64,000 nt of DNA, from assembly GCA_035465295.1 (NCBI GenBank), contig DATHRM010000192.1, positions 164 through 64,163 on the forward strand. The letters are read 5' to 3'. Shown in pieces: positions 1 through 64,000 of the stretch. Within the stretch, counting starts at the first letter, position 1. Every line of letters starts with the position of its first letter. The notes beneath the pieces were generated by a model. It saw only the letters and a list, made by a program, of their open reading frames with translations, was not told the origin of the DNA and made no database searches. The stretch comes from Woeseiaceae bacterium (GTDB taxonomy: Bacteria > Pseudomonadota > Gammaproteobacteria > Steroidobacterales > Woeseiaceae). A program made the translations under genes and the position numbers.

Positions 1-209
1 AAGCTACACTTTATGCGACTTCTTTTCGATTTTTCCGCGCAGCTCCCGCCCGCAAATTACACCTGGCCAGTTAACGGCATTTAATCGATTTTTAAAGTTT
101 TTCGATTCTTTTTAGCGGATTTTAAGGGCAGTTAATGCCGAAGGGCGGCCCAAACCGCGGCTTTGCTGCGTGGTCATACGCCTTCCCCGATGTCACCAGG
201 CGCTGTTCA

Positions 210-240
210 TGCCACGGCGGGTGGCACTTTTCCTTATTTT
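210..240 (+). terminator. Terminator-like hairpin TGCCAC-ggcgg-GTGGCA followed by a T-rich tract
   Basis: Perfect 6-bp stem (210-215 / 221-226) with a 5-nt loop, then CTTTTCCTTATTTT. No upstream gene is visible because the window starts at 1. Confidence 0.3.
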
Positions 241-373
241 CTGGATTTTTGAAGATTTTCGGCTATTTTTATGGTTTTTTTACCGAACATCACGTCCGGC
301 CTTCCATGCGATATAACGCGGAGCCCGCCGGCGAAACCACCCTGTATTGCGAGATAGGGTTTTTTAGCGACCG

Positions 374-1396
374 TTAATTGCCATTTAGGCGAACATGGGC
401 ATTTTTAACGGCTGCATGCAGCCGCGACACGCTCAGTTCCTTCAGGCAGCGCAGGTGGCCCAGCGGACAGGTCCGTTCGAAGCAGGGGCTGCATTCGAGA
501 TCGAGCCAGTGGATATCGCGCTCGGCCGTGAGCGGCGGCGTAAACGCCGGCGACGACGACCCGTAGATGCCGTGGACATGGGCGCCGACTGCGGCGGCGA
601 CGTGCATCAGCCCCGAGTCGTTACTGATCGCCTGCTCCGCGTAACCGAGCAGGTCGATGACATCTTCGAGCGACGTTCGCCCGCAGAGGTTCCTGGCGGC
701 ACTCGCCGAGGCAATGCGCTCGCCGGCCGCTGCATCCTTGTCGGAACCGAGCACCCAGACGTCGAAGCCGTCGTTGACCAGCAATGCGGACAGCTCGGCG
801 AAGTAGTCCAGCGGCCAGCACTTCGCGGGCCCGTATTCGGCACCCGGCATCACCGCGACAACGGTGCGCCCGGTGACCAGGCCGAGCGAATCCATGACCG
901 CATTCTGCCGTCGCCGATCGACCGCCAGCGCAGGGTAGGGCACCGGCGGCAACGCTTCGCGGGGCTCGAGGCCGAGCGCAACATAGCGTTTGACCGTCTG
1001 GTCCAGGACGGACTCGTCGAACGGCCGCATGTCGTTGATGAGGCCGTAGCGGGACTCACCGCGAAACCCGGTGCGCGTCGGTATGCGCGCAAACCACGGG
1101 ATCAGCGCCGACTTCAGCGAGCGGGGCAAAACGATGGCTTGCTCGTAGCCCTCGTCCCGCAGCTCGTAGCCGATGCGCCGCCGCTTGCCCAGCGCCAGTT
1201 CCGCGTGCCCGGTCTCCGCAGCAATGCCGCGGCGCACTTCGGGCATGCGCGCGACGATCGGCAGCGACCACGCCGGCGCCAGCACGTCGATCGCAACGGC
1301 GGGCCTGCGTTCTTTCAGCAGGATGAACAGCGCCTGCGCCATCACCATGTCGCCGACCCACGATGGCCCGACGATCAGTGTTGCCGCAGACGTCAT
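374..1396 (-). CDS. waaF: ADP-heptose--LPS heptosyltransferase II
   Basis: N-terminus TLIVGPSWVGDMVMAQAL...APAW...MPEV...RTGFRGESRYGLINDMR aligns with my recollection of E. coli RfaF. I chose the internal ATG at 1396 (MTSAATLIV) because the longer ORF runs into hldD. Confidence 0.88.
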   Translation of the reverse strand: MTSAATLIVGPSWVGDMVMAQALFILLKERRPAVAIDVLAPAWSLPIVARMPEVRRGIAAETGHAELALGKRRRIGYELRDEGYEQAIVLPRSLKSALIPWFARIPTRTGFRGESRYGLINDMRPFDESVLDQTVKRYVALGLEPREALPPVPYPALAVDRRRQNAVMDSLGLVTGRTVVAVMPGAEYGPAKCWPLDYFAELSALLVNDGFDVWVLGSDKDAAAGERIASASAARNLCGRTSLEDVIDLLGYAEQAISNDSGLMHVAAAVGAHVHGIYGSSSPAFTPPLTAERDIHWLDLECSPCFERTCPLGHLRCLKELSVSRLHAAVKNAHVRLNGN

Positions 1397-1401
1397 TCTG
1401 C

Positions 1402-2346
1402 TCAGCCGGAAAGCTGGTCCAGGTAGTCTTTCACGCCCACTTCCACCGGGCGAAATTCGACGTCGCAGCCCGCCTTCCGCAGTTGGGTGAGATCGGCCTC
1501 GGTATAGCTCTGGTACGCGCCCTCGAGATGCGGCGGAAAAGGTATGTAGCGGATGCGGCCCTGCCCGTGCCACCCGATCACGGCGTTGGCGACGTCATTG
1601 AACGTCTGCGCCTTGCCGGTGCCCGCATTGAACACGCCGGAAACGGCGGGGTTGTCGAGAAACCAGAGGTTCACGGCGCAGACGTCGTCCACGTAGACGA
1701 AATCCCGCAGCTGTTCGCCGTCGCCGTATCCGCCGGATCCCTCGAACAGGCGCGCTTCGCCATCCGCGACGACCTGGTTGTTGAAATGAAACGCGACGCT
1801 TGCCATGGAGCCCTTGTGCTGTTCGCGGGGGCCGTAGACGTTGAAATAGCGCAGCCCGACGACCTGGCTCTCCGGGTTGGACGCGACACGGCGCACGTAA
1901 CGGTCGAACTGCAGTTTCGAATACCCGTAGACGTTCAGTGGCAGCTCGTTGTCGGGGTGTTCCGCGAACGCCTGCGATGCGCCGTAAACCGCCGCCGACG
2001 ACGCGTAGACGTACGGGATTTTCCTGCCGAGACAGAAATGCAGCAGGCGCTGCGAATAGCCGTAATTGTTGCGCATCATGTAGCGGCCATCCCATTCGGT
2101 CGTCTCCGAACACGCGCCCTGGTGCAGGATCGCGGTCAACGAGGCGCCGAACGCCGGGTCTTCGTCCAGCCGCTCGATGAACTCGTCCTTGTCGAGGTAA
2201 TCGGCAATCGGCTGGTCCGCGATATTGGCGAACTTGTGACCGTCCTCGAGGTCGTCGACGACGATGACGTCGTCGTGACCGCGCTCGATCAGCGCACGAA
2301 CCAGGTTGCTGCCGATGAAGCCGGCACCGCCGGTCACTACGTGCAT
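1402..2346 (-). CDS. hldD: ADP-L-glycero-D-manno-heptose 6-epimerase
   Basis: [19 protein letters not shown] Rossmann motif, 314 aa, YGYSK catalytic motif, immediately upstream of waaF. Confidence 0.92.
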
Positions 2347-2371
2347 GGTTCAGCTCCTCACGCGGACGACG

Positions 2372-2599
2372 CTAACCGCTCTGCTCGAGATAATAGACGG
2401 CACCGCAGTAAGGACACTTCGCCTCGCCCGTTTCCTGCACCGGCAGGTAGACCTTGGGGTGCGAATTCCACAGGTACATTCCCGGCATCGGGCACGACAA
2501 CGGCAGGTCCTGCGGCCGCACCGCATAGCGATGCTCCGCGTTGGCCGGTATCAGGTTCTGGTCGATTGTGCCTGCTCTGGCTGCCACTGGCGGTTCCAT
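2372..2599 (-). CDS. Small zinc-finger domain protein (zf-CHCC / COG4391-like)
   Basis: C-terminal HPKVYLP...KCPYCGAVYYL motif. I took the internal ATG at 2599 because the longer ORF would overlap glnE. Confidence 0.65.
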   Translation of the reverse strand: MEPPVAARAGTIDQNLIPANAEHRYAVRPQDLPLSCPMPGMYLWNSHPKVYLPVQETGEAKCPYCGAVYYLEQSG

Positions 2600-2645
2600 T
2601 GCGTCCGTTGGGATCGCGATTATACGCTGTCGCCCGCGCCGGCCG

Positions 2646-4313
2646 CTACGACCGGTCCCTGCCGAGATACCGCTCCCACACCGCGGCGACGAACGCCCGC
2701 TCGTCGGCAAGCTCGTCGTCGCCGACGAATGGCGGCCGGTCGTTGAGGCTGAGATGGTGCAGGCGGCGACGGAATTCCCGGTAGGCCTCCTGAAGCCGGG
2801 CGGCCGTCTGCACGTCGAGGCGTCCGGCGGACGCCAGCGCCGCGATCTGGCGTATGTTGTCACTGTAGCGGATGACCGCGGGGTACTTGCGGGCGTTGCG
2901 AAGCACCAGGTATTGCACGATGAACTCGATGTCGCCGATGCCCCCGCGTCCGTGCTTGAGATCGAAGCGGCCGGTCTCGCTGCGGTCGAGTTCCTTGCGC
3001 ATGCGTGTGCGCATTGACACCACGTCGTCCTGCAGCGCGTCGAGCCTGACGCGCGCCATCAGCGTCTGCGCGCGAATACGCGCGAAGTCCGTCGCCACCG
3101 CGGCGCTGCCGGCAACCGGCCGCGCGCGCAGCAGGGCCTGGTGCTCCCAGGTCCAGGCGTTTTCCTCCTGGTAACGCTCGAACGCGTCCGTGCTCGTAAC
3201 CAGCACCCCCTTGCGGCCCTCCGGCCGCAGACGCGTATCGATCTCGTACATAACGCCGGAACTGGTCTGGGTCGTCAGGAAATGCACCAGGCGCCGCACC
3301 AGGCGGCCGAAGAAAATCGCGTTGTCGAGCGGCTTCTCGCCGTCCGTCGTCTGCCGGCCGCCCTTCGAGTCGTGCAGGAACACGAGATCGAGATCCGAAC
3401 CGTAGGACAATTCGAGGCCGCCGAGCTTGCCGTAGCCGATTACGCCGAAACCGGCGGGGCGGCGCTCGCCGTCGATCTCGTAATGCGGCGCGCCGTGTTT
3501 GGCGGTGAGATCGAGCCAGGCGGAGTCCAGTGCATACTCGAGTACCGTTTCCGCGAGGAAGGTCAGGCTGTCGCTGACCTTCATGATGGGCAGGGAGCCG
3601 CTGAAATCCGCGACCGCTATGCGGAACAGGTTCGCGCGCTGGAACTGCGCGAGCGTCTCCATCCGGCTTTCGCTGTCTGCGTCCTGCAGGGGGGCAAAAC
3701 GGCTCGCGAGTTCGGCCTCGAATTCGGCTTTCTCGATGCGCTCCGTCTCGACGCGCGGCTCGAGCAGCTCGTCGAGCAGCACCGGGTAGCGCGCAATCTG
3801 CGCCGCGACATAGGAACTGCTTTCGCAGAGCTGCACGAGGCGCCGCGTGGCGAGCAGGTTCTCGTTGAGGAGCGACACGTAGGCACTGCGGCGGAGAACC
3901 CTGTTGATCACCGACAGCGTCCTGTCCAGCGCAAGCAGGGGTTCGTGACACTCGACCACCAGCGCGATCAGCCGCGGCATGAAACGCGCCAGGCGTTCGC
4001 TCGAGATTGCGTCGATCTTCAGTGTCGAGGGTGCGTGCTGAAAAGCCGACAGGGATTCGGCGAGCGCGGCCGCATCCTTCTGGCCCGACAACGCCCTCTC
4101 CCATTCGCCGGCCGTGGCGCCGCTGTTCCAGAGCGCCTCGAAGCGCTGCTCGAGTTCGCCGTCGGTGTCGAAGTCCCCTTCGCGGAAAGCGATCGCTTCG
4201 AACTCGCGGGTAACGTTGGCCCGATGCGCGTCGATATCGCGCACCAGCGACGCCCAGTCGCCGTAGCCCATGGCGACGCACAGTCGTTCGCGGTCGATTT
4301 CATCCGTCGGCAA
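2646..4313 (-). CDS. glnE: Glutamine synthetase adenylyltransferase, C-terminal (adenylyltransferase) portion
   Basis: A second GlnE nucleotidyltransferase repeat (GYGKLGGLELSYGSDLDLVFLHD). It is in the same frame as 4323-5531 and separated from it only by a TAG at 4323-4325. The track start at 4313 is a TTG. Confidence 0.85.
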   Translation of the reverse strand: MPTDEIDRERLCVAMGYGDWASLVRDIDAHRANVTREFEAIAFREGDFDTDGELEQRFEALWNSGATAGEWERALSGQKDAAALAESLSAFQHAPSTLKIDAISSERLARFMPRLIALVVECHEPLLALDRTLSVINRVLRRSAYVSLLNENLLATRRLVQLCESSSYVAAQIARYPVLLDELLEPRVETERIEKAEFEAELASRFAPLQDADSESRMETLAQFQRANLFRIAVADFSGSLPIMKVSDSLTFLAETVLEYALDSAWLDLTAKHGAPHYEIDGERRPAGFGVIGYGKLGGLELSYGSDLDLVFLHDSKGGRQTTDGEKPLDNAIFFGRLVRRLVHFLTTQTSSGVMYEIDTRLRPEGRKGVLVTSTDAFERYQEENAWTWEHQALLRARPVAGSAAVATDFARIRAQTLMARVRLDALQDDVVSMRTRMRKELDRSETGRFDLKHGRGGIGDIEFIVQYLVLRNARKYPAVIRYSDNIRQIAALASAGRLDVQTAARLQEAYREFRRRLHHLSLNDRPPFVGDDELADERAFVAAVWERYLGRDRS

Positions 4314-4322
4314 GTCGTGTAC

Positions 4323-5531
4323 CTACTGGTCGCGCATCGCCTGGATGAAATTCTCGAGACGGCGCAGAAACACGTAGGCTTCCCGCAGCCGCGTGACGGT
4401 GCTCCGGTCCAGTCCCCGCCCGCCGACGAGCTCGGGCAACACGCGCAACAACGACGGTCCCCGCAGTTTTTCGCGATGACCGCCGCGGACGAGCTGCATG
4501 GACTGCACGATGAACTCGATCTCGCGAATGCCGCCGGGCCCGAGCTTGATATTGTCAGCGAGGTCCCGCCGCTTGACCTCCGCAGCAATCAGCGCATGCA
4601 TGTCCCGCAGCGACTCGAAGACCCCGTAATCGAGGTAGCGTCTGTACACGAATGGCTCGATAAGCTGCTCGAACAGTTCGCTGGCGACGTCGGGCGGCGG
4701 CGGCTGACCGACGATTCGGGCCTTGATGTACGCATAGCGCTCCCAGTCGCGGCCATGCTGCAACAGGTAGGATTCGAGCGCTGCAAAACTGGTCACCGGC
4801 GGCCCGCTGTCGCCGAACGGCCGCAGACGCGTATCGACCCGGAACACGAAACCGTCGGCGGTCCGCTCGTCCAGCAGCCCGACGATCATCTGCGACAGGC
4901 GCGTGAAGTATTGCTGGCCGCGGAGCTTCCGCGCGCCGTCGCTTTCGCCATCTGCCGGGTACAGGAACACGATGTCGATGTCGGAGGAAAAGTTGAGTTC
5001 GCCGCCACCCAGTTTCCCCATGGCCAGCACGACCAGTGGCGTCAACTCGCCGCTTCGATCCCTGAAGCGACCGTAGCGTTGTGCAAGCTGCGCTTCGGCA
5101 TAACGGCCTGCGGCCGCCAGCATCTGGTCGGCAAGCACCGACAGCGATTCCAGCGTCTCGGTGAGCGTCGCCGTGCCCGCAACCTCGCGCCACAAGACGC
5201 CCAGCATGTAACGCTGCCTGAAGCGGCGCAGGCGCGACTTCACGTCGTCGAGGTCGGCCTCGCCGCTGCCGACCTCGTCGGCAAACGTGCGCAGCGGCTG
5301 AGGATCGGGCGGCGCCGAGAGTTGCTCCAGCCGGCCCCGCCAGTAGTCCCAGTCGCGCAGCAGCGCATTGCCCGCAAACTCGCTTACGGCGACGACGCGG
5401 AGCAGCTGATCCTCGACATCCCCCGCCAGGTCCACGGCCCCGTGTGCCTCCTCCAGCCGGTCGAACCAGCGGGACACGCCCGGGCGCAGGGCCTCCGGCA
5501 GCCATCCCGGCTTGTCGTCGTGAACAGTCAT
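4323..5531 (-). CDS. glnE: Glutamine synthetase adenylyltransferase, N-terminal (adenylyl-removing) portion
   Basis: AMGKLGGGELNFSSDIDIVFLY nucleotidyltransferase motif. It ends ...LRRLENFIQAMRDQ-TAG, inside the conserved linker segment. Confidence 0.85.
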   Translation of the reverse strand: MTVHDDKPGWLPEALRPGVSRWFDRLEEAHGAVDLAGDVEDQLLRVVAVSEFAGNALLRDWDYWRGRLEQLSAPPDPQPLRTFADEVGSGEADLDDVKSRLRRFRQRYMLGVLWREVAGTATLTETLESLSVLADQMLAAAGRYAEAQLAQRYGRFRDRSGELTPLVVLAMGKLGGGELNFSSDIDIVFLYPADGESDGARKLRGQQYFTRLSQMIVGLLDERTADGFVFRVDTRLRPFGDSGPPVTSFAALESYLLQHGRDWERYAYIKARIVGQPPPPDVASELFEQLIEPFVYRRYLDYGVFESLRDMHALIAAEVKRRDLADNIKLGPGGIREIEFIVQSMQLVRGGHREKLRGPSLLRVLPELVGGRGLDRSTVTRLREAYVFLRRLENFIQAMRDQ

Positions 5532-5602
5532 CGCCTGCAGTCTAGCGAAAGTGCGGGCACCGTCGCGATAAACTGTCGGTCCCGGCAGCCGCGCAACAGG
5601 CC

Positions 5603-6073
5603 ATGTCTGACAACAAACACCTGCTGATCGTCCATCACTCGCAATCGGGCACGACCTCGCAGATGGCGGAGGCCGTCATCCGCGGAGCGCGGAGCCCCGA
5701 GGTCGGTAATGTCGAGGTGCGTACCCGCACCGCGCTCGAAGCGACCGCCGCGGACCTGCTGTGGTGCGACGCTTTCATACTCGGCACGCCGGAGAACTTC
5801 GGCTACATGAGCGGCGCGATGAAATACTTTCTCGACCGCAGTTATTACGAATGCCTGGACAGGATCGATGGGCGCCCCTATGCGCTCTTCGTGCGTGCCG
5901 GCAATGACGGCACAGGAGCCATCGCGAGCCTGCAGCGGATACTCAAGGGACTGGCCGTCAGGGAAGTACAGGATCCCGTGCTGATCGCCGGAGAATTCGA
6001 CGCGACGCGCCTCGTCGAGTGCGAGGAACTGGGAATGACCATGGCGGCCGGCCTGGAAGCCGGCGTGTTCTGA
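5603..6073 (+). CDS. Flavodoxin-like fold / NAD(P)H-dependent FMN reductase family protein
   Basis: LLIVHHSQSGTTSQMAE flavodoxin-type N-terminus and ...ILGTPENFGYMSGAMKYFLD, 156 aa. Confidence 0.7.
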   Translation: MSDNKHLLIVHHSQSGTTSQMAEAVIRGARSPEVGNVEVRTRTALEATAADLLWCDAFILGTPENFGYMSGAMKYFLDRSYYECLDRIDGRPYALFVRAGNDGTGAIASLQRILKGLAVREVQDPVLIAGEFDATRLVECEELGMTMAAGLEAGVF

Positions 6074-6074
6074 C

Positions 6075-8330
6075 TCAGGCGGTCGAGGTTTTCACGCGCA
6101 CGGAGAGATCTGCCAGCACGTCCTCGAGCGGAATCGGCTTGCCGATTGCGTGCCCCTGCGCGTAGTGCACGCCGAGATCGGCAACCAGCTTGCGCGTCTT
6201 TTCGTTCTCGACGTATTCCGCGACCGTTTCGAGCTCCATGACCTTCGCGACCTGCGTAATAGCCGCGACCATCGATTCCGAGATGCGGTTGACCGAGATG
6301 TCGCGAATGAATCCGCCGTCGATCTTGAGGATGTCTACGGCAAAGTTCTTGAGGTAAGCAAACGAGCTGAGGCCGGCGCCGAAGTCGTCGAGCGCAATGC
6401 TGCAGCCGCGGTCGCGCAACGCGGTGATGAATTCCTGCGCTTTCGCCAGGTTGGAGACGGCCGCAGACTCCGTTACCTCGAACCCGAGTGATCTGGCGGG
6501 CAACCCGGCCTCTTCGATTTCCTGCTCGATGAACTCCAGGATATCGTCGTCCGAGAGCGACTGTCCCGAGAGGTTCACGGAAAAGACGGCCTCCGCGTCG
6601 CGAACGACCTCCGGGTGCTCCGCGAGACTCGCGATCGTCTTCGAGACGACCCAGCGATCGACCTGCGGCATCAGCTGGTAACGCTCCGCCGCGGAAAAGA
6701 ACGCCGATGAGGGCACGGCGCTGCCCGCATCGTCTTTCATGCGCAGCAATATTTCGTAACGCGGCACGTCGGGCAGGCCCGTCAGGCTCGAAATCGGTTG
6801 TGCCATCAGTGCGAACCCGTCGGAATCCAGCGTCTGCTGGATCTGCGCCACGAGCTGCATGTCATCGTGACGGCGGATGATGCTGTGATTCTGTTCGTCG
6901 TACACCTCGATTCGGTCGCGGCCGTGATCCTTTGCCGCTTCGCAGGCCATGCGCGCCGCGGTGAGCGACGCTCCCTCGTCGCCGGAGCGCCGATTGAACT
7001 CGGCAACGCCGATGCTGATGGTAATCTGCAGCGACTTGTCGCCTTCGAGGTAGCGCAGTGACTGTCCTTTCTCCCGGACCTGTTGAGCGAGTTCCAGCCC
7101 CGCTTCTGCGTCGGCGTGCGTCAGCAGGATGCAGAAGTCGTCACCGGTCAGGCGCGACAACACGGCGCTGCGCGGCAGGTCGTTGTCGAGCATCCGGGCG
7201 AAGCGCATGATGACTTCGTCACCGGCCCTGCGCCCGAAGGTATCGTTGACGAGCTGCAGGTTATCGAGGTCGAAATAGATGATCTGGTGCGCGTCATTAC
7301 CGGATTCGAGGCTTTTCCAAGCTTCGTGCATTTGCGCCTCGAAGCCCGAGCGATTCATCAGCCCGGTCATGGCGTCGAACGACTTCTCGATCACGTACTC
7401 GACTTTGCGCACGATGTGCGACATGAAGCGCCGGTGCGCGGTGGTGAACGGCTCGCCGTTGACGCGGCTCAGCAACGCGAGCATGCCCTCGACGTTGCCC
7501 TGCTGGTCCATGACCGGGCAGAGCAGGGTCTGGTAGCCCTTGTCGGCAATACTCTCTCCGCCCTGCACCTCCGGAATCTCGAACACGACGGGCGCGCGCT
7601 TGCTGTCGAGCTTGGGCAACATGTGGTCGATCAGGTAGCGATCCATGGCCCGGCGATTGACCTCTTTCCAGCTCGAATGCGTAGCGCTGATACGAATGCG
7701 CTTCGCAGGCATCAACAGCACGCTGTAGGCGATGCCGAGGAACCGGCCGCTCTGGCCGACAAGCTGTGCCAGGCTGGCGTGGCTGCGCGACTGGCCGTGG
7801 ATCTTCTCGTCGACCTCGTAGACGAGCTTGAGTTCTTTTTCCACGTCCCTGGCCTGCGTACGCGCATCCTGCAACTCGTGGTCGACACTGAGGCCCTCTG
7901 CGATCAGTGCCACGGCCGGTGCGAGGATGTCGTTGAGCAGGCTAGGATTGAACCAGGATGACTTGCCGGCATTCCGTGAGAACACCACGACCAGGAACCC
8001 GAGTGCCTCGCCTGCGTCGACGAGTACGGGGAGCACCAGCAGCGTGCGGCCGGACTTCAGCGTGCGGCGCACGAACTCGTGTTCGGGATGATCGGCGAGC
8101 AGCAGGTCGCCATGCAGTTCGGCGAGGAATTCGTTGACCTCGTAGTCGTCGGCGCCGTCGCTGCTCCAGATACAGCTTCGGTCGAGGCCGTAGAAGCAGA
8201 AGCACTGCGCGCGCGGTACCAGCGACTGCAGCAGGTCGGCTGCTTTGCCGATAGTATCTCTTGCTGTAAGGCTGTGGATGTCGGCTGGCACGGCAGCTTC
8301 CGTGGCGAACAAGGCTTTACACAATGCCAT
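6075..8330 (-). CDS. GAF-GGDEF-EAL signalling protein, probably a c-di-GMP phosphodiesterase
   Basis: GGDEF position reads RLTGDDF (degenerate). The EAL domain looks intact (YEILLRM, FEVTES, ALDDFGAGLSSFAYL, KIDGGF). N-terminal GAF-like regions are present. Confidence 0.88.
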   Translation of the reverse strand: MALCKALFATEAAVPADIHSLTARDTIGKAADLLQSLVPRAQCFCFYGLDRSCIWSSDGADDYEVNEFLAELHGDLLLADHPEHEFVRRTLKSGRTLLVLPVLVDAGEALGFLVVVFSRNAGKSSWFNPSLLNDILAPAVALIAEGLSVDHELQDARTQARDVEKELKLVYEVDEKIHGQSRSHASLAQLVGQSGRFLGIAYSVLLMPAKRIRISATHSSWKEVNRRAMDRYLIDHMLPKLDSKRAPVVFEIPEVQGGESIADKGYQTLLCPVMDQQGNVEGMLALLSRVNGEPFTTAHRRFMSHIVRKVEYVIEKSFDAMTGLMNRSGFEAQMHEAWKSLESGNDAHQIIYFDLDNLQLVNDTFGRRAGDEVIMRFARMLDNDLPRSAVLSRLTGDDFCILLTHADAEAGLELAQQVREKGQSLRYLEGDKSLQITISIGVAEFNRRSGDEGASLTAARMACEAAKDHGRDRIEVYDEQNHSIIRRHDDMQLVAQIQQTLDSDGFALMAQPISSLTGLPDVPRYEILLRMKDDAGSAVPSSAFFSAAERYQLMPQVDRWVVSKTIASLAEHPEVVRDAEAVFSVNLSGQSLSDDDILEFIEQEIEEAGLPARSLGFEVTESAAVSNLAKAQEFITALRDRGCSIALDDFGAGLSSFAYLKNFAVDILKIDGGFIRDISVNRISESMVAAITQVAKVMELETVAEYVENEKTRKLVADLGVHYAQGHAIGKPIPLEDVLADLSVRVKTSTA

Positions 8331-8425
8331 TCGCAGCCACGGGAGGCTGTGATTCAGGTCTCAGCAGACACTATTTTTTTGTGTTGTTTCAGTTCATTAC
8401 GTGCAAATGGACCGCCGAATCCGGT

Positions 8426-9379
8426 TCACAGGGCGGCCAGCCACGCGTCGTCGGAGCCCTCTTCGACGCCTTCGAAGAGCGGCGTCGACAGGTAGCGCTC
8501 CCCGGTATCCGGCAGCATCGCCAGGATGACCGAACCGTCGGTCGCATTGTCGGCCACGTCGAGCGCCGTCGCGAGCGTCGCGCCCGCCGAAATTCCGGCA
8601 AAGATGCCCTCTTTTACAGCCAGCTCGCGCGCGACCTCGATCGCGCGATCGTCGGTTACCGACATCAGCTCGTCGAAGATCTCGCGATCCAGCACGTCGG
8701 GAATGAAATCCGGCGTCCAGCCCTGGATCTTGTGCGGGTTCCAGTCCTCGCCCTTCAGGAGCGCCGCACCGGCGGGCTCCGTCGCCACGATGGTGACCTC
8801 CGGCCGGGCCGCCTTGATGGTGCGCCCGGCGCCCGACATCGTGCCGCCGGTGCCATAACCGGTCACCCAGAAGTCCAGGCGCCGGCCTGCAAAATCTCTC
8901 AGGATCTCCGGGCCGGTCGTGCTGGCATGGTATTCCGGGTTGGAGGGGTTCTCGAACTGCCGCGCCAGGAACCAGCCGTGTTCCGCCGCGAGTTCCTCGG
9001 CTTTCCTGACCATTCCCGAGCCGCGCTCGGCCGCCGGCGTCAGGATGACCTTCGCGCCGAGTCCGCGCATGATCTTGCGGCGCTCGACGGAAAACGAGTC
9101 CGCCATGGTCGCGACGAACGGATGCCCGGTGGCGGCACAGACCATCGCCAGCGCGATTCCGGTATTGCCCGACGTCGCTTCGACGACCGTCTGTCCCGGC
9201 TCCAGCTCGCCGGATTCCTGCGCATCGTTGACGATAGCGAAGGCGAGCCGGTCCTTGACCGACGCCATCGGGTTGAAAGACTCGACCTTGACGTAGATCT
9301 CCACGTTGTCCGGGCCCATGCGGTTCAGCCGCACGACCGGAGTGTTGCCGATGGTCTGCAGAATATTGTCGTAGATCAT
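8426..9379 (-). CDS. cysK: Cysteine synthase A (O-acetylserine sulfhydrylase)
   Basis: IGNTPVVRLNR...KVESFNPMASVKDR...TSGNTGIALA PLP-enzyme motifs, 317 aa. Confidence 0.92.
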   Translation of the reverse strand: MIYDNILQTIGNTPVVRLNRMGPDNVEIYVKVESFNPMASVKDRLAFAIVNDAQESGELEPGQTVVEATSGNTGIALAMVCAATGHPFVATMADSFSVERRKIMRGLGAKVILTPAAERGSGMVRKAEELAAEHGWFLARQFENPSNPEYHASTTGPEILRDFAGRRLDFWVTGYGTGGTMSGAGRTIKAARPEVTIVATEPAGAALLKGEDWNPHKIQGWTPDFIPDVLDREIFDELMSVTDDRAIEVARELAVKEGIFAGISAGATLATALDVADNATDGSVILAMLPDTGERYLSTPLFEGVEEGSDDAWLAAL

Positions 9380-9646
9380 CCTTTTGGTCCCCGTTGCCTA
9401 TGTGCAGTCCTGTGTATAGCAGAAAAATCCCCGGTTTCACCGCCCACCCGATAAATCAGTTATCTCGGTCCTTATGCCTTTGTGTTATATGTAAGGCGGG
9501 TGGCGGGGGCTTTCCGCACCGGAAACCGGCTTTTTTTCGGGCGCATCGAAAAATCTTAGACAAATGCGTTATTTGCGGCGATTTCGGAAACGAACACGAA
9601 TAACCGTGGTCATAAATTTGAAATCGCAGGCGTTGTTATCGCTCGG

Positions 9647-10678
9647 ATGAAACTACAACAACTCAAATACTTGCTGGCGATCGCCGACAACGGGCTGAAC
9701 ATCACGGCCGCCGCTGAACGGCTGTACACGTCGCAGCCGGGCGTGAGCAAACAGCTCAAGCTCCTCGAGGAGGAACTCGGCCTGCAGCTCTTTACCCGCA
9801 AGGGAAAAAGCCTCGGGGGCGTCACCGCGGCCGGGGAACAGGTGATCGATCGGGCACGCCTGATCATGCAGGAAGTCGAAAATATCCGCAGCCTCGCCTC
9901 CGACTACTACCACGAGGAAGAGGGCACGCTGTCCATAGCAACGACGCACACCCAGGCGCGCTACGTTCTGCCCGATGTGGTCAGGGAGTTCCGCAAACGC
10001 TACCCGCGCGTCAGCCTGAATCTGCACCAGGGCACGTCGGAGCAGATCGCCGACATGGTCGCGGCCAACGAGATCGATTTCGCGATCGCGACCGGCTCAC
10101 GGGAACTGTTCGCCGACCTGCTGCTGGTGCCGAGCTATCGCTGGGACCGGAAGATCCTGGTTCCCAACGACCATGCCCTGACCCGGCTGAAGCGCAAGCC
10201 GACGCTGCACGACCTCGCCAAGTATCCGCTGGTCACCTACGTATTCAGTTTCGGGGGACAGTCATCCCTCAAGAAAGCGTTCTCGAACGAAGGGCTCGAG
10301 CCGGACGTCGTATTTACGGCGCGCGACGCGGACGTTATCAAGACCTATGTGCGCATGGGGCTGGGCGTGGGCATCGTGGCAAGCATGGCCGAGGACTGCG
10401 ACGACAGGAAAGACCTCACGGCGATCGAGGCCGATGGCCTGTTTCCCCGCAGCACCACGTGGATCGGTTTCCGCAAGGACGCCGTCATGCGGCGCTACAT
10501 GCTGGATTTCGCGCAGCTGTTTGCCCCGCACATCACGGCCGCCCAACTCGAGGAGATGCGCCATGCCCGGTCGCAGGACGATATCGACAAGCTCTATGCG
10601 GATGCGGACCTGCCGGTTCGCGGCGGCTGTTCCGACGACCCGGACCTGCCCGAGCAGCGCACGGCGGTAGGGGCCTGA
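9647..10678 (+). CDS. cysB: LysR-family regulator, CysB-like
   Basis: MKLQQLKYL...LYTSQPGVSKQLKLLEEELG...ATTHTQARYVLP closely resembles my recollection of CysB. It is divergent from cysK. Confidence 0.8.
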   Translation: MKLQQLKYLLAIADNGLNITAAAERLYTSQPGVSKQLKLLEEELGLQLFTRKGKSLGGVTAAGEQVIDRARLIMQEVENIRSLASDYYHEEEGTLSIATTHTQARYVLPDVVREFRKRYPRVSLNLHQGTSEQIADMVAANEIDFAIATGSRELFADLLLVPSYRWDRKILVPNDHALTRLKRKPTLHDLAKYPLVTYVFSFGGQSSLKKAFSNEGLEPDVVFTARDADVIKTYVRMGLGVGIVASMAEDCDDRKDLTAIEADGLFPRSTTWIGFRKDAVMRRYMLDFAQLFAPHITAAQLEEMRHARSQDDIDKLYADADLPVRGGCSDDPDLPEQRTAVGA

Positions 10679-10688
10679 GCCCGGCGCG

Positions 10689-11276
10689 CTAGTAGATACG
10701 GACGCCGCCGTGACGCTTGCGGCTGCGATGATCCACCCACCACAGGCCGCCGAGAAAACCCGCGATCAGGCAGACGGCAATGGCGCCGCCGACCCACGTA
10801 TACGGCAGGCTGTACTGGTAGCGCTCCGCGCGACGCTGGTATTTCGCGTTGTCCTCTTCGAGGTCGTCGAGTCGCGCCCGGGCCGCCTCGAGCTCCGATT
10901 CGAGCGTCGCGGCCTGCGATTTCAGGGAGTCGATAACCGCCGCCGGCTCGGCAAATGCCGCCTTCGCCTCCTCGAGCTCCCGGGTCAGGCGTTCGACCTC
11001 CGCCTGCGCCTGGTTGACGATCAGCTTGGCGGGCGGTTCGTCGACCACGTACGCCGCCTTGACGTAGCCCTCGGTACCGTCGGCAAGCCGGACGTGGGCG
11101 TAGAGGCGGTCCCGGGACAGGATCTCGAACGCGGTGCCGCTCTCGAGCGAGCGAAACGGCCGGTCGCTGGTGTCCTCGGCCTGGTGCAGCCCGAGCATCA
11201 ATCGGTCGGTCACGTAACCCGTCTCGGCGGCTGCCAGCACCGGCAGCAGAGCGAGCAGCCCGAACAGTAATCGCAT
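10689..11276 (-). CDS. SH3-domain protein with coiled coil and C-terminal TM anchor (YgiM/TIGR04211-like)
   Basis: Signal peptide, SH3-like segment (GYV...LRSG...GYV), a long heptad region and a C-terminal hydrophobic helix. Confidence 0.7.
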   Translation of the reverse strand: MRLLFGLLALLPVLAAAETGYVTDRLMLGLHQAEDTSDRPFRSLESGTAFEILSRDRLYAHVRLADGTEGYVKAAYVVDEPPAKLIVNQAQAEVERLTRELEEAKAAFAEPAAVIDSLKSQAATLESELEAARARLDDLEEDNAKYQRRAERYQYSLPYTWVGGAIAVCLIAGFLGGLWWVDHRSRKRHGGVRIY

Positions 11277-11335
11277 ATCTGGTTCTCCCCTTGACCGCCG
11301 CGAGTTTACTACAGCATTGTCGGAAGTCTTTACAC

Positions 11336-12757
11336 TTATTGCTCGTACAGCCAGCGCAACAGGGCCACCTGCGCCTCTTCGCCCGGCCCGCGGTGCACGT
11401 CTTCGTAGTTGTGCAGCATGACGACGGAATAACGCCGTCCCGACTTTGCCTGCAAATACCCGGCAATCGCCGCGACGTGGTCGAGCGAGCCCGTCTTCAG
11501 GTGCGCCTGCCCGGTAAGATGCTTGTCGTCAAACTTGCGCCTCAGCGTGCCGTCGAGCCCTGACACCGCCATCGAGGCGAGGTACTCGGGCATGTAAGGC
11601 TTGCGCCAGGCAAACTCCAGCAGCGCGCCGAACTCCCGTGCCGACACGCGGGCTTCCCGCGACAGGCCGGCGCCGTTGTCGAGCGTAAGCGTCGGGAACT
11701 CGATGCCGGTATCGGCGAGCCAGTTCTCGACGACCTTGCGGCCGCCACTTTCGGTACCCGGCGGCCCGAGCACCTCGGCGGACAGTGTGTACAGGATCTG
11801 TCGCGCCATCACGTTGTTGCTGTTCTTGTTGACCCGGGAGATGATCTCGGCGAGCGGCAGCGACCGGAACGAGACGATGGGTTCCACGTCTTCAGGCGCT
11901 TTGGCATTCATCCACCCGCCCCGGAACTCGCCGCCGGACTCGCGCCAGACCGACGTGAACAGGCCGTATGCAAACTCGTTGTGGCTCAGTGCGGTGCGAT
12001 CCATTGCGTAACTTTTGCAGCCCGCCGGGAAACGGCCGCTGAATATCATCTTGTCGATGGCCTCGTTCGCGGTAATGGTAATGCCCCGCTGGTAACCGCC
12101 GCAGTAGCCGCGGCGCAGCGCCAGCCGGTTTTCCACCCGCAGGTTCTCGAGCGGCGGGTCGAGCCACACGCGCACCGCGTTGCGATCATGATCGGGCTCG
12201 AACCAGTAACGCACGACCTTGAAGTTCATCAGCAAGGCATTCGGGCCGACGTTGTAGGCGCGCAGCGGCTGACGGTCGAATTCCGCGGGGTCGTGCTCCG
12301 GAACTTCGAAATAACTGTCGTCGATCAACAGGTTGCCGTCTATCTCGTGAATCCCGGCCTGCCGCACGAGTCGCAGCATCTGCCATACGCGCTCGGTAAC
12401 CAGGAACGGATCCCCGCTGCCGCGAATCAGCAGGTCGCCGTCCAGGCGGCCATCCTCGACCTCCCCGAGGGCGAAAACATCGGTGGTCCACCGGTAGTTC
12501 CGGCCAAGCGTGTCGAGGCCGACGAGTGTCGTCAGCAGCTTCATCGTCGATGCCGGATTGCGCGGCACGTCGTCCTGCCAGCTCAGCACGACCTCCCCGC
12601 TGTCGACGTCCTGGACGTAGACGCTGAGAGAATCGTGCGGCACCTTGCGGATGTCGAGGATATGGCGAACCGGCTGAGGCAGTTCTGTCTGCTCCGCGAT
12701 TGCGAGTGACACGAGGCTGCCAAACAGCAGCAAGCCGAGAATTGGCCTGTACTTCAT
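11336..12757 (-). CDS. dacB: D-alanyl-D-alanine carboxypeptidase/endopeptidase (PBP4, peptidase S13)
   Basis: PASTMKLLTT (SxxK) motif and signal peptide MKYRPILGLLLFG. I chose the internal ATG at 12757. Confidence 0.85.
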   Translation of the reverse strand: MKYRPILGLLLFGSLVSLAIAEQTELPQPVRHILDIRKVPHDSLSVYVQDVDSGEVVLSWQDDVPRNPASTMKLLTTLVGLDTLGRNYRWTTDVFALGEVEDGRLDGDLLIRGSGDPFLVTERVWQMLRLVRQAGIHEIDGNLLIDDSYFEVPEHDPAEFDRQPLRAYNVGPNALLMNFKVVRYWFEPDHDRNAVRVWLDPPLENLRVENRLALRRGYCGGYQRGITITANEAIDKMIFSGRFPAGCKSYAMDRTALSHNEFAYGLFTSVWRESGGEFRGGWMNAKAPEDVEPIVSFRSLPLAEIISRVNKNSNNVMARQILYTLSAEVLGPPGTESGGRKVVENWLADTGIEFPTLTLDNGAGLSREARVSAREFGALLEFAWRKPYMPEYLASMAVSGLDGTLRRKFDDKHLTGQAHLKTGSLDHVAAIAGYLQAKSGRRYSVVMLHNYEDVHRGPGEEAQVALLRWLYEQ

Positions 12758-12770
12758 ACGTCGTCTTTTG

Positions 12771-13463
12771 CTAGTCGAATTGTTGTTGCTGCAACGCGCG
12801 CCTGGCTGCGCGCTGCACGATCCAGATGACGGCGGCGATGGCGACGATTGCGACGGCCGCAATCCAGTAGGCACCGCTGGCCGGACGAATGTCGCCGGCG
12901 AGAATCGCGCCGAAATCATCCGCGAGGGTCCCAAGATATACGTACAGGAGCACGGCAGGCAACATACCCAGCGCGGTCGCCGCCACGAAGGTGGCCGGCC
13001 TGACGCGCGTCAGCCCGAATGCGTAGTTGAGCACGTTGAACGGCAGAACGATGGCGAAGCGCGTCAGGAAGACGACATAGAACGATTGCGCGTTGACGGC
13101 GTCGTCGAGAGCCTTGAGCCTCAGGTTGTCGCCCAGGCGTTGCTCGACCCAGGAGCGCCCCAGGGCCCGGCCCGCGAGGAATGCGCCGAAGGCGCCGCCT
13201 GTAATACCGAGAAGCGCAAAAGGCAGGCCGGGCAACAAACCGAACAGGAGCCCTCCCAGCATCATGGAAATCCAACCCGGAAAAAGCGCCACCGTCGCGA
13301 CGGTCACTGCGCCGACGTAAGCAACGGGGACGGCGACCGGGTATTGCTCGTTCAACGCGGCGAGCCGCTGCAGCCACTCGGTGACGGGCAGTGTGCGAAA
13401 CAGGATTGCAAACACCAGGATTCCCGCCACCACGAGGAGGCGATTGATCGTGGCGCGCGTCAT
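12771..13463 (-). CDS. TVP38/TMEM64 (DedA-related) membrane protein
   Basis: Multi-TM protein with ...FPGWISMMLGGLLFG...GAFLAGRALGR..., typical of the SNARE-associated family. Confidence 0.75.
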   Translation of the reverse strand: MTRATINRLLVVAGILVFAILFRTLPVTEWLQRLAALNEQYPVAVPVAYVGAVTVATVALFPGWISMMLGGLLFGLLPGLPFALLGITGGAFGAFLAGRALGRSWVEQRLGDNLRLKALDDAVNAQSFYVVFLTRFAIVLPFNVLNYAFGLTRVRPATFVAATALGMLPAVLLYVYLGTLADDFGAILAGDIRPASGAYWIAAVAIVAIAAVIWIVQRAARRALQQQQFD

Positions 13464-15271
13464 CGGCGCGGTCGCCTGCCCGGCTTGCGGATGCCAAGGG
13501 TCCGAACCCGGTCGGCAAGGGTGGTCGGCTTGATGCCCAGCAGATCGGCGGCCCCGCCAGGGCCGGAAACCCGCCAGTTCGCATGCTTCAGCGCGGCGAT
13601 CGTGTTGTTCTTCTGGAACTCGCGCATTTCCTGTTCGGTGAGAAACCCGGCATCGGCGGACGAATCGGCCGCCATGTCGGGGCCGTTCGTTGCCGCTTCG
13701 GGCAACGAGGCTTCGAGTCGCAGGACGTTGCCGCGCGACAGGATCACCGCCCGCTCTATGACGTTCTTGAGCTCGCGCACGTTGCCGGGCCAGTCATAGG
13801 CTCGCAGCTTGTTGGCCTGTCCGCGTGTCAGCGTCATGGGCTCGCGACCGAAATCCTTGCAGGTCTTGGTGAGGAACTCCTGGGCGAGTTGAATAACATC
13901 GTCGCCCCTGTCGCGCAATGGCGGCACCTCGATCGGGAACACGCTGAGCCTGTAAAACAGGTCTTCGCGGAAATGGCCGTCGACGATCTGCCGCTCGAGA
14001 TCCCGGTTCGTCGCCGCGATCACGCGGACGTCGACCGAACGCGTTACGTCGTCGCCGACGCGCTCGAATTCGCTTTCCTGCAGGACGCGCAGAAGCTTGC
14101 CCTGCAGCTCGAGCGGTATTTCGCTGACTTCGTCGAGGAATATCGTGCCGCCATCGGCCAGCTGGAAACGGCCGATGCGGTCGCGGTGCGCACCCGTGAA
14201 TGCGCCTTTCACGTGGCCGAAGAATTCGCTCTCGAACAGTTCCTTCGGAATCGATGCGCAGTTGACCTTGACGAGCGTCCCCTCGGAACGTGAACTTCGC
14301 GCGTGGATCGCGTGCGCAACCAGCTCCTTGCCGACTCCCGATTCACCCTGCAGCAGCACGGTCGCCGGTGTGCCGGCGACAGCCTCGACGCGTTTCAGCA
14401 TGCGCCGCAGCGCGGGGCTGGTGCCGACGATCCGGCCCATGTTCATCGCGACATTGACTTCTTCGCGGAGATAATCGCGCTCCTGCTCCAGTTCCTCGCG
14501 CAGCCGGGCGTTTTCTGCAAGCGTGCGGCGCAGCCGCCGTTCTGCGTGCTTGCGTTCGGTGACGTCCTTCGACGCCACGAGCAACTGGTCGACATTGCCC
14601 CGGCTGTCGCGGTGGGAGATGGACGACATGACGATATCGAGGACGCGCCCGTCCTTCGTGACCATCTGGCGGTCGACGTTGGTGAACTCACCGCGGTTGA
14701 TGGCTTCGGCAAGACGGGTACCGGAAAACCGCCGCCGGTCCGCTTCACTGTAGAAATCGGTCACCGGCCGCCCGAGTACCTCTTCGCGGCTGTAACCCAG
14801 TTTTTGCAGCCAGTGGTCGGTGACCGTCTGGATGTGCCCGTCGGCATCCAGCGTATGCAGCATCGCGGGCGTGGAGCGGTACAGATCGCGATACTTGAAC
14901 GCGGCACGGGCCTGGTCGGTAATCTCCGCGTACATCGCGATCGTGCGCAGAAACCTGCCCTGGGGATCGTATTCGATGATCGCATCACTCAGGCAGTCGA
15001 CGACTTCGCCGGCTTTGGTGACAAAGGTGACCGGCTTGCCTTCCAGTTTGCCGGTTCGCCGCAGCGCCGGGCGGAACTCGTCCTCGATGCGCCGCGCACT
15101 CTCGGCCGTAACGAATTCGAGCGGCCGCCGCCCGATCATTTCCTCGCGCGCGAAGCCCAGCCGCCGTTCGAACGCGTCATTGACGTCGAGGAATCTGCCC
15201 TCCTGGTCGATCGCCGTCGCCATGGCCGGTGCCTTGCGAAACAGCCACTGGTAGTCGTCGTTCCTGCTCAT
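13460..15271 (-). CDS. Sigma-54-dependent transcriptional activator with two PAS domains
   Basis: Two PAS-like N-terminal repeats, an AAA+ core with GESGVGKE Walker A, the GAFTGA motif, ESEFERVG, and a C-terminal Fis-type HTH. Confidence 0.9.
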
Positions 15272-15283
15272 CGCGCGAGTCTA

Positions 15284-15336
15284 TACGAAATTTCGTAATT
15301 GTCGATACGACTTTTCGTTATTTACGATTTTCCGTA
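15284..15336. promoter_or_regulatory. Three inverted-repeat sites TACG-N6-CGTA, candidate enhancer (UAS) for the adjacent activator
   Basis: TACGAAATTTCGTA (15284-15297, perfect 14-bp palindrome), TACGACTTTTCGTT (15306-15319) and TACGATTTTCCGTA (15323-15336). They lie about 50-100 bp upstream of the -24/-12 element. Confidence 0.6.
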
Positions 15337-15383
15337 ACTGCATTTATTTCACTAAGTGCCTGTCTTTAAAGCCTTTTCAAAGT

Positions 15384-15399
15384 TGGCACGACTCCTGCA
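15384..15399 (+). promoter_or_regulatory. Sigma-54 (-24/-12) promoter
   Basis: TGGCACGACTCCTGCA against the consensus TGGCACG-N4-TTGCW. The GG (15385-86) and GC (15397-98) are at canonical spacing. Confidence 0.7.
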
Positions 15400-15466
15400 A
15401 CAGGGTTTAATAATTAGACCTGTCCGGCCCGCAGGGAACCCGGCTTTACCACAAGGAGTGATGTCG

Positions 15467-15559
15467 ATGAAGGACTACAAAGAGGAGGGACTTGCGCTGG
15501 CAGGCATGCTGGTCGTGCTGCTCGGCGTGATGTTCGCAGCAGCCGCTACCGTTGCCTGA
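15467..15559 (+). CDS. 30-aa single-pass hydrophobic micro-protein (MKDYKEEGLALAGMLVVLLGVMFAAAATVA)
   Basis: AAGGAG at 15453-15458 lies 8 nt upstream of the ATG at 15467. It is the only ORF downstream of the sigma-54 promoter. An alternative ATG at 15461 is too close to the SD. Confidence 0.45.
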   Translation: MKDYKEEGLALAGMLVVLLGVMFAAAATVA

Positions 15560-15883
15560 GGCATCGGCGGCAAGAAGCGGTGCCAGCCGCCCTTGATATC
15601 GGGGCCGGCGGCCGCACATAAGTCAGGGATTGCGAGGGGTATGGCCCCCGCAATTCGAATGAACCCCCTGAGGTGGGTCGCGGCCGGGTATCTCTCCCCC
15701 TACAGCCCGGTCCGCAAGCCGCCTCGCACGATGCCGGCGGGATTGCCGGCGAAACAGGACCAGGAAGGTCCGGCGGCACCCCCCCTGCCGCTAAACCTGG
15801 GCGCCGGAGTCCGCTCCGTGTCGGATCGGCCCGCTGGATCGACTATCGAATACAGCACTCCGGCGCCTTCTTTTTACCGGATC

Positions 15884-16204
15884 TCATGGCTCTCCGCGCC
15901 CTGCCTGATCGCGATGACGTTCTGCCCGCGAGGCATGATATTTCGAGTTCTGGTGGCTGATACTCTCGCGCACCTTGCGCAGCCAGATTCGTGCCCAGGC
16001 GAACTCGGCACCAAGAATGGCCAACCCGATCGGGATGACGACGAGCCCCGGGCCCGGCGTTACGAGCATGACGATGCCGAACAGCACGACCGTCGATCCA
16101 ACCGCCAGCACGACAATGCGGCGGGCCGTCTTGTACGTGACTTTCACAGCTTCTCGAAGCACGCCGTGCTCCCTCGATTCGCCTGTGGTGAAGATTACCA
16201 CCAA
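15884..16204 (-). CDS. PGPGW-domain membrane protein
   Basis: LVTPGPGLVVIPIGLAILGAEFAWARIWL matches the PGPGW transmembrane family signature. Starts are TTG 16204 or GTG 16201. Confidence 0.7.
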   Translation of the reverse strand: MVVIFTTGESREHGVLREAVKVTYKTARRIVVLAVGSTVVLFGIVMLVTPGPGLVVIPIGLAILGAEFAWARIWLRKVRESISHQNSKYHASRAERHRDQAGRGEP

Positions 16205-16245
16205 TCGATTTCCTATAATCCGGGCGTTGCCGCAGGAGACATTGC

Positions 16246-16743
16246 ATGCTGACCCACTTCATACTGCTGCCCGGCCTTTACTTCGTATTCACGGAGGTGG
16301 ACCGGTTGCGCATCCATGCCGAGCCGGCCTTGGCCGTACTCACGGTGCAGCAGGGAGGTCGCACGCTCGTGAATATGCCGGAGCTCGAGTTCCGGCTGAG
16401 CATCTCCCCGCATTGCGCGCGAAACGGCCAGCCCGAGTCGCTGTCGATTACGATCGCGGATACGCAAAGGACCTTGCGCCGTGAGGCCCTGCAGTCCGCG
16501 ACATCGATCGAAGTTTCGATGCGCGTTTCGGCAAACCAGCTCGCGCCGTTCGCAATGCGGGGTTTCTGCGTGGACCCGGCCTCGGAAGGCCGGTCGATGC
16601 TGCTGAGAGCGCCGCTCGCCGCGCAGGCTTCGCTTCGATGCACGCGCGACGAACAACAGTCGATCGTGTTCGCGGCCGAACCGCTCGACATCAGGGTGGA
16701 CTGCTTGCGCTCCGCCGCGACGGCCGAGCCGGCGCGCGACTAG
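16246..16743 (+). CDS. Hypothetical protein
   Basis: AGGAGA lies 6 nt upstream of the ATG at 16246. 165 aa with no motif I recognise. Confidence 0.5.
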   Translation: MLTHFILLPGLYFVFTEVDRLRIHAEPALAVLTVQQGGRTLVNMPELEFRLSISPHCARNGQPESLSITIADTQRTLRREALQSATSIEVSMRVSANQLAPFAMRGFCVDPASEGRSMLLRAPLAAQASLRCTRDEQQSIVFAAEPLDIRVDCLRSAATAEPARD

Positions 16744-17648
16744 CCCGGGTCCGCGGCGAGATGCTCGCGTAGAAATTCCAGTGTGCGTTCCCACGCGTCG
16801 TCGGCATAGCCGGCATTGAAGTTGTTGCCACTCGGATTGGCAAACGCGTGGCCGGCGCCTTCGTAGACCTGGATCTCGTAATCTTTACCCAGGCGCTCCA
16901 ACGTCTCCTCGAAACGCCGCACAGACTCGAGCTTGATACCGCGGTCTTCGGACCCGAACAAACCGAGAATCGGCACCTCCAGCGCAGCAAGCCTGTCTTC
17001 GTCGTCGGTGACCTGGCCGTAGTAGATAACAGCGGCGTCGAGTTCCTCCGGAAACAGCAGCGCCGTGTTGAGCGACCAGCCGCCACCGAAGCACCAGCCG
17101 AGCGAAGCCACGCGCGGCGCGCCCGCCGTATCCGTGACGAATGCATAGGCCTGCTTGAGATTCGACCTGAGCGAGTCGCTATTCTCCACGGCCCGCAGCA
17201 TCAGCTGCCGCGCCGCCCCGGGTGTCGTCGCCACTTCGCCCCCGAAGAGATCGACCGCAAGAACGATATAGCCTTCGGCTGCAAGCCGCTCGGCCATCAC
17301 CCGGATATTGTCGTTCAGGCCCCACCATTCATGGATCATGATGACCGCCGGCAGCGGCTCGATCATGTCGGAAGGAAATGCGAAATGACCGTAGACGAGC
17401 TCGTCGTCGACTTCGGCGTAAGCGAGACGCTCTGCCGTTACCTCGCGCTGCGGTTCGACCTGCGCCGCCTTGCTCGGCTCCGCCGTATCGTCGGCGTGCT
17501 CGCGGGCCATCGCCTCGACGTTCGCGACGGCAGCCTCCTCTTCGCCCACTGCCGGACCTGTTTCCGTGCGGCCGCAGGCGGCAAGAATGCAAAAGCTGAG
17601 TAACTGGGCCGCGACGATTGCGCCGCGCCCCGGCATGCAGTAGCTCAT
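16740..17648 (-). CDS. Dienelactone hydrolase family lipoprotein
   Basis: Lipobox ILAACG after MSYCMPGRG, then IHEWWGLN and GWCFGG nucleophile-elbow motifs. I chose the internal ATG at 17648. Confidence 0.85.
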   Translation of the reverse strand: MSYCMPGRGAIVAAQLLSFCILAACGRTETGPAVGEEEAAVANVEAMAREHADDTAEPSKAAQVEPQREVTAERLAYAEVDDELVYGHFAFPSDMIEPLPAVIMIHEWWGLNDNIRVMAERLAAEGYIVLAVDLFGGEVATTPGAARQLMLRAVENSDSLRSNLKQAYAFVTDTAGAPRVASLGWCFGGGWSLNTALLFPEELDAAVIYYGQVTDDEDRLAALEVPILGLFGSEDRGIKLESVRRFEETLERLGKDYEIQVYEGAGHAFANPSGNNFNAGYADDAWERTLEFLREHLAADPG

Positions 17649-17672
17649 AGGACGATCCCGGGTATTTTCGCT

Positions 17673-17736
17673 CAGTGTAATGGAAAACCAGCGCCTGTCG
17701 AAGGACTCGCGGCGTCTTCCGGCTGCCATTACACTG
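17673..17736. repeat. Perfect 11-bp inverted repeat CAGTGTAATGG / CCATTACACTG separated by 42 nt
   Basis: Arms at 17673-17683 and 17726-17736 in the divergent hydrolase/Kef intergenic region. The spacer contains a nested CGCC...GGCG pairing. Confidence 0.6.
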
Positions 17737-17768
17737 CGGACTTCATTGGCACGGATCGCGGCATCAGC

Positions 17769-19541
17769 GTGACAATTCTCCAGGAATCCATCATCTACCT
17801 GCTTGCGGCGATCATCAGCGTGCCGATCAGCAAACGCCTGGGTTTCGGCTCCGTGCTCGGCTACCTGTGCGCCGGGATACTGATCGGACCGTTCGGCCTG
17901 GGCTTCATCCATGAGCCCGAGCATATCCTGCACTTCGCGGAACTCGGTGTCGTGTTCCTGCTGTTCATCATTGGCCTCGAACTCAAGCCGACCCGGTTAT
18001 GGGTCATGCGCAAGATGGTTTTCGGCCTGGGCACCGCACAGGTGCTGGTCAGCGCGGCGCTGATTGCGGCACTGGTGTGGCTGTACGGCCTCGAAGCCGG
18101 GACCTCGGTCGTCATCGGGCTCATCCTGGCGCTCTCGTCGACCGCCTTCGTGCTGCAGATGCTGGCGGAGAAGAAGCAGCTGAACAGCCAGTACGGCCGC
18201 GCGGCGTTCTCGATCCTGCTGCTCCAGGATCTCGCCGTCATACCGCTCATTGCGATACTGCCGCTGCTCGGTACCACGGCCGGGCTCGACAGCGGCTTCG
18301 ACACTCGAGAACTCGTGGTGATGATCGGCACGCTCGTCCTGCTGATCGTCGGCGGGCGCCTTGCCCTCAAGCCCGTCCTGAAATCGGTTGCGGCCGCAGG
18401 AATCCCGGAGCTGTTTACGGCCACCGCGTTGCTCGTCGTCATCGGCTCTGCCCTGCTCATGGAATTCGCCGGCATGTCGATGGTACTCGGCGCGTTCATC
18501 GCGGGCATGCTGCTGGCCGATTCGGAATACCGGCACCAGCTCGAAGCCGATATCGCACCATTCAAGGGCTTGCTGCTGGGGCTTTTCTTCATCGCGGTCG
18601 GTATGTCGGTCAACATCAGCCTGCTGCTGGAAGTGCCAGGCAGGATCCTGCTGTTTGTCGCCGGTCTCATGCTCTCCAAAGCCGTGGTGCTCTTCGTCCT
18701 TGCGAGGATGTTCGGCATATGCGACCGGCGCAACGCGCTGAGTCTCGCCACGGTCATGTCGCAGGGCGGGGAGTTTGCATTCGTGCTGTTCGCGCTGGCG
18801 GCGCGCGAGCGCCTCGTGCCGGCCGCCCTGATCGACGAGCTGATACTGGCCGTGGCCGTGTCGATGCTCCTGACGCCCTTCGTGTACCTGCTCAACGAGC
18901 GCTTCGGGTCGAAGCTCGGCAAGCCGGAAGCGCCCCCGTTCGACGAGATTCCCGAGGAGCATCACGACGTCATCATCGCCGGATTCGGGCGCGTCGGACA
19001 GATCGTGGGAAGGCTGCTGCAGAGCATCAACAGACCGTTTACCGCGCTCGAAATCGATTCCTCCCAGGTCGATATCGTGCGCCGTTACGGCAACAGCGTG
19101 CATTTCGGCGATGCGGCCCGGCCCGAAGTCCTGCGAGCGGCCGGTGCGGCGCACGCCAGGATACTGGTGCTGGCAACGGCCGACATGGAAACGTCGCTGC
19201 ACATCGCCGAGACGGCCAAGCGCCAGTTCCCGAACCTCGCGATAATCGCACGCGCGCACAACCGCCGGCATGCACACAAGCTCATGGACGTCGGCGTGGA
19301 CAAGATCTTTCGCGACACGTTGTTGTCGAGTCTCGCGATGGGCGAAAGCGTCCTTGAAAAACTCGGGTTCGACGAAACTGACGTGCGCCGCGTATCCGGC
19401 GTGTTCCGTGATGCCGACGAAAAGCTGCTCATCGAGCAATACGCGATGCACGAATCCGAGGAAAAGCTGATCCAGTCGGCAAAAGACGCGGCCCGGGAAC
19501 TGGAGGCGATTCTCGAGCAGGACCTGCGGCGGCAAGGCTGA
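17769..19541 (+). CDS. Glutathione-regulated K+ efflux / CPA2 cation:proton antiporter (KefB/KefC-like) with RCK domain
   Basis: N-terminus ...VPISKRLGFGSVLGYLCAGILIGPFGLGFI, multi-TM core, C-terminal VIIAGFGRVGQ Rossmann (TrkA-N). GTG start. Confidence 0.9.
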   Translation: MTILQESIIYLLAAIISVPISKRLGFGSVLGYLCAGILIGPFGLGFIHEPEHILHFAELGVVFLLFIIGLELKPTRLWVMRKMVFGLGTAQVLVSAALIAALVWLYGLEAGTSVVIGLILALSSTAFVLQMLAEKKQLNSQYGRAAFSILLLQDLAVIPLIAILPLLGTTAGLDSGFDTRELVVMIGTLVLLIVGGRLALKPVLKSVAAAGIPELFTATALLVVIGSALLMEFAGMSMVLGAFIAGMLLADSEYRHQLEADIAPFKGLLLGLFFIAVGMSVNISLLLEVPGRILLFVAGLMLSKAVVLFVLARMFGICDRRNALSLATVMSQGGEFAFVLFALAARERLVPAALIDELILAVAVSMLLTPFVYLLNERFGSKLGKPEAPPFDEIPEEHHDVIIAGFGRVGQIVGRLLQSINRPFTALEIDSSQVDIVRRYGNSVHFGDAARPEVLRAAGAAHARILVLATADMETSLHIAETAKRQFPNLAIIARAHNRRHAHKLMDVGVDKIFRDTLLSSLAMGESVLEKLGFDETDVRRVSGVFRDADEKLLIEQYAMHESEEKLIQSAKDAARELEAILEQDLRRQG

Positions 19542-19544
19542 CGC

Positions 19545-20360
19545 ATGGCCGAGGCGCCGCTCATCGACATTCGCAACGCGACGATCTGGCGTGGCCGGAC
19601 GCGCGTCTTCGACAACCTGACGCTGACGATCGAGCAGCACGAGCGGGTCGCCATCCTCGGTCCGAACGGTTCCGGCAAAACGACGCTCTTGAAGACCGTC
19701 AATCGCGAGCTGTACCCGGTAAAGCGCGACGGCTCATGGGTCCGCATCCTCGGGCGCGAACGATGGAACGTGTGGGAACTGCGCCGCCATATCGGCATCG
19801 TTTCCCACGACCTGCAACAACGCTATCGTCCCACCACGACCGCGCTCGAAGTCGTGCTCTCGGGCTTCCTGGCCAGTATCGGCGTGCACGGCACCCTCGG
19901 AAAACGCATCAGCGACGACGAAATCGCCGCCGCCCGCAACATCCTCGGGCAACTCGGCATCGCGGAACTTGACGACACGCCGCTCTGCGCGATGTCGACC
20001 GGACAGCAGCGACGCTGCCTCCTCGGCCGGGCGCTGGTGCACCGCCCGGACACGCTTATCCTCGACGAGCCGACCGCCGGCCTCGACTTTGCAGCGAGCT
20101 TCGACTACCTGGCGCGCATCCGGGCACTCGCACGGGACGGCCGCAACATCATCATCGTGACGCATCACCTGGACGAGATTCCCCCCGAGATCGGCCGCGT
20201 GGTGGTTCTGGACCGCGGCACGATCGCGGCGGACGGTCCGAAGGAGTCGGTGCTGGCACCGGAACTGCTCAGCCGCGTCTACGGCACGCGAATCGAAGTC
20301 GCGGTGATCGACGGCCATTATCTTGCGTACCCGGGCGACGGGAAGCCGCCAAAAACGTGA
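19545..20360 (+). CDS. Stand-alone ABC ATPase (ModF/YlmA-like)
   Basis: Walker A GPNGSGKTT, signature MSTGQQRR, Walker B LILDEPTAGLD. No permease or binding-protein gene is adjacent. Confidence 0.88.
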   Translation: MAEAPLIDIRNATIWRGRTRVFDNLTLTIEQHERVAILGPNGSGKTTLLKTVNRELYPVKRDGSWVRILGRERWNVWELRRHIGIVSHDLQQRYRPTTTALEVVLSGFLASIGVHGTLGKRISDDEIAAARNILGQLGIAELDDTPLCAMSTGQQRRCLLGRALVHRPDTLILDEPTAGLDFAASFDYLARIRALARDGRNIIIVTHHLDEIPPEIGRVVVLDRGTIAADGPKESVLAPELLSRVYGTRIEVAVIDGHYLAYPGDGKPPKT

Positions 20361-20404
20361 CGCATTACGTTAACTTCCCCGTCAATCGGGCCTATTCTAG
20401 GCGC

Positions 20405-21112
20405 ATGCTCAAGATCCTGAGATCGTTGCTGTCCGGCCTGCCGCTGATCGCGCTACCCGCGGTCGCCGCGGAGACGGCCGTTGCGACGGGGATAACGAGC
20501 GTCGGTCCCGCCGTCTTCATGTTCACGATCGGCGGCGCTTTGTTTTTGACCCTCATCTTCCGGCGGGCCGCCACCCAGGTCGCGCACTATATCGTGTCGA
20601 GGCTCGGCGAGTTCCGGATCCGGCGCGCACTCGAGGCACGCAGCAAGGACGTGCTGCACGATTTCATGCTGCCGGGCGCCTACGGCGGCATCGCGAAAAT
20701 CGACCATGCCATCATGACCGCCGGCGGCATACTCTGTATCCAGACGAAACACTACAACGGCGTCGTGTTCGGTGAACCCGACGAGCCGCAATGGACCAAC
20801 GTGGACGGCGTCACCCGCCGCCGCTTCCTGAATCCCCTGATCCAGAACGAAGGCCGGACCCGCGCCTTGCAGAAGGTCGTCCCCGAAGTGCCCGTCGCCA
20901 ACCTCGTCATATTCACGGGCTCGGTCGAATTCACCTCGGCACCGCCGAAGAACGTGATCCGCGTCGGCCGGCTGGAGAGCTTCATTGCCAGGTTCGTCTT
21001 CGGACCGAGCAAGGTCGAAGACTGGGACGCGGCCTGGATGACGGTCAAGTCGGCGGCAATGACGGACGAGGATACGCGCAAGGACCACGCGTCCCAGCTG
21101 GGCTTCACCTGA
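20405..21112 (+). CDS. NERD (nuclease-related domain) protein with N-terminal signal/TM segments
   Basis: ...IDHAIMTAGGILCIQTKHYNG...NPLIQNEGRTRAL... NERD-like core. I chose the ATG at 20405 (MLKILRSLL...). The track start GTG 20357 overlaps the ABC stop. Confidence 0.75.
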   Translation: MLKILRSLLSGLPLIALPAVAAETAVATGITSVGPAVFMFTIGGALFLTLIFRRAATQVAHYIVSRLGEFRIRRALEARSKDVLHDFMLPGAYGGIAKIDHAIMTAGGILCIQTKHYNGVVFGEPDEPQWTNVDGVTRRRFLNPLIQNEGRTRALQKVVPEVPVANLVIFTGSVEFTSAPPKNVIRVGRLESFIARFVFGPSKVEDWDAAWMTVKSAAMTDEDTRKDHASQLGFT

Positions 21113-21182
21113 CCCGCCGCGAGGCCCGCCGCATCCCGATGCTTTATACTCGGGCGCTTTGTTGCCGCCGGACGCGTCGAGC

Positions 21183-22400
21183 ATGCATGAAACTGCAGCC
21201 CTGATTTCTTCCCCGATCGGCGTACTGGCCGTTCTTTGCGCCGTCGCCGGTTTTTTCTTTTTTCTCGAGCAGGCAACCGGCGCGAAACTGTTCCAGTACC
21301 TGCCGCCGTTGCTGTTCATCTACATTACGCCCGTCATCCTGAGCAACGTGAACATCGGCGGCAGTGCCGTCATTCCGAACCACTCCATCATTTACAGCGG
21401 CCTGAGCACCTTCGCGCTGCCGGCTTTCATCGTGCTGATGTTGATCAAGGTCGACGTGCCGGCCGTGATCCGGATCATGGGCAAGGGCGTGCTGGTCATG
21501 CTGATGGGAACGGCCGGCGTGATGGCGGGTGGCGTCATCTCCTACATGATCGTTCATCGCTGGTTGTCGGATGATGCCTGGATGGGCTTCGGCGCGCTGG
21601 CCGGGAGCTGGATCGGCGGTACGGCCAACATGGCGGCGACGAAAGAGATGCTCGGTACATCGAGCGAACTGTTCGGCCTCGCCGTGATTGCCGACAACGC
21701 CGTTTACATCGTCTGGCTGCCATTGCTGCTCATGTCACGCAACTTCGCGGACCGCTTCAATAAATGGGCACGCGTGCCGCCGGAACGGCTCGCTGCGATG
21801 GAGGCGGCCGCCGAACTGCACGTGGAGGAAGAACATCCGCCCACCATGCCGGAATACGTCTTCCTTGCGGCCGTCGTCATCGGCGTAACGTGGATGGGCA
21901 TCGCGCTGGCGCCCGGCATCTCGCAGTGGATCGGCACCAACTTCGAGCCGCTCGCGCCGGTGTTCGGCGAATCGACGACGCGCATACTGCTGGTCACGAC
22001 GTCGGCACTGCTGTTGTCGGCGACCCCCGTTTCGCGGTTGCCCAACTCGACGGCGATGGGCACCGCGCTCGTTTATATTTTCGTCGCCGGAATCGGTGCG
22101 CGTGCCGAGATCGCGGGACTCGCCCAGGCGCCGGCATTCCTGCTCGGCGCGTTCATCTGGATTTTCATCCACGGCGCGTTCTGCCTCGCCGGCGCGTGGC
22201 TTTTCCGCGTCGACGTCCACAGCGTCGCCATCGCGTCCGCCGCCAATATCGGGGCAGCGGCCTCTGCGCCGATCGTCGCCGCCCACCACAAACCGAGCCT
22301 CGTGCCCGTCTCCGTACTCATGGCCCTGCTCGGCTACGCCATGGGCAACTACCTCGCTCCGCTGACCGGCTACCTGGCAAAATTCGCCGCCGGCCAGTAG
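21183..22400 (+). CDS. DUF819-like polytopic membrane protein
   Basis: About 405 aa and multi-TM, with GSWIGGTANMAA as I recall for DUF819. I chose the ATG at 21183. Confidence 0.65.
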   Translation: MHETAALISSPIGVLAVLCAVAGFFFFLEQATGAKLFQYLPPLLFIYITPVILSNVNIGGSAVIPNHSIIYSGLSTFALPAFIVLMLIKVDVPAVIRIMGKGVLVMLMGTAGVMAGGVISYMIVHRWLSDDAWMGFGALAGSWIGGTANMAATKEMLGTSSELFGLAVIADNAVYIVWLPLLLMSRNFADRFNKWARVPPERLAAMEAAAELHVEEEHPPTMPEYVFLAAVVIGVTWMGIALAPGISQWIGTNFEPLAPVFGESTTRILLVTTSALLLSATPVSRLPNSTAMGTALVYIFVAGIGARAEIAGLAQAPAFLLGAFIWIFIHGAFCLAGAWLFRVDVHSVAIASAANIGAAASAPIVAAHHKPSLVPVSVLMALLGYAMGNYLAPLTGYLAKFAAGQ

Positions 22401-22405
22401 GCCGC

Positions 22406-22435
22406 TTGACATGCAGCCTTAAAGCTGCATAATAA
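22406..22435 (+). promoter_or_regulatory. Sigma-70-type promoter with embedded inverted repeat, candidate ArsR-family operator
   Basis: TTGACA (22406-11), then TGCAGC-cttaaa-GCTGCA (22412-29), then CATAATAA. It lies about 30 nt upstream of the arsR-like ATG. Confidence 0.5.
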
Positions 22436-22464
22436 AAGGCAACCATCTGGCTGCATTTTGAACC

Positions 22465-22782
22465 ATGGACGCTGTTTTCAAAGCCCTGGCCGACCCCACG
22501 CGGCGTGCGCTCCTCGACCGGCTGCTCGAGCGGCAGGGCCAGACACTGACGGAACTGGTCGACGGCCTCGGCATGCGCCGGCAGTCCGTCGCGAAACATC
22601 TCGCCGTGCTCGAGGCCGCCGGCCTCGTGAGTTGCCAGTGGCAGGGCCGCGAAAAGCTGCACTACCTGAACCCGGTGCCTATCGCCGAGATCAGCCGCCG
22701 CTGGCTGGACCGTTTCTCCGGCCGGCGCGCGAAAGCCATCCTCAACCTCAGAGACGCATTGGAGGAGAACGAACATGAGTAA
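22465..22782 (+). CDS. ArsR/SmtB-family HTH regulator
   Basis: FKALADPTRRALLDRL...LTELVDGLGMRRQSVAKHLAVLEAAGLV winged-helix motif. Confidence 0.88.
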   Translation: MDAVFKALADPTRRALLDRLLERQGQTLTELVDGLGMRRQSVAKHLAVLEAAGLVSCQWQGREKLHYLNPVPIAEISRRWLDRFSGRRAKAILNLRDALEENEHE

Positions 22783-23263
22783 GGCCGAATTCGTCTACAT
22801 GACCGTCATAGCGGCGCCGCCGGAGCAGGTCTGGCAAGGCCTGACCACCGCTGAATTCACCGCACAGTACTGGCACTCGACGCGTGTGCGGAGCGAATTC
22901 ACGCCCGGCGCGACAATCGAGTTCCTGAATCCCGACGACAGCACGGGCGTCGCCGGTGAGGTCCTGACCGCCGACCGACCGCGCGAACTGTCCTATACGT
23001 GGCGCTTCCTGCGCAACCCGGAAGCCGCCGACGATCCCGCATCGCGCGTGACATTCAAACTGGAAGCCATCGGTGTCGGCACCCGCCTGACCGTGGTTCA
23101 TGACCGGCTCGCGGAGGGTTCCGCGACGGCGACGATGGTGGGCTTCGGCTGGCCGCACGTTATCGCGGGGCTGAAGACACTGCTCGAAACCGGCAGGGCC
23201 GTCGACTTCACCGCGCCTGATGAAGCGGACTGTCCCGGCCAGCAACACGCGGCGGGCGCCTAG
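22775..23263 (+). CDS. SRPBCC (Aha1/START-like) domain protein
   Basis: Typical ...APPEQVWQGLT...YW pattern. It overlaps the ArsR gene by 8 nt, and ArsR plus SRPBCC is a common pairing. Confidence 0.85.
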   Translation: MSKAEFVYMTVIAAPPEQVWQGLTTAEFTAQYWHSTRVRSEFTPGATIEFLNPDDSTGVAGEVLTADRPRELSYTWRFLRNPEAADDPASRVTFKLEAIGVGTRLTVVHDRLAEGSATATMVGFGWPHVIAGLKTLLETGRAVDFTAPDEADCPGQQHAAGA

Positions 23264-23637
23264 GCCATTCTCCACGGAGGCTGTTTGCGATTCTCACCGG
23301 CGCGGTACAGGCAGATCCGGTTCCCGGCCGGGTCGATGAGAATTGCCTCGCGCCACAGCCATGACCGGTCGTGAGGCGCCTGTTCGAATTCGAATCCGCG
23401 CGCCCGGAGGTCCGCGTACAGCTCGTCCAGCGCGTCGTGCTCGAAGTAGATCGTGACGCCGGACGGCGGAGGTGCCGTATCGACGGTATGCAATGAAAAA
23501 GTCGCGTCACCGTCGGGACACTCGAAGCGCGCATAGTGAGGCGAATCGACAATCTGCACGAATCCCATGCGCGTGTAGAAGTCCACGGAATCCCGAAGGT
23601 CCACGGCTGGCAGCGTTACCTGGTTGAGGTCCATCAT
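23260..23637 (-). CDS. VOC / glyoxalase-bleomycin resistance family protein
   Basis: 125 aa with ...LPAVDLRDSVDFYTRMGF... and ...DPAGNRICLY, typical of VOC folds. Confidence 0.85.
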   Translation of the reverse strand: MMDLNQVTLPAVDLRDSVDFYTRMGFVQIVDSPHYARFECPDGDATFSLHTVDTAPPPSGVTIYFEHDALDELYADLRARGFEFEQAPHDRSWLWREAILIDPAGNRICLYRAGENRKQPPWRMA

Positions 23638-23687
23638 TCCCCTTTCTTGACGATGCCTGATTCAGGGCTTGATGGTATCTTGGCGCC

Positions 23688-24734
23688 ATGCCGGGGGTCA
23701 CGATTCAGGACGCAAAACGTTACGCGAAACGCACGGCGATCGTCGTCGCGGTGCTGATCGCGTCGCTCGCGGCGTTCGCGACCTGGGCGTGGCAGGAACG
23801 CGCCGATTTCTCGGATACGGGGCTTCATCCCCAGGTCGTCAACGCTCCTCCGGACTCCGCGGTGACCGCCACCTGGCTGGGCGTAACGACGCTTTTGTTC
23901 GACGACGGCGAAACGCAGATACTCGTCGATGGCTTCATATCGCGGCCGACGCTGTTCCAGATGCTCACCCGGCAGCCCGTAACCTGCGATGCGCCGATGA
24001 TCAATTACGTTATGAACGAATTCGGGATGCGGCGGCTCGCGGCGATCATCCCCGCGCACTCGCACTACGATCACGCGATGGATGTCGGCGCGATCGCCAA
24101 TCGCAGCAGTGCATCGATCCTCGGTTCGGAGTCGACCGCGAACATTGCTCGCGGCTACGGCGTGCGGGAGGATCAGATTGTCGTCGCCGAGACCGGCACC
24201 CCCTACCACTTCGGCGACTTCACGGTGACGCTGATTCCGTCGTCACACGCGCCGATCGGCCTGCGCGGCGACGTACCGCTGGCCGGAACCGTGGACGAGC
24301 CGCTCGAGCTGCCTGCACCGATTACGGCCTGGCGCGAAGGTGGCAGTTATTCGATTCTGATTGCACACCCGCAGGGAACGACCATCGTGCAGGGCAGCGC
24401 CGGCTACCGGGAAGGAGCGCTCGATGACGTGCAGGCCGACGTCGTCATGCTGGGCGTCGGCATGCTCGAAAGCCTGGGACGTGATTACGCGGAACGCTAC
24501 TGGCAGGCGCTGGTAACGTCGACCGGGGCGACGCAGGTATTCCCCGTGCATTTCGATGATCAGACGCAACCGTTCGGTAAGATCGTGCTGCCGCCCAGGC
24601 TGATCGACAACTTCGCCACGACCTCACAATGGCTGCAGGACATACGCGACACCTGGGACAAGGACACGCAGATTTACCTGCCGGTATTCGGAGAGCCGCT
24701 GGTGCTGTACACGGAGCGGACGCCGGACGCCTGA
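23688..24734 (+). CDS. MBL-fold metallo-hydrolase with N-terminal TM anchor
   Basis: HSHYDH metal-binding motif and an N-terminal hydrophobic helix. Confidence 0.8.
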   Translation: MPGVTIQDAKRYAKRTAIVVAVLIASLAAFATWAWQERADFSDTGLHPQVVNAPPDSAVTATWLGVTTLLFDDGETQILVDGFISRPTLFQMLTRQPVTCDAPMINYVMNEFGMRRLAAIIPAHSHYDHAMDVGAIANRSSASILGSESTANIARGYGVREDQIVVAETGTPYHFGDFTVTLIPSSHAPIGLRGDVPLAGTVDEPLELPAPITAWREGGSYSILIAHPQGTTIVQGSAGYREGALDDVQADVVMLGVGMLESLGRDYAERYWQALVTSTGATQVFPVHFDDQTQPFGKIVLPPRLIDNFATTSQWLQDIRDTWDKDTQIYLPVFGEPLVLYTERTPDA

Positions 24735-24739
24735 CTCGC

Positions 24740-25015
24740 TCAGGCCTCGACGGAGCGGAGCAGCGAGAGATCTCCCGCGACCAGGGCTTCTTTCTCGGTT
24801 CTGCTGAGCCGCTTGACGCGGTGTTCCAGGCGCTGCGCTGCCGCGCGATCCCCGGCGGCCAGCTCGAAAACGAGTTGCAGGGGCGTTCGTCCACGCAGGT
24901 ATTTCGCGCCGCGAATGCCGCGCTCGTGTTCCTCCAGGCGACGGGCAACGTCGAGTGCAATGCCCGTGTAAAGGCTGCCGTCCGCGCAGCGCAGGATGTA
25001 AAGGCTGTAGCTCAG
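24740..25015 (-). CDS. GIY-YIG nuclease family protein (YhbQ/UPF0213-like), no canonical start codon
   Basis: This gene is not in the ORF track. My manual minus-strand translation is (CTG)SYSLYILRCADGSLYTGIALDVARRLEEHERGIRGAKYLRGRTPLQLVF...RLEHRVKRLSRTEKEALV...-TGA(24742-24740). There is no in-frame ATG/GTG/TTG. The CTG at 25015-25013 overlaps the upstream TGA. Confidence 0.75.
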   Translation of the reverse strand: MSYSLYILRCADGSLYTGIALDVARRLEEHERGIRGAKYLRGRTPLQLVFELAAGDRAAAQRLEHRVKRLSRTEKEALVAGDLSLLRSVEA

Positions 25016-25383
25016 GCGTTCCCGCCTTTGAGGGCATCGCCCAGCACGCGGAAAGCGCCGACCTCGACACTGGTGAGGTTTTCCGGGGTCTCCGCGAACG
25101 TCAGCGCGAGCTCTCCCGCACCGTCCAGGGCATCGACGGCCTCACGGAACTTCAGCGTCAGGGTGTTACCGATGAGATGAGCTTCCTCGAGCACGTCGTG
25201 ACCGCCGAATTGCTTCTCGTTGATCTCGATATGCATCGACTCGTCGAAATCATCCTCGATCGTGCGAACCAGCAGCAGGTAGTCGTCGATGTCACCTGTC
25301 TCCGTGGTCTTCGCGAAAAACAGCATCGTGGCATTGTCGCGCACATCGAATGCAACGGTATCGTAATGGCGACTGTGGGCCAT
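25012..25383 (-). CDS. Small, strongly acidic conserved protein, possibly Imm10-like (uncertain)
   Basis: 123 aa and D/E-rich (...DIDDYLLLVRTIEDDFDESMHIEINEKQFGGHDVLEEA...). The pattern reminds me of Imm10-type immunity proteins, but that is from memory only. Confidence 0.7.
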   Translation of the reverse strand: MAHSRHYDTVAFDVRDNATMLFFAKTTETGDIDDYLLLVRTIEDDFDESMHIEINEKQFGGHDVLEEAHLIGNTLTLKFREAVDALDGAGELALTFAETPENLTSVEVGAFRVLGDALKGGNA

Positions 25384-25415
25384 TGCGCCCTCCCCGGCAG
25401 AATGATACGCGCAGT

Positions 25416-26312
25416 CTACGCCACACGATCCTTGATTTCAGCGATGCGCGCGTCTTTGTCTTTCCAAAGCCTGCCCAGCCACCGATGCACCTCGCGACGA
25501 AACTCGCGGTCGTTCTGGTAGTCGCCGCTGGCGAGAGCCCGGTCGACGGGCAGGACCCTGACGTCCACGGTCACGTCGACGCGGTCCCCGCAAACCATGT
25601 CCCAGAACTTCGGCGGGCCGCCGGCATAGACGAGCGTGACGTCCAGGATGGCGTCGAAGACGTCGCCCATCGCCGAGAGCGCGATAGCGATACCGCCCGC
25701 CCGCGGCAACAGTAGATGTTCGTACGGGGAGTTTCTCGCCTCGCGTTTTGCTTCGCTGAAGCGAGTGCCCTCGACGAAATTGATGACCGAGGTCGGCGTA
25801 TGGCGAAATTTCTTGCAGGCCTTGCGCGTTGCTTCGAGGTCGGCGCCCTTTTTTTCGGGGTGGCGCGCCAGGTAGGACGGCGGGTGGCGCTTCATGAACG
25901 GCATGTCGAGGGCCCAGAACCCGAGGCCGAGCAGCGGAAACCAGATGAGTTGCTGCTTGATGAAGAACTTCAGGAGCGGAATACGCCGATTCAGCGCGAC
26001 CTGCAGCACCACGATATCCACCCACGTCTGGTGATTCGCGAGCACGAGGTACCAGCCGTCCTTGTCGAGGGAGTCGATGCCCTCGGCGCGCCACTCCCGC
26101 GAACCGGAGCCTCGCAGGACGAGCCCGTTGACCGCAATCCAGTTTTCCGCAAGCCACATCAGCCAGCGCGTCAGCAGGCGGCGCACGGCCGCGATCGGCA
26201 GGAGCAGTTTCAGCAGCGCGAGGGTCATGAGCGGCACGAACCAGAACACCGTATTGACGGCCAGCATGCCGAACGTCAGGACGCCACGCGCCTCCCTGAA
26301 AAATCCCTTCAC
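25416..26312 (-). CDS. Lysophospholipid acyltransferase family protein (YihG-like)
   Basis: HX4D motif NHQTWVD, N-terminal TM helices and a PlsC-type core. Confidence 0.85.
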   Translation of the reverse strand: MKGFFREARGVLTFGMLAVNTVFWFVPLMTLALLKLLLPIAAVRRLLTRWLMWLAENWIAVNGLVLRGSGSREWRAEGIDSLDKDGWYLVLANHQTWVDIVVLQVALNRRIPLLKFFIKQQLIWFPLLGLGFWALDMPFMKRHPPSYLARHPEKKGADLEATRKACKKFRHTPTSVINFVEGTRFSEAKREARNSPYEHLLLPRAGGIAIALSAMGDVFDAILDVTLVYAGGPPKFWDMVCGDRVDVTVDVRVLPVDRALASGDYQNDREFRREVHRWLGRLWKDKDARIAEIKDRVA

Positions 26313-26416
26313 CGCTACTCCGGATACCGCTTGCGAACCGGTGCATTTTAGCCCGACTTGCCCGCATTATTCCCTTGGAGTAACGTGAAACCGCACAGGC
26401 TGGAAATCAAAACCAG

Positions 26417-26908
26417 ATGATTACATTGTCCATCAACGGCGAGTCGCGGGCTCTCGACGTCGACGCGTCAACACCTCTGCTGTGGGTAATCCGGGACTAC
26501 GCCGGGTTGACCGGGACCAAGTTTGGTTGCGGCATCGCCCGCTGCGGGGCATGCACGGTACACGTCGACGGTCGCCCGGTTCGATCCTGCGTGATGCCGG
26601 CGTCGGCCGCCGTTGGCAAGCGGATTACGACGATCGAGGGCATCAACCGCGGCAGAGACGGCCTGCATCCCGTGCAGCAGGCATGGATCGACGAACAGGT
26701 GCCGCAATGCGGCTACTGCCAGTCGGGGCAGATCATGGCCGCCGCCGCGTTGCTCGAGAGCACGCCCGCGCCGACGGATGCCGATATCGACGAAGCAATG
26801 ACCGGCATCGTCTGCCGCTGCGGCACCTACCCGCGCATTCGCAAGGGCATCAAGCGTGCTGCCGCCGCACTTGCGAACCCGGAAGCGGCGGAAACCGGCA
26901 ATGGGTAA
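26417..26908 (+). CDS. (2Fe-2S)-binding subunit of a molybdopterin oxidoreductase (IorA/aldehyde oxidase small subunit-like)
   Basis: [12 protein letters not shown] and [10 protein letters not shown]...CRCGTY cluster motifs. Confidence 0.92.
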
Positions 26909-29126
26909 GTGGAGCCGGCGCGCGTTCATTACGGCCGGCGTCGCCGCAGGTGGCGTAGTCGTATTCGGTGTCGCCATTCGCCGCGGCGACCGCTCCGGCA
27001 AGGTCAGGGGGCTGATTGCGGCCGACGATGAAACCCTGTTCGACGTCTGGCTGAAAATCGCGCCCGACAACACCGTTACCGCGATCATTCCGCATGCGGA
27101 CATGGGGCAGGGTGTGCATACCGCGCTGGCGATGATGCTGGCCGACGAACTCGACGCCGACTGGTCCGCGGTTCGCTTCGAGGAGGCGCCGGCCCACAAG
27201 GAATTCGCGAACTACGCGCTCGCGCGCGGATACTCCACGGCAGGGATGGATTTTCCCGCCTGGCTCGTCGACTCGGTCGACGGCCTGTTCTTCCGCGCCA
27301 CGCAGATGATGGGCCTGCAGATAACCGGCGGCAGCCTCTCCGTCCGCACGACGGGCCAGCTCGCAATGCGTGTGACCGGCGCTGCAACGAGGGCGGTGCT
27401 GCTGCAGGCGGCTGCCGACGAATGGCAGGTTGCCGTTTCCGAACTCAGTGCAGCCGCGGGCATGATTCGCCACGACGCGACCGGCCGCGAAGCGACGTTC
27501 GCACACTTCGCGCCGGCGGCTGCGGAACTTCCGCTGGCGGACAAACCCGCGCTGAAGTCACCGCACGAGTTTCGCATCATGGGCACGTCGCCGGCGCGGT
27601 TCGACGTGCCCCCGAAAGTGGACGGTTCCGCGAACTTCGGCATCGATGCGGTGCTGCCCGGCATGAAATACGCCGCCATCAGGGCGGCTCCGGTTTTCGG
27701 TGGCCGCGTGCTGTCCGTGGACGAATCCTCCATCCAGGACATGCCGGGCGTTCGCAAGACGGTGAACCTCGGCGACGCCGTGGCGGTCATCGCCGATGGC
27801 TACTGGCAGGCCAGCAAAGCGCTGGGCAAGCTGGCGGTCGAGTTCGACGATGGCGGCAACGGCGCCACCGCGCAAGACGACATATTCGAGCAGTTTGCCC
27901 GTGAACTCGACTCGGCGGCCGCCAGCGGTCGTGCGAAAGACGATTTCGTTGCCGGCGATGCGGCCGCGGCGCTCGACGGTGCGAAGCAGGTGATCGAGGC
28001 GGAATACCGCGTACCGTTCCTTGCCCATGCGACCATGGAGCCGATGAATTGCACGGCCTGGGTGCACGACAACCGTTGCGAGCTGTGGCTCGGCACGCAG
28101 AACCCGTTGGGTTTCGCCCGGCAGGTGGCCAAGGCAATCGACATGGACCCGTCGCAGGTCCTGCTGCACAACCAGTACCTGGGCGGCGGCTTCGGCCGGC
28201 GCGCCTTCGACGATTTCGCGATCCAGGCGGCGAGAATCGCCGCCGACACACCCTACCCGGTAAAACTCATCTGGTCGCGCGAAGAAGACATGCGCCACGA
28301 CCATTACCGGCAGGCAAGCATCAGCCGGTTTCGCGGCGGGCTCGACGCGTCGGGAAAGGCCATCGCATGGCACAACCACTACGTCAACAAGCATGATCCG
28401 GAAGAGGCGCCGCATATCCCGTACGCGATTACGGATCAGGCCATCGTCTACAGCGAAAGCGAGACGCATGTGCCCTGGGGGTTCTGGCGCAGTGTCGACC
28501 ATTCACTGCATGCCTTTTTCACCGAGTCCTTTATCGACGAACTGGCGGTCGCTGCCGGCCGCGATACGTATGAATACCGGCGCGACCTGCTTGCCGATGC
28601 GCCCCGGTTCCGGGCGGTGCTGGACCTCGCGGCGGAGAAGGCCGGCTGGGGCGACAGCCTGCCGGACACCATGGGCCGGGGCATCGCCATTCATCGCTCG
28701 TTCGGTACCATCGTCGCGCAGGTCGTGGACGTCGAGATCGTTGCCGGCAAACCGAGAGCGCGGCGCGTCGTCTGCGCCGTGGACCCCGGTTACGCCGTAC
28801 ACCCGGACAACCTCGCCGCACAGATGGAAAGCGGTATCGCTTATGGCCTCACCGCCGCGCTGTACGGCGAAATCTCGATCGAGGATGGCGCCGTCCGGCA
28901 ATCGAATTTCCACGATTACCGGATGTTGCGCATGGACGAGGCGCCCGACGTCGAAACCTATATTATCGACGGCGGCGGCGTGTCGGGCGGTGGCGGGGAA
29001 CCCGGGACGCCCCCCATTGCACCGGCGTTCACGAACGCGATTTTCGATGCGACCGGGATTCGCATTCGCGAGCTGCCGGTCAGCAAGCACGAACTGCGCC
29101 TGAAAGATGTTGAAGACGTGGCCTGA
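26901..29126 (+). CDS. Molybdopterin-binding large subunit (IorB/aldehyde oxidase-like) with Tat signal
   Basis: [13 protein letters not shown] twin-arginine leader and an xanthine dehydrogenase-family core. The ATG at 26901 overlaps the small-subunit stop by 8 nt. Confidence 0.92.
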
Positions 29127-29147
29127 CGCTATTGCGGGAGACAATTA

Positions 29148-29399
29148 TTGAACAGTGAACGAATCCGCACACTTCTCGCGGAGCTCGACAAGGAATTGAA
29201 ATCGACCGGTGAGATCGATAACGAGACACGCGAGTTGCTGTCGCAACTCAATGACGATCTCGACGAGATAGCGCCGGGCAGCGAGGAGACGCTGAGAGAC
29301 AGCGCGCGGGAACTCGAGTCCCGATTTGCGGCCACGCATCCGGTTGCCGAGCGCATTACCCGCGAAATCGCGGATCTGCTCGCGAAGATGGGTATCTGA
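29148..29399 (+). CDS. DUF4404-like small helical protein
   Basis: ...LLAELDKEL...ETRELLSQLNDDL...ESRFAATHPVAERITREIADLLAKMGI matches my recollection of DUF4404. Confidence 0.7.
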   Translation: MNSERIRTLLAELDKELKSTGEIDNETRELLSQLNDDLDEIAPGSEETLRDSARELESRFAATHPVAERITREIADLLAKMGI

Positions 29400-29403
29400 G
29401 CGT

Positions 29404-30021
29404 TCAGCGCCAGACGATCTCGAACATCTCCTGCAAACCGGCCTCGCGAAATTTCGGCGGGCCGTTTTCGATGTCGTCGTAACGATCGACCACCCGCAGG
29501 TCAGGCCAGTAGCGCCTGATTTCCTCGTCGGAAATGGAAAACGGCGGGCCGGTCGCAATACTGTCGTCGTATTCGAGGGTGATCAGCAGCCTGCAGGCAT
29601 CGTCCGCCAGCAGCCTGTTGATACGGTCCGCGTAGGCGGGCCGCTGCTCCGCCGGCATCGCAACGAACGCGCCGCGATCGTACCAGCCGGTAAACCCCGG
29701 CTCGTTGAACGCGAACAGGTCGCCGCAATAAATCGAGATGTCCCGGTCCCCGGCAATGTACGCCGGCAGCCTGCCATCGCGGACAGTGTATTGCAGGCCG
29801 TTCTCCTCGAAGAATGCGCGTACCGCGATATCGGACAGCTCCACGCCGACGACGCTGTTGCCCTGCTCTTCCAGCCACAGCATGTCGGCGGTCTTCCCGC
29901 ACATCGGCACGAGAACGCGCCGGCCTTTCGCGTCCCAGTGCTTCTTCAGGCTGGCGTTGCCGCCTTCCTCGTGCCAGCCGATGCGCCCTTCGCGCCAGCG
30001 TTCCAGCCAGGATTCGAACAT
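29404..30021 (-). CDS. tpm: Thiopurine S-methyltransferase
   Basis: [17 protein letters not shown]...[15 protein letters not shown]...VVGVELS TPMT motifs. I chose the internal ATG at 30021. Confidence 0.85.
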
Positions 30022-30124
30022 GGTCTGTGCTCCGGTATCGATTGCGCTAGGTAAATGGCGCAGTTTACGCAAACCGATGCCGGCGTTACCATGCCGGCGC
30101 TTTCGACCTACAGGAAACCGGCTC

Positions 30125-31021
30125 ATGGCGAGCGCTATTCGCATTGACGGCAAGGCCAAGGCGGCTGAATTGTCAGAGAAAATCAAGCAGGAGACAGCCA
30201 CACTGGTTCGCGATCACGGCATCAGGCCCGGGCTCGCGGTTGTCATCATCGGTGAAGACCCGGCAAGCCAGGTCTACGTGCGCAACAAGAAGCGCACGGC
30301 GGAGGCCTGCGGCTTCCATTCTCTGCAGCATACGCTGCCGGCCGACGTAGCGCAGAAGGACGTACTCGAACTCATCGCGTCACTCAACGAGGACGACGCG
30401 ATCCACGGCATTCTAGTGCAGCTTCCGCTGCCCGGTCACCTGGACGAGCAGCAGATAACCCAGTCGATATTGCCCTCGAAAGACGTCGACGGCTTTCATT
30501 ACATCAACATCGGCAAGCTGACGGCCGGGGATACCGCGGACGCCTTCGTGCCCTGCACGCCCGCCGGTTGCATGCTCATGGTCGAGGACCATCTCGGCAC
30601 GGACCTCTCCGGCCTGAGCGCGGTCGTGATCGGCCGCTCGAACATCGTCGGCAAACCGATGGCCAGCCTGCTGCTTGCGAGGAACGCAACGGTGACGATT
30701 ACGCACAGCCGCACGAAGGACCTGCCCACGGTGGTGCGCGGCGCGGATATCGTCGTGGCCGCCGTCGGCCGTCCCCACATGGTCGGCGGCGACTGGATCA
30801 AGCCGGGAGCCGTCGTCATCGACGTCGGCATCAATCGCGTGGAGGCCGAGGTCGACGGCGAGGTGAAATCGAAGCTGATTGGCGACGTCGACTACGACGC
30901 AGCCGGCGAGGTTGCCCGGGCTATTACGCCCGTACCCGGCGGCGTCGGACCGATGACCATCACGATGCTGATGTCGAACACCCTGCGGTCCGCGAAACTC
31001 GCCGCCGGGCTTGCCGGCTGA
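30125..31021 (+). CDS. folD: Bifunctional methylenetetrahydrofolate dehydrogenase/cyclohydrolase
   Basis: IDGKA...[21 protein letters not shown]...GILVQLPLP...DVDGFH...GRSNIVGKP...PGGVGPMT. I chose the ATG at 30125. Confidence 0.95.
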
Positions 31022-31022
31022 T

Positions 31023-31400
31023 TCAGTCGGCGGGCACCGATTCGAGCCTGAACCGGAACGTCCTGCATGTCTTGATCGCGGGGACCGGTTGGTCTGCGGG
31101 CAGCGGCTGGTAACGGGATGCCCTGACCGCGCGAATTGCCGGCTTTTCGAACACGCGGTTGGTGCTGGTGCGTACGGCGATGCGATAAGGCCTGCCTTCG
31201 CGATCGACGTTGAAACACACCTGCACGTCGCCCTCGATCCGCTCGCGGCGCGCGACGTCGGGGTAAACCGGGGCAACCGTGTTGAGCGGAACGCGCTCGA
31301 GGCCCTGGTCCGCCAGGTGGGTCACGGGAGGCTCGCCGGCCGCGACGCTCAGCACCCAGAGCAGCAACGCGGCGGGCAACCAGTGACTACCGGTCCGCAT
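31023..31400 (-). CDS. TonB C-terminal domain protein (short, secreted)
   Basis: PVYPDVARRERIEGDVQVCFNVDREGRP...RVFEKPAIRAV TonB_C pattern with a signal peptide. Confidence 0.75.
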   Translation of the reverse strand: MRTGSHWLPAALLLWVLSVAAGEPPVTHLADQGLERVPLNTVAPVYPDVARRERIEGDVQVCFNVDREGRPYRIAVRTSTNRVFEKPAIRAVRASRYQPLPADQPVPAIKTCRTFRFRLESVPAD

Positions 31401-31920
31401 CGTCTGCGGCCGCCTCGCGCCGATCGTCGATGATGATACTCGGTGCTACGGGATCGACGGCATCGCGATACATGGCCCGCAGCGTCCTGAGCGTACGCGC
31501 GTTCGGATTGAGCTGCTCCCCCCTGGAAATATCGCGCTCCGCCTCCGGATAGCGTTCCTGCTTGAGATACACGAGCGCCCGGTTGCTGTAGCTTCGCCAG
31601 TGGCGGTCGTCGAGTTCGAGTGCGCGATTGCACGCCTGCAGGGCTTCGTCGAGCCGCCCGAGCATCGCGAGCCCCGCGCAGAGATTGGAATAACCGGCAA
31701 CGCGCTCGCGCCGGCCGTTTGCCGACATCAGGCCGCGTTCGGTCAGCCTGACGCCATCCTCCGCGTTCCCGACCCTCAATGCCGCAGCGCCATCCGCGAG
31801 ATCGGCGTTGGCGGGCCCGACGACGGTCTTGGCAACGGCCCCGGATTGCGCGGCGGGCGTCTGCGCCTGCGCCAGCGAAGCCAGCAGCATCAACAATGGC
31901 AGGAAGCGAGCGATAGTCAT
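31387..31920 (-). CDS. Tetratricopeptide-repeat protein (secreted)
   Basis: Signal peptide, then TPR-like ...LDEALQACNRALELDDRHWRSYSNRALVYLKQERYPEAERD... Confidence 0.75.
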   Translation of the reverse strand: MTIARFLPLLMLLASLAQAQTPAAQSGAVAKTVVGPANADLADGAAALRVGNAEDGVRLTERGLMSANGRRERVAGYSNLCAGLAMLGRLDEALQACNRALELDDRHWRSYSNRALVYLKQERYPEAERDISRGEQLNPNARTLRTLRAMYRDAVDPVAPSIIIDDRREAAADDADR

Positions 31921-31950
31921 GTTTGTCGGGTTCGGCGCGCGAACCCCGTA

Positions 31951-32841
31951 TCAACCGTCTTGTTTCAGGTGCCTGTCAAAGAATTCGACGGTTCTCGTCC
32001 ACGCGAGTTCAGCCGCTTTTTCGTCGTATCGCGGCGTGGTGTCGTTATGGAAGCCGTGCTGTACGCCTTCGTAGTCGTGGTGCACGTAATCGACGCCCGC
32101 GGCTTTCAGGCCTTTTTCGAACGCCGGCCAGCTGGCGTTCACGCGCTCGTCCAGCTCCGCATGATTGAGCATCAACGGCGCCTGGATGGCGGCTGCGCGA
32201 TCCCCGTCCGGGTGGCGGCCGTAGAACGCGACGCCGGCATCGAGATCCGGCAGCCGGATGGCAAGCTCGAGCACCATGCCGCCGCCGAAACAGAAGCCGA
32301 CGGCGCCGATGCGGCCCGTGGTATCCGGATGTTGGCGCAGGAATTTCACGGCGGCGACAAAATCCTGGATCATTTCCTCGCTATCGCGTTGCCGTTGCAG
32401 TTCCCTGCCATCGTCGTCATTACCGGGATAGCCGCCGAGCGGCGTGAGTGCATCCGGGGCGAACGCGATGAACCCTGCGACGGCGAGGCGCCTCGCGACA
32501 TCCTCTATGTACGGGTTCAGGCCCCGATTCTCGTGTATGACCACGACGCCGGGCAATTTGTGGCCGGACTTCGATGGCCGGGCAAAATAGCCCCGCATGG
32601 TGCCGGCACCTTGCGGCGATGCGTACTTCTTGTAGCCCGCGGAAATGGACGGATCGTCCGGGTCAACCTGCTGAGCCAGCGCGTAATCCGGGCTGAGCGC
32701 GGTCAGCAGCGTTGCGGCGGATACGCCGCTCGCGGTGAAACGCGCCGCGCGATCGAGAAACTCGCGCCGCGTGACCGTGCCGTGTACGTAGCCGTCGAAC
32801 AGTTTCCACACCCGTTCGTCGACGTCATATTCGTCGCTCAC
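31951..32841 (-). CDS. Dienelactone hydrolase family protein with Tat-like leader
   Basis: TRREFLDRAARFTASG leader, IHENRGLN and GFCFGG motifs. Confidence 0.88.
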   Translation of the reverse strand: MSDEYDVDERVWKLFDGYVHGTVTRREFLDRAARFTASGVSAATLLTALSPDYALAQQVDPDDPSISAGYKKYASPQGAGTMRGYFARPSKSGHKLPGVVVIHENRGLNPYIEDVARRLAVAGFIAFAPDALTPLGGYPGNDDDGRELQRQRDSEEMIQDFVAAVKFLRQHPDTTGRIGAVGFCFGGGMVLELAIRLPDLDAGVAFYGRHPDGDRAAAIQAPLMLNHAELDERVNASWPAFEKGLKAAGVDYVHHDYEGVQHGFHNDTTPRYDEKAAELAWTRTVEFFDRHLKQDG

Positions 32842-32844
32842 GGG

Positions 32845-33276
32845 TCAGCCGCTTATGTAGTGTTCGAGATGTTCGATCTCTTCCTTCTGGTCCGCGATGA
32901 TGGCCTGTACCAGGTCACCGATCGAAACCATTGCAATCACCCGGCCGTCCTCGACGACCGGCAGATGGCGGAGCTTTTTCTCGGTCATGATTTCCATGCA
33001 CGAATTGACCGTGCGATCGCAGCTCGTCGTCAGCACATCGGCGGTCATGATGTCGGCTACCCGGGTACCCCTGGACGACCGGCCCTTGATGATGACTTTG
33101 CGAGCATAATCCCTCTCCGTAACGATTCCGACCAGCCCGCCGTTCTCGTCCAGCACCACGAGGGAGCCGACCGACTCGTCGGCCATCATCTTTATCGCGT
33201 CGAAAACCGAGGCGTCGGCCGGAATGGATAGTACGTTTCTGCCCTTCGCATCGAGCAGATGCTTGACCAGTTTCAT
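32845..33276 (-). CDS. CBS-pair domain protein
   Basis: Two CBS repeats (...VGSLVVLDENGGLVGIVTERD... and ...LRHLPVVEDGRVIAMVSIGD...). Confidence 0.88.
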   Translation of the reverse strand: MKLVKHLLDAKGRNVLSIPADASVFDAIKMMADESVGSLVVLDENGGLVGIVTERDYARKVIIKGRSSRGTRVADIMTADVLTTSCDRTVNSCMEIMTEKKLRHLPVVEDGRVIAMVSIGDLVQAIIADQKEEIEHLEHYISG

Positions 33277-33361
33277 TTTGCCCCCTCTCGCCGGTAACGG
33301 CTCATTATCCGCGCAATCCGCCGGTGCGCCCGTTCTGCGGATGTGAGTTCATTCTAGCGTG

Positions 33362-33391
33362 ACAGAACAAAGCCCGCCATTGCTGGCGGGC
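33362..33391 (-). terminator. Rho-independent terminator for the 33411-34169 gene
   Basis: GCCCGCCA-ttgc-TGGCGGGC perfect 8-bp stem (33372-33391). On the minus strand it is followed by TTTGTTCTGT. Confidence 0.6.
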
Positions 33392-33410
33392 CCTATTCGT
33401 GGGGCCGGGG

Positions 33411-34169
33411 TCAGTCGTGTTGCTCTACGATGCCGCGAACGTTGGTGTAGCGCAGCGAGCCGCTGCCCTCTTCTTCGATGATCAGGTCGCGTTCCACGTC
33501 GTCGACCTCGATGTCGCCGGAGCCGTCGTCGACAGTGACGCTGCCCTGCACGCCCCGGATCTCGATGGTTCCGGAACCGTCTTCGACGTACACGTCGCCT
33601 GCCGCCCGCACAATCGTAATCGAACCCGAACCGTCGTCGATCCTGACGGCACCGGTGTTCTCGAGCCGGATCGAACCGCTGCCATCGTCGATCTCCACGT
33701 CGCCTGACCGGGTCACCTCGATCGGGCCGCTGCCGTCGTCAATCCTGACGCTGCCCGGAATACCGTCGACCGTGATCGGACCCGAACCGTCGTCGATCTC
33801 GAGCGCGAGCTGCGCCGGCATGCGTACGTCGAGATCGACTGCGGCCTCGCCGTCCCATCCCCATCCCGGGCGGAAGCCCGCTTTCAGTACCGCCCTGTCG
33901 CCATCCTGCTCAAGGCTGAGGTCGAGGCGTTTTTCGACGAGCTTCGCCGCCTCGTCCGCGTCGCCGGCATCGACGCTGATCGTCGCAACGACGACGATTT
34001 CGTTGCTGCCCTGGACGCCCGTGACGACCATGGCGCCGGCACCGGCCTCGATAAACACGACCGACAATCCGGAGGCATCCAGTTCGAGATCCCTCATCTC
34101 GGTGTATGGTTGCGAGCCTGCATATGACAGGCTCACGGCGAACATTGCCATGACGATTATTCCGCGCAT
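33411..34169 (-). CDS. Secreted beta-solenoid-like repeat protein (DUF4097-like)
   Basis: Signal peptide, then 7 tandem units of about 17-19 aa built on (D/E)(D/E)GSG(x)I (IDDGSGPI, IDDGSGSI, VEDGSGTI ...). Confidence 0.7.
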   Translation of the reverse strand: MRGIIVMAMFAVSLSYAGSQPYTEMRDLELDASGLSVVFIEAGAGAMVVTGVQGSNEIVVVATISVDAGDADEAAKLVEKRLDLSLEQDGDRAVLKAGFRPGWGWDGEAAVDLDVRMPAQLALEIDDGSGPITVDGIPGSVRIDDGSGPIEVTRSGDVEIDDGSGSIRLENTGAVRIDDGSGSITIVRAAGDVYVEDGSGTIEIRGVQGSVTVDDGSGDIEVDDVERDLIIEEEGSGSLRYTNVRGIVEQHD

Positions 34170-34202
34170 CGTTCTCTCCCGAACCAGGTGTGCGTCTCGA
34201 TG

Positions 34203-35594
34203 TTACTCGTAAGACGCCGCTCGGGGCCGTTTGGTTGCAAACGGCCCGATTCCGTCGTCGTCATGGAGCCTGAAGCGCTCGAGCAAGGCTTCGATATCGC
34301 CGGCCGAGTACCACTGGCCACGCACCATGACGCCGTGCACCCGCCGTGTGTTGGAAATATCCTCGAGCGGGTTTGAATCGAGCATCACCAGGTCCGCCTC
34401 GCGCCCGGTCTCTACGACGCCCGTCCTCAACCCCAGGAACCGGGCAACATTGACGGTACCGGCCTTGAGCGCCTCGAAAGGCGTCAATCCTGCCGCAACC
34501 ATCAACTCGAGTTCACGGTGCAGGGAAAAACCGGGCACATTGAACACCTGGGGCGCGTCCGAGCCGAGCAAAATCCCGGCACCGGCCTCGTGCAGCCGGC
34601 GTATGAGGGCGCGGCGCAGGCCTGTCGCTTTCACGGCAATCTCGCTGCTGAAACCGCGGTCGTTCTGCTGCCGTTCCTTCGCTTCGATCCAGCGCTCGAT
34701 CGTCGCCTCCGGTACGTACCGCATCTCGACCCGGCGCCGCATCACACTTGCCGGTACCTCGTTGATGAGCTGTTCCACGAGGGTCTCCGTGGGAACGTTC
34801 CAGGTCCCGGCCGCGGCGGTCGCTGCGACGAGCGCCGGTATGCCGTCTTCGTCGACGTCGCCGGCGAGCAGGACGTCGAACAAGCCCCCGTAGCCGCCCG
34901 ACGCGTCAAAATTCGGCGGCATCAATGCCGCCATGTAGCCGTCGAGATGATCGATACTTGCCATGCCCGACGCCAGTGCCTTTTCGAGGCCGACCGCGAC
35001 GGGAACATGCCCGGCGATAGGGATCCCCAGCTCGTTCGCCGTGGCGGCAATCGCCGCGAATTCCTCGTCATCCAGCCCCGGGTGAATCTTGACGAAATCG
35101 TATCCGGCCTCGTGCTGTTCACGGACCTGGCGTTCGCCGTCCGCGGCGCCGCTGACCGAGCGCCCGTTCAGCGAAGGGCCCGATGTGATCAGCCTGGGCC
35201 CGAACGCCTCGCCGTCGAGCAGCTCCGAGCGCAGCTCCAGGTGCGACGGATGCCCGAGCATGCCGCGAACGGTCGTGACACCGTTTGCGACGAACAGGGC
35301 AAAGTCACGTTCCAGGTCACCGGACCCGACGGGCGGCACGTGAGCATGCATCTCGCCGAGGCCCGGTATGAGAAAACGGTCGGTACCGTCGATGAGCCTG
35401 GCTCCCTCCGGAACCGGCACCTCGTCGACATTGCCGATCGTGCCGATTATGCCGTCGCTGACGATGACGGTCTGCTGTGCGACGATTCGCTCCCCGGACA
35501 TCGGGATTACATTGACGTTCACGAAAGCAGCCACTTCCGCAACCGCCGCAGCCGACGCGAGGCCGAAGATGGCAAAGACAACGAAGCGATGCAT
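34203..35594 (-). CDS. Amidohydrolase family protein (secreted)
   Basis: Signal peptide MHRFVVFAIFGLASAAA, LIPGLGEMHAHV metal-binding HxH motif. I chose the internal ATG at 35594. Confidence 0.85.
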   Translation of the reverse strand: MHRFVVFAIFGLASAAAVAEVAAFVNVNVIPMSGERIVAQQTVIVSDGIIGTIGNVDEVPVPEGARLIDGTDRFLIPGLGEMHAHVPPVGSGDLERDFALFVANGVTTVRGMLGHPSHLELRSELLDGEAFGPRLITSGPSLNGRSVSGAADGERQVREQHEAGYDFVKIHPGLDDEEFAAIAATANELGIPIAGHVPVAVGLEKALASGMASIDHLDGYMAALMPPNFDASGGYGGLFDVLLAGDVDEDGIPALVAATAAAGTWNVPTETLVEQLINEVPASVMRRRVEMRYVPEATIERWIEAKERQQNDRGFSSEIAVKATGLRRALIRRLHEAGAGILLGSDAPQVFNVPGFSLHRELELMVAAGLTPFEALKAGTVNVARFLGLRTGVVETGREADLVMLDSNPLEDISNTRRVHGVMVRGQWYSAGDIEALLERFRLHDDDGIGPFATKRPRAASYE

Positions 35595-35595
35595 G

Positions 35596-36576
35596 TCAGC
35601 TCCCCGCCTGGAGAATGCGCGCCAGTGTATCGCGGCTGACATTGCCGCCGCAGATGAGGACCACGACCTGTCGCCCGGCGAGCGCGTCCTTCTGCTTCAG
35701 CATCGCGGCCAGCGCCACGCCCGCAGCGCCCTCGATGAGTTGATGCTCGTAGTCGATGCATTGCCGCATTGCCGCCGCGATCTCGGCCTCGCTCACGAGC
35801 ACGAACTCATCGACCAGGTTCCTGCAAAGATCGAACGTGATCGCATCCTGCTCTATGCCGCCCGCGGTACCGTCCGACAGCGTCGGCCCGCTGCGCTCAT
35901 CGACGATCCTGCCGGCCTCGATCGAGTGCGCCATCACGGCCGACGCCTCCGGCTGGCATCCGACGATGCGGATTGCAGGGTTGCCGGTTTTGAGCACGCT
36001 CGCGACACCGCTCACGAGCCCGCCGCCGCCGACGGCCACATACACCGTATCGACGCCCGGCAGCGCGGATTCGATTTCGATGCCGCAGGTGCCCTGTCCC
36101 GCAATGACCTGCGCATCATTGTAAGGCGACAGGTAGAACATGCCGTGCTCATCGGCGTGTTTGCGGGCGTGAATTTCGGTATCGAGGCCGTCGTTGCCGA
36201 AGAAGCGCACCTCGCCACCGTAGCTCCTGATCGCCTCGACCTTCGCCGTGGACGTCTTTTCCGGCACGAATATGACGCCCTCGATGCCGAGCTTTTGCAT
36301 CGCATAGGCGATTGCCGCGCCGTGATTGCCGCTCGACGCAGCCACGCACCCGGCGCGCTTTTGCCCGGTTTCTACGGTCATCAGGCGATTTGCCGCGCCG
36401 CGCAGCTTGAATGAGCCCGTGTACTGCAGATTCTCGAGCTTCAGGTACACATCCGCACCAGTGTCGGCACTGAAGCGGTACGAGTAGTCGAGGGGCGTTG
36501 CCCGAACCAGGCTTGCTGTCCTCGCCGAGGCTTCACGGGCAGCCGCGGCCAGGCTATTGCGATCAACTTCGCTCAT
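35596..36576 (-). CDS. PLP-dependent threonine/serine dehydratase-like enzyme
   Basis: LKLENLQYTGSFKLRGA lysine motif, SSGNHG, GGGGL loop. I chose the internal ATG at 36576. Confidence 0.85.
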   Translation of the reverse strand: MSEVDRNSLAAAAREASARTASLVRATPLDYSYRFSADTGADVYLKLENLQYTGSFKLRGAANRLMTVETGQKRAGCVAASSGNHGAAIAYAMQKLGIEGVIFVPEKTSTAKVEAIRSYGGEVRFFGNDGLDTEIHARKHADEHGMFYLSPYNDAQVIAGQGTCGIEIESALPGVDTVYVAVGGGGLVSGVASVLKTGNPAIRIVGCQPEASAVMAHSIEAGRIVDERSGPTLSDGTAGGIEQDAITFDLCRNLVDEFVLVSEAEIAAAMRQCIDYEHQLIEGAAGVALAAMLKQKDALAGRQVVVLICGGNVSRDTLARILQAGS

Positions 36577-36688
36577 CCACACAGTCTCGGCTGCATCCAC
36601 GACGGGCGTCAAGCGGGCGACGGACAAATTTGGCGCTATTGCCCCGCAGCTGCGAGAATCGTTCGTTTCCCGGCCAAAACGGTGCCCG

Positions 36689-38224
36689 ATGACGTTTCGA
36701 CATACGCTCCTTATCGTGCTGGCCTGTATCGCAGCCTGCGGCACGGACCAGGGCCCGGAAGAGCCTGCGGAATCCACCGGCAGGACGACCACAGAGCCGG
36801 AATACCTGGCGGGCGACGCGAATCCGTCGGCCGGCGACATCCTGCCAATGCCCTTTCGCGTTATCTGGGAACCGTGGCGCGGCGATTTCGACGGCATGGT
36901 CGAACGCCGCCTCATTCGCGCCGTCGTCCCCTATGGCGGCTACCAGTTCTATTACGTCGACGGGCTGCCCAAGGGCGCCACTTACGACCTGCTGCAACGC
37001 TTCGAGTCCTACGTCAACAACGAGCTGGGCCGCCGCAATATCAAGGTCTACGTGGTCGTGATTCCCGTCAGTCGGGACGAGCTCATCCCCGCAATACTGA
37101 ACGGCCATGCGGACCTGGTTGCGGGCGATCTGACGATCACCCCGGAACGTTCCGAACTGGTACGGTTCGCGCGGCCGATGCTGGAAGATATCGACGAAAT
37201 CATCGTTACCGGTCCCGGCGCACCGCCTGTCGATACCCTGGATGACCTCGCCGGTGAGGAAATCGTCGTCCGCGAATCGAGCAGTTACTTCGAGCACTTG
37301 CAGGCGCTCCTCGCCGACTTCGAAACCCGCGGGCTCGAGCCGCCCGACATTCACCTTGCCGACGAGATACTGGAAGCCGAGGACCTGCTGGAGATGGTCA
37401 ATGGCGGGATGATCGGCATCACCGTCATGGACGATTACAAGGCGGAGTTCTGGGCGGACGTGTTCCCGAACATCCTCGTACGCGACGACCTCGTCACGAA
37501 CGAAGGAGGCTCGATTGCCTGGGCGATGCGCAAGGACAGCCCGAAATTCGCCGAAATAATCGAGGGCTTCCTGAAAAAATACGGCAAGGGAACGCTGGTC
37601 GGGAACGATACCTATAACCGCTACCTTTCGAGCGCAGCGCACGTCCGGTGTTCACACACGCGCAGGGCGCTGCGCCAGGTGGAGGATCGGATCGACGTGT
37701 TCCAGACGTACGGCGAGAAGTACGGTTTCGACTGGTTGATGCTGGCGGCACAGGCTTTCCAGGAGTCCGGCCTGCGGCAGGACCGGCAGAGCCCTTCAGG
37801 AGCGATCGGCATCATGCAGATCAAACCGTCGACAGCGGCGGACGGGAATGTCGGTATTGACGACATCACGACCATCGACGGCAACGTTCATGCCGGCGCA
37901 AAATACATGCGCTTCATAGCGGATCGCTATTTCGCGGACGACGAAATCAACGACCTGAACCAGTGGTTGTTCAGCCTGGCCGCCTACAACGCGGGGCCGG
38001 CCAAGATCATCCGCTACCGGCGGGAGGCGGCCGACAACGGATACGATCCCGACCGCTGGTTCGACAACGTCGAGATTATCGCCGCGCGCAGGATCGGCAG
38101 CGAAACGGTCACGTATGTCAGTAACGTGTTCAAGTACTACGTCGGCTACCAGATAACGATGCACCAGGGAGCCATTCGCGAGGAGCGTTACGCAGCCGAG
38201 CTGCAGGAATGCGCCGACGAGTAG
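36689..38224 (+). CDS. mltF: Membrane-bound lytic murein transglycosylase F-like lipoprotein
   Basis: Lipobox LACIAACG, an N-terminal solute-binding (family 3) domain and a C-terminal SLT domain (QESGLRQD...GIMQIKPSTA...AYNAGP). I chose the ATG at 36689. Confidence 0.8.
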   Translation: MTFRHTLLIVLACIAACGTDQGPEEPAESTGRTTTEPEYLAGDANPSAGDILPMPFRVIWEPWRGDFDGMVERRLIRAVVPYGGYQFYYVDGLPKGATYDLLQRFESYVNNELGRRNIKVYVVVIPVSRDELIPAILNGHADLVAGDLTITPERSELVRFARPMLEDIDEIIVTGPGAPPVDTLDDLAGEEIVVRESSSYFEHLQALLADFETRGLEPPDIHLADEILEAEDLLEMVNGGMIGITVMDDYKAEFWADVFPNILVRDDLVTNEGGSIAWAMRKDSPKFAEIIEGFLKKYGKGTLVGNDTYNRYLSSAAHVRCSHTRRALRQVEDRIDVFQTYGEKYGFDWLMLAAQAFQESGLRQDRQSPSGAIGIMQIKPSTAADGNVGIDDITTIDGNVHAGAKYMRFIADRYFADDEINDLNQWLFSLAAYNAGPAKIIRYRREAADNGYDPDRWFDNVEIIAARRIGSETVTYVSNVFKYYVGYQITMHQGAIREERYAAELQECADE

Positions 38225-39742
38225 CTACATCTGCCCTTCGATCGGAAGCAGCCCCATCAGCCGCGTCAACAAGCGGCGCCAGAAGCTGGTGTCGGGTTCT
38301 TTTGCTGCAACCAGTTCCTGCCCGTCGCTCGTGTAGTGCCAGTTGAGGCGCCCCCTGCGATTCAACTTCAGCCGGTAGGCTACGGTCTGCAACGACTCGA
38401 GGCCGGAGGAAGCCATCGACGACGCGATCTCGGCGGACTCGACAACCATGCCGAGCTCGGTATTGATGTACAGGGAACGTGGATCGAGGTTGAACGAACC
38501 CACGAACGAACTGACCCGGTCGACGATCGCGACCTTGGAGTGCAGCGTCAGCCTCGCCGGGTCCGCGTCACCGATCGTGCTGCCTTCCTCGATGGAGCGC
38601 AGCTCATAGAGCTCGACGCCCTGCCGCAACAGTGGCTTCCGATAGCGCGCGTATACCGCGTGTACACTCGAGTGGTTCGTGGATGCGAGCGAATTCGTCA
38701 GGATAACGACGCGAACGCCCTTTTTCGCCAGCCCGCCGAAAAAATCGACACCCTGCCGCTGCGGGACGAAATACGGCGATACGACGATGACCTCCTCGCG
38801 GGCCGCTGAAACCATCTGGATGAGACGCTCTGTGACGTCGCCGATCTGCCGTCGAACGAGGCCTCGCACCTTGTCCGGGTGATCGAGCACCAGCTCGGTC
38901 TTCGCTGAGACCCACGGCAGGGTGCCTTCGATGAGCTCACGGGCCAGGTTTTCATTGAGACCGCGAATAACCGGGCTGTCCCTGTGTCGTTCGATGTGGC
39001 GCTGGCCGGCGCGGATCGTTTCGTTGAGCGCCTGGTGCGGGAGGTACTTGTCGAAGACACTGATCGGAATGGCTTCCTTGGTGTTCCAGTACTCGTCGAA
39101 GCCTTCCGAGACGTCGTCGACTACGGGCCCGATAGCGGCCAGATCCTCGTCGAGAAATTCGCTCGTCACGCTGGTCTGGTAATACTCGTCCGCCAGGTTC
39201 CGGCCGCCGACTATGGTTACCTGGTTGTCGACGGTGAAGGACTTGTTGTGCATGCGCCGGTTGAGAATGTTGAAGTTCGCGATAAAGCTGATCAACCGTG
39301 AACGGCGCCGCGGAAACGGGTTGAAGACGCGAACCTCGATGTTGACATGATCGTTGAGACTCAGCAGGCCGGCATCGATCGGCTCGGTCAGGGCATCGTC
39401 CATCAGCAGCCGGACCCGCACGCCCCGGTTTGCCGCTTCGATGAGCTTGAGCGCGATCAGGTTGCCGCTCAGGTCGTCGCGGATCAGGTAGCTCTGGATA
39501 TCGATGCTGCGCTCGGCCTTTTCAATCAAACCGATTCGCAGGCAGAGCGCGTCGATGCCGAGTTGCAGCCGGAAAACACCGCAGGGCCCGGGATTCGCTG
39601 AAACCCATGCCCGCACGGCAGAGCCGAGCAAGGTGTCGGCCGTGTCAGGCAGCTTGTACGAGTCACGGCGTTCCGGCAGGTCGAAATACTTGCGGTATTT
39701 TTGCGGTACCCGGCTTCCTACCAGTGTCTCGAACATGCCCAT
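38225..39742 (-). CDS. Phospholipase D / cardiolipin synthase family protein
   Basis: Two HKD motifs: HNKSFTVDNQVTIVGGRNLADEY and LHSKVAIVDRVSSFVGSFNLDPRS. Confidence 0.88.
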   Translation of the reverse strand: MGMFETLVGSRVPQKYRKYFDLPERRDSYKLPDTADTLLGSAVRAWVSANPGPCGVFRLQLGIDALCLRIGLIEKAERSIDIQSYLIRDDLSGNLIALKLIEAANRGVRVRLLMDDALTEPIDAGLLSLNDHVNIEVRVFNPFPRRRSRLISFIANFNILNRRMHNKSFTVDNQVTIVGGRNLADEYYQTSVTSEFLDEDLAAIGPVVDDVSEGFDEYWNTKEAIPISVFDKYLPHQALNETIRAGQRHIERHRDSPVIRGLNENLARELIEGTLPWVSAKTELVLDHPDKVRGLVRRQIGDVTERLIQMVSAAREEVIVVSPYFVPQRQGVDFFGGLAKKGVRVVILTNSLASTNHSSVHAVYARYRKPLLRQGVELYELRSIEEGSTIGDADPARLTLHSKVAIVDRVSSFVGSFNLDPRSLYINTELGMVVESAEIASSMASSGLESLQTVAYRLKLNRRGRLNWHYTSDGQELVAAKEPDTSFWRRLLTRLMGLLPIEGQM

Positions 39743-39802
39743 GTCGGCATTATCACCCAGTCCGCGACGCGCGCGTCAAAAACAGCCCGTTCGCGCAGCA
39801 AC

Positions 39803-39833
39803 AAAAAAACCCGGAGGTTTCTCCGGGTTTTTT
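39803..39833 (-). terminator. Bidirectional rho-independent terminator
   Basis: A7-CCCGGAG-gttt-CTCCGGG-T6, a perfect 7-bp stem at 39810-39827, downstream of the 39871-40536 gene. Confidence 0.75.
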
Positions 39834-39870
39834 GCAGGCCGTCGGGCGATCAGCGGATGCTGATCAATTC

Positions 39871-40536
39871 TCATTCGTGGATGGAATCCAGGCCTTCGCG
39901 CAGGCGGACTGCCCAGCGGCGCGCCCAGCGGCGCACCTCGGCCCAGGTCGTCGCCGTGTTGGCGCGGATCATCTGGTTGCCGACATTCTCGGCTGCGCGG
40001 CGTTCGACCGCGCGGTAGACGACCTCGTTGCTCAACGAGTCGCGAAGCTCGATGACGAGTGTCGCTTCGCCCACGGACCGCAACCAGACTTCGGACCTGC
40101 CCACATCTTCCGGCGGCACCTGCGAGACGATATCGTGCAGGCCGCCGACGATAATCAGCGCATCCGGACCGGGTTCGTCGGTGACCGTAAAGTGCTCGCT
40201 TTTTTGCAGCTCTTCCGTGAACACCTCGGTCACGGTATCGACCAGGCGCTGCTTGTTCGTGTCGCTGATCCAGAATTCTCTTTCGTTGCTCCGCCTGGCC
40301 GCCGAGGCCGACATTTTCTGGACGCTTCGAAACTCGAATTCGGCGCCACCGGGGATGATCTTGTCGTACTGCTTGAGATCGACGTCCGGATCGACCCACG
40401 CCGCTGCGAAGCGTGCATGATCGATTCGGACGAGGCCGTCGAACGTCGTCTCGGTGTTGGGTCCCGACTGGATGGACGGCTCTGTGGCGCAACCGGCGAC
40501 GACAAGTACTGCCGCTAATGCAACTACCCTCTTCAT
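39871..40536 (-). CDS. DUF3313-like lipoprotein
   Basis: MKRVVALAAVLVVAGC lipobox. GAGGG lies 8 nt upstream of the ATG at 40536. Confidence 0.7.
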   Translation of the reverse strand: MKRVVALAAVLVVAGCATEPSIQSGPNTETTFDGLVRIDHARFAAAWVDPDVDLKQYDKIIPGGAEFEFRSVQKMSASAARRSNEREFWISDTNKQRLVDTVTEVFTEELQKSEHFTVTDEPGPDALIIVGGLHDIVSQVPPEDVGRSEVWLRSVGEATLVIELRDSLSNEVVYRAVERRAAENVGNQMIRANTATTWAEVRRWARRWAVRLREGLDSIHE

Positions 40537-40780
40537 GGAAATACCCTCGTTCATTATCTGCCCGATGCCACGGACTCGATGTTCTTTATTCGACGGGATG
40601 CCATCGAATGATGGTAGCCCCACCAGGGCTTGTCAAACGTCCCGGGCACATAGCATCCGGCTGCCCGTAGCGGGGTCACGGTAGCACGGTCGCGGTTGTC
40701 AATTTGACAATAAGTTAGGGGGTGCACCGCACTCGTTGACAGCTTTCCGGATCGCGTGCGACGATGCATATTCGTTTGAC

Positions 40781-40854
40781 AAAGGCACACCTGGTGAAAG
40801 CCAGGGCCGCAAAGCTTCCGGTCTACGGGTAAACCCCAGGACAGCGGGGCCGCC
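40781..40854 (+). promoter_or_regulatory. Candidate c-di-GMP-I (GEMM-I-like) riboswitch aptamer
   Basis: AAAGGCACA-CCTGGT-GAAA-GCCAGG-GCCGCAAAGCTTCCGGTCT-ACGGG-TAAA-CCCC-AGGACAGCGGGGCCGCC. It forms two adjacent hairpins, the first with a GAAA tetraloop. The junction strings resemble my recollection of the Vc2 aptamer (GGGCAAACC...GAAA...GACGCAAAGCCUCCGG...GGUAGCGGGGUUACC). No covariance-model search was run. Confidence 0.55.
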
Positions 40855-40956
40855 AATACGAGATCCGTTTCGCTTTCGCGATTCTCGCCGCCTGGTGATC
40901 CCACGATCCGCGCTGCCGTGTCTTTGGCATTCGACACTGTTTTGCCGGAGACGACT

Positions 40957-42315
40957 ATGACTGCAGTGAGACTTCGCAACACGGGACGCTTCTTGCGTCC
41001 CGTCAATGGCGGCAGCACCGAATACACGATCAACAGCCTGCGGGAACTGATGCGGCTGCTCGATCCCGCCGCGCGAACGGCCACGCCGATCCGGCCGGCG
41101 GGCGCGGGCAGCGCCTGCACTGGCTGCAACACGACGCCTGCAGGCACGATCATCAGCGTCGGCGCGCTCGACAACATCCTCAATATCGATACGTTCAACA
41201 ACACGGTCACCGCCCAGGCCGGCGTCCGCGTCTATCGACTCGTCGAGGCGCTCGCCGAGCACGGGCTCGAACTCGTCGGAGCGCAGGAACTCGCCGGCCG
41301 TACACTGGGAGGCGCTATCGCCGCGCCGAGCATGGGCCCCGGCATCGGCAAACGCTCTGCGTGCCTCGCCAGCCGGGTATTGAGCGCGAAACTCGTTTCG
41401 CCCGCAGGCAAACTGATGAAGGTGAACGCCGGGCAGAAAAACCTGCTGGGCGCGGTTCGCTCGAGCTACGGGATGCTCGGCGTCATCGTCGAGGCGACGC
41501 TCAGGGTGCAGCCGATATCCAATTTCACGGTCAGCCATCGCAAGTTGACGATCGACGACTTCTCCGCCGTGGTCGACACGCTGTCGAATAGCGATGTCGG
41601 CTTCAAGTTCTACCTGCTTCCCTACCGCGATCGTGTCTATCTCGACTTGCGACGTTATTCCGAGTCGGCCGGGCATACTTACAAGACGCCGTGGAAGATC
41701 AAGGACTGGGGCGAAAGCACGGTATTGCCCAACCTGTTCAAATCATTCAACCGCCTGCTGCCATTGCATTCCGTTCGCTACCAGGTCATCGACACGGTGA
41801 GCGAGGCGACGCAGGGAATCGTCAACGGGCGTTTCGTCACGACGGGCAATAACATACTCGCCGGTTCGGCCGGCCGTAACTTCAGCCGTGCGCGGAGGCT
41901 CCTGTACACGACCTGGTGCTTTCCGGCGGCCGATTTTTCGGTGGTTGCGCGTGCGTACCGGCAGTTCTGCAGACAAAGTTACGCAGAATCGCGATATCGC
42001 TGCGACATGCCGGCCGTCGGCTATTACGTCCACCAGGACCGCTCCGCCCTGCTGTCGCCCTCGTTCGACGAACCGATGATTGCGTTGCAGACCTCGTCGA
42101 CCCAGGCCAACGGCTGGGAAGATTTCGTGATCGACCTTGCCGACTTTGCCGAGCACTGGGCCGGGGTACCGCTTTATAGCCAGACGCGCTCGCTGCGCGC
42201 CGACTACGCCCGCCAGGTCTACGGCGCGCGCCTGGAGTTCTTCCGCCGGATGCGCCGCCAGCTGGACCCCGAGGACCGCTTCCTGACCCCGTTCATGGCG
42301 CAGTACTTCCAGTAA
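40957..42315 (+). CDS. FAD-linked oxidase (PCMH-type FAD-binding; gulono-/arabinono-lactone oxidase-like)
   Basis: ...IRPAGAGSACTG...NTVTAQAGVRVYRLVEALAEHGLEL...GRTLGGAIAAPSMG... and C-terminal ...LDPEDRFLTPF. GGAG lies 6 nt upstream of the ATG at 40957. Confidence 0.85.
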   Translation: MTAVRLRNTGRFLRPVNGGSTEYTINSLRELMRLLDPAARTATPIRPAGAGSACTGCNTTPAGTIISVGALDNILNIDTFNNTVTAQAGVRVYRLVEALAEHGLELVGAQELAGRTLGGAIAAPSMGPGIGKRSACLASRVLSAKLVSPAGKLMKVNAGQKNLLGAVRSSYGMLGVIVEATLRVQPISNFTVSHRKLTIDDFSAVVDTLSNSDVGFKFYLLPYRDRVYLDLRRYSESAGHTYKTPWKIKDWGESTVLPNLFKSFNRLLPLHSVRYQVIDTVSEATQGIVNGRFVTTGNNILAGSAGRNFSRARRLLYTTWCFPAADFSVVARAYRQFCRQSYAESRYRCDMPAVGYYVHQDRSALLSPSFDEPMIALQTSSTQANGWEDFVIDLADFAEHWAGVPLYSQTRSLRADYARQVYGARLEFFRRMRRQLDPEDRFLTPFMAQYFQ

Positions 42316-42452
42316 TCCTGCCGCCCGGTCGCGCGACCGCCCGGTGAATCGCGGCCGGGATTGCCGAATTTTCCGCCCGGTAATTTTTTAAATTACTGTT
42401 TTTACTTATTTTTGTTCGCGAGACAATTCGTTACATTTTCAGGCTGGACTTT

Positions 42453-42506
42453 ATATATCGAACTAATATAATACATCGCCCCGATATATGGGCGACACGG
42501 GTCGCC
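42453..42506 (+). promoter_or_regulatory. padR promoter/operator candidate
   Basis: Inverted repeat ATATATCG (42453-60) / CGATATAT (42482-89) brackets a perfect TATAAT (42467-72). A GGCGAC-acgg-GTCGCC hairpin lies at 42491-42506. Confidence 0.4.
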
Positions 42507-42519
42507 GGGTTGTAACGCA

Positions 42520-43068
42520 ATGGATGTGAAAACCGTCTGCCTGGGCATGCTGACCGATGGCGAAGCCTCGGGCTATGACCTGAAAAAGGAATTCCAGTCG
42601 TCGTTCGGCCATTTTTTCGCCGCCGGTTACGGTTCGATCTACCCCGCGCTCAACGCGCTCGCCCGCGACGGGCTGGTCGAGTGCAGGCACATTCCGCAGG
42701 AAGGCAAGCCGGACCGCAAGGTCTACAAGATCACCGAGCTCGGCCGCGAGCATCTGCTTGCGGCGCTCGACAACCCCTGTCCGTCTCACAAGGTTCGTTC
42801 CGAGTTCCTCGCCACGATGTGCTTTGCACACCTCATGTCGCGCGAACAGGTCGAAACCGTTCTCGACAATCGTGTCAAAGAGATGACGGACTACCTGCAG
42901 CTGTTTAAAGAAATCGAAACGTCCTGCATGGATGATTGGCCGCCGGGCGCACGCTTCGTGCTCGGCTTCGGCCAGACGATGATGAAAACCATGCGGCAAT
43001 ACATCGAAGACAACCGGGACGGGCTCTTCGACGATTCGAACAAAGGGCGCGAGACCGCGGTCGGCTGA
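42520..43068 (+). CDS. PadR-family transcriptional regulator (long form with C-terminal domain)
   Basis: ...GEASGYDLKKEF...GSIYPALNALARDGLV...KVYKITELGREHL PadR winged-helix pattern. Confidence 0.9.
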   Translation: MDVKTVCLGMLTDGEASGYDLKKEFQSSFGHFFAAGYGSIYPALNALARDGLVECRHIPQEGKPDRKVYKITELGREHLLAALDNPCPSHKVRSEFLATMCFAHLMSREQVETVLDNRVKEMTDYLQLFKEIETSCMDDWPPGARFVLGFGQTMMKTMRQYIEDNRDGLFDDSNKGRETAVG

Positions 43069-43110
43069 TACTGCCGCGGGCCTCGTGCGGAGACAGAAAA
43101 GGTCAAGAAA

Positions 43111-44241
43111 ATGGATTTGGGCAACGTGAAGAAATTTCGGTCCTGGTTTATTTCGGCCGGCATCGCCGTGCTGGTGACGGCGTGGCTCGTCTCGGGACAA
43201 TTCGTTGAAGAAGCGCCGGAAGAGACGACTGACAGCGTTATAACCGATACGGCTCCGGCACAGCAGTCGAGTGTCCGGGTGCGTACCCAGTCCGCCGAAG
43301 AAATCATGCGTACGGTCGTCGTCAATGGCGAGACCGCGCCTGCCCGTATCGTGGATCTTGCCGCTGAAACCGACGGCCGCGTCGAGTACGTCGGCGCCAG
43401 TCGCGGTTCGAATGTCGATCGCAATGCCGTCATTGTCCGGCTGGACGAGCGCGACCGCAAAGCCAGGCTCGCGCAGACTGAAGCGACCCTGCGACAACGC
43501 GAAGTCGAGTACCAGGGACGCCTGAAGCTCAAAGGCGAAAGCTACGTCTCGGAAGCGCAGCTGCAGGAAGCTATCGCGCAGCTCGAAGCCGCAAAAACAG
43601 AACTCAAGCGGGCGCAGCTCGATCTCGAATACATGTCGATTCGCGCGCCTTTCGACGGAGCGCTGCAGGAACGTCACGTCGAGGTCGGCGACTTCGTCAA
43701 GAGCGGAGACCCGATCGCACGATTCGTGGACAACCGCAGGATCATCGTCACCGCAAACGTTTCCGAGTTCGACGCGGGTTACGTGCAAACCGGGCAGAAG
43801 GCACAGGCGGAGCTTGCCACCGGCGAAACGGTGCATGGCACCATCCGCTACGTCGCCCCGGTCGCGAACGAGGCGACGCGCACGTTTACGGTGGAGCTGG
43901 AGGTCGACAATGGCGCCGGCAGGCTGCGTGCCGGCGGCACCGCCGAACTGCAGATTCCTGCCGAGCGTGTACTCGCGCATCGCATTTCGCCGTCACTGCT
44001 CACGCTCGACGACGCCGGCAACATCGGCGTGAAGATCATTAACGACGATGGAGAGGTCGAATTCGTCGTTGCCGACGTGGCGCTGTCGACGAATGACGGC
44101 GTCTGGGTCGCCGGCCTGCCGGATCTCGCCACGATCATCACGGTAGGCCAGGGCTTCGTCGTGCCCGGGACGATGGTGAATGCCGTTCCGGAGGGCGATA
44201 TCGAGACCGCGGTCGCCATCAAGTCGGACGACGAGGACTAG
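43111..44241 (+). CDS. RND efflux periplasmic adaptor (MFP), TM-anchored
   Basis: N-terminal TM helix, a lipoyl/hairpin/beta-barrel pattern, and ...IRAPFDGALQERHVEVGDFV... Confidence 0.9.
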   Translation: MDLGNVKKFRSWFISAGIAVLVTAWLVSGQFVEEAPEETTDSVITDTAPAQQSSVRVRTQSAEEIMRTVVVNGETAPARIVDLAAETDGRVEYVGASRGSNVDRNAVIVRLDERDRKARLAQTEATLRQREVEYQGRLKLKGESYVSEAQLQEAIAQLEAAKTELKRAQLDLEYMSIRAPFDGALQERHVEVGDFVKSGDPIARFVDNRRIIVTANVSEFDAGYVQTGQKAQAELATGETVHGTIRYVAPVANEATRTFTVELEVDNGAGRLRAGGTAELQIPAERVLAHRISPSLLTLDDAGNIGVKIINDDGEVEFVVADVALSTNDGVWVAGLPDLATIITVGQGFVVPGTMVNAVPEGDIETAVAIKSDDED

Positions 44242-44244
44242 CGA

Positions 44245-47200
44245 ATGCAGATCATCGAGTCGGCAATGTCGCGGTCGCGAACCGTGTTGCTGTCGCTTGC
44301 GGTCGTGCTGTTCGCCGGCGTTACCGCCTACCTGACGATTCCGAAGGAGGCTGAGCCGGACATCGAGATACCGATGATCTACGTCCACATCACGCACGAC
44401 GGCATATCCCCGGAAGACGGAGAGCGCCTCCTGGTCCGTCCCATGGAGCAGGAGCTGCGCACGATCGAGGGCATCAAGGAGATGACGGCGAACGCCTACG
44501 AGGGCGGCGCCAACGTCCTCATCGAGTTCGACGCCGGCATCGACACCGACAAGGCGCTGGCGGACGTGCGCGAAAAGGTCGACATGGCGAAGGCCAAGCT
44601 ACCGAGCGAAACCGACGAGCCGACCGTCAACGAAGTCAAGATGTCGCGTTTCGACCCGATGCTGGTACTGAACCTGGCGGGCAACGTTCCCGAGCGGACA
44701 CTCATAACGATTGCGAAGGACCTCAAGGAGGAAATCGAGGGTCTCGCCGGCGTGCTCGAGGTGAACCTCGTGGGCGTTCGCGAAGAGCTTATGGAGGTCA
44801 TCGTCGATCCATTGGCCATGGAAAGCTACGGCCTGGACCAGGCGCAGATCATCAACTTCGTCTCGCGGAACAACCGGCTCGTCGCGGCCGGCGCACTGCA
44901 GTCGGACGAAGGACGATTTCCGGTCAAGGTGCCCGGCGTGTTCGAAAGTCCGGCGGACGTGCTCAACCTGCCCATCAAGGCCGTCGGCGAACGCGTCGTT
45001 CACTTCCGCGATATCGCCGAAGTGCGCCGGACCTACAAGGACGCCGAAAGCTATGCGCGCCTGAACGGCAAGCCGGCACTGGCGATCGAAGTCGTGCAGC
45101 GCGCGCGCGCCAACGTCATCGAAACGATAGACGAAATCAAGGCGCTGGTTGCCGAAGAACAGGCGTACTGGCCGGCCGAGATCGAGGTCATCGCTTCACG
45201 CGACAAATCGAAAGACGTGAACGACATGCTGACGGAACTGCAGAACAGCGTGCTCGCGGCCGTGCTGCTGGTATTCATCGTCATTATCGGCATCCTCGGC
45301 ATCCGCACCGCGCTGCTCGTCGGTGTCGCGATTCCCGGTTCTTTCCTGATGGGCATACTGCTCATCGGTTCCTTCGGCGTAACCATCAACATGATGGTGC
45401 TGTTCGCATTGATCATGGCCGTCGGCATGCTCGTCGACGGCGCAATCGTCGTAACCGAAATGGCGGACCGGCGCATGGCCGAAGGCGATAGCCGTTTCGA
45501 TGCGTACTCGCGAGCCGCCATCCGCATGTCGTGGCCCATCATTGCCTCGACCTGCACCACGCTTGCGGCTTTCGTGCCGCTGGCGCTCTGGCCCGGCACG
45601 TCCGGCGAATTCATGAAGTACCTGCCGATCACACTGATAGCCGTGCTCTCCGCATCGCTGATCATGGCGTTGATTTTCGTGCCGACCCTCGGTTCGATGT
45701 TCGGCAGGACCGGCGCCACGACGGCGGAGATGAAACGCAATCTCGCCGCGGCAGAGACGGGCGACCTGAACCACGTGACCGGTTTTACGGGAAGCTATGT
45801 CAGGCTGCTCAGGCACTCCCTGAAGAAGCCCTGGCGTAACGTGGCGGCCGTTACGGGCCTGCTGCTCGCCGTTTATGCCGCCTTTTTCGCGTTCGGCCGC
45901 GGCGTCGAGTACTTTCCGGAAGTCGAAATGCCTTTCGGAATGGTCGATATCCGTGCGCGCGGCGATCTGTCGATCGACGAAATGGACGAGCTGGTGCGCC
46001 AGGTCGAGAATCGCGTCCTCGGCATGCCCGAGATCGAGAACCTCTACGTCAAAGTCGGGCCGGGCGGCGATGATGCCGCGTCCGATCATATTGGCTCGCT
46101 CACGCTGAACTACGTCGACTGGGACGAGCGGCGCAAATCTGACGAGATCCTGGCAGAGATCCGCGACAGGACCGCCGACCTCGTGGGCATCACCATCGAA
46201 ACCCGCAAACCCGACCCGGGTCCGCCCATCGGCAAGCCCATCCATATCGAGGTCGCATCACGGTTCCCGGCACTGCTGGACGAGGCGGTCGCCGATATCC
46301 GCGCGATCATGGAAAAACACCCGGCGGTCACCAATATCGAGGACAGCCGTCCCCTGCCCGGCATCGAATGGCAGATCGACGTCGACCGCGCCGAGGCGGC
46401 GCGCTTCGGCGCCGACATCTCGCTCGTAGGCTCGATGGTTCAGCTGGTGACGAATGGCATAAAAATCGGCGAGTACCGCCCCGACGACAGTGACGACGAA
46501 ATCGACATTCGCGTCCGCTATCCCGAGCAGTATCGCAGCCTTTCCCAGATAGACCAGCTGCGCATCCCGACCGACGAGGGGCAGGTGCCGATCAGCACGT
46601 TCGTGGAACGCAAGCCGGCCCAGAAAGTGAGCACCATCACCAGGATCGACATGCAGCGAACGATCAGCATCGATGCCGACGTTCACAACGACTATCTCGT
46701 GTCCGACGTGGTGGCAGAACTGCGCGAGCTGATGCCGACGCTTGCACTCGACCCGCGCATAAGCGCGGCGTTTCGCGGCGGCACCGAGGACCAGGAAGAA
46801 GACATGGCGTTCCTGGAAAGAGCGATGTTGATGGCTCTCGCGATCATGGCGATCATTCTCGTGACCCAGTTCAACAGTATCTACCAGGCGGGACTGATAC
46901 TCACTGCCGTGCTCTTTTCGACGGGGGGCGTACTGCTCGGTCATCTCGTAATGGACAAGCCGTTCGGCGTCATCATGTCCAGCGTCGGCGTCATCACGCT
47001 CGCCGGCATCGTGGTAAACAACAACATTGTGTTCATCGACACCTATAACGTGCTCCGCGGCCGCGGTCTCGATGCCTATGACGCCGTGCTGCGCACGTGC
47101 GCGATTCGCCTCCGGCCGGTGTTGCTGACCACGGTCACGACGATCATAGGATTGATGCCCATGGTGCTCGGCGTAAACATCAACCTGATCGGCCGCGATA

Positions 47201-47397
47201 TCTCGGTGGGCGCGCCGAGTTCGCAGTGGTGGACCCAGCTCGCGTCGTCGGTCGCTGGCGGCCTGGCATTCGCGACGATTCTCACGCTGGTCCTGACGCC
47301 CAGCCTGCTCATGATCCAGGCAAACATCTCGAAGCGCCTCGCAGCACGGCGCGAGCGCCGCGGCGAACGTTCGTCCGCGACCGCGGCGACCCCGTAG
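44245..47397 (+). CDS. RND efflux permease (AcrB/HAE-type), pump 1
   Basis: 1050 aa with 12-TM architecture and two large periplasmic loops. Confidence 0.95.
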   Translation: MQIIESAMSRSRTVLLSLAVVLFAGVTAYLTIPKEAEPDIEIPMIYVHITHDGISPEDGERLLVRPMEQELRTIEGIKEMTANAYEGGANVLIEFDAGIDTDKALADVREKVDMAKAKLPSETDEPTVNEVKMSRFDPMLVLNLAGNVPERTLITIAKDLKEEIEGLAGVLEVNLVGVREELMEVIVDPLAMESYGLDQAQIINFVSRNNRLVAAGALQSDEGRFPVKVPGVFESPADVLNLPIKAVGERVVHFRDIAEVRRTYKDAESYARLNGKPALAIEVVQRARANVIETIDEIKALVAEEQAYWPAEIEVIASRDKSKDVNDMLTELQNSVLAAVLLVFIVIIGILGIRTALLVGVAIPGSFLMGILLIGSFGVTINMMVLFALIMAVGMLVDGAIVVTEMADRRMAEGDSRFDAYSRAAIRMSWPIIASTCTTLAAFVPLALWPGTSGEFMKYLPITLIAVLSASLIMALIFVPTLGSMFGRTGATTAEMKRNLAAAETGDLNHVTGFTGSYVRLLRHSLKKPWRNVAAVTGLLLAVYAAFFAFGRGVEYFPEVEMPFGMVDIRARGDLSIDEMDELVRQVENRVLGMPEIENLYVKVGPGGDDAASDHIGSLTLNYVDWDERRKSDEILAEIRDRTADLVGITIETRKPDPGPPIGKPIHIEVASRFPALLDEAVADIRAIMEKHPAVTNIEDSRPLPGIEWQIDVDRAEAARFGADISLVGSMVQLVTNGIKIGEYRPDDSDDEIDIRVRYPEQYRSLSQIDQLRIPTDEGQVPISTFVERKPAQKVSTITRIDMQRTISIDADVHNDYLVSDVVAELRELMPTLALDPRISAAFRGGTEDQEEDMAFLERAMLMALAIMAIILVTQFNSIYQAGLILTAVLFSTGGVLLGHLVMDKPFGVIMSSVGVITLAGIVVNNNIVFIDTYNVLRGRGLDAYDAVLRTCAIRLRPVLLTTVTTIIGLMPMVLGVNINLIGRDISVGAPSSQWWTQLASSVAGGLAFATILTLVLTPSLLMIQANISKRLAARRERRGERSSATAATP

Positions 47398-47616
47398 CGC
47401 GCCGCTCGCGCCTGCATCCAAAGCCCCGTTTCCGGCATCTAACAGACAGACGCCGCTACTGAGCGCTGGCGCCGCTACCGCCGAACTCCGGCACGCTGCG
47501 ACGGTCTCAAGTTGCGTCGGACTGACGATCGAGGCGCGGCCCGGAATTGGAGAGTTTGACGGTAATAGCCTGTTTCTAAAGGATATTTAGCCGAGAAAGC
47601 GCGCCTTCGAAGGGTC

Positions 47617-47657
47617 TTGCGTTATACTAATATAGTGTTATACTTCACTATAACACT
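47617..47657 (+). promoter_or_regulatory. Promoter/operator candidate for the second efflux operon
   Basis: TTGCGT (47617-22), direct repeat GTTATACT x2 (47621-28, 47637-44; the second supplies a TATACT -10), and perfect inverted repeat AGTGTTATA-cttcac-TATAACACT (47634-42 / 47649-57). Confidence 0.45.
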
Positions 47658-47670
47658 GACACTGAAATCG

Positions 47671-48762
47671 ATGACAACGATAATGAACTTCAGACACGTC
47701 ACAATCGCCACGCTGATGGTCTCACTCACGGCCGCACTGGCGTCCGGCTGCGGAGTGGGCGAAGCCAGCGTCGCCCCGGATGCCGAGATCCAGGCGGCAA
47801 CGCCGATCCCGGTGGAAACCGCCCTGCCGTCGCGAACCGATATTCTCGCGACCTATGAAGCAACGACCACGATTGCCTCCGATACCGATGCGCCCGTCGT
47901 GGCGAAAGTCGGCGGCGAAGTGGTCCGCCTGCTGGTGGAGGAAGGCGACCGTGTGACGAGCGGCCAGGTGCTGGCCGAACTCGACGGCGAACGGCTGCGC
48001 CTCGAGATGCTGTCGGCGAAAGCGAATCTCGACCAGGTGCGCAGCGAATACGCACGCTACACCGACCTGGCAGCCCGCGGCCTGGTCAGCGAGGCGATGT
48101 TCGAAGGCCTGAAATACGACCTCGAAGCCCTCGAGGCGACCTACGAACTTGCACGTCTCAACTTCGAGTATTCGAAAATCCGCGCTCCCATCGACGGTGT
48201 CGTTTCGTCGCGGGACATCAAACTGGGTCAAAGTGTGAATGCGTCCGACGTGACGTTCCGCATTACGGATACGAGCGAGCTGCTCGCCTATTTGCAGATA
48301 CCGCAGGCGGAGCTCGCCAAGTTTTCGGCCGGACAGGCTGCAACCCTGACCGTCGACGCTAATCCGAACGCGACGTACACCGCTACGATCGCGCGCATCA
48401 GCCCGACCATCGACGTGCGCAACGGGACGTTCCGCGCCACCGCATTCATCGACAACGGATCCGGCGAGCTCGCCCCCGGCATGTTTGCCCGTTTTTCAGT
48501 CGCGTACGAGCGGCACGCCGACGCACTCGTGATCCCGCGCGCAGCGCTCGTCGAGGAAGACGATCAGACCTCCGTCTACGTTGTGGCAGATGGCGAAGTG
48601 AACCGGCGGACGATCCAGGTTGGAATCGAGTCGGGCAATGTCGTCGAGGTGCTCGGCGGACTGAACGGCGACGAAGAGGTCGTCGTTACGGGACAGTCGA
48701 GCCTTCGCGACGGCAGCAAGGTACTTGCCAGCAACAACCCTCGCCCCAGCTACGCAGGCTGA
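47671..48762 (+). CDS. RND efflux periplasmic adaptor (MFP), lipoprotein, adaptor 2a
   Basis: Lipobox LASGCG. VAKVGGEVVRLLVEEGDRVTSGQVLAELD...IRAPIDGVVSSR. I chose the ATG at 47671. Confidence 0.88.
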   Translation: MTTIMNFRHVTIATLMVSLTAALASGCGVGEASVAPDAEIQAATPIPVETALPSRTDILATYEATTTIASDTDAPVVAKVGGEVVRLLVEEGDRVTSGQVLAELDGERLRLEMLSAKANLDQVRSEYARYTDLAARGLVSEAMFEGLKYDLEALEATYELARLNFEYSKIRAPIDGVVSSRDIKLGQSVNASDVTFRITDTSELLAYLQIPQAELAKFSAGQAATLTVDANPNATYTATIARISPTIDVRNGTFRATAFIDNGSGELAPGMFARFSVAYERHADALVIPRAALVEEDDQTSVYVVADGEVNRRTIQVGIESGNVVEVLGGLNGDEEVVVTGQSSLRDGSKVLASNNPRPSYAG

Positions 48763-48785
48763 CGCGAGCAGCTCGAGACACACCC

Positions 48786-49910
48786 ATGAGTCTATTCCAA
48801 TTCGGACCGCCAGCTCTGCTCGGCGTACTGTTCCTCGGCGCCTGTCAGTCCGACGCCCCCCCTGAAGCCGAAGGCTCCGAGGAAGAAACGCCGCCGGTCC
48901 CGGTCGAAACCAGCGCACCGGTTCGTGGTGACGTCTATGCCATGTACACGGGCACTGCGCCGATCGAGGCCTACGCGGAAGCGGACGTCATCGCCAAGGT
49001 CGACGGGGAAGTCCGCGAATTGCTCGTCGAGGAAGGGGATGAGGTGAGCAAGGGACAGGTCCTCGCGCGCCTGGACGGTGAGCGGTTGAAGCTTGAACTG
49101 GCCGAGTCCGAAGCGAAGCTTCGCAAGCTGCAGCGTGATTACGAACGCAACATCGACCTGAAGGCCAAGGGCCTGATCAGCGACGGTGACTTCGAAAAGA
49201 TCAAGTACGAGATGGAGGCGCTGGAAGCGGCGTTCAACCTGGCAAGCCTGGAACTCGATTACACGCAGATTCGGGCACCCATCGACGGGGTCATCGCCCG
49301 GCGATTCATCAAGCTCGGCAACACGATCAGCGAGGGCGACGCCCTGTTCAAAGTGACCAGCCTCGATCCGCTGGTGGCCTACCTGCACGTACCCGAACGC
49401 GAGTACAGGCACATCGATCCCGGCCAGCCCGTCGGCATCGAGATCGATGCCCTGGCAGGTGAACGGATCGCCGCGGCGGTCAGCCGGGTAAGCCCGGTCG
49501 TCGACCCACAGACCGGCACGTTCAAGATCACCGTGGAAATCGTCGACAGGGAGAGGCGTATCAAGCCGGGCATGTTCGGCCGCATCGGCGTGATTTACGA
49601 CGTGCATGAAAATGCACTCCAGGTACCGCGCAGCGCGATTATCGAGGACCAGGGCACGGCGAGCGTCTTCGTGGTCGAGGGTGATCGCGCGGTCAGGAGG
49701 CCGGTCGTTACCGGTTACGGTAACCGGGGCATGGTCGAGATAACGAGCGGGCTCGAGGACGGCGAACAGGTCGTCACCGTGGGACAGGCCAGCCTGAAGG
49801 AGGATTCACGAGTCACCGTCATCGGCCAGGCCGGCAGCACGGAACTCGCGAGGGACGCAAACGCGGCAAACGACGCACTAGCGGAAGCGGATGATGCGGC
49901 GGCTGATTGA
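48786..49910 (+). CDS. RND efflux periplasmic adaptor (MFP), lipoprotein, adaptor 2b
   Basis: Lipobox FLGACQ. IAKVDGEVRELLVEEGDEVSKGQVLARLD...IRAPIDGVIARR. It is clearly paralogous to 2a. Confidence 0.9.
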   Translation: MSLFQFGPPALLGVLFLGACQSDAPPEAEGSEEETPPVPVETSAPVRGDVYAMYTGTAPIEAYAEADVIAKVDGEVRELLVEEGDEVSKGQVLARLDGERLKLELAESEAKLRKLQRDYERNIDLKAKGLISDGDFEKIKYEMEALEAAFNLASLELDYTQIRAPIDGVIARRFIKLGNTISEGDALFKVTSLDPLVAYLHVPEREYRHIDPGQPVGIEIDALAGERIAAAVSRVSPVVDPQTGTFKITVEIVDRERRIKPGMFGRIGVIYDVHENALQVPRSAIIEDQGTASVFVVEGDRAVRRPVVTGYGNRGMVEITSGLEDGEQVVTVGQASLKEDSRVTVIGQAGSTELARDANAANDALAEADDAAAD

Positions 49911-52900
49911 AATCGCGACCGAGCGCCGCGTCACGGTCGTCATGATCATGGTTGCGGTGGGGCTCTTCGGAATGGTGTCCCTGTCGAGGCTGAATCTGAA
50001 CCTGTTACCCGACGTCTCCTACCCGACGGTCACCATCCGCACCGAACTCACCGGCGCGGCGCCCGTTGAAGTCGAAAACCTGGTCACCAAGCCGATCGAG
50101 GAAGCCGTCGGCGTCATCCGCAACGTCAGGCTCGTCCGCTCGGTTTCCCGCTCCGGGCAATCCGACGTTACGCTGGAGTTCCTGTGGGGAACCGATATGG
50201 ACGTCGCGGGAGTCGAGGTCCGCGAAAAGCTGGACCTCCTGTTCCTGCCGCTGGAGGCGAGCCGTCCGCTGTTGCTGCGTTTCGATCCCTCGTCCGAACC
50301 CATTATGCGGCTCGGGCTTCTGTACGGCGAATCGGCGAATGCAGCGGACGCCGCCGCACCGCGGCTGAAAACATTGCGGCGCCTCGCGGAAGATCGTATC
50401 AAGACCGACCTGGAAGCCGAGGAAGGCACCGCCGCCGTAAAGGTCAGCGGCGGCCTCGAGGACGAAATCCAGATCCAGGTCGATCAACAGAAACTGTCGC
50501 AGCTCGGCATCGGCATCGAGCAGGTCGCGGAACGGATCCGGGCCGAAAACGTCAATCTCTCGGGTGGCCGCCTGGAGGAAGGCGACCAGCGATTCCTCGT
50601 TCGCACGCTGAACGAATTCGAATCGGTCGCGGAGTTCAACGACGCGATCGTCGCCTACGTTGCCGGCCGTCCCGTATACCTGCGTGACATCGCAACGGTC
50701 GAACGCGGCTACAAGGAACGCGAGGCCATCACGCGCGTGAAGGGGCGCGAATCGGTCGAGCTCGCAATTTACAAGGAGGGCGACGCGAATACCGTGCAGG
50801 TCGCGAATCGCCTCGAGGAGCGCCTGGGCCGCGTTCGCGAGTCGCTGCCCGAAGACATGGAACTCGTCAAGATCTACGATCAGTCGCGCTTCATCTCGTC
50901 CGCGGTCGATAACGTCAAGAATGCTGCGCTCGTTGGCGGCCTGTTTGCCATCATCGTGTTATACGGTTTTCTTCGCGACGCCCGCTCGACGGCCATCGTC
51001 GGCATCGCGATACCGATCTCGGTCATCGGCACGTTCCTGTTGATGTACACCAATAACGTCTCGCTGAACATCATGTCGCTGGGGGGCATTGCGCTGGCCG
51101 TGGGCATGCTCGTCGACAACTCCATCGTCGTGCTCGAGAATATCGTGCGCAAGCGTGAACAGGGCGAGGGTATCGCCGAGTCGGCCACGAACGGCACCTC
51201 TGAAGTGGCATCGGCGGTCGTCGCAGCGACGCTTACCACCATCGCGGTCTTTTTTCCGATGGTCTTCATCTCCGGCATCGCCGGGCAGCTGTTTCGCGAC
51301 CAGGCGCTGACGGTGACCTTCGCGCTGATTTTCTCGCTCATCGTCGCCCTGACGGTAATCCCGATGCTGTCGTCACTCGGCGCCGGCAGCCGCTATGTCG
51401 ATGAAAATGAGAACGGACCCCCCGGGCGTTTTACGCGGCTCGTCGCGGCCGTCGTCAGGGCGTTCGGATTCCTGTTCCGGGGCGTGCGATGGGTTTTCTG
51501 GGCGCTCCTGTGGCTGCCCACGCAGCTGTTCCAGAGACTCTACAGCGCCGCCGCCGCTGTCTACCCGGCACTGTTGCGCTGGTCACTCCGGCACCGCGCC
51601 GCGGTCGTCGTCTCCGCGCTGCTGATCTTCGCCGGCAGCATGGCGCTCGTGCCGCGCCTGGGTACCGAGCTGATTCCGCAGCTGTCACAGGGCGAATTCA
51701 ATGCGGACCTCAGGTTGCCGCCCGGCGCTACCCTGGCGGAGACGGATCGTGCGATCCAGGCAGCGCAGAGCGCCACGCAGGACATCGATACGGTTGCACT
51801 CGATTATTCGGTGGCCGGAACCGGCAACCGGCTCGACGCAAACCCCGTCGATGCCGGCGACAACACGGGCACGCTCAGCGTGGCCCTGGTGCCGGGTGCC
51901 GGCCGCGACGACGAGAACGCCGCAATGGAGGCGATGCGCCGGAAATTGTCCGCAATCCCCGGCGTGCAATACGAGTTTTCCAGGCCCTCCCTGCTGAGCT
52001 TCTCCAGCCCGCTGCAGATCGAGATCGCGGGCTACAACCTCGAGCAACTCGGCCTGGTAAGCCAGGCCGTCGTTTCGCAGATGTCGAACGACGACCGCTT
52101 CACCGACATCAGGACAACCGTCGAAAACGGTAATCCCGAAATTCAAATCGTCTTCGACCAGGAGCGTGCCGCGAAACTCGGGCTGGCGGTGCGCGACATC
52201 GCAGACCGCGTCGTGGCAAGCGTGCGCGGCGAAGTCGCCACCCGCTATACCTGGCGAGACCGCAAGATCGACGTGCTCGTGCGCAGCGTCGACACGCGCC
52301 AGTCCAGTATCGACGAGATCCGCCGCCTGATCGTCAACCCGGAGTCGGCAAGGCCGGTCACGCTCGAGGCCGTCGCAACCGTCGACATTGCCCGCGGTCC
52401 CGCCGAAATACGCCGTGTCGCCCAGGAGCGCGTCGCGATCGTCACGGCCAACGTGGCCTCCGGCGATCTCGGCGCCGCTGCCGCCGCCGCGGGCGACATC
52501 CTCGACAGCATCCCGATGCCGTCGGGAATCACCGCGGCCGTGTCCGGCCAGAGCGAGGAAATGCAGGACTCCTTCACGTCGATGCAGTTCGCCCTGGCGC
52601 TGGCCATCTTCCTCGTTTATCTCGTCATGGCATCGCAATTCGAGTCGCTGATTCACCCGTTCGTAATCCTGTTCACGATCCCTCTGGCACTGGTGGGTGC
52701 CGTGCTCGCGCTGTTCGTGACCGGCACGACGATCAACATCGTCGTATTTATCGGCGTCATCATGCTTGCGGGCATCGTCGTCAATAACGCCATCGTGCTC
52801 GTCGACCTCATCAACCAGTTGCGCGCGAAAGGCAAGGACCGTTTCGACGCCATCATGGAGGCCGGCACAGCCAGGCTGCGGCCGATATTGATGACCTCGT

Positions 52901-53106
52901 TGACGACGGCACTCGGTCTGCTGCCGATGGCGTTGGGTTTTGGTGAGGGTTCGGAAGTAAGAACGCCAATGGCAATCACGGTAATCGGCGGACTGCTGGT
53001 ATCGACACTGCTCACGCTGGTGGTGATCCCGGTCGTCTATTCGCTCATGGATCGCAAAAGCCGCTTCGCAACCGTCGGCCTGGCTGTAACGCAGAGCCGG
53101 TCATGA
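49891..53106 (+). CDS. RND efflux permease, pump 2a
   Basis: 1071 aa RND architecture. It overlaps the adaptor 2b stop by 20 nt. Confidence 0.95.
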   Translation: MMRRLIEIATERRVTVVMIMVAVGLFGMVSLSRLNLNLLPDVSYPTVTIRTELTGAAPVEVENLVTKPIEEAVGVIRNVRLVRSVSRSGQSDVTLEFLWGTDMDVAGVEVREKLDLLFLPLEASRPLLLRFDPSSEPIMRLGLLYGESANAADAAAPRLKTLRRLAEDRIKTDLEAEEGTAAVKVSGGLEDEIQIQVDQQKLSQLGIGIEQVAERIRAENVNLSGGRLEEGDQRFLVRTLNEFESVAEFNDAIVAYVAGRPVYLRDIATVERGYKEREAITRVKGRESVELAIYKEGDANTVQVANRLEERLGRVRESLPEDMELVKIYDQSRFISSAVDNVKNAALVGGLFAIIVLYGFLRDARSTAIVGIAIPISVIGTFLLMYTNNVSLNIMSLGGIALAVGMLVDNSIVVLENIVRKREQGEGIAESATNGTSEVASAVVAATLTTIAVFFPMVFISGIAGQLFRDQALTVTFALIFSLIVALTVIPMLSSLGAGSRYVDENENGPPGRFTRLVAAVVRAFGFLFRGVRWVFWALLWLPTQLFQRLYSAAAAVYPALLRWSLRHRAAVVVSALLIFAGSMALVPRLGTELIPQLSQGEFNADLRLPPGATLAETDRAIQAAQSATQDIDTVALDYSVAGTGNRLDANPVDAGDNTGTLSVALVPGAGRDDENAAMEAMRRKLSAIPGVQYEFSRPSLLSFSSPLQIEIAGYNLEQLGLVSQAVVSQMSNDDRFTDIRTTVENGNPEIQIVFDQERAAKLGLAVRDIADRVVASVRGEVATRYTWRDRKIDVLVRSVDTRQSSIDEIRRLIVNPESARPVTLEAVATVDIARGPAEIRRVAQERVAIVTANVASGDLGAAAAAAGDILDSIPMPSGITAAVSGQSEEMQDSFTSMQFALALAIFLVYLVMASQFESLIHPFVILFTIPLALVGAVLALFVTGTTINIVVFIGVIMLAGIVVNNAIVLVDLINQLRAKGKDRFDAIMEAGTARLRPILMTSLTTALGLLPMALGFGEGSEVRTPMAITVIGGLLVSTLLTLVVIPVVYSLMDRKSRFATVGLAVTQSRS

Positions 53107-56100
53107 AGCACACGGAGATCGCATTGCGGCGGCCGGTCACCACCGTGGTCGCGTTCGTCGCGCTCGCCCTGGTGGGACTGATCGCCTCCCGCCTGCTGCC
53201 GCTCGAGAAGTTCCCGGATATCGAGTTCCCCGGGATCTTCATCCAGATCCCGTACGAGGGATCGTCGCCCGAGGAAATCGAGCGGCTGATCACGCGGCCC
53301 GTCGAGGAAGCGCTTGCGACCCTGTCCGGCGTGGAACGCATGTCGTCAACGTCGACGGAAAACGACGCACAGATCTTCCTGCAGTTCGACTGGGACCAGA
53401 ACATGGGGGCGAAGGGTATCGAGGCCCGCTCCAAGGTCGACGGCATCCGCCATCAACTGCCCGACGACGTCCGCCGGGTGTTCGTGTTCACAGGGTCGCT
53501 GGGCGACCAGCCCGTGCTGCAGCTGCGCATCTCCAGCGACCGCGACCTGTCCGACAGTTACGACCTGCTCGATCGCCTCCTCAAACGCCGGCTCGAGCGC
53601 ATCGACGGCGTGTCCCGCGTCGACCTGCAGGGCGTCGATCCCCGCGAAATTCGCATCCTCCTGAATGCAGACATGATCGCGGCATACGGCATCGACGTGG
53701 CCGACCTTCGCGATCTCCTGACACGCAGCAATTTTGCCGTCAATGCGGGACGATTGACCGCCGGCGACCAGCGGCTCAGCGTCCGGCCGCGCGGCGAGTT
53801 CGGTTCGGTCGATGACATACGCAATCTCGTCGTCTCCGAGGACGGGCTGCGCCTGGGCGACATTGCACGCGTCGAGCTGCGCACGCCAGAACGAAACTAC
53901 GGGCGCCATCTCGACCGCAACTATGCAATCGGCGTATCGATCAACAAGACCACGGGCTCCAATCTCGTCGACGTGACGGATCGAGTCATCGCCGAGGTCG
54001 AGGAAGTCGGCAAATTGCCGCAAATGAGCGGGATCAATATCTTTCCGCTGGACAATGCGGGCGACAGCGTACGCAAATCGCTCTCCGACCTCCTCAACGC
54101 CGGCCTGCTCGGCGGCCTGCTCGCCATCGTCGTGCTGTACCTCTTCCTGCGGCAACTGTCCACGACCCTGATCGTCATCTCCTCGGTGCCGTTCTCGCTC
54201 CTGATCACGCTGGGCGCGCTCTATTTTGCCGGGCTCTCGCTGAATATCCTGTCGATGATGGGGCTCATGCTCGCCATCGGCATGCTCGTCGACAACGCGG
54301 TCGTCGTCACCGAGAGTATTTTCAGGCACCGGGCGATGGACAAGGCCAGGCCTTTCGACGCTACGCTGAAAGGTGTGCGGGAAGTCGGGACCGCAGTAAT
54401 TGCGGGCACGGCGACAACCATTATCGTCTTTGCGCCGATCATCGTCGGCACCAAGAACGACATCATGGTATTCCTCACCCATGTGGCCGTAACGATCATC
54501 GTTGCCCTGCTGGCCTCGCTCCTGATTGCGCAGACCCTCGTCCCGATGCTCGCGGCCCGGATTCGCCTGCCGAAGCCACCGAAACGGGGCGCACTGATCC
54601 CGAGGCTGACCCGGGCTTACACGAACAGCCTTCGCTGGATCATTGCCCACCCCTGGTGGACTGGCCTCGGTATCGCCATGACCTGCGTTATCGGCGTTAT
54701 GCCCCTGGTGCTGCAGCTGGTCAAGTTCGACATGTTCCCCCAGGACGTCGGCCGGCGGTTGTACATGCAGTATCACATCGAGGGTCGCCATCCGGTGGAA
54801 CGCGTCGAGGCCGCCGTCGACAAAATCGAAGAATACCTGTTCTCCCGACAGGAGGAATTCAACATCCGTTCCCTCTACAGCTATTACGACCAGGGCCAGG
54901 CGCAGTCCGCGTTGCTGTTGACCGAAGAGGAAGACGCGACGCTGTCGACGAAAGAAATCATAAAGCGTATCGAGGCCGATATGCCGACACTCGCCATCGG
55001 CAAGCCGTCTTTCCAGTTCGACCAGCAGGGTGGCGGCGAAGGATTCACGGTACAGATTTCCGGCGATTCGACGGAATTGCTGAACCAGCTGGGCAACGAG
55101 GTCGCCCGCGCATTGTCATCGATCGAGGGCCTGAAGGACGTGCGCTCCGACGCCGAGTCGGGTGAGAACGAGGTGCGCGTCTCGATCGATCGCGACCGGG
55201 CGGCCAAAGCCGGCCTGACCGCTTCGGACATCGCGCAAACGATCGCCATTGCCATGCGTGGCGAAAACATGCGGGAATTTCGCGGGCAGACCGGCGAGAT
55301 CGAAGTCAGGCTCGCGTTCCGGGAAGACGACAAACAAAGCGTCGAGCAGCTTGCCAACCTGCCGCTGTTTACGCCGGACGGCAAACGCATAAATCTCGGC
55401 AGTGTCGCCTCCCTTCACGTCGGGCGGTCGCCGGCGACGATTCGCCGCACGGACAGGCAGACCGCCGTAATCCTCTCCGGCAATCTCGAGGACGGCTTCA
55501 GCGCCGAGGACATCAGGCCGGATGTCAGGAGCCTCATGGACCAGATAGAGCTGCCGCCTGGCTACAGCTGGAAAGAAGGTCGCGGCTTCGAGCGGGCGGA
55601 CGAGACGCAGGCCATGATGGCCACGAATATCCTGCTCGGCATCGCATGTATCTTCCTGGTCATGGCGGCGCTGTTCGAATCGCTGTTATTGCCGTTCTCG
55701 ATCATACTCGGCTCAATCCTGTTTTCGATATTCGGGGTTTTCCTTTTTTTCGCAGCGACCGGCACGACGTTTTCGTTCATGGCCATGATCGGCATCATGA
55801 TTCTCATCGGGGTGGTCGTTAACAATGGCATCGTACTCGTCGATCACGTCAACAACCTGCGTGGCGACGGGCTGTCACGAAGCGAAGCAATCGTCGAGGC
55901 GGGACGCGACAGGCTGCGGCCGATCCTGATGACCGTCGCCACGACGATTGTCGGACTGACGCCGCTTGCGCTCGGCACCACCCAGATCGGCGGCGACGGG
56001 CCGCCTTACTATCCCATGGCCCGCGCCATCATCGGCGGCCTCGCATTTTCCACCATCGTCTCGCTGTTCGTGGTCCCCGCCCTTTATATTTACTTCGACA

Positions 56101-56183
56101 AGCTGGCGGCATGGGGCAGGAAAGTCATGCGTACCGCACGCCACCAGGGCGCGGCTATTTCAGGCGGTGCCGCTGTTTCGTGA
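53103..56183 (+). CDS. RND efflux permease, pump 2b
   Basis: 1026 aa RND architecture. An ATGA start/stop overlap links it to pump 2a. Confidence 0.95.
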   Translation: MKHTEIALRRPVTTVVAFVALALVGLIASRLLPLEKFPDIEFPGIFIQIPYEGSSPEEIERLITRPVEEALATLSGVERMSSTSTENDAQIFLQFDWDQNMGAKGIEARSKVDGIRHQLPDDVRRVFVFTGSLGDQPVLQLRISSDRDLSDSYDLLDRLLKRRLERIDGVSRVDLQGVDPREIRILLNADMIAAYGIDVADLRDLLTRSNFAVNAGRLTAGDQRLSVRPRGEFGSVDDIRNLVVSEDGLRLGDIARVELRTPERNYGRHLDRNYAIGVSINKTTGSNLVDVTDRVIAEVEEVGKLPQMSGINIFPLDNAGDSVRKSLSDLLNAGLLGGLLAIVVLYLFLRQLSTTLIVISSVPFSLLITLGALYFAGLSLNILSMMGLMLAIGMLVDNAVVVTESIFRHRAMDKARPFDATLKGVREVGTAVIAGTATTIIVFAPIIVGTKNDIMVFLTHVAVTIIVALLASLLIAQTLVPMLAARIRLPKPPKRGALIPRLTRAYTNSLRWIIAHPWWTGLGIAMTCVIGVMPLVLQLVKFDMFPQDVGRRLYMQYHIEGRHPVERVEAAVDKIEEYLFSRQEEFNIRSLYSYYDQGQAQSALLLTEEEDATLSTKEIIKRIEADMPTLAIGKPSFQFDQQGGGEGFTVQISGDSTELLNQLGNEVARALSSIEGLKDVRSDAESGENEVRVSIDRDRAAKAGLTASDIAQTIAIAMRGENMREFRGQTGEIEVRLAFREDDKQSVEQLANLPLFTPDGKRINLGSVASLHVGRSPATIRRTDRQTAVILSGNLEDGFSAEDIRPDVRSLMDQIELPPGYSWKEGRGFERADETQAMMATNILLGIACIFLVMAALFESLLLPFSIILGSILFSIFGVFLFFAATGTTFSFMAMIGIMILIGVVVNNGIVLVDHVNNLRGDGLSRSEAIVEAGRDRLRPILMTVATTIVGLTPLALGTTQIGGDGPPYYPMARAIIGGLAFSTIVSLFVVPALYIYFDKLAAWGRKVMRTARHQGAAISGGAAVS

Positions 56184-56955
56184 AACGGCGCAGACCGGAG
56201 ACGGTTGCGGAGACGCCAAGTACCAACAGCAATAACAGGCCGCTTGCGCCACCGCCGCCGCTGTTGACCGTTATCCGGGTCTCGGGCGCAGGGGCATCCC
56301 GGTCCATGTCCTCGAGCGGCAGGAAGGCAAGTTCCGACGTATCCTCGGGACCGAAGTAGGCGAGAAACTCGGAGGTGCCGGCATCGAAAACCTCGATGAG
56401 GATGTCGTAGTCACCTCTCGGGTAGCCGGATACCAGGTCCGTCACGATGACATAGTCGTCGGCGCCGGACGAACCGAAGATTGTGAAGTCCTCGGTTACC
56501 GCGTACTCCTCCCACGGCCCGCCTTCGTAACTCAGGTAAGCCACGGCGTAGATATCCGCCACGGAGTAGTACGTGTCGACGTCGAACAGCAGGTCGATAC
56601 CGGAATAGTAACCGTCCCGGTCACTATCGCCGTAGAGTTCGACATCCGCGAGATGGAACCAGAAATCCACGTTCGGCGACATCGAAACTCCCGACTCGGC
56701 CTTGGATTGCGAGTTCGAGCGGGTCTTCTCCCGGCTTGCACCGTTGGAGCCCAGCGGTTCGTACTCGTCGCGGGTTTCCTTGATGGTGACGGCATTGTCG
56801 CGCCCGTCCCCCTTCAGGTGCGTCGAGTAAGTAACGCGTTTGTCGCCTTCGTCCCCGGCGACTGCGGCCGCAGACGTTGCCGAGATCAGAACGAGCAGCG
56901 CCGCTGCGAGCAGCAACGCGATTGCAGGTTTCTTGTCCAGCTTTGCCGTGATCAT
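56155..56955 (-). CDS. Secreted protein with GlyGly-CTERM-like sorting tail
   Basis: Signal peptide. C-terminus ...NSGGGGASGLLLLLVLGVSATVSGLRRFTKQRHRLK is a Gly run, then a TM helix, then a basic tail. GAGGA lies 7 nt upstream of the ATG. Confidence 0.65.
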   Translation of the reverse strand: MITAKLDKKPAIALLLAAALLVLISATSAAAVAGDEGDKRVTYSTHLKGDGRDNAVTIKETRDEYEPLGSNGASREKTRSNSQSKAESGVSMSPNVDFWFHLADVELYGDSDRDGYYSGIDLLFDVDTYYSVADIYAVAYLSYEGGPWEEYAVTEDFTIFGSSGADDYVIVTDLVSGYPRGDYDILIEVFDAGTSEFLAYFGPEDTSELAFLPLEDMDRDAPAPETRITVNSGGGGASGLLLLLVLGVSATVSGLRRFTKQRHRLK

Positions 56956-57094
56956 GACTTCATCCTCGGTTTCGTTATTCGACGATTACATTTAACGCGA
57001 GAACGCATGAATCAAAGCTGAATTGCTGGGAACCCTGCACGGCGCGTGAGAATATGTAGAAAAGGCTTGTCCCGCTCGAGGTCCTCGTTTATCC

Positions 57095-58057
57095 GTGGTT
57101 CAGGAAACTCCCAGCGCACCGGTCGGTAAAGCGATTGGCCTGTTGCTCTTCGGAGTAATGGGCGGACTCGGGCTGGACCTGTGTGCCAAGGCGATACTCG
57201 AGACCTATCCCCTCGAACAGTTCGTCTTTCTTCGCAGCCTCATCGGACTCGTTTTGTTCATCTCACTCGCAGGACGGTTTGGCGGGCTGGGAAGCCTCGT
57301 CACGAACCGCTGGCGCTGGCACTTGCTGCGCACCCTGCTTGCATCGGGCGCAATGTTCGGCTTCTTCTTCGGCCTCTCGAAGATGCCACTGATAGACGCA
57401 TTGACACTGGGCTTCACGGCGCCATTGATCATGACGGCGCTTTCGGTGCCGCTACTGGGCGAACAGGTGGGCTGGCGGCGCTGGCTTGCCGTCATCGCGG
57501 GATTCGCCGGCGTGCTGATGATCCTCCGTCCGGGCACGGGTACCCTGTCACCGGCGGCGTTGAGCGTCCTTTTCGCAGCCCTTTGCTACGCCTGCCTCGC
57601 AATCACCGCGCGCAAGCTCGCGGATACGGAATCCACATTCGGACTGTCTGTTTACGTCGTCGCCGGACCGATGATCATCGCCGGCTTTCTCTCGATTGAC
57701 GGGGACTGGATAGCGCCGGATGCTGCAGGCTGGACGTTGTTTCTCGCCGCCGGAACATGCTCGGTAATAGCCTGGATCGGCATGGTTGGCGGTTACCGGC
57801 GAGCGCCCCCTGCCGTGCTCGCCCCTTTCGAATACACGGCACTTATCGCGGGCGCGGCAGCGGGCTACCTGATCTGGGATGAAGTGCCTGATCGCTGGGT
57901 AATCGCGGGCGCAGTGGTTATTATCTCGTCGGGCCTTTACATCGTGTATCGCGAGATCGGAACCGCTACCTCGATGCGTTACCTGCGCGCGCTCACGGCC
58001 AGCGGCAGTGCATTATTGTCGCGGCGCCGCCGTCCGGAGGGAAATCCGGACGCGTGA
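57095..58057 (+). CDS. DMT (EamA-type) transporter
   Basis: About 10 TM helices with a duplicated EamA pattern. GTG start. Confidence 0.85.
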   Translation: MVQETPSAPVGKAIGLLLFGVMGGLGLDLCAKAILETYPLEQFVFLRSLIGLVLFISLAGRFGGLGSLVTNRWRWHLLRTLLASGAMFGFFFGLSKMPLIDALTLGFTAPLIMTALSVPLLGEQVGWRRWLAVIAGFAGVLMILRPGTGTLSPAALSVLFAALCYACLAITARKLADTESTFGLSVYVVAGPMIIAGFLSIDGDWIAPDAAGWTLFLAAGTCSVIAWIGMVGGYRRAPPAVLAPFEYTALIAGAAAGYLIWDEVPDRWVIAGAVVIISSGLYIVYREIGTATSMRYLRALTASGSALLSRRRRPEGNPDA

Positions 58058-58058
58058 T

Positions 58059-58511
58059 TCAGCTGTTGTCGACGTCGCCCGCCACCAGCCCGGCGATCTG
58101 CGCCGGCGTCACGCCCAGCGCATTCGCAACGCCATTGAAAAAATCGATTTCCAGCGGATTCACGACGTGGTCACTGCGGAAAATGCTCGCCAGTGCATGA
58201 ATCGTCTCGGCCCGGTGCTCGGGTTTCATCTTGCTCCGTACCTTGGACAGGTACTTTCGCAGATTTGCTTCCGCGTACAGCTCCGCGCGAGCGGCGACCC
58301 GCACGTCTGCGGCACTGACGTCCTCCCCGGTGTGCTTCTTGATGATCTCCTGGATCGTCTCGACCTCGATGGACTGGATATTGATGTCCGCGTCGGCGGC
58401 TCTTGCGAGGGTCATCAGGAGCACTTCCTTGAACAACTCGTTCTGCTTGTCTTCGCCGATGTCCGAGCCGCCGAAGATGTTCAATACGTTCTTGAGATCT
58501 GCGAGTGCCAT
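58059..58511 (-). CDS. TerB-like (tellurite-resistance TerB family) protein
   Basis: 150 aa helical protein whose pattern resembles the TerB/DUF533 fold. GGAGAGAGGA lies upstream of the ATG at 58511. Confidence 0.6.
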   Translation of the reverse strand: MALADLKNVLNIFGGSDIGEDKQNELFKEVLLMTLARAADADINIQSIEVETIQEIIKKHTGEDVSAADVRVAARAELYAEANLRKYLSKVRSKMKPEHRAETIHALASIFRSDHVVNPLEIDFFNGVANALGVTPAQIAGLVAGDVDNS

Positions 58512-58586
58512 TACGTCCTCTCTCCCGGGTTCTTGATTGTTCGAATACGGTTGCCGCACGGCTGGCAAGGGCCAGAGTATACACTG

Positions 58587-59900
58587 CTAGCGGCGCATCG
58601 GCTGCCTTTGCCCGTAGGTTAGCGAGCGCCACAGCCACTCCGCAGGCCCGAAGCGGAAATGCCTTAGCCACCATGTACTTAGCAACAGCTGCAGGCCCAA
58701 CAGGATAACGACGAAACCCTGTTGCGCGAATCGCGGGACCTCCGCATACAGTCCGACACCGTAGCCGTAGAACAGGCTCGTCATGACCAGCGATTGCGCC
58801 AGGTAGTTCGACAACGCCATCCTGCCGACCGCGGCGCAACGGGCCACGGCAGCCTGGAATGCGCCCGATTTCACGACGAGCATCACGGCGCCAATGTGAC
58901 CGAATGCGACCATGATGCTGCCGAAGTAGTTGGGTATACCGCCGTAGCGGGCCACGTAGATCGGATCGAACTGTTGTGCCTCGAGGATTACCGCACTCAG
59001 GATTGCAAGCGGCAGCCCCAGGCCGTAACCGAACACGGTCATTTTCCGGTAGAAGCGCGTGCTGCGCTCACCCGAAAGTACACCGAGTTTCATGAGCGCC
59101 ATTCCGAGCAGCATCAGCCCGCCCACTCTCCACAACACGAATACCAGTGTGCCGCTTACCTGCATGAATGCCACGAACGGAGCGCGGTGTGTCAGGACGT
59201 CGACGTAAGACCCCCTGTAGGCAGTCACGTCGGCCGCGATGTCGTCCTCACTCGGTGCGAACAGGGGGCGAATGTCACGCCACTCCTCGAGTTTCTCCCG
59301 CTGTTCTTCTTCGAGGGTCGCGCCTTGCGCCTGCTCTGCTTCAATTGCCGCAACGTCTGCCTGCAGCTCCTCCAGGTGGAAAGAGCTGCCGTAATTGATT
59401 AAAAGCGTGACCGGCAACACGAAGCAGGCGATCGCGATCAGCGTACGTGGCGACGCTTTGCGAAACAGGAAGACGAGCATGCCCATCAACGCGTAGTGAA
59501 AGAGGATATCGCCAAACCAGATGAAGTATCCGTGCAACAGCCCGATCACGAGCAGCCAGGCACTCCGGCGATAGAAGATCGGCGTAAACGGCGTGCCGCG
59601 CGCGGCTGCACGATTCATCATCATCACCACACCTGCGCCGTAGAGCATCGAAAAGATGCTCATGAATTTCTGGTCGAAGAACAGGTGGGTGAAAAACCAC
59701 GTGCCCATGTTCAGCGCATCGGTGCCGCCCATGATCAACGGGTTGTAGTACGCCGCGAACGGCATCGCGAACGCGTACACATTCATTACGAGGATGCCCA
59801 TTACGGCGACGCCGCGGAGAGCGTCCAGGGCGGGGAGCCGCTCGGCGGCCGTGACAGGGCCGGCGTTCCGGCCGGGCAGCGATTCAGAATAACCGATCAA
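58587..59900 (-). CDS. DUF418 (YeiB-like) membrane protein
   Basis: ...LDALRGVAVMGILVMNVYAF... and a multi-TM pattern typical of YeiB. The start is TTG with no visible SD. Confidence 0.8.
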   Translation of the reverse strand: MIGYSESLPGRNAGPVTAAERLPALDALRGVAVMGILVMNVYAFAMPFAAYYNPLIMGGTDALNMGTWFFTHLFFDQKFMSIFSMLYGAGVVMMMNRAAARGTPFTPIFYRRSAWLLVIGLLHGYFIWFGDILFHYALMGMLVFLFRKASPRTLIAIACFVLPVTLLINYGSSFHLEELQADVAAIEAEQAQGATLEEEQREKLEEWRDIRPLFAPSEDDIAADVTAYRGSYVDVLTHRAPFVAFMQVSGTLVFVLWRVGGLMLLGMALMKLGVLSGERSTRFYRKMTVFGYGLGLPLAILSAVILEAQQFDPIYVARYGGIPNYFGSIMVAFGHIGAVMLVVKSGAFQAAVARCAAVGRMALSNYLAQSLVMTSLFYGYGVGLYAEVPRFAQQGFVVILLGLQLLLSTWWLRHFRFGPAEWLWRSLTYGQRQPMRR

Positions 59901-59987
59901 ATGTTACTTGTATACCGTTGTTTTTTGTGAATTATTCCTTGGATTTCTTCGGATTCCGAGACATACTTCTGCTGGGCAAACTACTGA

Positions 59988-60000
59988 AAGGAGGTGATCC
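59988..60000 (+). promoter_or_regulatory. Extended Shine-Dalgarno: 13-nt perfect complement of the 16S rRNA 3' tail
   Basis: AAGGAGGTGATCC immediately precedes the ATG at 60001. It is complementary to ...GGAUCACCUCCUU-3'. Confidence 0.5.
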
Positions 60001-60081
60001 ATGTCTAGTGAGATTGCAAGGTTATCGAGAAAACCGTTGGGTCTTGGCCGGATTATGGAGCAACCTTCCGCAATCCTCTGA
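60001..60081 (+). CDS. 26-codon ORF (MSSEIARLSRKPLGLGRIMEQPSAIL), coding status uncertain
   Basis: It starts directly after the extended SD. It is rich in codons that look rare for this GC-rich window (TCT, AGT, AGG, TTA, AGA). A T7 run and a strong terminator follow. Confidence 0.3.
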   Translation: MSSEIARLSRKPLGLGRIMEQPSAIL

Positions 60082-60111
60082 TTCCCCTTTTTTTCGATAC
60101 TGCACTCACGG

Positions 60112-60140
60112 AAGGCCGCCCCACAGGGCGGCCTTTCTTG
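60112..60140. terminator. Strong bidirectional rho-independent terminator
   Basis: AAGGCCGCCC-caca-GGGCGGCCTT 10-bp stem followed by TCTTGTT. It lies downstream of both the 60158-60931 gene (minus) and the small plus-strand ORF. Confidence 0.7.
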
Positions 60141-60157
60141 TTGGCACGGACTCGACG

Positions 60158-60931
60158 CTAGTCTTCTTCTGCAGGCCGGCGCCGTATGCGAACATCGTAG
60201 AGGCGGGCGACGTCGCACTCCATCAGATCGCCGATCAGTTCGCCCTGTTTCTCCCAGTCTTCCTGTTCACTGTACCGCTGATAATCCTGCCCGTGCTCCG
60301 TGTGGGTATCCCACCCGGAAACCATCTTGAAGTCGTAGTCGAAGTCACCCCCGCCGTATACCGGGAACATCATCCAGGTACCCTCGTGATACCCGGTCTC
60401 GGTCTGGTACCGGGCCCAGGCATCGAGGCCTGTCATCAGGTCCGGCCACTTGCTCGAATCCTCGGGTCCCGTGCAGTCGGAAAAAGCGAGCACGATCGTG
60501 TCGGGCGCCGGGCCTTCACCCGGTGACTTGAACTCCGTGGTAGCAAAGTTGGTATGCGAATCGCATTCCAGCACTTCGTCGAACTGCCGGCCGATCTCGC
60601 CGCCCTTGCTCAGCCACAGGTCGGTTCCCGTACCCATTGCCTCGCCGCTGGGCCAGGAACCCAGCCAGCCGATATCGAAGGTATTCTCACCGTAATAATG
60701 AGGTGTCAACGTGATGGCGAAATAATCCTCCCGGCCGTTGTCATCCATCCATTCGTTCCAGTTTTCGATGACTTTATCGAGATCCGCGGAACCCATGCCG
60801 GCGCGGTAATTGCAGGTAAATGTCTCCACCGGAACGTAACGTCTCGCTTCCGTTTCGTGGCTGTCGGCGTAGGCCGGGGTCACGCCGAGTGCAATAACGG
60901 ATGCCGCGGATGCGGCGACGATTCTTTTCAT
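60158..60931 (-). CDS. Secreted hypothetical protein
   Basis: Signal peptide MKRIVAASAASVIALGVTPAYA. GGGGA lies upstream of the ATG at 60931. No recognisable family. Confidence 0.65.
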   Translation of the reverse strand: MKRIVAASAASVIALGVTPAYADSHETEARRYVPVETFTCNYRAGMGSADLDKVIENWNEWMDDNGREDYFAITLTPHYYGENTFDIGWLGSWPSGEAMGTGTDLWLSKGGEIGRQFDEVLECDSHTNFATTEFKSPGEGPAPDTIVLAFSDCTGPEDSSKWPDLMTGLDAWARYQTETGYHEGTWMMFPVYGGGDFDYDFKMVSGWDTHTEHGQDYQRYSEQEDWEKQGELIGDLMECDVARLYDVRIRRRPAEED

Positions 60932-61001
60932 TGTTATTCCCCTATATGTATTGTCGTGGCGCTTGCTGAACGAAGCGCATGGGGGAAGTATAGACGAGGA
61001 A

Positions 61002-62249
61002 TCAGCCGACGACGGCGTCCAGCGCCTCGAAAAGGCGATCGACCTCGTCGATCGTGTTGTAGTGCACGGGCCCCACACGGACCACGCCGCCCGACTCGTA
61101 CATGCCGAGGGACTTCACCACCTCGACCGCGTAATTATGGCCGCTCCACGCGAAAATATTCCGTGCCGCGAGCGCCCGGGCGATGTCGTCGGGTGCGTGC
61201 CGTTCATGGGTGAACGCAACGGTCGGGCCGCGTCTCGGCATGGCCTCTGCCGCCGTAATACCGTGGATCGTCAGGCCGGGCAGCGTTTGCAGGCCCCGCA
61301 CGAGGTAGTCCGCCAGGGTATGTTCGTATTCGGCGATGGCCGCCATGCCGGCGCGCACTTTCTGCCGGCGATCGCCTTCGCCCCCGGCCATCGTCTCCCC
61401 GATCCAGGCAAAATACTCCACGGCCGCCGCGGTGCCTGCCATGCCTTCGTGCGAAGCCGTACCGGGCGAGAAACACCAGGGAATCGATCCGGGAGCCGGA
61501 CGCACCTTGTAGGCCTCGAGGGACTCCAGCACCTCGCGCCGCCCCCACAACGTGCCCTGGTGGGGCCCGAAGAACTTGTAGGGCGAGCACACGAGGAAGT
61601 CACAGCCGAACTCCTGCACGTCGTGAACCATGTGCGGCGCGCTCTGCACCGCGTCGATGTAAGTCCATGCGCCGGCATCCCGGGCGATCCCGCAAATCGC
61701 CCGGACGTCGTTGATCGTCCCCGTCAGGTTGCTGGCAGCGCATACGCACACCAGCCGCGTTCGCTCGTTGAGCAGGTTTTCGAGTTCCCGCAGGTCGAAC
61801 TCGAATGTCTGCGTATCGAACGGCAGCCAGCGGACAGTCAGGCCGCAATCACGCGCAAGCAGCACCCACGGTTCCACGTTCGCGTCGTGGTCCATGCGTG
61901 ACAGGATGATTTCGTCACCGGCATTGAAACATCGACCGATCGAACGCGACACGTGGAACGTCAGCGACGTCATGTTCTGGCCGAACACGATCTCGTCCGC
62001 TGAGGGTGCATTGAGAAAGTCCGCCATCGCCTGCTGCGCGTCGGCGACGATGTCACCAACCGCAACCGACGTCCTGAAGTAGCCTCCCATGTTCGCGCTT
62101 GCGCCCAGCATGCACTGCGACATTGCGTCGACGACGCGCTGCGGCACCTGGGTGCCGGCCGGGTTGTCGAAGTAGACTCTCGCGAGCCCGTCGTCGGTTT
62201 CATGGAGCGCCGGAAATTGCGAACGAATCGCTTCGAGGTCGAGTGTCAT
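61002..62249 (-). CDS. Class-V aminotransferase / cysteine desulfurase-like protein
   Basis: ...YFDNPAGTQVP..., ...DAVQSAPH..., ...CSPYKFFGPH (PLP lysine region). I chose the internal ATG at 62249. Confidence 0.85.
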   Translation of the reverse strand: MTLDLEAIRSQFPALHETDDGLARVYFDNPAGTQVPQRVVDAMSQCMLGASANMGGYFRTSVAVGDIVADAQQAMADFLNAPSADEIVFGQNMTSLTFHVSRSIGRCFNAGDEIILSRMDHDANVEPWVLLARDCGLTVRWLPFDTQTFEFDLRELENLLNERTRLVCVCAASNLTGTINDVRAICGIARDAGAWTYIDAVQSAPHMVHDVQEFGCDFLVCSPYKFFGPHQGTLWGRREVLESLEAYKVRPAPGSIPWCFSPGTASHEGMAGTAAAVEYFAWIGETMAGGEGDRRQKVRAGMAAIAEYEHTLADYLVRGLQTLPGLTIHGITAAEAMPRRGPTVAFTHERHAPDDIARALAARNIFAWSGHNYAVEVVKSLGMYESGGVVRVGPVHYNTIDEVDRLFEALDAVVG

Positions 62250-62263
62250 GGGAGCGGCGACTT

Positions 62264-62470
62264 TTATTCTTCGGCCTTGCCGCCCCATTTTTCGCGATGC
62301 GCGTCTTCCGCCCGTTGCCGGATTTTCTGGTGCCGCCGGGTCAACAGCAACGAGCTGGGGTCGCAGACCTGCGCCTTGATCAGGCCGAGATCGCTGGCCG
62401 CATCGAACAGGCTGGGATACCAGCGTTCCCAGTTCGGCAGCATCTTTTCCACCTGGTCGCGAAGACTCAT
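62264..62470 (-). CDS. Small hypothetical protein
   Basis: 68 aa, immediately upstream of the desulfurase-like gene. No visible SD and no recognised motif. Confidence 0.4.
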   Translation of the reverse strand: MSLRDQVEKMLPNWERWYPSLFDAASDLGLIKAQVCDPSSLLLTRRHQKIRQRAEDAHREKWGGKAEE

Positions 62471-62539
62471 GGGCCGACTGTAGCCGAGCCCGCCGCGCGT
62501 GACAATGACGTGGATCTGAATTTGAGCGCTACTGGCCGC

Positions 62540-62881
62540 TCAGGTTTCTTCCAGCATCTTTATCAGCGTTATGCCCGCTGCAAACGCCATTCCGCCCATG
62601 ACAATCAGCTGGATCTGCGGCAGGAATTGCATCGGCACACTGGCCAGCTCGACAGGCATGACGTTCAGCAAGGGCAACAGCGCGTTGATGAGCTGCAACG
62701 CCGGCTTCAACGCAAAAGCCACGCCAACCAGGATAGCAACCGGCAGCGCCAGCCGGTTAATCCAGATCCGGCGCCGGATCGTCGAAACGATACCGTCGCT
62801 GAAGCCGTCGTCGGCGATCGGCTCTGCCTCGAAAGCCGATGCCAGGAGGCGGTCCAGTGCATCTGATGTCTTGTCAGCCAT
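62540..62881 (-). CDS. Membrane protein, candidate anti-sigma factor
   Basis: A short cytoplasmic N-terminus followed by TM helices. Its ATG at 62881 overlaps the sigma gene stop (ATGGCTGA). Confidence 0.55.
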   Translation of the reverse strand: MADKTSDALDRLLASAFEAEPIADDGFSDGIVSTIRRRIWINRLALPVAILVGVAFALKPALQLINALLPLLNVMPVELASVPMQFLPQIQLIVMGGMAFAAGITLIKMLEET

Positions 62882-63449
62882 ATGTATGATTTTCGATTTC
62901 AAACTGCGTCCTGATCCTTTCCTTGGCGCGGTGGATAATCGACTTCACCGTGCCGGCGGGCAAATCGGTAGCTTCCGAGATCTCCCGATGCGAAAGACCG
63001 CACGCATACGAGAAGATCATAATTACCCGCTCCTGTTCGTTCAATGCCGCCAGCAAGGTATCGAGGTCCAGCTCGGTTTCCGGCGTGCTCTGATTCGCAA
63101 CCGGAACGCGGTCCGCCTCGTGGCCCGCCTGTTCGAGGATTTCGTGATAGCGCTTCGACTTCCTTTTTGCCTGCAGGAACGTCGTGTACGCGACTTTCAG
63201 TACCCAGCCGATGAAGCTCCCGGACCCCGAGTAAGTATGGATCTTGTCCCATACGTGCAGGAAGCAGTCCTGCGCCAGGTCGTCCGCGAGCGTTTCGTCC
63301 CGCGCCAGCTTGCGCAGGAAGTTTCGGACCTGCGACTGGTGGCGCCGGACGAGTTCGCCGAATGCGTTCGCATCCTGGCTGGCCACTACGCGCGCGACGA
63401 GAAGCTGGTCGTCTATCGTTCCTCTCCCGGATACCCCGTGCGGGCTCAG
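62874..63449 (-). CDS. ECF-type RNA polymerase sigma-70 family factor (start codon non-canonical or uncertain)
   Basis: DDQLLVARVVASQDANAFGELVRRH (region 2), ...ERVIMIFSYACGLSHREISEATDLPAGTVKSIIHRAKERI (region 4). The track ORF start at 63743 would overlap the upstream gene by about 300 nt. Plausible starts are CTG 63449, ATA 63416 (after GGAGAGGA) and GTG 63386. Confidence 0.8.
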   Translation of the reverse strand: MSPHGVSGRGTIDDQLLVARVVASQDANAFGELVRRHQSQVRNFLRKLARDETLADDLAQDCFLHVWDKIHTYSGSGSFIGWVLKVAYTTFLQAKRKSKRYHEILEQAGHEADRVPVANQSTPETELDLDTLLAALNEQERVIMIFSYACGLSHREISEATDLPAGTVKSIIHRAKERIRTQFEIENHTYG

Positions 63450-63811
63450 CCCGACTTGCCGAACCGGTGCATCAGGAGAAACCCGGCACCGATCGACAGC
63501 GGGAACATGGCAATGCCCATCAGCGGCCCGAGCGCGTCGTCTTCCTCCAGGAACAGCGCAAAAAGCGCGATCGCTATGGCGAGTACGACGCTGATGACAC
63601 CGCGGCGCAAGTCGCGCTGCGGCGACACGGGCGGATTGACGAGATTCTCGATCAGCTCGGGCGACAGGCCCTGGCCTTTCTCGATCGCCGTGCGGATGGT
63701 CTGCTGCAGATCCCTTTTCGCCTTGTAACGAAACCAGACCCACAGCGACAACACGACCGAAAGGCCGATAAACATCGACAGGGGCACCCAGACATCACTC
63801 GGATTCATCAT
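63446..63811 (-). CDS. Small membrane protein (DUF6249-like, uncertain)
   Basis: AAGGAG lies 5 nt upstream of the ATGATG at 63811. It has two or three TM helices flanking ...IEKGQGLSPELIENL... Confidence 0.6.
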   Translation of the reverse strand: MMNPSDVWVPLSMFIGLSVVLSLWVWFRYKAKRDLQQTIRTAIEKGQGLSPELIENLVNPPVSPQRDLRRGVISVVLAIAIALFALFLEEDDALGPLMGIAMFPLSIGAGFLLMHRFGKSG

Positions 63812-64000
63812 CGAACTCCTTGTTTGAGGTAAATAGGTAGCTATCTTCACCTGTTAGATGAGTGTCGCCCGGCATTTGGATGCGCAAAAAGTTCGATTTT
63901 ATTTTCTTAAATATCAATAAGTTGCGACATTCCTGATACTCGCGCCGCGCGTCCATAACCCCGCAGGGCGGCCCGGCGCGTTTTTACCGGGCATGAACAT

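Follow-up and report, generated by a model that had tools for sequence, protein, structure and literature searches.

A putative sigma-54-dependent transcript of Woeseiaceae that joins a membrane micro-ORF to a conserved RNA with C-rich loops

What does an enhancer-binding protein control when its divergent gene faces only a 30-codon ORF and a hairpin-rich tail? The question is raised by a locus within a stretch of 64,000 nucleotides (the window) from a member of the Woeseiaceae, a group that ranks among the most abundant bacteria of marine sediments. An earlier note on this DNA had proposed a micro-ORF and/or a long noncoding RNA as the local output of the activator. Our analysis, which rests throughout on sequence comparison, upholds both members of that pair: the ORF has the substitution pattern of a coding region, and the tail corresponds to a covarying structured RNA with its own terminator. 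Judged across the orthologous loci, the constant product is the RNA, not the peptide. We consider it fairly probable that a transcript governed by sigma-54 and the enhancer-binding protein would yield a small membrane peptide as well as a 3'-end-derived sRNA that pairs with G-rich ribosome-binding sites.

The activator gene and its divergent promoter

The activator side of the locus comprises the following features.

13460-15271, minus strand: enhancer-binding protein gene with its ATG at 15271, encoding 603 amino acids (PAS-PAS-Sigma54_activat-AAA_lid-HTH_8 by Pfam)
15278-15283, minus strand: -10-like hexamer TAGACT, 6 nt before the activator ATG and abutting UAS1 (from a promoter scan)
15284-15297: UAS1, perfect palindrome TACGAAATTTCGTA, lying 100 nt before TGGCAC in almost every locus
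15306-15319: UAS2, TACGACTTTTCGTT, with one mismatch to TACG-N6-CGTA, at offset -78, kept across loci
15323-15336: UAS3, TACGATTTTCCGTA, at offset -61, kept across loci
15353-15365: spot equivalent to the IHF-like site YAANNNNTTGATW of other loci; the window copy is degenerate, with 3 mismatches
15384-15399, plus strand: sigma-54 -24/-12 promoter TGGCACGACTCCTGCA (TGGCAC-N5-CTGCA), with one mismatch to TGGCACG-N4-TTGCW

The divergent PAS-PAS-AAA+ activator described in the earlier note is recovered by its Pfam domains, among which Sigma54_activat is unequivocal (PF00158, E 3.7e-70) and the Fis-type HTH_8 is a weak match (E 0.0049) that lies under the curated cut-off. A GAFTGA motif, visible in the translation along with the Walker A and B motifs, identifies the product as a sigma-54-type AAA+ protein. 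The activator reached no NCBIfam equivalog cut-off, and an exact-protein look-up returned no record. Comparison with solved structures gave just weak and generic PAS matches (e.g., TodS and LOV), so the PAS domains provide no clue to a ligand. Genes for rpoN, hfq, and csrA are absent within the 64-kb window.

Matches to the sigma-54 promoter consensus number two in the window, against 0.74 expected, which is not significant alone. Because a promoter match in the window only is unremarkable, relatives of the activator were fetched, and it is their conservation that settles that the element is not due to chance. (The second match, at 48715-48730 within an ORF, is probably a chance occurrence.) The comparison set consists of 43 loci encoding full-length activator orthologues (58-88% identity), 42 of which include upstream sequence. 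Most are MAGs labelled Woeseiaceae, and the isolate Lentisalinibacter orientalis YNA5901 is also represented, by a locus (L023) that lacks the ORF described below; a second, more distant clade of orthologues is labelled Chromatiaceae or Gammaproteobacteria. The syntenic order runs Kef, dienelactone hydrolase, PGPGW, the sigma-54/RNA element, the activator, often a DedA/VTT protein, PBP4/DacB, and an SH3-domain protein.

The -24/-12 element occupies the same position, about 112 nt from the activator start codon, in every one of the 42 orthologous loci that include upstream sequence; in the window it follows an AT-rich spacer and departs from the consensus at one position. Three 14-bp palindromes stand at -100, -78, and -61 from TGGCAC in 37 of 42 rows, with TACGGAATTCCGTA as their consensus across loci. 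These are the three TACG-N6-CGTA sites that had been read from the window alone, the second of them imperfect by one base. With an inferred transcription start near 15410, their centres fall at about -119, -97, and -80, within the usual range of ~80-150 bp. An IHF-like site matching YAANNNNTTGATW with at most one mismatch is found 30-31 nt before TGGCAC in 31 of the 42 loci (chance rate, 0.75%); an IHF site between enhancer and sigma-54 promoter is frequent without being obligatory. The enhancer sites, the IHF-like site, and the -24/-12 element thereby keep their number, spacing, and position over approximately 40 loci. We infer from this architecture that the promoter is sigma-54 dependent and enhancer driven. 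The earlier note had named absence of the palindromes, the -24/-12 element, and the ORF from orthologous loci as evidence against such a module; the promoter element is present in all 42 of these loci and the palindromes in most, and the ORF is missing from 10 of them.

The activator gene appears to have a promoter of its own. The arrangement TAnAnT, 6 nt, and ATG is common to most orthologous loci, and the close spacing of the hexamer and the start codon, next to UAS1, suggests both that the activator mRNA is leaderless and that the activator may repress its own transcription through a promoter that overlaps or abuts UAS1.

A probable coding region of variable length

Downstream of the promoter, the transcript would begin with a short leader and the micro-ORF.

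15410-15466, plus strand: 5' leader with the Shine-Dalgarno sequence AAGGAG at 15453-15458 (AAGGAG-N8-ATG is also present in locus L001)
15467-15559, plus strand: micro-ORF of 30 codons, with its ATG at 15467 and its stop at 15557-15559, encoding MKDYKEEGLALAGMLVVLLGVMFAAAATVA
15560-15654, plus strand: spacer with what may be a leftover C-terminus from a longer ORF (LDIGAGGRT-stop, 15592-15620) and a hairpin at 15629-15654

The AAGGAG-N8-ATG start and the putative transmembrane product of 30 residues reported for this ORF were located as described. The ORF is shorter than 50 codons and is preceded by a Shine-Dalgarno sequence at 8-nt spacing; its peptide has a charged N-terminus followed by a single hydrophobic stretch, a helix of 22 residues, and would insert into the membrane. 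When the window is compared with L001, its closest relative, 10 of the 12 differences in the ORF fall at codon position 3 and pN/pS is 0.12, whereas in the two other frames pN exceeds pS. On account of this third-position bias and low pN/pS, reversed off frame, the micro-ORF behaves as a translated sequence, as far as can be judged from a small sample of 12 differences. In the group of 45-codon ORFs, pN/pS ranges from 0.28 to 0.53.

The length of the ORF varies considerably among loci. It spans 86-109 codons in 19 loci, 45-55 codons in 9, and 30-37 codons in 4 (the window, L001, L003, and L051), and it is absent from 10. Within Woeseiaceae, versions of all lengths share an N-terminus made up of basic residues, ENxLA, and a hydrophobic helix of ~22 residues, and the long versions continue for about 60 more residues, up to a terminal LDLDIRLIGPTSV. 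Searches of Pfam and NCBIfam with the micro-ORF and its longer relatives gave nothing over the cut-offs. When the long ORFs of Woeseiaceae are compared with those of the distant clade, hhalign aligns equivalent positions with a probability of only 15% and a P-value of 0.0017, which leaves homology of the two unproven. In the window, LDIGAGGRT-stop resembles the C-terminus of the long ORFs, in another frame than the micro-ORF and as a match that is not significant alone; this remnant suggests that the micro-ORF is a shortened form of a longer gene.

A structured RNA with C-rich loops

The remainder of the transcribed strand, up to the convergent gene, is occupied by a series of hairpins.

~15655-15877, plus strand: conserved sRNA module (C-run, P1-P4, and terminator)
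15664-15668, plus strand: single-stranded C-run (CCCCC) of the sRNA module
15670-15725, plus strand: hairpin P1, with loop UAUCUCUCCCCCUACAG containing the C-rich motif AUCUCUCCCCC
15733-15750, plus strand: hairpin P2, GCCGGC-gggatt-GCCGGC, with a purine-rich loop
15757-15771, plus strand: hairpin P3, GGACC-aggaa-GGTCC, with a purine-rich loop
15772-15791, plus strand: hairpin P4, with a C7 loop
15799-15875, plus strand: intrinsic terminator, formed by GGGCGCCGGAGU and ACUCCGGCGCC followed by UUCUUUUU, with two inner hairpins that include the conserved UCCGUGUCGGA
15884-16204, minus strand: convergent PGPGW gene (Pfam PF09656)

All three of the local hairpins singled out in the earlier note (15629-15654, 15733-15750, and 15757-15771) are present. 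The first of them, in the spacer, is not followed by a T-run; L001 has a different sequence there, with the pairing kept. A promoter and terminator scan of the plus strand found neither promoter-like nor terminator-like sites between 15560 and 15798, and the sRNA would therefore share the terminator of the mRNA, as is the case for 3'-UTR-derived sRNAs.

The folding of the module is strand specific. On the plus strand, its minimum free energy is better than that of all 200 shuffles (z -3.29), whereas the minus strand does not beat all 200 shuffles (z -1.19). Independent folds of 22 loci each gave the same layout of single-stranded C-run, P1-P4, and terminator, in which the apical loop of P1 carries (A)UCUCUCCCCC, P3 is GGACC-AGGAA-GGUCC, the P4 loop consists of 5-9 C, and the terminator is a long hairpin, often with an inner UCCGUGUCGGA, followed by a U-run.

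In a BLAST search with 15560-15883, 21 loci matched its 3' half, which follows the ORF or, where the ORF is lacking, comes straight after the promoter. A covariance model built on P1-P4 (CM R1) gave 23 matches, one in each of 22 Woeseiaceae loci plus the window (15676-15808, 109 bits), all divergent from the activator and with nine of the hit loci outside the seed. No further match came from the rest of the 64-kb window, from 445 kb of GC-rich metagenomic DNA of unrelated origin, or from the paralogous loci L041-L080 (L055 and L064, which fall in that range, count as orthologues, and L055 is a match). A metagenome scan with the P3-P4 pattern GRNCCNNGANGGNYCGGCGGC proved too loose, and none of the 80 loci among the matches listed fits the model; its value is limited to that of a negative control for CM R1.

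MAFFT aligned P1 and P2 inconsistently, and pairs were counted only from the CM alignment, which is fitted towards the structure of the model: 91.8% of its cells are paired, and 10 of 23 pairs have changed on both sides, values that none of 500 shuffles reaches. When the partners are slid, pairing collapses to 22-49%. Covarying pairs include 5 of 7 in P1 and 2 of 5 in P3, while P2 is poorly resolved, with 76.7% paired. The terminator stem covaries across loci in an independent MAFFT alignment.

The C-runs form invariant alignment columns, and no residue of the protein is conserved as well as the C-runs of the loops. In the sense strand of 40 loci, runs of at least 4 C occur at 15.7 per kb, against a background of 2.0 and against 3.1 per kb for G-runs, and 38 of the 40 loci have at least one C-run that is predicted to be unpaired. 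At least two exposed C-runs in an RNA ended by a terminator, one of the marks of the class of C-rich-loop base-pairing sRNAs, are found here. Sequences in the distant clade differ, with the same theme of C-loops. A linear CCUUGA motif, considered as a family-wide element, occurs in just 15 of 42 transcripts and is not general.

All ten loci that lack the ORF retain the activator, the enhancer, the promoter, the C-loop RNA, and the terminator. Given this retention and the invariance of the C-runs, the sRNA appears to be the core output of the locus. The comparison of peptide with RNA conservation that the earlier note had called for is thus answered on the side of the RNA, which is constant, and not on that of the peptide.

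Searches of Rfam with the window region and 12 related loci, at gathering and permissive thresholds, found no family at its gathering score. sX13 (RF02232) scored 16.2 bits (E 1.7) against a gathering score of 50, and CcsR1 (RF02791) scored 11.9 bits, on the wrong (minus) strand, against 65.3. By covariance-model score the RNA falls outside both of these families, and we predict that it works like other C-loop sRNAs. Our literature searches returned no description of this RNA, nor of sRNAs or RNA regulators in Woeseiaceae.

Proposed action of the transcript

In the model that we favor, the cytoplasmic PAS-PAS enhancer-binding protein would sense an intracellular signal, bind the three TACGGAATTCCGTA-type palindromes (15284-15336), and, probably with the help of bending by IHF, turn on sigma-54 RNA polymerase at TGGCAC-N5-CTGCA. 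Translation of the resulting transcript (~15410-15875, about 465 nt) would produce the single-helix membrane peptide. The 3' part, from ~15655 to 15875, would form a stable multi-hairpin sRNA that is probably freed by endonucleolytic processing, by analogy with CcsR, GlnZ, NrsZ, and CpxQ. Its anti-Shine-Dalgarno-like motifs (the single-stranded CCCCC, the P1 loop motif AUCUCUCCCCC, and the C7 loop of P4) may then base-pair with G-rich sequences in the ribosome-binding regions of trans-encoded mRNAs, after the manner of the sX13 and CcsR RNAs, with repression as the predicted outcome, while the activator probably represses its own promoter. A target search within the 64-kb window gave no specific target. 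We did not accept its top match, which falls in the Shine-Dalgarno region ahead of the SH3-domain gene (10689-11276): the site is an ordinary GGAG-type Shine-Dalgarno sequence in which the number of G varies across loci.

Other functions of the RNA can be imagined. It might sequester or recruit a protein, either one of the CsrA/RsmA type through the GGA loops of P2 and P3 or a C-rich-RNA-binding protein through the C-loops, and its hairpins are indeed displayed serially, as in sponge RNAs. GGA occurs in the P2 loop of 13 of the 14 seed sequences, and most have AGGAA, UGGAA, or AGGAU in the P3 loop; given this near constancy in P2 and frequency in P3, a protein-binding or self-masking role could be envisaged, and in one variant the purine loops would keep the C-loops hidden until a partner freed them. 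We nevertheless regard protein binding as rather unlikely. There are just two GGA loops, they are not invariant (P3 has AAGAC in L002 and AUGAA in L006 and L007), the invariant nucleotides are the C-runs instead of GGA, and the distant relatives without an ORF keep C-loops in the absence of P2 and P3. Alternatively, a small membrane or secreted protein could be the real effector and the structured tail a stabilizing 3' UTR with its terminator. The good Shine-Dalgarno sequence, the coding substitution pattern, and the persistence of the 86-109-codon version in 19 loci fit this explanation, but the loci that have lost the ORF and kept all else, and the conservation of loop C-runs beyond that of every protein residue, do not; moreover, a plain terminator needs none of P1-P4. 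We find it quite improbable that the peptide is the sole point of the locus.

The position of the RNA invites a further reading, in which it acts in cis on the convergent PGPGW gene, as an antisense or terminator element. Most loci keep that gene in synteny. The T-run of the sRNA is followed, 8 nt further on, by the PGPGW stop codon, and on the minus strand no T-run comes after the hairpin, so that transcription of the gene could continue into the sRNA region. However, the adjacency is not universal, since L029 and L035 have a thioredoxin gene in between and several loci lack a nearby PGPGW gene; G-U covariation and strand-specific folding indicate a functional RNA on the plus strand; and antisense action does not need C-rich loops. 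An effect of this kind strikes us as very improbable as the function of the RNA. Finally, we give practically no credence to the idea that 15560-15883 encodes a protein. Mechanical ORFs can be drawn there (15593-16252 and 15673-15960 on the plus strand, and 15546-15779 on the minus strand), but none has a Pfam match, and two run into the opposite-strand PGPGW gene. A 1-nt indel separates the window from L001 in the C-run of P4, relatives differ by many indels that are not divisible by three, and the variation tracks base-pairing and not codons. The statement in the earlier note that nothing else codes ahead of the PGPGW gene at 15884 agrees with these frame-breaking changes.

The pairing model draws on several characterized systems. 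The closest layout is that of CcaF1-CcsR1-4, the 'cuckoo' RNAs of Rhodobacter sphaeroides (CcsR1, RF02791), in which a small ORF is followed by 3'-UTR anti-Shine-Dalgarno sRNAs matured by RNase E (PMC8034643). As proposed for the window locus, it combines a transcript under an alternative sigma factor, a small ORF, 3' sRNAs with C-rich anti-Shine-Dalgarno loops, and a rho-independent terminator (PMC8034643). It differs in that its promoter is RpoHI/HII dependent, its ORF encodes a soluble DUF1127 RNA-binding protein, its host belongs to Alphaproteobacteria, and its loop motif, CCUCCUCCC, recurs in tandem units. The sX13 RNA of Xanthomonas (RF02232) is a multi-hairpin RNA with 4-5 C in its apical loops that represses mRNAs carrying G-rich RBS motifs (PMC3771888), and in its hairpins and C-rich apical loops it resembles the RNA described here. 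It is ~115 nt long with three stem-loops, and neither an upstream ORF nor control by sigma-54 and an enhancer-binding protein was reported for it (PMC3771888).

As regards regulation, the earlier note had held it to be unusual for a dedicated enhancer-binding protein to drive an RNA. This does not stand in light of LuxO/Qrr (PMC4878744), GlrR/GlmY (PMC4987338), CbrB/CrcZ (PMC6296734), NtrC/NrsZ, and NtrC/GlnZ. The LuxO, GlrR, and CbrB systems share with the window locus an AAA+ activator with a Fis-type HTH, upstream sites, a -24/-12 promoter, and a regulatory RNA as product, although these three activators are kinase-controlled response regulators with a receiver, whereas the window activator has two PAS domains and no receiver. 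Their RNAs are unrelated to the window RNA in sequence and action: Qrr depends on Hfq and on a seed region, CrcZ acts as a sponge, and GlmY acts as a decoy. GlnZ, from the glnA 3' UTR (PMC9731577), and NrsZ (PMC4253122) are processed sRNAs that depend on sigma-54 and NtrC, and like the RNA proposed here they derive from the 3' end of, or by processing from, a sigma-54-dependent transcript. CpxQ originates from the 3' UTR of cpxP, the mRNA of a small envelope protein (reviewed in PMC9438474). The parents of GlnZ and CpxQ are glnA and cpxP and the regulators are NtrC and CpxR, and, unlike the window RNA, GlnZ, NrsZ, and CpxQ have no arrays of C-rich loops.

What appears to be new beyond these systems is a natural series in which the ORF is shortened and lost beside a conserved 3' RNA. 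One reconstruction of this series, which we offer as possible but doubtful, starts from an ancestral sigma-54 gene for a membrane-anchored protein of ~90 residues with a regulatory 3' UTR. In some lineages the ORF would have shrunk, to 45-55 or 30-37 codons, or disappeared, with the C-loop RNA kept under selection. The helix and sRNA of the window would then be a two-armed output of a single PAS-sensing activator, with the peptide working at the membrane and the RNA at G-rich ribosome-binding sites, and an independent gammaproteobacterial counterpart of CcaF1-CcsR.

The candidate RNA family is of practical interest as an addition to RNA databases, and the locus is a warning to annotators that the sole target of an enhancer-binding protein can be a noncoding RNA overlooked by gene callers. 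For Woeseiaceae, it represents a well-defined circuit, running from a sensor through an enhancer and a sigma-54 promoter to an sRNA, that offers obvious points of entry for genetics. The graded decay of the coding part, through which the 3' regulatory RNA persists, bears on the origin of sRNA genes.

Gene neighbourhood and start of the activator gene

Gene order around the structured RNA is kept across two clades, represented by the window and by loci L001 to L040, which encode relatives of the PAS-PAS-AAA+ sigma-54 activator.

10689-19541 (window), kept order: Kef-type transporter, dienelactone hydrolase, small ORF, PGPGW gene, structured RNA, activator, DedA/VTT gene (often), PBP4/DacB gene, SH3-domain protein gene

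In the window, the activator and DedA genes overlap at 13460-13463, where the stop codon of the first meets the beginning of the second. At the other end of the activator gene, a promoter scan placed a -10-like hexamer, TAGACT, exactly 6 nt ahead of the ATG (15271-15283, minus strand), where it directly adjoins the palindromic upstream site UAS1. The hexamer reads TAnAnT in relatives, and its position is kept in most of the 40 loci. Because the hexamer lies so close to the ATG and next to UAS1, and because no Shine-Dalgarno sequence was found before the ATG in the window (15271-15283, minus strand) or at the same position in most of L001 to L040, the arrangement suggests that the activator mRNA is leaderless and that the activator represses its own promoter.

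Spacer and purine-rich loops

Within the spacer that follows the 30-codon micro-ORF, 15592-15620 (plus strand) translates to LDIGAGGRT-stop, in a frame differing from that of the micro-ORF. This peptide is akin to LDIRLIGRT, the C terminus of ORFs of ~90 codons in relatives, and the spacer nucleotides CTTGATATC are common to the window, L001, L005, and L021. This stretch is probably the leftover of a longer ORF, but the peptide match is not significant alone. Within the RNA, the P2 loop (15739-15744 in the window) includes GGA in 13 of the 14 seed sequences, often as AAGGAG or AAGGAU, and the usual P3 loop in the window and its relatives is AGGAA. These purine loops may bind protein, may mask the C-rich loops of the RNA, or may do neither.

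Other elements in the window

The sequence GCTGTAGTAnACTCGCGGCGG is conserved ~20 to 40 nt upstream of the SH3-domain gene start codon (window ~11296-11316, minus strand); it occurs at the same place in many loci and may be a promoter or operator. A c-di-GMP-I-GGC riboswitch aptamer (RF03167) was matched at 40775-40858 (plus strand; 64.3 bits versus a gathering score of 59). A second sigma-54 consensus match with one mismatch, TGGCAAGTACCTTGCT (48715-48730, minus strand), was rejected as a promoter, as it lies within an ORF (47617-48762, plus strand) and is probably due to chance.

Output of distant activator relatives

In a Nitrosomonas sp. MAG (L041), the activator is 43% identical, and a -24/-12 element upstream of its gene is followed by a 94-codon ORF whose product has a signal peptide as well as the EF-hand-like motif DANNDGFLDRSEMK. 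Judging from this element and the signal-peptide ORF, the predicted output of the more distant activator relatives is a different small secreted protein, without the RNA bearing C-rich loops.

Follow-up and report, generated by a model that had tools for sequence, protein, structure and literature searches.

The FAD-dependent oxidoreductase gene at 40957-42315 (plus strand) of the window, by which we mean the whole 64-kb stretch of a Woeseiaceae contig analysed here, is preceded by an element at 40771-40863 that covariance models, compensatory base changes and conserved ligand contacts identify as a complete canonical c-di-GMP-I (GEMM-I) riboswitch aptamer of the ordinary type. We place at roughly 70% the probability of the fuller reading, in which this canonical aptamer is transcribed from a conserved putative promoter lying about 35 nt to its 5' side, stands at the start of the oxidoreductase mRNA and would act as a translational OFF switch. 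The aptamer part of that reading is well supported, and the platform part is one that we infer. That the leader of an FAD-linked gene of the lactone-oxidase type contains a c-di-GMP-I aptamer had already been proposed in a sequence-only reading of this DNA, and the proposal is borne out by the Rfam score, by compensatory changes and by the canonical contacts G20, A47 and C92.

Detection and structure of the aptamer

Rfam cmscan of the entire 64-kb window returned a single match at the gathering level, to RF03167 at 40775-40858 of the plus strand, which covers the full length of the model with 64.3 bits (E 6.8e-13) against a gathering score of 59. A further member of the clan CL00126 also reached its own gathering score there and was masked by clan competition. 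A lineage-specific covariance model built from orthologous leaders (R1) scored 102.4 bits at the aptamer, its sole site in the window. Because the window holds a single 64.3-bit cmscan match in 64 kb and a sole lineage-model site at 102 bits, the element lies far beyond chance, and neither search found a second aptamer copy in the 64-kb window. The earlier proposal had named an Rfam search with RF01051, and with RF01786 as a control, as the way to check it: the gathering score is indeed exceeded (64.3 vs 59), but with RF03167 and not RF01051 as the best model, and c-di-GMP-II (RF01786) gave no match at E<=10 in a permissive scan of 40600-41000. An NLPC-P60 match on the minus strand in that permissive scan (15 bits, E 4.9) was set aside as being at chance level.

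Read directly from the plus strand, 40771-40863 is UUCGUUUGACAAAGGCACACCUGGUGAAAGCCAGGGCCGCAAAGCUUCCGGUCUACGGGUAAACCCCAGGACAGCGGGGCCGCCAAUACGAGA, and the RF03167 match, the R1 model and the presence of the element in 76/78 leaders delimit it as a complete P1-P2-P3 three-way junction. The 5' strand of P1, UCGUUUG (40772-40778), pairs with the 3' strand CAAUACGA (40854-40861), leaving U40857 bulged. J1/2, ACAAAG (40779-40784), was placed by aligning it with the Rfam model's junction and ends in G40784, the equivalent of the ligand contact G20 of Vc2. The P2 hairpin (40785-40810), drawn from covariation and RNAalifold, has a 6-bp stem, CCUGGU/GCCAGG, closed by a GAAA tetraloop at 40796-40799, with the outer pairs G40785-C40810 and C40786-G40809. 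J2/3 is AA (40811-40812), in which A40811 corresponds to Vc2 A47 and lies in a CGCAAA string invariant in 75 sequences. The P3 hairpin (40813-40851), supported by pairing and RNAalifold, contains a tetraloop-receptor-like internal loop, UCUACG (40822-40827) opposite CAGGA (40837-40841). J3/1 is GC (40852-40853), in which C40853, the equivalent of Vc2 C92, is invariant and G40852 occupies position 91, where orthologs have A or G. Both hairpins were thus found as they had been described from the letters, and the range given for them, 40781-40854, includes the aptamer core and leaves out P1.

In Vc2, G20, A47, A48 and C92 are the key recognition bases, A47 intercalating between both guanines of the ligand and C92 being the Watson-Crick partner of one guanine (PMC3764141). 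The equivalent contacts in the window, G40784 (G20), A40811-A40813 (A47-A49) and C40853 (C92), are all invariant in 75 sequences, namely the window and 74 orthologous leaders.

At the P3 internal loop, most orthologs carry UCUAAG...UAnGA, a form that the RF01051 consensus (CUAAg...uAuGa) matches and that we take to be the 11-nt GAAA-receptor motif; the window carries UCUACG...CAGGA at this place. The pair of a P2 GNRA tetraloop and a P3 receptor, by which docking of type-1 GEMM aptamers is recognised, is found here at the level of sequence.

Conservation of the aptamer-gene pairing in Woeseiaceae

A search with the downstream protein gave 80 genome loci, all of them from Woeseiaceae or unclassified gammaproteobacterial MAGs and with 48-93% protein identity, which places the window itself in the Woeseiaceae. 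We ran nhmmer over the 600 nt 5' of each ortholog, and of the 78 loci with sequence available on that side, 76 carry the aptamer upstream of the same gene; at the other two (L029 and L052) it is truly absent. These loci show an aptamer-gene pairing that, as far as their sequences indicate, has been kept across the family Woeseiaceae.

The 74 distinct orthologous leaders were aligned together with the window, giving 75 sequences. When the GEMM-I structure was laid over this MAFFT alignment, its 24 pairs had 93.9% of cells paired and 11 pairs changed on both sides; none of 500 shuffles matched the observed pairing and covariation values, and sliding the partners against each other brought pairing down to 32-50%. 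Compensatory changes in orthologous leaders, which the sequence-only reading had said should be sought, are present and are strong in P2, where all six inner pairs have changed on both sides in orthologs and neither outer pair varies. RNAalifold recovered both P2 and P3 de novo. P1, scored in a fixed register over the 75 leaders, has 76.5% of cells paired, and five of its seven pairs have changed on both sides. The register of P1 is offset by one in some clades.

A metagenome search with the pattern GGCACA...CGCAAARC..CCGRTC found at least 120 loci, with at least 36 preceding the oxidoreductase and at least 84 preceding other genes. Because, among the matches listed, 84 precede other genes against 36 that precede the oxidoreductase, the GGCACACC flavour of the aptamer is, by this count, not specific for this gene or family. 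That c-di-GMP-I riboswitches govern many genes of widely differing kinds had been described before (PMC7266159). A literature search found no paper linking Woeseia with a riboswitch, nor one linking a c-di-GMP riboswitch with gulonolactone oxidase or this type of enzyme, and the gene association described here is both unusual and strongly conserved.

A candidate promoter at the start of the leader

Upstream of the aptamer lies a candidate -35 hexamer, TTGACA (40736-40741), which is invariant in 10 close orthologous leaders. It is followed by a candidate extended -10 element, TGcGACGAT (40757-40765), whose nine bases are invariant in the same 10 leaders between variable flanks and to which we assign a putative promoter function. 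TTGACA stands 18 nt before the -10-like hexamer and 15 nt before TGcGACGAT. The candidate promoter is unlisted by a promoter consensus scan because its -10 hexamer is weak. This arrangement predicts a transcription start near 40772, which is the first base of P1.

A proposed translational expression platform

In the clade to which the window belongs, the spacer between aptamer and gene contains a conserved putative switching element, GUGUCUUUGGC (40918-40928, plus strand), which is an anti-Shine-Dalgarno sequence and is also complementary to the 5' core of the aptamer. That core, GACAAAGGCAC (40778-40788), runs from the last base of P1 through J1/2, with G20, into the beginning of P2. The Shine-Dalgarno region, UGCCGGAGAC (40943-40952, plus strand, with GGAG at 40947-40950), makes up the 3' arm of a sequestering hairpin, with 40920-40929 as its partner in the MFE and centroid folds alike, and GCCGGAGA in this region is invariant in close orthologs.

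The element GUGUCUUUGGC was found in 35 leaders, at protein identities down to about 54%, whose spacers are otherwise unalignable. Its distance from GGAG is constant at 16-23 nt, the upstream spacer being 50 to 131 scanned windows long, and in 33 of the 35 leaders no other stretch of the spacer complements the aptamer 5' core as well. The helix between the element and the Shine-Dalgarno region has 91.9% of cells paired and that between the element and the aptamer 5' core 99.4%. The three U's of the element pair with AAA in the aptamer core; in the Shine-Dalgarno region, two of them meet GG as G-U wobbles. Across the leaders, neither platform helix contains compensatory double changes, and the single substitutions are all wobble-compatible, such that the support for the platform helices is, on this alignment, conservation and not covariation. 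The C in GAC of J1/2, which pairs with G9 of the element, is present in 35/35 leaders that have the element, and the element is present in 0/33 leaders that have A or U at this place, a distribution that phylogeny confounds. One leader, L004, has lost the element through a 38-nt deletion.

From these complementarities we propose the following mechanism. When c-di-GMP is bound, P1, J1/2 and P2 would be locked into the aptamer, which would leave GUGUCUUUGGC (40918-40928) free to pair with UGCCGGAGAC (40943-40952) and hide the Shine-Dalgarno sequence. At low c-di-GMP, the aptamer 5' core GACAAAGGCAC could pair with the element as soon as the latter has left the polymerase, about 20 nt ahead of the Shine-Dalgarno sequence; with the element captured in this way, the Shine-Dalgarno sequence would stay open and the oxidoreductase would be made in the low-c-di-GMP state.

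The calculated energies bear on how such a switch would have to work. The duplex of the element with the Shine-Dalgarno region has -16.6 kcal/mol and that with the aptamer core -13.6 kcal/mol. The unconstrained MFE is -70.2 kcal/mol with the Shine-Dalgarno hairpin formed, the proposed ON fold reaches -68.9 kcal/mol (1.3 worse), and the aptamer-enforced fold has -63.0 kcal/mol, a value that excludes the energy of ligand and tertiary contacts. These folding energies leave the ON and OFF states undecided. Since the Shine-Dalgarno hairpin forms in the unconstrained MFE and the ON fold is 1.3 kcal/mol worse, the OFF switch would have to be kinetic. The entire leader folds no better than shuffled sequence (z = -0.68).

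Leaders of sister clades and the direction of switching

The leaders of related clades are built differently from that of the window. In ten of them (L024, L041, L047, L050, L051, L055, L056, L058, L059 and L076) the AUG lies inside the 3' strand of P1 (ACCAAUAUGAAG), and the GGAG of this clade lies in the 3' strand of P3, where a G-to-A change has created it at the cost of pair 48-95. In L011-L022, GGAG lies in the 3' strand of P1 (ACCGGAGACGnnAUG), 7 nt before the AUG. Both sister clades would follow OFF logic, because a P1 or aptamer stabilised by ligand must hide the ribosome site. From Shine-Dalgarno to AUG, L011-L022 (CCGGAGACGAgaAUGAgUGCAG) and the window (CCGGAGACGAcuAUGAcUGCAG) carry homologous segments, which suggests that the short and long forms of the leader are related by gain or loss of a spacer of about 90 nt. 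A fourth group, L062-L080, has leaders of 120-200 nt in which GUGUCUUUGGC does not occur.

We favour a translational OFF switch because the conserved element is complementary to both partners and because sister clades have the Shine-Dalgarno sequence or the AUG inside P1 or P3; for the window leader itself, repression at high c-di-GMP is the direction that we infer. The leader could instead be a translational ON switch, or could act through Rho termination or mRNA stability, with a constitutive Shine-Dalgarno hairpin and c-di-GMP either relieving repression or altering the fate of the transcript. This would agree with the presence of the Shine-Dalgarno hairpin in the MFE regardless of the state of the aptamer and with the fact that c-di-GMP-I switches of both directions are known, Vc1 being an ON switch (PMC4744006) and Vc2 an OFF switch that affects RNA stability (bioRxiv 10.1101/617340). 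However, the Shine-Dalgarno sequence or the AUG is part of P1 or P3 in two sister clades, an arrangement compatible with OFF alone, and the anti-Shine-Dalgarno sequence is complementary to the 5' core of the aptamer and not to its 3' side. Because the complementarity is to the 5' core, aptamer folding would free the anti-Shine-Dalgarno sequence rather than capture it. We consider the ON, Rho or stability readings unlikely.

Ligand class and alternative platforms

The c-di-GMP-I-GGC variant was reportedly defined by Weinberg and colleagues in PNAS in 2017. The fact that this family, RF03167, is the top Rfam family for the window (64.3 bits vs 59) and for 9 of 20 orthologous leaders raises the alternative of a variant-class aptamer with an altered pocket and a ligand possibly other than c-di-GMP. 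The RF03167 consensus reads ...GGGACGCGAAgCc...GcUGCcg, with CGCGAAgC around J2/3, and the RF01051 consensus reads ...GACGCAAAgCc...GcUgCCgaa, with CGCAAAgC around J2/3. Among the junction bases that contact the ligand, the two consensus lines differ solely at the base that follows CGC and corresponds to position 47 of Vc2. From these two lines and the known contacts we deduce that GGC would stand for G20/G47/C92, with G47 as the defining base. However, position 47 in the window, CGCAAAGC, is A, as in 75/75 sequences, so the G47 that distinguishes the variant is missing from the window and from all 74 aligned leaders.

An Rfam scan of 20 orthologous leaders assigned 11 to RF01051 (69-81 bits, gathering score 35 bits) and nine to RF03167 (62-72 bits, gathering score 59 bits). 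This 11:9 split among leaders of the same gene tracks neither position 47, which is always A, nor position 91, and is as expected from competition between models. Position 91, which is G in the window and A in Vc2, was considered as a variant-defining base and rejected, as the RF01051 consensus itself has g there, RF03167 has g too, and the choice of A or G is unlinked to the winning model. Because leaders of the same gene split 11:9 independently of positions 47 and 91, the RF03167 label is, on these alignments, a product of competition between two sister models and no evidence of an altered pocket. We regard membership in the variant class as very improbable and keep to the assignment as an ordinary c-di-GMP-I aptamer.

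With respect to the platform, the sequence-only reading had pointed to a weak intrinsic terminator, GTGTC-N10-GACAC followed by TGTTTT (40918-40943), as the structure that the aptamer controls. The hairpin and the short T run do occur in the window, but of the hairpin only the 5' arm is conserved. A terminator scan of 40500-41100 detected no intrinsic terminator on either strand, the stem has just 5 bp, and in nine close orthologs the 3' arm is unpaired (GACCC, GAACT, GACTT, GAGCT, GAATC or GAATT) and the T run broken. In addition, the sister clades with the AUG inside P1 have no room for a terminator. On the negative scan and the loss of the 3' arm and T run in nine close orthologs we rejected the terminator platform, to which we would give only the slimmest of odds, and we prefer to read the conserved GUGUC... 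element as an anti-Shine-Dalgarno and anti-aptamer sequence.

A c-AMP-GMP (3'3'-cGAMP) riboswitch of the GEMM-Ib type would share its fold and Rfam family with c-di-GMP-I, of which rare class variants sense c-AMP-GMP (PMC7266159), but this is hardly credible here, as the specificity position 20 is G (G40784) and not A, is invariant in 75 sequences, and it is the G20A change that lets a c-di-GMP-I aptamer bind cGAMP (PMC7288161, PMC6140456).

The controlled gene and its neighbourhood

The controlled gene (40957-42315) encodes a 452-aa FAD-dependent oxidoreductase of the VAO fold with an FAD_binding_4 domain and an ALO cap domain, both above their Pfam cut-offs. The protein lies below every NCBIfam cut-off, the best match being TIGR01679 (bact_FAD_ox) at 110.7 against 292, with TIGR01678 at 79.9 against 397 and DprE1 at 55 against 500. 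By sequence, L-galactono-1,4-lactone dehydrogenase is its top match in the PDB, at E 5e-20 and confined to the FAD domain. The AlphaFold model has a mean pLDDT of 65.5, with low confidence for residues 236-315, and its Foldseek neighbours are GLDH, alditol oxidase and DprE1, near-equal with TM about 0.6 and 15-20% identity. Relatives of the protein are named merely generically in public sources. With NCBIfam, the PDB search, AlphaFold and Foldseek all stopping at the level of the superfamily, the protein is by these comparisons a divergent superfamily member. The earlier description of the gene as lactone-oxidase-type with substrate unknown was right.

The protein carries the motifs GAGSA and HWAG. 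We take GAGSA to occupy the site where covalent-flavin oxidases have His, and HWAG presumably occupies the site of HWAK in aldonolactone oxidoreductases. Because GAGSA replaces the His of covalent-flavin oxidases, the protein may act as a dehydrogenase and not as an oxidase.

Synteny around the gene is kept across the family, with PLD-like and DUF3313 lipoprotein genes on the minus strand and, on the plus strand, the riboswitch and oxidoreductase followed by PadR, MFP and RND genes. The oxidoreductase gene is probably monocistronic, because a promoter-like site (42445-42472) precedes PadR. The sequence-only reading had also tied the leader to the GGDEF-EAL gene at 6075-8330. This minus-strand gene, whose GGDEF motif is degenerate (TGDDF), does place a c-di-GMP turnover protein in the organism, but a specific link between it and the leader was not found.

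Implications

Woeseiaceae rank with the most abundant bacteria in marine sediments. We tentatively suggest, at odds that we would put somewhat short of even, that a c-di-GMP-I riboswitch has become fixed in this family before an ALO/alditol-oxidase/DprE1-like flavoenzyme gene (76/78), that it represses this gene at high c-di-GMP through one of at least three platforms, and that it thereby constitutes an unrecognised output of c-di-GMP. If true, the output could be, for example, sugar or polyol oxidation tied either to the envelope or to how carbon is used in the free-living state. It would also mean that one aptamer-gene pair has been rewired through at least three interconvertible platforms, namely the AUG in P1, the Shine-Dalgarno sequence in P1, and a remote bifunctional anti-Shine-Dalgarno/anti-aptamer element.

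For a lineage with very few cultured members, the riboswitch supplies a concrete and testable candidate output of c-di-GMP, and it flags an uncharacterised family of flavoenzymes as part of a lifestyle switch. The leaders form a natural series of three ways in which translation would be tied to one aptamer, useful for understanding and engineering expression platforms. As regards annotation, about half of these canonical aptamers receive the GGC variant label from Rfam clan competition though they lack the distinguishing base, and automated annotation could in this way imply an altered ligand where none exists.

Comparison with known systems

Among flavoenzymes, the controlled protein resembles the aldonolactone oxidoreductases, alditol oxidase and DprE1 of the VAO superfamily in having FAD_binding_4 and ALO domains and in structural matches of TM about 0.6, and differs from them in sharing only 15-20% identity and in falling below all NCBIfam cut-offs. 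The c-AMP-GMP (GEMM-Ib) riboswitches of Geobacter have the same fold as the window aptamer, whose position 20 is G and not A. To c-di-GMP-I-GGC (RF03167) the aptamer is alike in scoring above the gathering threshold, in its short P3 and in overall sequence flavour, and it differs from that class in lacking G47, the window and all orthologs having A.

In detail, the aptamer resembles RF01051 as represented by Vc2 and Vc1 of Vibrio cholerae. The window shares with it the P1/P2/P3 three-way junction, the GAAA loop on P2 and the receptor-like loop of P3, the junction strings AAAGGCA.ACC, GCAAAGC and AGCGGGG..CC, and the contacts G20/A47/C92. It differs from Vc2 and Vc1 in having C in place of A24 (GGCACACC), which is common in environmental examples, and from RF01051 in having an A-C step instead of A-A in the receptor. 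Its target is a flavoenzyme gene and not an adhesin, pilus, motility or chitin gene. In contrast to Vc2 and Vc1, the platform proposed for the window is an anti-Shine-Dalgarno element that would double as an anti-aptamer; like Vc2, the aptamer sits in a 5' leader, and its proposed OFF logic is as reported for Vc2 (bioRxiv 10.1101/617340).

Candidate leader promoter and departures from the window arrangement

Three copies of TTGACA lie within one 80-nt stretch, and the second of these, at 40736-40741, is on sequence grounds likely the -35 element of the leader promoter. The first copy sits in the upstream ATTTGACA (40702-40709), which is near-invariant among close orthologs, and the third (40776-40781) falls inside P1/J1/2 of the c-di-GMP-I aptamer.

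Some orthologous leaders depart from this arrangement. Locus L004 (1216-1275) retains the aptamer and has lost the anti-SD element, the conserved 11-mer, through a 38-nt deletion. The oxidoreductase gene of L029 (2878-3000) and that of L052 (2850-3000) are preceded by no aptamer at all. These three exceptions could serve as natural controls. The most distant orthologs, L062-L080, have leaders of 120-200 nt that do not contain the GUGUCUUUGGC element.

An Rfam scan labelled 9 of 20 orthologous aptamers (loci within L002-L080) as the variant c-di-GMP-I-GGC, all of them with the canonical ligand-contact base A47. This labelling arises from Rfam clan competition and is an annotation pitfall when counting "variant" riboswitches.

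Other genes in the window

Downstream of the oxidoreductase, the window encodes a regulator of the PadR family, a membrane-fusion protein (MFP) of the HlyD type and an AcrB-type RND pump (42520-47397, + strand), and most Woeseiaceae loci carry the same genes after the oxidoreductase. A promoter-like site, TGGACT-16-TATAAT, is present upstream of the PadR gene at 42445-42472. A 505-aa ORF without a Pfam match runs antisense to the genes for PadR and MFP and overlaps both (42463-43980, - strand); it probably reflects the GC-rich genome rather than a real gene.

Farther away, the minus strand encodes at 6075-8330 a GGDEF-EAL protein of 751 aa whose TGDDF motif is degenerate. Its first ~317 residues gave no Pfam hit at E<=0.001, and the GAF domain that the sequence-only reading had suggested for this protein was therefore not detected.

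The same aptamer flavour before another protein

Among the matches listed from the metagenome pattern scan, this aptamer flavour recurrently precedes a ~470-487-aa protein (L081, L099, L101, L104, L111, L112, L129, L145, L146, L158, L168, L171, L175, L177, L182, L186, L191, L197 and L199). This protein, with the N-terminus M..L.ITPWP..SA.LW.VL...LY.AR.TAH.AI, is probably a membrane protein. Among these same listed matches, the P1 3' strand often contains the AUG of its gene (GUUGCCAGCAUGGA). Judging from these sequences, the genes could constitute a widespread family under c-di-GMP control.
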